Under the pieces are notes generated by a model. It did not search any database. It saw nothing but the letters and a program-made list of their open reading frames with translations, and had not been told where the DNA came from. From positions 1 to 21,914 of the forward strand of contig JBCCQY010000161.1 in assembly GCA_039208735.1 (NCBI GenBank): a DNA stretch of 21,914 bases. Direction: 5' to 3'. The DNA is from Myxococcota bacterium. GTDB taxonomy: Bacteria > Myxococcota_A > UBA796 > GCA-2862545. Every line of letters begins with the position of its first letter. Within the stretch, counting starts at the first letter, position 1. Positions 1-21,914 of this stretch are shown here, piece after piece. The translations under genes and the position numbers were made by a program.

Positions 1-456
1 GTGGGCGGAACCGTCGACTGCTTGGACGACAATACGGTCCAGTTCGAGATGTCGACCACCGGCCCGGCCGCGAGCACAGAAGTGTTCTCGCAGGAAACCG
101 GCAACAGCAGCCCCTCCGGCCAGTACTCGGACAACCACAACCTCGATTCCATCGGAAACGGAGAGTGGGAGCAGACGCTCGCGACGGGTGTGAATCCTCC
201 CGTCACGGATGAGTCCACGTTGTTCCGCTGCGACCGCAATGCCCAGGACTTGCCCTACCACCACAATGCAGGTCCGGCTCTCGTCATGAGCTACATCTTC
301 CGTGCCTACGACTCTACTGGCACCGAATTCGACTGCGTGTCCGTCGGACACGACCCGGCCGGCATTATCGCGGGCACCGAAACGCGCGTGAACGAGCCCA
401 CGAACGCCTCGGACATCAGCGCGGTCAACTGCCGCATCGAAGAATTCACCTACTGA
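1..456 (+). CDS. Hypothetical protein, probably 5'-truncated; likely exported or lipoprotein
   Basis: Open from the window edge to TGA 454-456. GC3-rich codons, acidic Thr/Ser/Asn-rich composition, four Cys. Followed by a clear terminator. No family motif recognised. Confidence 0.7.
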   Translation: MGGTVDCLDDNTVQFEMSTTGPAASTEVFSQETGNSSPSGQYSDNHNLDSIGNGEWEQTLATGVNPPVTDESTLFRCDRNAQDLPYHHNAGPALVMSYIFRAYDSTGTEFDCVSVGHDPAGIIAGTETRVNEPTNASDISAVNCRIEEFTY

Positions 457-480
457 TTCTTCGTTCGCGTTGCTCATTTC

Positions 481-517
481 AGGGAGCGGCCTCGCGGGCC
501 GCTCCCTTTCTTTTTTT
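481..517 (+). terminator. Rho-independent terminator
   Basis: AGGGAGCGGCC (481-491) / TCGCG / GGCCGCTCCCT (497-507) is a perfect 11-bp stem followed by TTCTTTTTTT, about 25 nt after the ORF1 stop. Confidence 0.9.
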
Positions 518-535
518 GCTCTGCACGGACCTGCG

Positions 536-2545
536 CTACTTGTCGCCCGTCGCTGAGAGTTCAGTAGCGAGGTTGATGAACGTGCCCTCGAGTTCGAGCG
601 ACTCGTTGCAGAAGTGGAAATCGCCCGGACCGCTCGCCATGTTCGACAAGAAGCTTTGCTGAACCTGGTCGCCGACGCCCACCGTGATGATGCGAGCCCC
701 CATCGCGCGCAGATCGTAGACCTGCTTCATGGTGGCATCCGGATCATCGGGGTGACCGTCGGTCATGACCACGAACACCCGCTGGATGCCCGCTTTGGGC
801 TTGAGCAGGGTGCGCGCGTCGTACAGGCCCTCGCTCATCGGGGTCGACCCAATGGGGGTGAGCGAGTCAATCGCCCAGCGTAGGCGATCGAGGTTGGCGG
901 TGAGCGTCGATTTGACTCCGCCGGGGAACGCGACAACCGAAACCTGCCGGTTGGGTGACTGCAACGTCCGCTGGACAAAGGCGAGAGCTGCGCGCTTCGC
1001 GTTCTCGATGTTGTTGCCATACATCGACCCGGAACAGTCGATCACAAGCGAGACCCACATGGGCGCTCGGTTGTTGGCGAGATCTTCGAGGGTGACGTGT
1101 CCGCCTGCGAGTCGGTGGGGCAGGATCTGCCCTGACTCGAGGTCCATTGCTTCGACCTCGACAATGCCATTGCTGTTGTAGCGGTAAGTCACCGACAACC
1201 GGGCTTGCCCCGCAGGTCGTGGCGCAATGCCGTAGAACTCGAAATGCCCCAGGACCGTCGAGTCAAGCGGGTTCTCACTCTCCCCTTGGACGAGCCAAAG
1301 GTCGATGGTGGCCTGCCCGTCGTAGGTCGTGGAGTAGTCATCGCGCGTCTTCTCAGCAGGAATCCGCGTGTTCTTCTTGATGATCTTCGAGTTGTAGAGC
1401 TGTCCGTCGCGGAACACGACCATGCCAAGCGAATGCGAGGTGACGTCGTGCGTCCGAATGTCGACGGGCGAGACCTCGCCGCGCAGTTCAGCCGACTCGA
1501 TGGCTGCCGTAAGCGCAGCCCCCAACGCAATCGCTTCGTCGGGGTTGATGTCGGTCGCGGGTGGCTTCCCAAACAGGTCGGTCAGCATGTTGCGGACCAT
1601 CGGCATCCGCGTCGACCCACCAGCCAACAAGACGACATCGACATCTTCGGGCGCACACTGCGCTTCGGTGAGCACGGCCTTGGTCAACACTTCGGTGCGC
1701 TCGAGGAGATCTCTCGTAAGGTCCTCGAACGTTTCCCGCGTGACGGCCAGGCGCATCACCTTGTCACCGAAATCGTGGAAGATGTTGCACTTGGGCCGAC
1801 GGGTGAGGCTGATCTTCGCACTCACGCATTTGCTACGTAGATCGTGGTAGCTCGACAACTCTTCAAGTGGATCGACGCCGTGCTTCTCTTTGAAGGCGGC
1901 TGCGACATGCTTGATGAGGCGATCGTCCCAGTCTTTGCCCCCGAGCCGATGATCCCCATCGGTGCCCACGACGTTGATGTCGTTGCCCTCGATGTCGCAC
2001 AGGGTGACGTCGAACGTTCCGCCGCCAAGGTCGTAGACCAAGACCCGAAGATCACGGCCTGCGTTGTTTAGGCCATACGCAAACGCAGCGGCAGTCGGCT
2101 CGTTGATGAGCTTGAGGACCTTGAGTCCTGCAAGTTCGCCAGCCTTGAGCGTGGCCCGACGCTGCACGTCATTGAAGTACGCGGGCACCGTAATGACGGC
2201 TTGTTCAACGGGCTCACCGAGGCGCAATTCAGCGTCCCGCTTGAGCTTTCCGAGGATGTGGGCCGACAATTCCTGTGGATTGTAGTCCTTACCCTTGAAG
2301 CTGAAACGGAAGGTTTCATCGCCCATGTGCCGCTTTACGAACTCTACAACCTGCTCGGGGAGCACCACGGCCATGTGCTTGGCGTAGCTCCCGACGGAGA
2401 TGGCATCGTCCTCGAAAAGGAGCACGCTCGGCGTGATGCGGTCTCCTTCCGCGTTGGGCAACACTTCGGGTACCCCGTGTTGATTCACGTACGCAATGGC
2501 CGAGAAGGTCGTCCCGAGGTCGATCCCGACCGCACCAATTGCCAT
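536..2545 (-). CDS. Hsp70-family protein with C-terminal von Willebrand factor A domain (Hsp70-vWA fusion)
   Basis: Hsp70 motifs GIDLGTT, TVPAYF, INEPTAAA, DLGGGTFD, LAGGSTRMP, NPDEAIALGAA. SBD-beta KNTRIP...QGE...NGIVEVEA. vWA MIDAS DCSGS (1025-1039), GSTPM, MTDG. SD AGGAGG at 2554-2559. Confidence 0.92.
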   Translation of the reverse strand: MAIGAVGIDLGTTFSAIAYVNQHGVPEVLPNAEGDRITPSVLLFEDDAISVGSYAKHMAVVLPEQVVEFVKRHMGDETFRFSFKGKDYNPQELSAHILGKLKRDAELRLGEPVEQAVITVPAYFNDVQRRATLKAGELAGLKVLKLINEPTAAAFAYGLNNAGRDLRVLVYDLGGGTFDVTLCDIEGNDINVVGTDGDHRLGGKDWDDRLIKHVAAAFKEKHGVDPLEELSSYHDLRSKCVSAKISLTRRPKCNIFHDFGDKVMRLAVTRETFEDLTRDLLERTEVLTKAVLTEAQCAPEDVDVVLLAGGSTRMPMVRNMLTDLFGKPPATDINPDEAIALGAALTAAIESAELRGEVSPVDIRTHDVTSHSLGMVVFRDGQLYNSKIIKKNTRIPAEKTRDDYSTTYDGQATIDLWLVQGESENPLDSTVLGHFEFYGIAPRPAGQARLSVTYRYNSNGIVEVEAMDLESGQILPHRLAGGHVTLEDLANNRAPMWVSLVIDCSGSMYGNNIENAKRAALAFVQRTLQSPNRQVSVVAFPGGVKSTLTANLDRLRWAIDSLTPIGSTPMSEGLYDARTLLKPKAGIQRVFVVMTDGHPDDPDATMKQVYDLRAMGARIITVGVGDQVQQSFLSNMASGPGDFHFCNESLELEGTFINLATELSATGDK

Positions 2546-2653
2546 TGAGGGTGCCTCCTGCGGGCCACGGACCCGACGATTGCCCAGGGGTCAGACGGGG
2601 TGTGCTGGAGTATATCGGAGGCGCGGTCCACGACAAACCACCGGAGAGCCACG

Positions 2654-3244
2654 ATGCGCCCCGTTCTCCTGGCATCCACTAGCGCGGTTCGGCTGCGGAT
2701 GCTGACAAATGCGGGACTTACGGTCCGCGCCGTCCCTTCTCACGTAACGGAAGCGATCCCGGCAAATCCACAGAACGTCACCCAGGTGGTCGAGGACTTG
2801 GCCCTCGCCAAGGCCCGGGCGGTGTTCGAGCAGAACCCAGGGCACATCGTGATCGGAGCCGATCAGCTCGCCTTCGACCCGGACGCCCCGCACGATCCAT
2901 TCGGCAAGCCACGCGATCCCGACGATCACCTCGCACGACTGAAAGCGCTGCGCGGCAAGTCCCATGTCCTGGTCACGGGCTTTGCGATCCTTGAGGCCGA
3001 AACAACGATTATCGATCACGACATCACGACGATGCACGTTCGCGCCGACCTGTCGGACGAAGAACTGGCCGCCTACGTGGCCACCCAAGAAGGTTCTGGC
3101 TGTGCCGCAGGATACGCCGCCGAAGGACGGGGAGGCTTCTTGTTCGAGCGGATCGACGGTGACTTTTTCAACGTGCTGGGCTTGCCTGTACTGAAGGTGA
3201 TCACCGCCCTGCGGACCCTCGGCTGGCGAGCGACCAATGGCTGA
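2654..3244 (+). CDS. maf: Maf-family nucleotide pyrophosphatase, YceF-like subtype
   Basis: VLLASTSAVR, AKARAV, IGADQ, GKP, GCAAGYAAEG, NVLGLP. Start placed at ATG 2654 behind GGAGAG. Confidence 0.9.
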   Translation: MRPVLLASTSAVRLRMLTNAGLTVRAVPSHVTEAIPANPQNVTQVVEDLALAKARAVFEQNPGHIVIGADQLAFDPDAPHDPFGKPRDPDDHLARLKALRGKSHVLVTGFAILEAETTIIDHDITTMHVRADLSDEELAAYVATQEGSGCAAGYAAEGRGGFLFERIDGDFFNVLGLPVLKVITALRTLGWRATNG

Positions 3245-4025
3245 TCCCGATTCGTTGGCGGATCTGATCGCCGATGTGCGTGCCGTGCTTGAGGACGCTT
3301 CGCTTCGAGGCGTCCTCGCCGAAGACGGTCGCCTCCCGCCTCCGCCCGCCGCTCCTGCAGGAGCTCCGCCAGAGCCTCGCACCGCCAAACCGTCCGGAGA
3401 GGCCAACCCGGCGTGGTCCTCCCTGGCCACCGAAGCCCGAGAAGCGCGCCCCGACGCAGCCGGACGCCTCGCCCGGGTGCGGGAGGAGCTGGGTGACTGC
3501 CAGCGTTGCGGACTCGCCAAAGGGCGCAAGACCCTCGTGTTTGGTGTGGGGGATCCCGATGCCGACCTCGTCGTGGTGGGCGAGGCCCCCGGCCACGAGG
3601 AAGATCGCCGCGGCGAACCCTTCGTGGGCGCGGCCGGCCAGATGCTCGACAAGATGCTCGAGAACGTCATCGGTTTACCCCGATCGAAGGTCTACATTCT
3701 CAACGTGATCAAGTGCCGTCCTCCGAAGAACCGCAATCCGTTGCCCGATGAAGTGGAGGCCTGCATGCCATTCTTGCGAGGTCAGATCGAGGCGATCGAG
3801 CCGAAGGTGCTCCTTGTCTTGGGAAGCGTGGCCTTCAAATCGCTGTTCGATACGAGCCGCGGCATTACCCGCGCCCGCGGCATCTGGACCGAATACGAGG
3901 GCACGCCCGTCATGCCGACGTTTCACCCCGCTTACCTGCTCCGGCAGCCCCAGGACAAACGGCTCACCTTCGAAGACTTGAAGGCGGTCCGTCAGCGCTA
4001 CGATGAATTGGGCGGGCGCCGCTGA
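3237..4025 (+). CDS. Uracil-DNA glycosylase, family 4 (4Fe-4S)
   Basis: CQRCGL, VGEAPG..ED..GEPFVG.AG, NVIKCRPP.NRNP...E...C, TFHPAYLLR. Overlaps the maf stop by 8 nt. Confidence 0.95.
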   Translation: MADPDSLADLIADVRAVLEDASLRGVLAEDGRLPPPPAAPAGAPPEPRTAKPSGEANPAWSSLATEAREARPDAAGRLARVREELGDCQRCGLAKGRKTLVFGVGDPDADLVVVGEAPGHEEDRRGEPFVGAAGQMLDKMLENVIGLPRSKVYILNVIKCRPPKNRNPLPDEVEACMPFLRGQIEAIEPKVLLVLGSVAFKSLFDTSRGITRARGIWTEYEGTPVMPTFHPAYLLRQPQDKRLTFEDLKAVRQRYDELGGRR

Positions 4026-4026
4026 A

Positions 4027-5856
4027 CTAGCGGTACCCCTCGGCTTGCAGCTCAAAGAGTTCTGCGTACCGACCACGCTTCGTCATCAATTCGTCGTGGG
4101 TCCCTTGTTCGAGGATCTGCCCTCCATCGAGCACCACGATCTCGTCAGCCATTCGAACCGTCGAGAACCGGTGACTGATGAGCACGGCCATCTGGTCCTT
4201 GGTCAGCGCCTTCACCCGCTCGAACACCTGCGCCTCGGCTTCGGCATCCATGGCTGCAGTAGGCTCATCGAACACGAGGACATCCGCATTCTCTCGCATG
4301 AAAGCACGAGAGAGGGCGACCTTCTGCCACTGGCCGATCGAAAGCTCCCGCCCATTCTTGAACCATCGTCCCAGCTGGGTGTGAAAGCCGTCTGGCAGAC
4401 CATCGATGAAGGGGGTGGCCATGCCTTGGTCCGCCGCCACCGCCCATCGGTTCTCATCGTCCACGGCCTCGATGTCACCGACACCGATGTTTTCGCCGAC
4501 CGTGAACTGATACTTCACGAAGTCCTGAAAGATCACGCCGATGCGCGTTTGTAGGGCATCGGGGTCCCATGACTGCAGGTCGGTGCCGTCGAGCAGGATT
4601 CGCCCCTCCTGGGGCGTGTAGAGGCCCGTGAGCAGCTTGACGAGCGTGGTCTTGCCGCTGCCGTTGTGCCCCACGAGGGCAAGCCGTTGACCGGGCGTGA
4701 GGTGAAGGTCGACGTTGGTGAGCGCGGCCGTCTCCGCTCCTGGGTAGCGGAAGGTGACTCCCTTGAAGCGAACTCCATCTCCGGGAACCGCGCCTTCATG
4801 GACCCCGCCGATGCGCTTGGGCGTCTCGGTGGCGAGGAAGGTGTAGAGATTCGACAGGTACAAGTTGTCTTCGTACATCCCACCAATGGCGCGGAGGCTG
4901 GCCGAGAAAGCCCCTTGGCCCTGTTTGAAGACCAGCAGGTACATCGTCATGGCGCCGATCGTGATCACGCCTTGCATCGTCGACCATGCAATCCAGCCGT
5001 AGGCCCCATACAAAGCCCCAGTCGACACGAGGCCCAGGAGCGCTCCCCACAGCCCACGACGCAGGGTCAGGTTGCGGTCCTCGGCAAACAGCTTGTCGAA
5101 GATGGTCTGGTAGCGGGTCAACAGACGCGGTCCAAGCCCCAATAGCTGGACTTCTTTGGCGTAGTCCTCTCGGGCCATGACGACCTCGAGGTAGGACTGT
5201 TCGCGCGTTTCGGGCGCACGCCAAGAGAACAATCGGAACGCCTCGCCGGCGAATCGGGTTTCTGCGACGAACGCCGGCACACTGGCGACCAGCAATACCA
5301 ACACCGCCAGCGGGGAGAACCCGATGAGAAGGGCTCCGTAGGTGGTCAAGGCGAGTCCGTTCTGCAACAACCCAAACGTTCGACGCACCAACGAAAGAGG
5401 ACGAGACGACGCTTGCCGACGGGCGCGGGTCATCGAATCGTACAGCTCGGGATCTTCAAAGTTCGGCAGATCCAGTTCGAGCGCCTTTTCGAGAATCATG
5501 ACATTCACGCGATGGCCGAGTTTCGCGCGTAGCAAAGCGTCGGCTACGTCCAGGCCGCGTTGGGTGAATGCGATGGCGGTCACGAGCCCAAGTTCGGCGA
5601 CAATCCAACCGAGTGCGGCCCGCTGATCGGCCCAGGTGCCACTCTGCGCCGCGAGAAGAACGCCATCGACAATTTGGCGCCCTACCCATGCGATGGATGC
5701 TGGAATGGCCCCTGCAGCGAGGGTGCCTAAGGCAAAAAACAAGAGGAGTCTGCGGTCGGTCTGCCAGACCAACCCAATCGCCCGCCATGTGTAGCGGTAA
5801 ACGCCCGCTAGCCGCCGAGTCCAAGGCGGAGCGGGTGGAGATTCAGGTGTGCTCAT
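4027..5856 (-). CDS. ABC exporter, fused permease and ATPase
   Basis: Hydrophobic TM region, Walker A GHNGSGKTT, Q-loop IFQDF, signature LSIGQWQ, Walker B VLVFDEPT, ISHRFSTV. Start placed at ATG 5856 (MSTPESP). Confidence 0.92.
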   Translation of the reverse strand: MSTPESPPAPPWTRRLAGVYRYTWRAIGLVWQTDRRLLLFFALGTLAAGAIPASIAWVGRQIVDGVLLAAQSGTWADQRAALGWIVAELGLVTAIAFTQRGLDVADALLRAKLGHRVNVMILEKALELDLPNFEDPELYDSMTRARRQASSRPLSLVRRTFGLLQNGLALTTYGALLIGFSPLAVLVLLVASVPAFVAETRFAGEAFRLFSWRAPETREQSYLEVVMAREDYAKEVQLLGLGPRLLTRYQTIFDKLFAEDRNLTLRRGLWGALLGLVSTGALYGAYGWIAWSTMQGVITIGAMTMYLLVFKQGQGAFSASLRAIGGMYEDNLYLSNLYTFLATETPKRIGGVHEGAVPGDGVRFKGVTFRYPGAETAALTNVDLHLTPGQRLALVGHNGSGKTTLVKLLTGLYTPQEGRILLDGTDLQSWDPDALQTRIGVIFQDFVKYQFTVGENIGVGDIEAVDDENRWAVAADQGMATPFIDGLPDGFHTQLGRWFKNGRELSIGQWQKVALSRAFMRENADVLVFDEPTAAMDAEAEAQVFERVKALTKDQMAVLISHRFSTVRMADEIVVLDGGQILEQGTHDELMTKRGRYAELFELQAEGYR

Positions 5857-5930
5857 GCGCCGCAACCTACGTCCCCCTTGAGTGGCGCCAACCGCCCGTC
5901 CGGGCAGCCCGCGACGATAGGAGGGTAGGC

Positions 5931-7370
5931 ATGCCAGCTGCAATCACCCTCGCTCCACATCCCCAAGCGATCCACCAGCACGACACGCTGCTGATTATCG
6001 GCCGCAAGGCACGGCTCCTCGAACCCGATGTCATGGGCCTCCTTCCCTCTCGAATGCCCCACGCCACCTGGCAATCCATGCTCAAGCGTTGCGATCCTGG
6101 CGATTGGGGCCGGGTCGTATCGACCTGGACAGGCGATACCCCCGCTCGTGTCGCGGCGGGGGTCCTTCCCGAAGGCATCTCTCGTCACAATAGTCCCGCC
6201 CGAGCCTTTGCCATTCCTGGCCTCGTGGCCAATGCAGGACAGAAGGGCAACGTGGGCCTCGTGCTCGCGCTCGAGCATCCCAACCATGATGTCGCGTCGG
6301 CCATCGCCGTCGCACGCGCACTGCCCACCTTCACCGCGACGAGCCGACGCGTCTCGCGCGAGGTCACCCTGTGGCTGCAGCCCCGAAACGGTTCGATCAA
6401 CACCGAGGCCGTGCGTCAAGGTATCGAAGCCGTTCGCTACGCCGCCCACCTCACGGACCAGCCCCCCAACCGTCTGGGATGCGATGCCTTCGTGGCCGAA
6501 GCTCGAGCGGTGGCCGATGACCTCGGCTGCGACATTACGGTGCTTCGTCGTCCTGAACTCAAAGAGCAAGGGATGAACGGCATCCTCGCCGTGGGGCAAG
6601 CCGCCGAACAGTCGCCGGCCCTCGTGGTCCTCGACCATGTGCCCTCCGAACCCAGGAAAGCCGTGGCCTGGGTGGGCAAAGGCATCGTTTACGACACCGG
6701 CGGACTGTCCATCAAGTCGAAGACGGGCATGCCCGGCATGAAGACCGATATGGCAGGGGCGGCCGCGGTCCTTGCCGGTTTCCGAGCTGCCGTACGGCTC
6801 GGAACCCAAGACCGACTCTCAGCGGTCCTTTGCATCGCCGAGAACGCAGTCGGATCCCTTGCTGTACGCCCCGATGACATCATCGAGATGGGCAGTGGCC
6901 GCACCGTCGAAATCAACAACACCGACGCCGAGGGGCGGCTGGTCCTTGCCGATGGCGTAGCCTGGGTCACGAAACGGCGTCGTCCGCAGGTTCTGGTTGA
7001 TATGGCGACCCTCACCGGTGCCCAATCTGCGGCCACGGGCAAACGTCACGCGGCGCTGTACTGCTCGGACGAAGCGCTCGAACGACGTGTGGTGGAGGCA
7101 GGGCGATGGAGTGGCGACCTCGTACACCCGCTGCCTTATGCGCCTGAACTGTTCCGCAAGGAGTTCCATTCGACCGTCGCCGACATGCGCAACTCGGTGA
7201 AGGATCGCGCCAACGCCCAGTCGAGCTGCGCGGGTCAGTTCATCGGCAACCATCTCTTCGCGTCGGGATTCGACGGTGCGTGGTGCCACATCGACATGGC
7301 CGGACCCTCGGTGCACGCCCACCGGGGAACGGGCTTTGGCGTGGGTCTGCTGATGGCTCTGGCGAGCTGA
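5931..7370 (+). CDS. M17 leucyl aminopeptidase-family protein, NPEPL1-like
   Basis: GKGIVYDTGGLSIK, MKTDMAG, NTDAEGRL, DMATLTGA, HIDMAG. ATG 5931 with SD AGGAGG. N-terminal SRHNSP motif. Confidence 0.92.
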   Translation: MPAAITLAPHPQAIHQHDTLLIIGRKARLLEPDVMGLLPSRMPHATWQSMLKRCDPGDWGRVVSTWTGDTPARVAAGVLPEGISRHNSPARAFAIPGLVANAGQKGNVGLVLALEHPNHDVASAIAVARALPTFTATSRRVSREVTLWLQPRNGSINTEAVRQGIEAVRYAAHLTDQPPNRLGCDAFVAEARAVADDLGCDITVLRRPELKEQGMNGILAVGQAAEQSPALVVLDHVPSEPRKAVAWVGKGIVYDTGGLSIKSKTGMPGMKTDMAGAAAVLAGFRAAVRLGTQDRLSAVLCIAENAVGSLAVRPDDIIEMGSGRTVEINNTDAEGRLVLADGVAWVTKRRRPQVLVDMATLTGAQSAATGKRHAALYCSDEALERRVVEAGRWSGDLVHPLPYAPELFRKEFHSTVADMRNSVKDRANAQSSCAGQFIGNHLFASGFDGAWCHIDMAGPSVHAHRGTGFGVGLLMALAS

Positions 7371-7853
7371 TTACTTGGCGAAGGCCTTTTCGAGCGCAAC
7401 CAGCGCGTCGCGAACGGCGTTGCGCGTCGACCGCCGAATGATGAATCCGGGCACCAGCGCGTTGGTCTTTAGGTCGAGATCGTAGGTGATGAGCGCTTTG
7501 TCACCGAGGGCTTCGACCTTCCACTCGGCCTCGAAGTGGGTGAGCTGCTTGCTCTCGACCAGCTTGCTCGTGACCCCTTTGGCCGTGTCGCAGTCCTTCG
7601 ACGTGTAGGTCACGGGCATGATGGGATGCGGCGTGGCGATGGTGACCATGCGGCACTTCGCTTCGGAAGCCGGTTTCACGGTGACCGTCGAGTCCTTGGA
7701 CGTCAGCTTGCCGAGCTGGATGGGGGCGGAGACGAGGGTGCGCACCTCATCGGCGGATGCCGACACCGCCACCTTCCCGCGGACCATCCCGCCGTCGAGG
7801 ACCTCGAGCTGAGGTTCGACCGCCCCTGCGACTGCGAACGCCATCCACAACAT
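7371..7853 (-). CDS. SRPBCC/START (polyketide cyclase-like) lipid-binding protein, probably exported
   Basis: V.ASADEV..LV, FEAEWKVE...ITYDL, PGFIIRR and C-terminal helix pattern. ATG 7853 with GGAGG. Short hydrophobic N-terminus ending AGA. Confidence 0.7.
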   Translation of the reverse strand: MLWMAFAVAGAVEPQLEVLDGGMVRGKVAVSASADEVRTLVSAPIQLGKLTSKDSTVTVKPASEAKCRMVTIATPHPIMPVTYTSKDCDTAKGVTSKLVESKQLTHFEAEWKVEALGDKALITYDLDLKTNALVPGFIIRRSTRNAVRDALVALEKAFAK

Positions 7854-7928
7854 AGAGAACCCTCCAGAGACGTCGGTACAACGCGGCAACGCCACCCGCA
7901 ACCGTCAGCGGCATTCTCGGATCACTGC

Positions 7929-7953
7929 TTTCAGATACAATACGTATCGTAAA
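7929..7953. promoter_or_regulatory. Imperfect palindrome (candidate TetR operator) overlapping a TACAAT -10-like box
   Basis: TTT-ca-GATAC-aatac-GTATC-gt-AAA. An AT-rich island between divergent genes; TACAAT at 7936-7941. Confidence 0.65.
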
Positions 7954-7968
7954 TAAAGGGAGCATCCG

Positions 7969-8172
7969 ATGAGCACCTTCGTCGAACTCGTTGCCTGGAT
8001 CGGCCTCACACCGGTTGTCACCGTTGCGCTCTGCGCCACCCTGTTTGGTGCAGGGCTGCCCCTGGTCCTGGTGCTTGGCGTCTACGGCCGGGCCACCGAA
8101 CAGACGGCGTCTCGGCGTGCTACGGCCACGGCCGGAGGAGCCCTTGCCCGGACCGACCGGTCGGCCGCGTGA
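7969..8172 (+). CDS. Small hydrophobic membrane protein (67 aa)
   Basis: SD AAGGGAG just upstream of ATG; about 35-aa hydrophobic N-terminal half; 3' end overlaps the TetR start. Confidence 0.5.
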   Translation: MSTFVELVAWIGLTPVVTVALCATLFGAGLPLVLVLGVYGRATEQTASRRATATAGGALARTDRSAA

Positions 8173-8749
8173 CCCTGATGTCGACGTGCGGATTCTCGAT
8201 GCAGCGCGGGCCTTGCTGCATGAGTCCGGGCTCGAGCGCCTGACCATTTCGGCGGTGGCCTCGCGAGCCGGGGTCGGTCGTCCCACGGTGTATCGGCGCT
8301 ACAACCGCCCCGATGACATTGCGATGGAGGTCCTTTACACCGACATCGATGGCCTATTGGACGAAGCCGAAGCCCGTCGCAACCCCGGGGCACCGGTGCT
8401 CGACCAACTGGTCGACCTCGCAGACCCCTTCCTCGTCTACTACAACGCGCACCCGCCGCTGTCCGCGGCGCTCCTCAAGTTGTCGATGTTTTCCGGAGGC
8501 GCTTGGCAAGCCCGTTTCGCCAACCATGCGATCGCGTGGCTCGCCGGCCTCGCCGCGGACTTCCAAACCGCCACGACCGATGGGCGCCTTCACCCCGACG
8601 TCGACACGCAAGTCCTGATGCAGACGTTCTTTGGCCTGTACCTCATGACAGCCATCGCAGGCGTCCAAGGCCTGTTCGACCTCGAGACTCAACGAATGCT
8701 CCTTCGACGGTCTTTGGCCCAGCACCTACGTGGGCTCGTCCCCGAATGA
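8144..8749 (+). CDS. TetR/AcrR-family transcriptional regulator
   Basis: GRPRDP...ILDAARALL.E.G...LTISAVASRAGVGRPTVYRRY HTH. Probable TTG start at 8144 after GGAGG (8134-8138); start uncertain. Confidence 0.9.
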   Translation: MPGPTGRPRDPDVDVRILDAARALLHESGLERLTISAVASRAGVGRPTVYRRYNRPDDIAMEVLYTDIDGLLDEAEARRNPGAPVLDQLVDLADPFLVYYNAHPPLSAALLKLSMFSGGAWQARFANHAIAWLAGLAADFQTATTDGRLHPDVDTQVLMQTFFGLYLMTAIAGVQGLFDLETQRMLLRRSLAQHLRGLVPE

Positions 8750-9202
8750 GCCCAACGTGGCCTGGAGCCGGTCCAAGAAGGGTGCCTGGGCGGGATTGAG
8801 TTTGGCGCGGGCCTGGTCAGGGACCAGCCATGCTGCTCGATCGACTTCGGGAATCGTCATCTTGCGGCCACTGCGGGGGGGCCAGTCGATCTCAATCCGA
8901 TTGGACACCAACGTCGCTGGGTCGGCATCGCCTGCCGCACCAAAGGCACGCACAAGCTTTCCACTCTTCTGACGGACCTCACCCAAATCGAGGAAGGGCC
9001 CCGCGACCGACCAACTGGTCTCTTCCTGGAACTCTCGGACGGCTGCGGTCAACGCGTCCTCACCAGGTTCGAGCAGCCCCTTGGGGATCGACCAGGCACC
9101 CAGGTCTTTCTTGGCCCAAAAGGGACCGCCGGGGTGAACGATGAGAACCTCCAAGTGGGGAACGCGTCGATAGAGCAGAATCCCCGCGCTCACCTTGCTC
9201 AT
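8726..9202 (-). CDS. NUDIX hydrolase (COG4119-like)
   Basis: SAGILLYR, HPGGPFW.KKD.GAWSIPKG, AVREFQEET Nudix box, WPPRSG...PEVDRAAW. ATG overlaps the upstream stop (TGATG at 9204-9200). Confidence 0.92.
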   Translation of the reverse strand: MSKVSAGILLYRRVPHLEVLIVHPGGPFWAKKDLGAWSIPKGLLEPGEDALTAAVREFQEETSWSVAGPFLDLGEVRQKSGKLVRAFGAAGDADPATLVSNRIEIDWPPRSGRKMTIPEVDRAAWLVPDQARAKLNPAQAPFLDRLQATLGSFGDEPT

Positions 9203-10164
9203 CACTTCCACATCGAGCGAATGAGTGCACGGTTCTCTGGCGCGGACATGCGAAAGTCTCCGTACTGAGGCTCGCCAGGAAACCACTTCCACAGAAACGC
9301 GCCCACGACCTTCGGTTCTCGCTCCAGGGCCTTCATGGCCACCTTCAGTACGATCCGCTGCACTTGCTTGCCTTTCTCGCTGCGTGGCCCCGATTGCCAA
9401 GGCTTCATGGGAGATTCGGTCGAAGCGTCGTAGCCGAGTTCCGTAAAAACGATGGGCTTGCCCGTGCGATCAGAGAGGGCTCGCATGCGGCCTAAGATGC
9501 GGTCCCAGCCGGCGGTGAGTTCCGCCTCGGTGGGCAATGGACCTGCATAGCTCTCCACCACGGGAAAATAGGCCTGAATCCCAATAGAGTCGAGGGCATC
9601 CCAAAAGCGAATCTGTTCGAACTCATCCCAATTCGCCGCATAGGTCAGCGAGCCCGGAAACTTGGCCCGAATGGACGCAACGATGCCGCGCCACTCGGTC
9701 TCTTCGCCGGACAATCGCCCCAGCTCGGTGCCGACCGACAATGCATCTGCATCACGAACGACGGCGGCCATGTTCGTCATCCACGCTTTGTAGGTTCGAA
9801 AGAAGCGTTCCCGGGCCTCGGGATCTTCGAAATCGATCTCACCCCGCCACGCAAAGGGGCTTCCCCAGTACGCCAGGTGCGGTTTGATGAGGATCTTCAT
9901 GCCGCGAGCGTGGGCCTCCTTGATGGGACGGGCGAGCCACCGCGGAGGCTTCGCCGGATCCATGGCCCGAAAGGCCACCGTGCCATCGCCGTGGATGCGT
10001 GCGTAGGGGTGGATGGCCACCCAATTCACCCCTTCCGACTTGAGTTCGTCGAGCGTCTGCACCATGGCGTCGCTCCCCCACTCGCCGCCCCAGGTCGGGC
10101 ACGACACCGTCATGCCGCGAACCTCGACTCCCAGCGCCACAGCTATGAGCCACCACCAGAGCAT
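9202..10164 (-). CDS. Glycoside hydrolase family 113-like (beta-mannanase-type TIM barrel), exported
   Basis: ILIKPHL, SVGTEL (acid/base Glu), TYAANWD, DSIGIQAYFP, KPIVFTELGY (nucleophile Glu), GAFLWKW. SD GGGAGG. Confidence 0.82.
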   Translation of the reverse strand: MLWWWLIAVALGVEVRGMTVSCPTWGGEWGSDAMVQTLDELKSEGVNWVAIHPYARIHGDGTVAFRAMDPAKPPRWLARPIKEAHARGMKILIKPHLAYWGSPFAWRGEIDFEDPEARERFFRTYKAWMTNMAAVVRDADALSVGTELGRLSGEETEWRGIVASIRAKFPGSLTYAANWDEFEQIRFWDALDSIGIQAYFPVVESYAGPLPTEAELTAGWDRILGRMRALSDRTGKPIVFTELGYDASTESPMKPWQSGPRSEKGKQVQRIVLKVAMKALEREPKVVGAFLWKWFPGEPQYGDFRMSAPENRALIRSMWK

Positions 10165-10238
10165 GGGCTACCCTCCCGAACGACGGCCCTAGGCGGCCTC
10201 ATCTTGGTTTAGACAGCGTTGAGTAACCAGGGGGGCGA

Positions 10239-11069
10239 ATGCGCATCGCGGTGGTGGGGGATGTTCATCGACAATGGACGATCGGTGACTCACGGTCGCT
10301 CGACGCTGCCAACTACGACCTCATCCTCTTCGTTGGCGACCTGCCCGGCATGCTGCACGAAGGGATGAAGACGACGGCCCAGGCCATTTCCACGTTGAAG
10401 ACCCGAACGTTGCTCATGCCGGGGAACCACGATGGGACCTCGGCGATGGGGGTGTTGGCGGAAGTCGTGGGTGGCCGTCGGAGGCCGGGGATGGCGGTGA
10501 GAGCCCAACGACGCATGGATCAGCTCCAGGACTGGCTCGGTCCCGTCGAACTCGTCGGCTACACCGCACATCCTTTTCCCGATCACGACCTGACGGTCAT
10601 CGCAGGGCGTCCTCACGCGATGGACGGTCGCCACATCAGCTTCGCGCCGGTCCTCGAGGCGACCCACGCGGTCTCGAACTTCGGCGAATCGATCGAGCGC
10701 TACTCCTCCCTCATCGAAGCCACCGCGGGTCCGCTGCTCTTCCTCGCCCACAACGGGCCTCGAGGCTTTGGCCGTGATCCGCGGGCTCCGTGGGTGGTTG
10801 CCGGACGCGACATTGGGGACCCTGACTTGGCCGCCGCGGTGCATCGCGCCCAACAACAACAGCGTCGCGTCGTGGCCTGTGTCGCCGGACACATCCACCA
10901 CCAAGGTGACCGACGGTGGTGGATCGAACAGGATGGTACGGGCTACCTCAACGCCGCCCGGGTGCCGGGCCAACGCAGCGGAGCCGGAGGGCGTGAGCGC
11001 CACCACGTGTCCCTCGAGATTGGGCCCGACCGGGTGGTGGCCACCGAGCATTGGTGGCCGGAAGCCTAG
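10239..11069 (+). CDS. Calcineurin-like metallophosphoesterase (DevT/TIGR04168-like)
   Basis: IAVVGDVH, LFVGD, PGNHD, LAHNGP, AGHIH metal-binding motifs. Confidence 0.85.
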   Translation: MRIAVVGDVHRQWTIGDSRSLDAANYDLILFVGDLPGMLHEGMKTTAQAISTLKTRTLLMPGNHDGTSAMGVLAEVVGGRRRPGMAVRAQRRMDQLQDWLGPVELVGYTAHPFPDHDLTVIAGRPHAMDGRHISFAPVLEATHAVSNFGESIERYSSLIEATAGPLLFLAHNGPRGFGRDPRAPWVVAGRDIGDPDLAAAVHRAQQQQRRVVACVAGHIHHQGDRRWWIEQDGTGYLNAARVPGQRSGAGGRERHHVSLEIGPDRVVATEHWWPEA

Positions 11070-11171
11070 AAAGCTCTGACGTAGCCACTCTGCTCAAAAT
11101 GCTGGGGAACGCAAAACTCTCTGACAGAATCGCGCCCGTCTTCCCAATCCCCGATCAGACCTGGAGGAACG

Positions 11172-12035
11172 ATGTGGGGCTGGATGATGTGGATGACGGC
11201 GCAGGCAGGATCTCCTGTCACGCTCAACTACGCCGCGCCCGTGACGTGTCCGAGCGCCGATCGCTTTGCCGACGAGGTGTCGGCTCGGCTCGGACGGCTG
11301 GCGTTCGGCAGCGACGGTGAGGCGCTAAGGGTGGAGCTCCGCGAAGGCCGGGAGCAGTGGGTCGGGCAGACGCGCCAGGGCAGTCGTGTCCGAACGGTGC
11401 AGGGTGAGACCTGCGACGCCGTGTTCGCCGACCTCGTCACCGCGGTGGCGGTGGCCTTCGACGCCCCGCCCAAGACCCCAGAAGCACCGCCCCCTCCCAA
11501 GCTCTCACCGCCAAAGGCCGCCCCACCGGAGTCGCTGACAACCTACCGCCGCGAGCATCTGCGCATTCAGGGGCTCGAGACCTACACCGTGGACGGACCG
11601 GACCAGAACCCCGCTCCTGCGATGCGGTACCAGTGGGGGGTCTACGATGGCCGTGAACGCTTGCTGAACACGAGGGAGTTCCTGCAAGCCGCAGGTGATT
11701 CCCAGCTCCTCGATGCATTCGAGCGCAAGCACAAGCGCCAGAACACAGCGGCCGCCACTCTGATGACCATCGGAGCGGGGTTGAGCCTCGGCGCCCTCAC
11801 GAGCAGCTTGGCCAACCTCGACCGGGACGTCACCGCAACAGAGGGCGTGGCCATCATGAGCGGCGCGGTCCTGGTGAGCGCCGGGGCGTTCATGGTGGTG
11901 GACCGGCGTCAGAAGATGGTCTACGTCCACCGCAATATCGAGTTGGAAGTTGCGGAGCGCCTGGCGGACGAGCACAACGAGCGCCTGCGGCAAGAGCTTG
12001 GTCTAACCGCGGCCGAAGCGGCGGCCCTCGATTGA
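11172..12035 (+). CDS. Hypothetical membrane protein upstream of the ECF sigma
   Basis: SD GGAGG; N-terminal Cys-pair domain (CPS...F...V.ARLG ... C), Pro-rich linker, two C-terminal hydrophobic segments. Confidence 0.75.
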   Translation: MWGWMMWMTAQAGSPVTLNYAAPVTCPSADRFADEVSARLGRLAFGSDGEALRVELREGREQWVGQTRQGSRVRTVQGETCDAVFADLVTAVAVAFDAPPKTPEAPPPPKLSPPKAAPPESLTTYRREHLRIQGLETYTVDGPDQNPAPAMRYQWGVYDGRERLLNTREFLQAAGDSQLLDAFERKHKRQNTAAATLMTIGAGLSLGALTSSLANLDRDVTATEGVAIMSGAVLVSAGAFMVVDRRQKMVYVHRNIELEVAERLADEHNERLRQELGLTAAEAAALD

Positions 12036-12084
12036 AGCGCATTCGGCGAGTTGCCACGCCGGACCTGGCCCCTTACTGCGCCGC

Positions 12085-12594
12085 GTGACAGGTCCTTCCC
12101 TCCCAGCGAAGGTGTTGTCGGACATCTACACGGAGCACTTCGCCTTCGTGTGGCGCACGCTTCGTCGCCTTGGTGTCGACGCTCGTCATGCCGAGGATCT
12201 GGCGCAAGAGGTGTTTGTCGTCGTCCACCGTCGTTGGGCGACGTATGACTCGACCCGTCCCCTCAAGCCGTGGTTGTTCGGCATCACCTACAACGTCACC
12301 CGCGATCATTGGCGTCGGGCCTCCACCCGTCACGAACGCCTGGCCGAACCCGAAGATCGCGGCGACAGCGACCCCCGATTTCGCGCTATCGAGGCGAGGG
12401 AGCTGGTCTACCTTGCCCTTCAGCGCCTGCCGGAGGAGCGCCGCACCGTGTTCGTGCTCTACGAACTCGACCATGTGCCCATGAAGGAGGTGGCGGAGCT
12501 CCTTCAGATCCCCCTCGATACCGCCTACTCGAGGCTTCGTGTGGGACGAGAAGAATTCCGGAAGGCCGCGACGCGCCTGCAGAGGGAGGGATGA
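12085..12594 (+). CDS. ECF RNA polymerase sigma-70 factor
   Basis: Region 2: FVWRTLRRLGV...AEDLAQEVF, WLFGI. Region 4: LPEERRTVFVLYEL...EVAELL.IP..TAYSRL. GTG start uncertain. Confidence 0.93.
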   Translation: MTGPSLPAKVLSDIYTEHFAFVWRTLRRLGVDARHAEDLAQEVFVVVHRRWATYDSTRPLKPWLFGITYNVTRDHWRRASTRHERLAEPEDRGDSDPRFRAIEARELVYLALQRLPEERRTVFVLYELDHVPMKEVAELLQIPLDTAYSRLRVGREEFRKAATRLQREG

Positions 12595-13229
12595 GCATCC
12601 GCAACCTCGATCCGAAACTTCGGCAGTTCCTCGATGAGGAGACCAATGCCCCGGTCCCTGACCTCGCGGAGCGGCAGGCTCGCGTGTGGCAGGGGATCGA
12701 AGCCCGGTTGGGGTTCGAGCCTCAGAGCTCTGAAGAAGTCGGCGACGTGGCCGCCTCGGCCACGAGGAACCTCGTCCCCGCCGTGGTGAGCGCGGCGCTG
12801 GGGGGTGTCGCGTTGGGCTTTGGTCTTGGGGTGTGGTTGTCGACCCGTCCGCTGCCGGATCCCGTAGGGCCCGACGTACCCATCGAGGTCCTGGGTCCAC
12901 CGCCGTTGCCAGCTCCGCCGCCGGTTCGTCCCTCTCCGGAGCCTGTCGCCCCCGCCCCGGCCGGGCGCACGCGGGAGCGGGCTCTGATCGAGCGAGCGCG
13001 CGTCTCCCTCAACCGCAACGACCCCCAAGAGGCATTGGTGACCTTGATGGGCCATGCGCGAGAGTTTCCCGCGGGCAAGCTCGTCGAGGAACGCGAACGA
13101 TTGATGATCCAGGCCTTCGATGCAGCCGGCCGTTCCGACGAAGCGCGGGAGCGTGCGGCGTCCTTCGTACGTCGCTTCCCAAACAGCGTGCATCTGCCGT
13201 TCGTGCGGAGGGTTCTGTCCGCCGACTGA
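12591..13229 (+). CDS. Putative anti-sigma factor (one TM, Pro-rich linker, TPR-like C-terminus)
   Basis: ATGA overlap with the sigma stop and SD GGGAGG. TM AVVSAALGGVALGFGLGVWL. C-terminal FP.G.L.EERE.L.I.A...F..RFPNS helical motif. Confidence 0.75.
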   Translation: MSIRNLDPKLRQFLDEETNAPVPDLAERQARVWQGIEARLGFEPQSSEEVGDVAASATRNLVPAVVSAALGGVALGFGLGVWLSTRPLPDPVGPDVPIEVLGPPPLPAPPPVRPSPEPVAPAPAGRTRERALIERARVSLNRNDPQEALVTLMGHAREFPAGKLVEERERLMIQAFDAAGRSDEARERAASFVRRFPNSVHLPFVRRVLSAD

Positions 13230-13273
13230 TCGACCGACGGGGACCGACCAGGGCGAGGCGAGTATCTGACGGT

Positions 13274-13885
13274 CTAAAAGCCTGGGGTCTCGTCCTGCAG
13301 GTAGGCGAGTTCCTCAGGGGTCGAAGTCCGCTCCAGTACGATGTTGCGGTGCGGATACCGCCCAAAGCGATCGATGATCTGCTTGTGTTCCACAGCGTGG
13401 TTGAGCACGCGTCGGTAGTAGTCGAGCCGAGGTGAACCGGCCGCTGCCACCTCTTCGACGAGTTCGCCCAACATCGCGGTCGCCCGTGAATGGCTCGCTC
13501 GGTCTTCGGCATGCACGAGTGGCATGAGCAAAAAGGTGCGCTGGATGGGCGACATGGATGCCACCCATCCCAGGTCAAGCGCTCGCTGGGTGAGGGCACG
13601 GGCGCGCGGATCGTTCGCGTAGGCCTGGCGCTGACCCCGGTAGACGACCCGCGAGAACTGATCGAGCACGATCACACAGGCCAAAAGGTCCTCGGGACTG
13701 TCACTCCATGCACGCCATCCCTCGTGCACAAGCTCGGTGTGCAACGCACCAAAGCGATCCTGAATCGTCCGATCCACTTCCGGCACTTTGCCCCACCAGC
13801 GGATGGTCTGGGGGTCAGAGTCGGCCAGGGGAAGCGCATCGTCCCAATCGCCAAACCAAAACGTCAACACATCGGCCGCGGTCAT
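13274..13885 (-). CDS. DUF924 family protein
   Basis: VLTFWF, D..I..RF, VIVLDQFSR..YRG, FLLMPLVHAED, H..II.RFGRYPHRN.VL.R.STPEE. Start ATG 13885. Confidence 0.93.
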   Translation of the reverse strand: MTAADVLTFWFGDWDDALPLADSDPQTIRWWGKVPEVDRTIQDRFGALHTELVHEGWRAWSDSPEDLLACVIVLDQFSRVVYRGQRQAYANDPRARALTQRALDLGWVASMSPIQRTFLLMPLVHAEDRASHSRATAMLGELVEEVAAAGSPRLDYYRRVLNHAVEHKQIIDRFGRYPHRNIVLERTSTPEELAYLQDETPGF

Positions 13886-13905
13886 GGTCCCTTCTACCCT
13901 CCGCG

Positions 13906-14412
13906 TCATGAAACGGGTGGCCGCGGACGAAGCACGTCTACGATGGAAAACCGACCTGGGCGCATGGCGTCTGACCAATGCTCCTGATCGGTACGCAAAA
14001 GCACCGCGTTGGCGGTCGTCATCACGACCGTAGCGTCCGTAAGGTATTGGACCACGTCTTCGCATCCTGGATTGTGCGCCAGCGTGAGCAACGTGCGGGC
14101 TTCACCATGCTCGGAAATCACGATGGCTTCGAAGTCCGCCACACTTGGATGGTAGAGCTGACGTGAGAATTGCACGTTCGGGGCAGGATCGAGGAAATCA
14201 GCCATTCCTTGCCACGTTTCTCGCGTTCGCGTGCTGTCCGAAGACAACACACGCTCCGGGGTCCAGCCTCGGGTGGCGAGCGTCCGGGCGATCACGGGTG
14301 CATCGCGACGACCGCGTGCGGTCAGCGGTCGCCCGTGATCCGGGGCATCCGTCTGGGCGCCTTCACTCTTGGCATGACGCATGACGATGAGGCGGAGTCC
14401 ACGAGGTTCCAT
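13906..14412 (-). CDS. sixA: SixA-like histidine phosphatase
   Basis: LIVMRHAKS, DHGRPLT.RG, SSD..RTRET, AHNPG, MTTANA. Confidence 0.88.
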   Translation of the reverse strand: MEPRGLRLIVMRHAKSEGAQTDAPDHGRPLTARGRRDAPVIARTLATRGWTPERVLSSDSTRTRETWQGMADFLDPAPNVQFSRQLYHPSVADFEAIVISEHGEARTLLTLAHNPGCEDVVQYLTDATVVMTTANAVLLRTDQEHWSDAMRPGRFSIVDVLRPRPPVS

Positions 14413-14418
14413 GCACGC

Positions 14419-17223
14419 TCAGGGAGGTGGGGCGAGTCGACCGTCTGCAGACGCCGCCTGCCGCGCCGCAGGATAGCGCATCCAACCGTGGGTGCCCTCT
14501 TCAAGTACTCCGGCGGGCCAGTAATGTTGATCGAGCTTGAGTGGCTGCACCAGGCGCACGCCATCTCGATCTTCGGTGGTCACCCGCACGGATTCCCGAT
14601 GCTGGCGGCCCGCGATCGTGGCCAGAAAGGCATCCAGGGTCGGGGTGGGACGACCGTCGATCGCCACGATGCGCCGGGTAGGTCGCAGGCCGTGTCGCTC
14701 CGCGGGAGAGCCGTACCACAGCCATGCGACATACACGCCGTCGGCGGCGATGCCCTGCTGCGCTTCCACCTCGTAGTGGGGCTCATGGATGATGAGCCCC
14801 GCCCACGACACGATGCGGTCCACCCCACGGCCCTCGAGCGCCATGGTAGGAACCGTCACCACCTTCTCCTTCGCGTCTCGCAGGATCGTGATGCGAAGTG
14901 ACTCCCGCTGGGACAACGCCTCGAGCTTCTTGGCGTCATCGAGCGGTTCGCCTTCGATGTCGAGGACCAGATCGGTGGGTCGAAGGTCGGCGCGGGCGGG
15001 TGCAGCCCCATGGATGCGTAGGATCTCGTACACAAACCGCTGATCTTGCTTGGCGCCCAGCCGCTGCTTCATCCGCGCGTTGGACAGACCGCGGTCCGCG
15101 GCCTTGGAGAGCGACAAGGGGAGCACCTCAATGCCGAGCGTACGGTACACCGGTTCCCGGCCCTCCAAGAGGGGGTCCAGCACGGGGTGCAGGAACTCGA
15201 CGGGCATGCCGTAAAACCCTCGATCATTGTCGGCCTGATCTACAAAGCTCGCCCACAACGCCCGCATTTGGCCTCGGCGGTCCACGATGACCCCGCCGTA
15301 CGACTCCGTCGTCTCTTCCAACCACAGCCCGTCCAGATTGGCGTCACGAAAGCGTGGAGTCGACGAGGCCTGCAGATGGAGGTGATCGCGATCTTCGATC
15401 GTGGTCTTTTGGCTGACCACTTCGTTGTTCCCATCGAGCCCGACCAACCACACGGTGTCGTCTTCTTCAGGGCCTTCACGAGCCAGCGGAACGGCTTGCA
15501 CTTCGATGCCCGCGACATGAGCCGGGTCGTACTCCACGACGGCAATGTTGTGGACGGGATGGAGGTAGCGGACCCGGCCCGGCACCCGGTGAGCGCCGCC
15601 AAACGTGATCTGGAGCTGGCCAAGACGAACCGGAACGGTGTCGCGATCCACCAGAACCAACCCACGGTCGACGTCGATGACCGTTCCCACCCCACGGAAG
15701 TTCGTGTCCTTGACGCCGGCGGTGGGATGCGGGACATCAAAGTCCACCATCACGAGCCCTCGAGCGACCTTTCGGGCCACGCGTTCCTCGTTGTCGACCG
15801 GCCACAACGTGGTGTTCTTCACGGTCGAGGTCGCCGGCGGCGGGGGCGCATCGACGCAGTCCCACAGGCCACTTGCGTCGCTACGCGAACACCGACGCAT
15901 GGGGTTCCACCGGCGATCCATCACCATGACGGTTTCGTAGGGCTGTTTCTCGTCGTCCACGAGGTAAAACCGAACGCGCATCCGCTGGCCATCCGCCTTG
16001 GTCTGCAGTTCGGCCTGCAGACGGTCCAGGTCGGGCGTTGTCACCCCGTCGATGTGGGTCACGACCGAACCTTCGGGCACATCCCCCGCTGACCACATGT
16101 GTCCGGCGACGGCCAGGTACACGCCCGCCACAGGAATGTGGTGGTTGCGGGCTAGGTGGTAGGACAGCGGGTTCAGGATGCCTCGACCCACTTCAAGGTA
16201 GGTGTCGGGCGTGATCGCATGGAGGTCTTGCACCGTGGCTTCGACGGTACGCTCCTCTCCGTCCCGCACGATGCTGATGGACACGGTGTCGCCGACGTGG
16301 CTGTCGAGAAAGGACTCGAGGCCGACAAAGTCGTCGATGGGTCGATCATCGAGCGAAATGAGGATGTCGCCCGGACGAAGGACCTTGGCGGCCGGTCCTT
16401 CGGGGACCACTTCCTCGACCTTCAACATGCCGCGCGACTGGGCCCGCGCCCGGAAGCGGGCCTCGATGGGATTTGGCAGGCCCAACAGCGCAAGTTCGTC
16501 GAAGGGCTCCAACCCAAACACCGTCTGGAGCGTGCCTCGTTCGATAGGCAGGCCGCGCTGCAACTTGTCGAGAGCGGGTGCAATGCGATCCAGCGGCAGG
16601 TAGAAGCTCGAAGCGGCGGAAAGGCTGCTTCCCGCGTTGAGGGCAAGCACTCGACCTCGGGCGTCGATCACCGGCGAGCCTGATGAACCGCCCGACGTGT
16701 TTGACGCCGCTTGGATGTAAAACGTGTTGAAGTCGTTGAAGCTGTCACTTCCGTAGACGGGAGCGGCCCGATCGACCCGCGCGAGCGTCCCATCGAGGAT
16801 GGAGATTTTCTCTCCCGCGTTGTTGCCAATGACGCGAATGTCGGTGCCAACCTGGGCCGCTTCGGGAGCCAACGGCAAAGCTACAAGTGGTGTGTGCTTC
16901 ACCTGCCCGGGATCGAACGCGTAAAAGCCAAAGTCGTGCACCGGGTCGCGGTAGAGCGGCCGCAGGTCTACCCGTTCATCTTCGAGGAACACCGCTTCGG
17001 CAATCACGGGTCCCGCGTGAACCATGTGTCGATTCGTGAGCAGGATGCCCTTCTTGGCGTCGACCACAAAGGCCGTACCTTGGCTGACGCCAGCATCTTC
17101 GGTATCGAAGTCGCGTGTGGCCGTGACCTGGACGGAAACCACAGCATTCTGGACACGCTTCAGGGTCGTTTGCCACGAGGGGGCGGCCAGCCCAATGCCG
17201 GCAAGGAGCAGTGCGAGAGTCAT
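14419..17223 (-). CDS. Nma111/Ynm3/Deg7-type HtrA serine protease (two trypsin-like domains plus multiple PDZ), with signal peptide
   Basis: Triad motifs LTNRHMV, YRDPVHDFG, TSGGSSGSPV; GEKISIL.GTLARVDR.AP.Y...FNDFNTFYIQAAS. Second degenerate protease domain (LVDRDTVP, HPVHNIA). PDZ motifs GPAAKVLRPGDIL, APARADLRPTDLVL, GSPAERHGL. Start ATG 17223 (alternative TTG 17241). Confidence 0.9.
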   Translation of the reverse strand: MTLALLLAGIGLAAPSWQTTLKRVQNAVVSVQVTATRDFDTEDAGVSQGTAFVVDAKKGILLTNRHMVHAGPVIAEAVFLEDERVDLRPLYRDPVHDFGFYAFDPGQVKHTPLVALPLAPEAAQVGTDIRVIGNNAGEKISILDGTLARVDRAAPVYGSDSFNDFNTFYIQAASNTSGGSSGSPVIDARGRVLALNAGSSLSAASSFYLPLDRIAPALDKLQRGLPIERGTLQTVFGLEPFDELALLGLPNPIEARFRARAQSRGMLKVEEVVPEGPAAKVLRPGDILISLDDRPIDDFVGLESFLDSHVGDTVSISIVRDGEERTVEATVQDLHAITPDTYLEVGRGILNPLSYHLARNHHIPVAGVYLAVAGHMWSAGDVPEGSVVTHIDGVTTPDLDRLQAELQTKADGQRMRVRFYLVDDEKQPYETVMVMDRRWNPMRRCSRSDASGLWDCVDAPPPPATSTVKNTTLWPVDNEERVARKVARGLVMVDFDVPHPTAGVKDTNFRGVGTVIDVDRGLVLVDRDTVPVRLGQLQITFGGAHRVPGRVRYLHPVHNIAVVEYDPAHVAGIEVQAVPLAREGPEEDDTVWLVGLDGNNEVVSQKTTIEDRDHLHLQASSTPRFRDANLDGLWLEETTESYGGVIVDRRGQMRALWASFVDQADNDRGFYGMPVEFLHPVLDPLLEGREPVYRTLGIEVLPLSLSKAADRGLSNARMKQRLGAKQDQRFVYEILRIHGAAPARADLRPTDLVLDIEGEPLDDAKKLEALSQRESLRITILRDAKEKVVTVPTMALEGRGVDRIVSWAGLIIHEPHYEVEAQQGIAADGVYVAWLWYGSPAERHGLRPTRRIVAIDGRPTPTLDAFLATIAGRQHRESVRVTTEDRDGVRLVQPLKLDQHYWPAGVLEEGTHGWMRYPAARQAASADGRLAPPP

Positions 17224-17278
17224 GGGGCCGCCGTATGCCAATCCTTGGCCGTCCGCTTCCCCAAGCCGCCCAAGGAGC

Positions 17279-18385
17279 CTACTTGGGGGCGGGATCGATA
17301 CGGACGTTGACCGTCAACTGGGCGGCCACGGGCTGACCATCGGCGGTGGCCGGGGTCCATCGCCAGCGTTTGAGCGCACGGGTCGTATCCGCGATGAGCG
17401 TATCGGGGCATTGCAAAGGGGTAATGCCTCCCGGCTTGCCTTTGTCATTGACCCACACGTCGAACCGACAGACCACACGTTCGCGAAGCGAGGCCTGGGC
17501 TTGTTTGGAGAGCTTCGGAGGGGGCCCCCGCAACGGTTTGGGAAGGGTGTCGGTCACTTCAGCGCGGGAGAGCTTGACCGAGTCCTGCTCCACGAACGTC
17601 ATGGATCCCGGCCCGAACACTTGTACATTGCCTGTCCGAAGGGTCGCCGGACGGAAGAACCGAGACCTGAACCGAACCACGCGGTAGGGCACTGCGCGGT
17701 GGAAGTACTCTCCGTACGTCCATTTCTCGAACGCCTGAAGGGTGGGTGCGACGAACACGGGATCGCAGCTCGTGACCTCGATGCGCTCGGGAGCTCCGTA
17801 CGGATCAATCTCGACCCGCACATCGCAATCGGGACGTCGCGTGTCGTTCGGCGCACGTTGCGTAGGGTAGACCGGGAACTTGATGGTGACCGGTCGAACG
17901 GCAAACGTGAAGATGCCGCGGTCGTTGACCACAAAGCGGGTCGCGGCCTGGGGCACCACGTAAAGGTCGGCCCGCGGGTTTGTCAGCGTGCCTTCACGGC
18001 CAAATACATAGATCAGTTCGCCAATCACCCGGTCGGCGCCGATGGGACCGTCCGTTTCGACGACCCACTGGTTTAGGGACCGCTCAATCGCGATTTGGGC
18101 CAAAGGATGGCAGCTCTCGACGACCTTTGGGACAAACGCCCCGTCCTGGATTTCGAGGGTGACCGGACATGCCCGGAGCCGACCTGAGAGGGCGGCGTCG
18201 GCCTGGGGTGGCGCGGCCTGTTCGAGGATCACCGAGACCTTAAGGCCGCCGTTCCTAACCTCGAATCCTCGGCGAATCGTCTCCCTTTCTCCGCGTTTCG
18301 CCGGCTCCTCGATCGCGCCCGGGACGTTGGTCGATACGTCGGGACTGGCGGAGGCGATCCTGCCGATCAGGGCAACGATTACCAT
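17279..18385 (-). CDS. Exported protein with three tandem TonB C-terminal-like domains
   Basis: Three repeats of C.V...I/V...G.......C...........L/F..W; the last ends WRWTPA..DGQPVAAQLTVNVRI, as in TonB_C. ATG 18385 with GGAGGAG. Confidence 0.65.
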   Translation of the reverse strand: MVIVALIGRIASASPDVSTNVPGAIEEPAKRGERETIRRGFEVRNGGLKVSVILEQAAPPQADAALSGRLRACPVTLEIQDGAFVPKVVESCHPLAQIAIERSLNQWVVETDGPIGADRVIGELIYVFGREGTLTNPRADLYVVPQAATRFVVNDRGIFTFAVRPVTIKFPVYPTQRAPNDTRRPDCDVRVEIDPYGAPERIEVTSCDPVFVAPTLQAFEKWTYGEYFHRAVPYRVVRFRSRFFRPATLRTGNVQVFGPGSMTFVEQDSVKLSRAEVTDTLPKPLRGPPPKLSKQAQASLRERVVCRFDVWVNDKGKPGGITPLQCPDTLIADTTRALKRWRWTPATADGQPVAAQLTVNVRIDPAPK

Positions 18386-18445
18386 GTCTCCTCCGGGTGG
18401 GTCCGCACCCACGTGAAGCTTGACTCTGGGAAGTGAGGAAGGTCA

Positions 18446-20833
18446 ATGAAGGAGTTCACACGCGTCGCCGTACTCGGCGCGGGCGTGATGGGTACGGGAA
18501 TTGCGTGCCATCTCGCCAATGCTGGCGTCGAGTCGCTGCTTTACGACATCGTGCCAAACGATGCAGGCGACAATCCGGCTGCCCGATCCAAACTTGCGAG
18601 TCAGGCGATCGTTGCGGCCACGAAGGCCAAGCCCGCTCCGTTGTTTCGAAAGTCCGACGCGTCACTGATCACAGCGTGCAACTACGACGATCATGCGGAT
18701 CTTCTGAAGACTTGCGATTGGATCGTCGAGGTGGTGGTCGAGCGCCTCGACATCAAGCAACATGTGTACCGCTGGGTGGCCGAAAATCGAGCACCAGGCA
18801 GCATCGTGAGCAGCAACACCTCGGGCATTCCGCTGGCGGACATGGCCGCCCAGATGCCAGAGGAGCTGCGCCGGAACTTCCTCATCACCCACTTCTTCAA
18901 CCCGGTTCGCTACATGCGGCTGCTCGAGATTGTCCAGGGTCCCGATACCGACCCGGCAATTGCGCAACGCATGGCTGATTTTGGCGATCGGGTGCTCGGC
19001 AAGGGCATCGTGTGGTGCAAGGACACACCGAACTTCGTGGCCAATCGCATCGGCACCTACGCGATGGCCAGCGTGTTCCGGCACATGGCCGAATCGGGAC
19101 TCACGGTCGAACAGGTCGACGCAGTGTTTGGGCAGGCCATGGCCCGTCCCAAGTCGGCCGTGTTCCGGACCGCCGACATCGTGGGCCTCGACACGTTCAA
19201 GCACGTGCTCTCGAACCTGCATGAGGCCGTCACCACCGATGACGAGCGCGACATCTTCGTGGTCCCGCCGATGCTGGAGCGCATGGTCGCCGAGGGCAAG
19301 ACCGGCGAGAAGGCGGGCCAGGGCTTCTACAAGAAGGTCAAGCAGGACGGCAAGTCCGCCATTCTGTCGCTCGACATGAACACCTTCGAGTACACCCCGC
19401 AGGAGAAACCTCGGTATCCCTCGACGGGTGCCGCCCTCAAGGCGTCAAAAAAAGGCACCCCGGCCGATGGGTTGCCACACGCCGTTTATGGCGACGACGA
19501 AGGCGCAAAGGCGGCGTGGCGCGTTTCGGCCGACACCTTGCTCTACACGACCAAGCGCATTCCTGAAATCGCGGACGACATCGTCAACATCGACCGAGCG
19601 ATGCGCTGGGGCTTCGGTTGGGACCTCGGCCCCTTCGAGATGTGGGACGCCATCGGCGTTCAGAAGAGCGTCGAGAAGATGCAGGCCGAGGGCCGAGCCG
19701 TGCCCACCATGGTTTCCGACATGCTGGCGAAGGGGCGTGCCTCGTTCTACGACCGCGATGGCTCGGGTAGCCCTACCTTCTGGAAGGGCCAGAGCGAGTC
19801 CATGCCGGTGCCCGAAGGCCAGCTCTTCCTCGCTGACGTCATCGCCAAGGGCGGCGAGATCGAATCGAACGGCGGCGCTGCGCTCCTCGATCTCGGGGAC
19901 GGGATTCTCGGCCTGCAGTTCCGCAACGACCAGTTCCTCAACGCGCTGAACCAGGACATCATCGCGATGTACGGCAAGGCGCTGGACCGGCTCGAGAACG
20001 GTGCGTTCGATGCGCTCGTGGTGGCCAATCAGCACAGCCGGGCGTTCTCGGCCGGCGCGGACCTCGGTGGCATTGCCATGGCCATCGGCATGGGGGCCTG
20101 GGACCAGCTTGAACAGAACATCAAGCACCTGCAGGACTTGGTCATGCGGGCGAAGTACCATGCGCGCCCCATCGTCACCGCGCCGCACGGAATGACGCTC
20201 GGCGGTGGCTGCGAGGTCGCGATGCACTCGGCCATGACGGTGGCCGCGGGCGAGACCTACATGGGTCTGGTCGAGGCGGGAATGGGCCTGTTGCCTGGCG
20301 CGGGTGGCTGCAAGGAACTCGTCATGCGCTATCTCGGCGACTTCCCGCAGGACATCGAGTACGACCCGAACCCCTTTGTGCAGAAGGCCTTCGATCGCAT
20401 CGGCAATGCACGGCCGGCCGAGGGGGCTGGGCAGTGTAAGGACCAGGGCTTCCTGCGTCCCACCGACCGCATCACGATGAACATCGACCGGTTGGTGTTC
20501 GACGCCAAACAGGCAGCGATGGGCCTCGCGAAGTCGGGCTACGTCCCGCCGTCACGGCGCACGGCCAAGTTGCCCGGCCCCACCGGAACCGCCGCCATCG
20601 AACTGTTCCTCTTCCAGATGGTCGAAGGGGGGTTCATCTCGCAGCATGACGCACTGGTGGGCAAGCGCATCGCCAACGTCCTGGCGGGTGGCGACATTCC
20701 CTGGGGCACCGTACGGACTGAGCAGGACCTGCTCGATCTGGAACGCGAAGCCTTCCTCTCGCTCGCCGGCGAAGAGAAGACGAAGGAGCGCATCATGCAC
20801 TTCGTTCAGACCGGCAAGATCCTCCGTAACTAA
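18446..20833 (+). CDS. fadN: 3-hydroxyacyl-CoA dehydrogenase / enoyl-CoA hydratase (FadN-type)
   Basis: GAGVMG.GIA Rossmann motif, E.VVERLDIK, SSNTSG, HFFNPVRYM, DTPNFVANRIG. C-terminal crotonase FSAGADL, LGGGCE, MGLVE.G.GLLP. Confidence 0.93.
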   Translation: MKEFTRVAVLGAGVMGTGIACHLANAGVESLLYDIVPNDAGDNPAARSKLASQAIVAATKAKPAPLFRKSDASLITACNYDDHADLLKTCDWIVEVVVERLDIKQHVYRWVAENRAPGSIVSSNTSGIPLADMAAQMPEELRRNFLITHFFNPVRYMRLLEIVQGPDTDPAIAQRMADFGDRVLGKGIVWCKDTPNFVANRIGTYAMASVFRHMAESGLTVEQVDAVFGQAMARPKSAVFRTADIVGLDTFKHVLSNLHEAVTTDDERDIFVVPPMLERMVAEGKTGEKAGQGFYKKVKQDGKSAILSLDMNTFEYTPQEKPRYPSTGAALKASKKGTPADGLPHAVYGDDEGAKAAWRVSADTLLYTTKRIPEIADDIVNIDRAMRWGFGWDLGPFEMWDAIGVQKSVEKMQAEGRAVPTMVSDMLAKGRASFYDRDGSGSPTFWKGQSESMPVPEGQLFLADVIAKGGEIESNGGAALLDLGDGILGLQFRNDQFLNALNQDIIAMYGKALDRLENGAFDALVVANQHSRAFSAGADLGGIAMAIGMGAWDQLEQNIKHLQDLVMRAKYHARPIVTAPHGMTLGGGCEVAMHSAMTVAAGETYMGLVEAGMGLLPGAGGCKELVMRYLGDFPQDIEYDPNPFVQKAFDRIGNARPAEGAGQCKDQGFLRPTDRITMNIDRLVFDAKQAAMGLAKSGYVPPSRRTAKLPGPTGTAAIELFLFQMVEGGFISQHDALVGKRIANVLAGGDIPWGTVRTEQDLLDLEREAFLSLAGEEKTKERIMHFVQTGKILRN

Positions 20834-20847
20834 CCAAGGACCGACAC

Positions 20848-21773
20848 ATGCGTGAAGTAGCCGTGGTGTCTGCCGTGCGTACGCCGGTGGGCAAGGCCAA
20901 GCGAGGCGTGTTCAAGGACACGCGTCCCGACGATTTGTTGGCGGCCGCTCTCTCGGCAGCCGTCGAGCGGTCCGGGGTCGATCCGGCCAAGGTCGATGAT
21001 GTCGTGGTCGGAACCGCGATGCCGGAAGCCGAACAGGGCATGAACGTCGCCCGGATTGGCGCGTTCATGGCGGGCGTGCCCGATGATGTGCCCGCGCTGA
21101 CCATCAACCGATTCTGCAGCTCGGGCCTGCAGTCGCTCGCCCAAGGTGCGGCCTCGATCATTGCCGGCTGGCAAGACGTGGTGCTCGCCGGCGGGGTCGA
21201 GTCGATGACCCTCATCGACATGGGGGGCGAAAAGCCAGCCCCCAATCCGAAGCTCCTCGAAGAGCGCCCCGGGGCCTACACCCCGATGGGCATCACCGCC
21301 GAGAACGTGGCCAACCGCTTCGAAGTCTCGCGCGAGGCCCAGGACCAGTTTGCCGCCACGTCGCAGCAGCGCGCGATTGCGGCGATTGAACAAGGAAAGT
21401 TCAAAGACGAAATCGTGCCTGTTCAGACCCGCATCTTCAAAGACGGGACCTGGCACGACATCACCGTCGATACCGACGAAGGACCCCGTGCCTCGACCGT
21501 CGAAGGGCTCGGCAAGCTTCGCCCAGCCTTCAAGGCGGGTGGCTCCGTGACCGCAGGCAACTCCTCGCAGATGTCGGACGGCGCGGCGGCGGTGATCATC
21601 GCGGGCAAGGACGTGGCCGAACAGAACGGCTGGCCCATCCTCGCGTTGCTCAAGTCGTACCAGGTGGTCGGTGTCGACCCCGAAATCATGGGCATTGGAC
21701 CTGCGCGCGCGATTCCGAAGGCGTTGGAAGCGGCGGGTCTCAAGATCGAAGACGTCGGTCTGTTCGAGATCAA
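20848..21773 (+). pseudogene. fadA: Acetyl-CoA C-acyltransferase (thiolase), truncated by an insertion
   Basis: RTPVGKA, INRFCSSG (catalytic Cys), GGVESM, VTAGNSSQMSDGAAA, MGIGP. Homology stops at FEI immediately before the NEAF motif; the GHP His and CxGGG Cys are missing; a stop follows at 21784-21786. Confidence 0.88.
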
Positions 21774-21810
21774 GGGGTACCGATAGAGTTCGTGAAATTT
21801 GTACGGTTAG
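21774..21810. mobile_element. Tn3-family terminal inverted repeat (37 bp)
   Basis: GGGGTACCGATAGAGTTCGTGAAATTTGTACGGTTAG starts exactly at the thiolase breakpoint. The GGGG start and ...GTACG.T.AG end resemble the roughly 38-bp Tn3-family IR pattern (GGGG...ACGyTAAG). Confidence 0.8.
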
Positions 21811-21825
21811 TGGGTTGCGCGCAAT

Positions 21826-21914
21826 CTAAGCCGCCGCCGTACGAGCCGTTGATGTGCCTTCTTCTTCGTCATCGAAGCGGTAGACTCCGTTGACCACGAC
21901 ATGGGCATGGGCCA
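21826..21914 (-). CDS. tnpA: 3' end of a Tn3-family transposase (partial)
   Basis: Minus strand reads AHAHVVVNGVYRFDDEEEGTSTARTAAA*, resembling the Tn3 TnpA C-terminal H(I/V)xxxGxYxF motif, and ends 15 nt from the IR. Confidence 0.72.
   Translation of the reverse strand, partial: AHAHVVVNGVYRFDDEEEGTSTARTAAA

Follow-up and report, generated by a model that had tools for sequence, protein, structure and literature searches.

A gene on the minus strand of the window, a whole contig of 21,914 nucleotides from a Myxococcota bacterium, was found to encode an Hsp70 that lacks the alpha-helical lid and ends in a vWA domain. Analysis of relatives placed the gene at the head of a conserved operon that also encodes a GrpE-like protein, a second lidless Hsp70 and a membrane J-like protein. 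We give an approximately even chance to the view that the fusion is a narrow-client Hsp70 remodeller, likely tethering its target through a MIDAS-bound Mg2+ ion, inside a private two-Hsp70 machine. The original prediction had pictured a single-chain device working without co-chaperones, a picture that the operon does not support; other parts of that reading are supported by the intact-looking ATPase, the absence of a lid, the conserved MIDAS and the altered J-domain contact surfaces.

Architecture of the fusion protein

The fusion gene and the features within and around it are listed below.

536..2545, minus strand: Hsp70-vWA fusion gene (P0001), an ORF of 669 aa
1481..2545, minus strand: nucleotide-binding domain (NBD, residues 1 to ~355), from 125 homologues compared with E. 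coli DnaK and from the model
1442..1462, minus strand: interdomain linker DIRTHDV (DVLLLDV in DnaK), mean column conservation 0.93
1100..1441, minus strand: SBD-beta with altered pocket (residues 369-482), from alignment with DnaK and superposition on 4B9Q
1061..1099, minus strand: connector with a remnant of lid helix A, VTLEDLA, conservation 0.85
536..1060, minus strand: vWA domain (residues 496-669), from Pfam, motifs, alignment and model
1025-1039 (DCSGS), 842-844 (Thr568) and 758-760 (Asp596), minus strand: MIDAS sites
557..595, minus strand: C-terminal vWA segment ELEGTFINLATEL at the alpha7 position, from conservation analysis
2554..2559, minus strand: Shine-Dalgarno sequence AGGAGG, 8 nt 5' of the fusion ATG, seen directly
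481..517, plus strand: 12-bp hairpin with a T-run, between the fusion and a convergent lipoprotein gene
1..456, plus strand: 3' part of the lipoprotein gene, whose 5' end lies at the start of contig C23

The Pfam HSP70 profile matches the protein with an E-value of 3e-135 (best stretch, residues 80-472) and the VWA profile with one of 4e-17 (residues 500-647; 63.5 bits against a cut-off of 23.8). The catalytic residues named in the original prediction were located at K71 (FVKR), E149 (NEPT) and T177 (DLGGGT), and all MIDAS residues are present: D503, S505 and S507 in DCSGS (503-507), T568 in GSTPM and D596 in MTDG. The Shine-Dalgarno sequence that it assigned to the gene is likewise there. The domains follow one another in the order Hsp70 ATPase domain, SBD-beta, lid helix A stub and vWA. 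The lid is indeed gone and a connector stands in its place, although the linker of about 16 aa described earlier is not featureless: VTLEDLA aligns with GLNEDEI of DnaK, and residues 486-490 are helical in the model. The hairpin is likely the terminator of the lipoprotein gene, no U-tract being found there on the strand of the fusion gene; a promoter-like site at 2609-2636 is no more than chance would give (1 found, 0.5 expected).

With an actin-like NBD carrying the catalytic Lys, Glu and Thr, together with SBD-beta, the protein is a member of the Hsp70 superfamily. It is not an equivalog of DnaK, lacking the alpha-helical lid and the DVLLLD linker and scoring below both NCBIfam DnaK cut-offs (451 vs 648 and 447 vs 823 bits); its score also lies below the HscA cut-off (377 vs 709 bits). 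The C-terminal part has the vWA fold with the DxSxS...T...D signature of a MIDAS, from which Mg2+-dependent ligand binding is a putative property. The strand-helix order of this domain is seen in the predicted model, and its nearest solved relatives by sequence are generic vWA domains; the fold searches bore chiefly on the Hsp70 part.

Compared with E. coli DnaK, the NBD shows the changes E230 to K and E267 to V and a deletion of the D211 loop, the catalytic residues being intact. In the SBD-beta pocket of the family, M404 is replaced by Y or F, A429 by T, F426 by Y and V436 by M or I; at the last position the 125 homologues have M in 61, I in 41 and V in 23, and the fusion studied here has I414. 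An AF2 model of the fusion (pLDDT 89) matches DnaK in its ATP state. Superposition on DnaK-ATP (4B9Q) up to residue 482 gave a Z score of 51.9 and an rmsd of 2.0 over 469 residues, and linker residues 364-368 form a beta-strand in this ATP-like model; the protein is thus predicted to adopt the ATP-type docked state.

Conservation of the fusion and composition of its operon

The source genome was assembled from a metagenome in many pieces (288 contigs, 92.7% complete), of which the window is one whole contig, and the adjoining contig end carries a fold-back duplication, circumstances in which a junction between two domains could be an assembly chimera. Alternatively, the gene could be a decaying, non-functional copy of dnaK. 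Both explanations were refuted, and we leave them practically no probability. The fusion is no chimera, for 42 of the 43 genomes sampled from the order carry it, and it is found in other phyla too. Homologues number 279, and all 120 among the matches listed carry both Pfam HSP70 and VWA; moreover, a contig from a different study (X3) spans the domain junction at 1005-1285 with 4 differences. The fusion was also present in 38 of 40 relatives. In the order it sits at one locus, beside maf, udg, queA, tgt and secD; the carriers seen there are metagenome-assembled genomes. None of the 292 plasmid records with a match covers 80% of the SBD-vWA query, nor was any RNA holder listed.

Both active sites are under strong constraint. 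ATP-site residues D8, T11, T12, K70, E171, D194, T199, K270, G341, G342 and R345 are kept in 125/125 homologues, as are the catalytic residues located above and the MIDAS residues D503, S505, S507 and D596, with T568 found in 120/125. Among 44 representatives of more divergent clusters, K70, E171, T199 and the two MIDAS Asp are invariant (44/44). The MIDAS-face loops rank with the best conserved parts of the vWA domain (0.88-0.99). MIDAS conservation, on which the original prediction depended, therefore holds in close homologues; in one distant clade the Thr is kept in only 30/98 and replaced, mostly by Gly, in 68/98.

Counting only loci with enough downstream DNA, the fusion gene is followed in relatives by genes for a GrpE-like protein (85/87), a second lidless Hsp70 (68/71) and a membrane J-like protein (60/67). 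The earlier statement that the window holds no dnaJ or grpE is literally true and nonetheless misleading, for the source genome carries all three partner genes on the next contig, C23, about 1.3 kb beyond the left edge of the window:

C23 899-1408: grpE-like gene
C23 1412-3067: second Hsp70 gene
C23 3131-3796: J-like gene

Both contigs are matched colinearly in a 95%-identical relative of the same genus (L001), in which 1286 bp separate the fusion stop from the grpE-like gene. Two lipoprotein-like genes are inserted between these in L001 and in the source genome, where two opposite-strand genes interrupt the operon. Canonical dnaK and dnaJ (contig C29) and grpE (C139) are encoded elsewhere in the same genome.

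The partners match the Pfam families GrpE, HSP70 and DnaJ. The J-like protein of the order is a tandem J-like membrane protein in which a beta-sandwich gave only a weak BACON_2 match (E 0.03-0.05). In place of HPD, 59 of 65 such proteins have QxxQxNP; HPD occurs within the first 300 aa in only 4/65, and in 0/20 J-like proteins of distant loci. By this motif the partner is not a J-domain co-chaperone. For its N-terminus, the ESM Atlas returned only unnamed clusters, all below 0.9. The GrpE-like consensus displays a conserved acidic helix. The second Hsp70 keeps SBD-beta and has lost catalytic residues at three loci (L087, L089 and L090); a conserved GLxxGGH motif in its linker insert was seen in 24 proteins only, most of them belonging to the loci nearest the query. 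Its C-terminal acid was considered as a MIDAS ligand or EEVD-like tag and dropped, the residue not being conserved: D or E is found in 26/73 (VD in 17/73, VE in 7/73, the rest varying). Complex prediction for residues 356-669 with the second Hsp70 and Mg scored 0.00 (mark 0.32), evidence neither way. In a tree of 64 NBD sequences, with two DnaKs as the only outgroup and sequences failing motif-based trimming dropped, the two Hsp70s of the order group with two other proteins (support 0.93), the deep nodes being weak. Partners can be lost: the J-like gene is absent in L001, the second Hsp70 and J-like genes are both absent in L091 and L092, and in L089 no grpE-like gene lies beside the fusion. 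Thus, the complete machine is not an obligatory unit.

Relation to GAP1-N2 GTPase systems

Distant Hsp70-vWA fusions occur in another setting. Of 56 metagenome loci, 8 without an anchor ORF were omitted, and L145, which belongs to the order's clade, was omitted from the distant counts; the 22 distant loci of at least 11 kb comprise GAP1 in 19, DO-GTPase in 16, J-like in 21, grpE-like in 18 and second Hsp70 in 20. The J-like N-termini are homologous between the order's module and these loci. As predicted in the text of Kaur, Burroughs, Iyer and Aravind (2020, PMC7159879), GAP1-N2 DO-GTPase systems include an HSP70-GrpE theme that joins HSP70, GrpE, a second HSP70 and a DnaJ-like domain with beta-sandwich domains near the membrane. 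That text gives the second HSP70 as lacking a peptide-binding domain, whereas SBD-beta is retained here, and names no Hsp70-vWA fusion, though the figures of the paper may show one.

The accessory set of this theme (HSP70, GrpE, second HSP70, and a DnaJ domain with an FNIII or other beta-sandwich) is found in the order, with the weak sandwich match already mentioned. The GTPase side is missing: GAP1 was found neither among the ORFs of the order's loci nor in the source genome (at 92.7% completeness), and DO-GTPase neither in those loci nor in the source genome (PF19993 only). Across 101 genomes of the order, GAP1-N2 was matched in 2 (1 over cut-off) and DO-GTPase2 somewhere in 8. By its GTPase and GAP1 genes, then, the order's module is not a GAP1-N2 DO-GTPase system; it is also near-universal rather than patchy. 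A literature search found no paper on an Hsp70-vWA fusion, in line with the suggestion that the system was undescribed; since it is homologous to the theme predicted in 2020, the module is not wholly so. The architecture already stands in public databases, for instance as a UniRef entry named 'VWFA domain-containing'.

From this kinship it might be argued that the module still serves against invaders, the vWA domain or the Ig-like domain of the J-like protein sensing an invader protein and the two Hsp70s building a response assembly, as proposed for GAP1-N2 systems. The association of distant fusions with GAP1 and its companions, the homology of the J-like N-termini and the published theme all point that way. 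However, conflict loci are patchy and fast-changing, while the order's gene is near-universal, highly conserved and kept at one housekeeping locus; the GTPase-system genes are rare in genomes of the order and were not found in the source genome; PADLOC gave no match for the core proteins of the module, and the conflict role is itself only predicted. We regard a present role of this kind as unlikely.

Possible mode of action and comparison with other chaperones

We favour the view that the fusion is the subunit that does the work in a private chaperone machine. One dedicated target would be tethered to the vWA domain by Mg2+ and an acidic side chain, and the ATP cycle would drive its capture and release in the narrowed SBD-beta cleft; the tether may offset both the low affinity of a lidless cleft and the targeting otherwise done by an HPD J-domain. 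The neighbouring GrpE-like protein could serve as exchange factor for the fusion, and the second Hsp70 and J-like protein as partner and membrane scaffold. Presumably the module either came out of the chaperone arm of GAP1-N2 GTPase systems or descends with it from a common ancestor, and has since been given a fixed cellular job in the order.

The surfaces through which DnaK meets its J protein are changed in the family: VLLL in the linker has become IRTH, and the contact residues D211 (deleted), E217 and D477 are lost, changes that match J-like partners having QxxQxNP for HPD. Since the hydrophobic linker of DnaK is altered here, the ATP site and the cleft may be only weakly coupled; such a linker is needed for DnaK allostery according to PMC8215388, where the Met that HscA has in place of V436 is associated with a narrow specificity. 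The salt bridges K55-E267 and R56-E264 are lost as well. They are also lost in HscA, which needs no GrpE, and a loss of this type fits oddly with a dedicated GrpE. Further points against our reading are the partner losses, the interrupted operon of the source genome, the replaced MIDAS Thr in the distant clade and the variable C-terminal residue of the second Hsp70.

It could be instead that the vWA domain docks within the machine, its MIDAS binding an acidic residue of the second Hsp70, the GrpE-like or the J-like protein, and that clients enter the SBD clefts only. Consistent with this, the partners accompany the fusion in two very different genomic settings, the GrpE-like protein has its acidic helix, and the second Hsp70 looks scaffold-like where it has lost catalytic residues. 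Yet each single partner is absent somewhere beside an intact fusion, the MIDAS D-S-S-D remains invariant in the 125 homologues, and the second Hsp70 has no conserved acid at its C-terminus; we find internal docking rather improbable. Another possibility comes from integrins, in which the alpha7 piston is the model for MIDAS affinity switching: the SBD cleft might take the last helix of the vWA domain (TFINLATEL) off that domain in a nucleotide-dependent manner and so switch the affinity of the MIDAS. In the best AF2 model residues 649-665 are non-helical, residues 661-662 coincide, after superposition, with the fused substrate peptide of 7KZU and 7KRV, and the segment is conserved on all faces (0.92 vs 0.55-0.71 in the other five vWA helices). 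The last two blocks of that model have, however, pLDDT values of 64 and 55; the model of a distant homologue (P0176) shows an ordinary helix at 664-678 (pLDDT ~81-83) with no peptide overlap; L-x3-F-x2-[LI]A is the pattern of a normal amphipathic vWA helix; and AF2 may tend to put free hydrophobic tails into Hsp70 clefts. The tail-in-cleft pose, not seen again in that homologue, was kept as a lead only, and such a self-switch is in our opinion very doubtful. Equally speculative is its fullest form, an Hsp70 motor wired to an integrin-type I-domain, whose ATP cycle would capture and release the last helix and move the MIDAS between low and high affinity without an HPD J-domain, the unit having been taken from a GTPase conflict system and fixed across the order as a core two-Hsp70 membrane machine.

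The remodeller that we favour resembles several known machines in part. With DnaK-DnaJ-GrpE it shares the NBD catalytic residues, the SBD-beta fold, a predicted ATP-type docking and a GrpE-family partner; it differs in the vWA domain that replaces the lid, the IRTH linker, and the loss of J-contact acids and cleft salt bridges, as well as in its sub-cut-off scores and the separately encoded canonical set. HscA-HscB and HscC-DjlB/C share the two lost bridges and a larger residue in place of V436 (the Met of HscA being found in the 61 homologues counted above), and in HscC the D211 loop is deleted too. As described in parts of PMC8215388, they also have a dedicated, often membrane-bound J partner, as here, and keep a shortened lid with no vWA domain and no use of GrpE, unlike the fusion.

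The original prediction had likened the protein to MoxR-vWA pairs. In these (RavA-ViaA, CbbQ-CbbO) an ATPase chaperone works with a MIDAS vWA adaptor. The fusion has an actin-fold Hsp70 as its motor where the pairs have an AAA+ ring, and carries its adaptor on the same chain, so that the likeness is one of analogy only; text of PMC7159879 also gives the MoxR-vWA pairing. Among the window genes and the recurring neighbours scanned, no MoxR AAA+ partner was found, nor did the Pfam scan of the window or those neighbours reveal the PP2C and Ser/Thr kinase of a TerY-P triad. Two Hsp70s, one of them lidless, and a dedicated J protein also make up the ribosome-associated complex, and in both cases an Hsp70 is catalytically decayed in some lineages. 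Zuotin, the J protein of that complex, carries HPD. The complex, in which a passage of PMC13580251 places Ssz1/HspA14 with zuotin and Ssb, is eukaryotic and ribosome-bound and has neither vWA domain nor GrpE; the homology considered is that of the Hsp70s, and a heterodimer in the module would be hypothetical.

The function of lidless and extended DnaK derivatives is posed as an open question in part of that 2026 review (PMC13580251). The fusion offers an unusually clean test case, its ATP site and metal site being invariant, its cognate partners defined and its presence in one order near-universal. To the chaperone arm of GAP1-N2 GTPase systems, for which the 2020 text names no vWA component, it adds one, and that arm persists in the order without the GTPases. 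If our reading is true, this would be an Hsp70 targeted through a MIDAS domain and not through an HPD J-domain.

Architecture and conservation of the Hsp70-vWA protein

The fusion gene and its ribosome-binding sequence lie as follows.

536-2545, minus strand: Hsp70-vWA open reading frame, 669 residues
8 nt 5' of its start codon: Shine-Dalgarno-type AGGAGG

Pfam matched the product to HSP70 (E 3e-135) and, over residues 500-647, to VWA (E 4e-17); the protein scores under the NCBIfam cut-offs for both DnaK and HscA. Every motif that the original prediction had cited for the fusion was located, and the gene's own Shine-Dalgarno sequence and the linker of about 16 residues preceding the vWA domain were borne out as well, this 16-residue connector also carrying a remnant of lid helix A. 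A query made of the junction and the vWA domain retrieved 279 proteins; both domains are present in all 120 matches listed, which, the query itself excepted, are 64-89% identical across this region. Since, in addition, a contig from a separate study covers the junction with 4 differences, the assembly chimera initially envisaged does not apply: assembly error is ruled out as the origin of the fusion, and the probability that the fusion is an artefact is negligible. No paper on an Hsp70-vWA fusion was found, exact phrase included, in a search that reached few subscription papers. Within the same literature, GAP1-N2 is mentioned in a single paper.

Residues of 125 homologues were compared with those of E. 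coli DnaK. ATP-site positions D8, T11, T12, K70, E171, D194, T199, K270, G341, G342 and R345 are retained in all 125. The MIDAS proved to be conserved in this close set, as the proposed function had called for, with D503, S505, S507 and D596 found in 125/125 and T568 in 120/125. J-contact positions of DnaK are lost: D211 is deleted, E217 is mostly N and D477 is replaced by R. The linker VLLL is changed to IRTH, and bulkier residues occupy the peptide pocket (M404 to Y/F; V436 to M/I). According to passages of PMC8215388, D211 is a J-contact position, the VLLL linker is required for DnaK allostery and a Met at the V436 position narrows the specificity of HscA. The salt bridges K55-E267 and R56-E264, absent from HscA, are absent from the fusion family too. 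A term search in PMC8265645 gave no mention of vWA.

Distribution and gene linkage

A match spanning the SBD end and the vWA domain was found in 38 of 40 relatives; the genomes of the other two are 82% and 71% complete. Close loci come mostly from assemblies labelled uncultured Myxococcota or "Deltaproteobacteria", some being labelled otherwise. Of 300 genomes sampled from the phylum, the fusion was found in 42 of the 43 belonging to the same order and nowhere else in the class (0/14) or the phylum (0/243), a survey that distant forms may escape because it used a single query at E 1e-18. Further full-length fusions came from a profile search against 1.84 billion representatives. Forty-five were chosen, by length and match, from the 150 matches listed; 44 are 28-48% identical to the query, one of them grouping inside the order's clade in the tree. 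Few carriers of divergent fusions are named: Desulfobacterales, Ca. Entotheonella, Ardenticatenales and Pirellulaceae (a partial protein).

Ninety-three loci of the order (80 + 13, from two retrievals) were compared, each count referring to loci with enough DNA. Downstream of the fusion, on the same strand, lie a grpE-like gene (85/87), a second Hsp70 gene (68/71) and a J-like gene (60/67); a TPR-zincin gene follows this operon, again on the same strand, in 48 of 58. The upstream flank holds maf, udg, an S1-repeat gene and what we take, from sequence features, to be queA, tgt, yajC and secD. The J-like gene is missing in L001, a same-genus relative, and the grpE-like gene in L089; L091 and L092 lack both the second Hsp70 and the J-like gene. 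L090 is an additional locus whose second Hsp70 has decayed beyond the profile's reach.

L017 12806-13627 and orthologues: TPR-zincin gene, usually alongside an alpha/beta hydrolase gene
Window 1-456 (plus), C23 locus L081 275-787 (minus) and L001 8712-9302: lipoprotein-like genes inserted on the opposite strand within the operon

The co-chaperone-free, single-chain picture therefore finds no support. The window, a whole contig, does lack dnaJ and grpE as was stated, but contig C23 of the same genome holds the grpE-like gene, the second Hsp70 gene and a shortened J-like gene. L001, 95% identical, is colinear with both contigs; there, 1286 bp separate the fusion from the grpE-like gene, with the two lipoprotein-like genes between. 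The N-terminal part missing from the lipoprotein truncated at window position 1 is encoded at the start of C23. Positions 1-274 of C23 form a 274-bp fold-back inverted duplication of the lipoprotein 5' end (97% identical), a likely assembly artefact where C23 broke from the window contig. Neither inserted gene has a significant Pfam match (DUF4382 is matched once, weakly); a distant paralogue of the first lies on contig C1. In the source genome, C29 bears the canonical dnaK and an HPD dnaJ, C139 the canonical grpE and C11 the TPR-zincin/hydrolase pair. This genome carries two further DnaK derivatives (L083 5197-6972 on C76; L085 3624-5543 on C157), one lidless with a proline-rich tail, the other divergent in its NBD and atypical at its C-terminus. 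Other genes of the window include:

11172-13229, plus strand: consecutive genes whose products are a secreted or membrane protein lacking annotation, an ECF sigma factor and, probably, an anti-sigma factor
14419-17241, minus strand: 940-aa protein, trypsin-like with several PDZ domains including PDZ_1, resembling eukaryotic Nma111
17279-18412, minus strand: 377-aa protein with apparent repeated TonB C-terminal-like domains (one Pfam match, 309-371)

Partner proteins and GAP1-N2 GTPase systems

Of 65 J-like proteins from the order, 59 have QxxQxNP in place of HPD in the first J-like domain, and just 4 have HPD within the first 300 residues; loss of the J-contact positions in the fusion fits such a partner. 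A helical region (weak TerB), usually a second J-like domain (Pfam DnaJ), a weak Ig-like domain and a hydrophobic segment, a putative membrane anchor, follow, sometimes with PEGA at the far end. The second Hsp70 retains SBD-beta and helix A, and a long insert of low complexity sits at its linker. In L081 1412-3067 and orthologues, the insert contains A-x-I-G-L-A-x-G-G-H (24 proteins, mostly of the closest relatives) and the tail ends hydrophobic-x-[VI]-x; either could be a built-in pseudo-substrate. Three copies have lost the phosphate loop and the catalytic Lys, Glu and Thr and, judging from sequence, are pseudo-ATPases next to an intact fusion:

L087 6345-8006; L089 6919-8580; L090 6426-7997: decayed second Hsp70 genes

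Searching with a DNA pattern that spans the SBD and MIDAS motifs recovered 56 metagenome loci, 48 with the anchor ORF, 47 of these distant from the query. Twenty-two of the distant loci are 11 kb or longer; among these, Pfam identified GAP1 in 19 and DO-GTPase in 16; J-like, second Hsp70 and grpE-like genes occur in 21, 20 and 18. GAP1 or a GTPase is found in 30 of all 47, many of which are short. Two distant loci (L116, L135) apparently have three consecutive Hsp70 genes. The J-like N-termini of order loci and distant GAP1-type loci are homologous, with HPD in 0/20 of the distant ones. The distant clade retains D-S-S-D in 98/98 and the MIDAS Thr in 30/98. The module is the HSP70-GrpE theme of GAP1-N2 systems, as outlined in the theme text of PMC7159879; this text and two supplements do not name the fusion, which Figure 6B or the source data may show.

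Possible roles of the fusion

The original prediction was right in its observation, and its interpretation is supported in part only. We give about an even chance to the fusion being a narrow-client remodeller. The MIDAS would grip a dedicated target through Mg2+, compensating for the absent lid and HPD signal; the narrowed SBD cleft would take hold of the target and free it through the ATP cycle; nucleotide exchange would fall to the cognate GrpE-like protein; and partner and membrane-scaffold roles would be left to the second Hsp70 and J-like protein. In MoxR-vWA pairs, the vWA domain is involved in client binding. It is unlikely, and slightly more so than a conflict role (below), that the vWA domain is a docking site internal to the module, whose partner genes accompany it at most loci.

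The AF2 model (pLDDT 89, pTM 0.79) superposes on ATP-state DnaK 4B9Q (Z 51.9, rmsd 2.0, 469 residues), predicting a docked state. Its last vWA segment, of unusually high conservation (0.92), adopts an extended form that overlaps with the substrate peptide in 7KZU and 7KRV (pLDDT 55-64). Integrins work by a helix piston, and the last vWA helix might drive a self-switch, which we consider improbable; the model of a distant homologue has an ordinary helix at this segment, so the cleft pose is no more than a lead. That the module keeps a conflict role is likewise unlikely, though the likeliest of these alternatives to the narrow-client remodeller: distant loci carry GAP1 and GTPases, which speaks for it, but GAP1-N2 was found in only 2 of 101 order genomes and DO-GTPase2 in 8, the source genome having neither. 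In another genome of the order (G038), contig C402 (L156) bears both a gene for GAP1-N2 and a match to DO-GTPase, with the Hsp70-vWA locus apart on C224. Across the order, what has become fixed, without the GTPases, is the chaperone arm of the GAP1-N2 systems, its Hsp70 tipped with a vWA domain.
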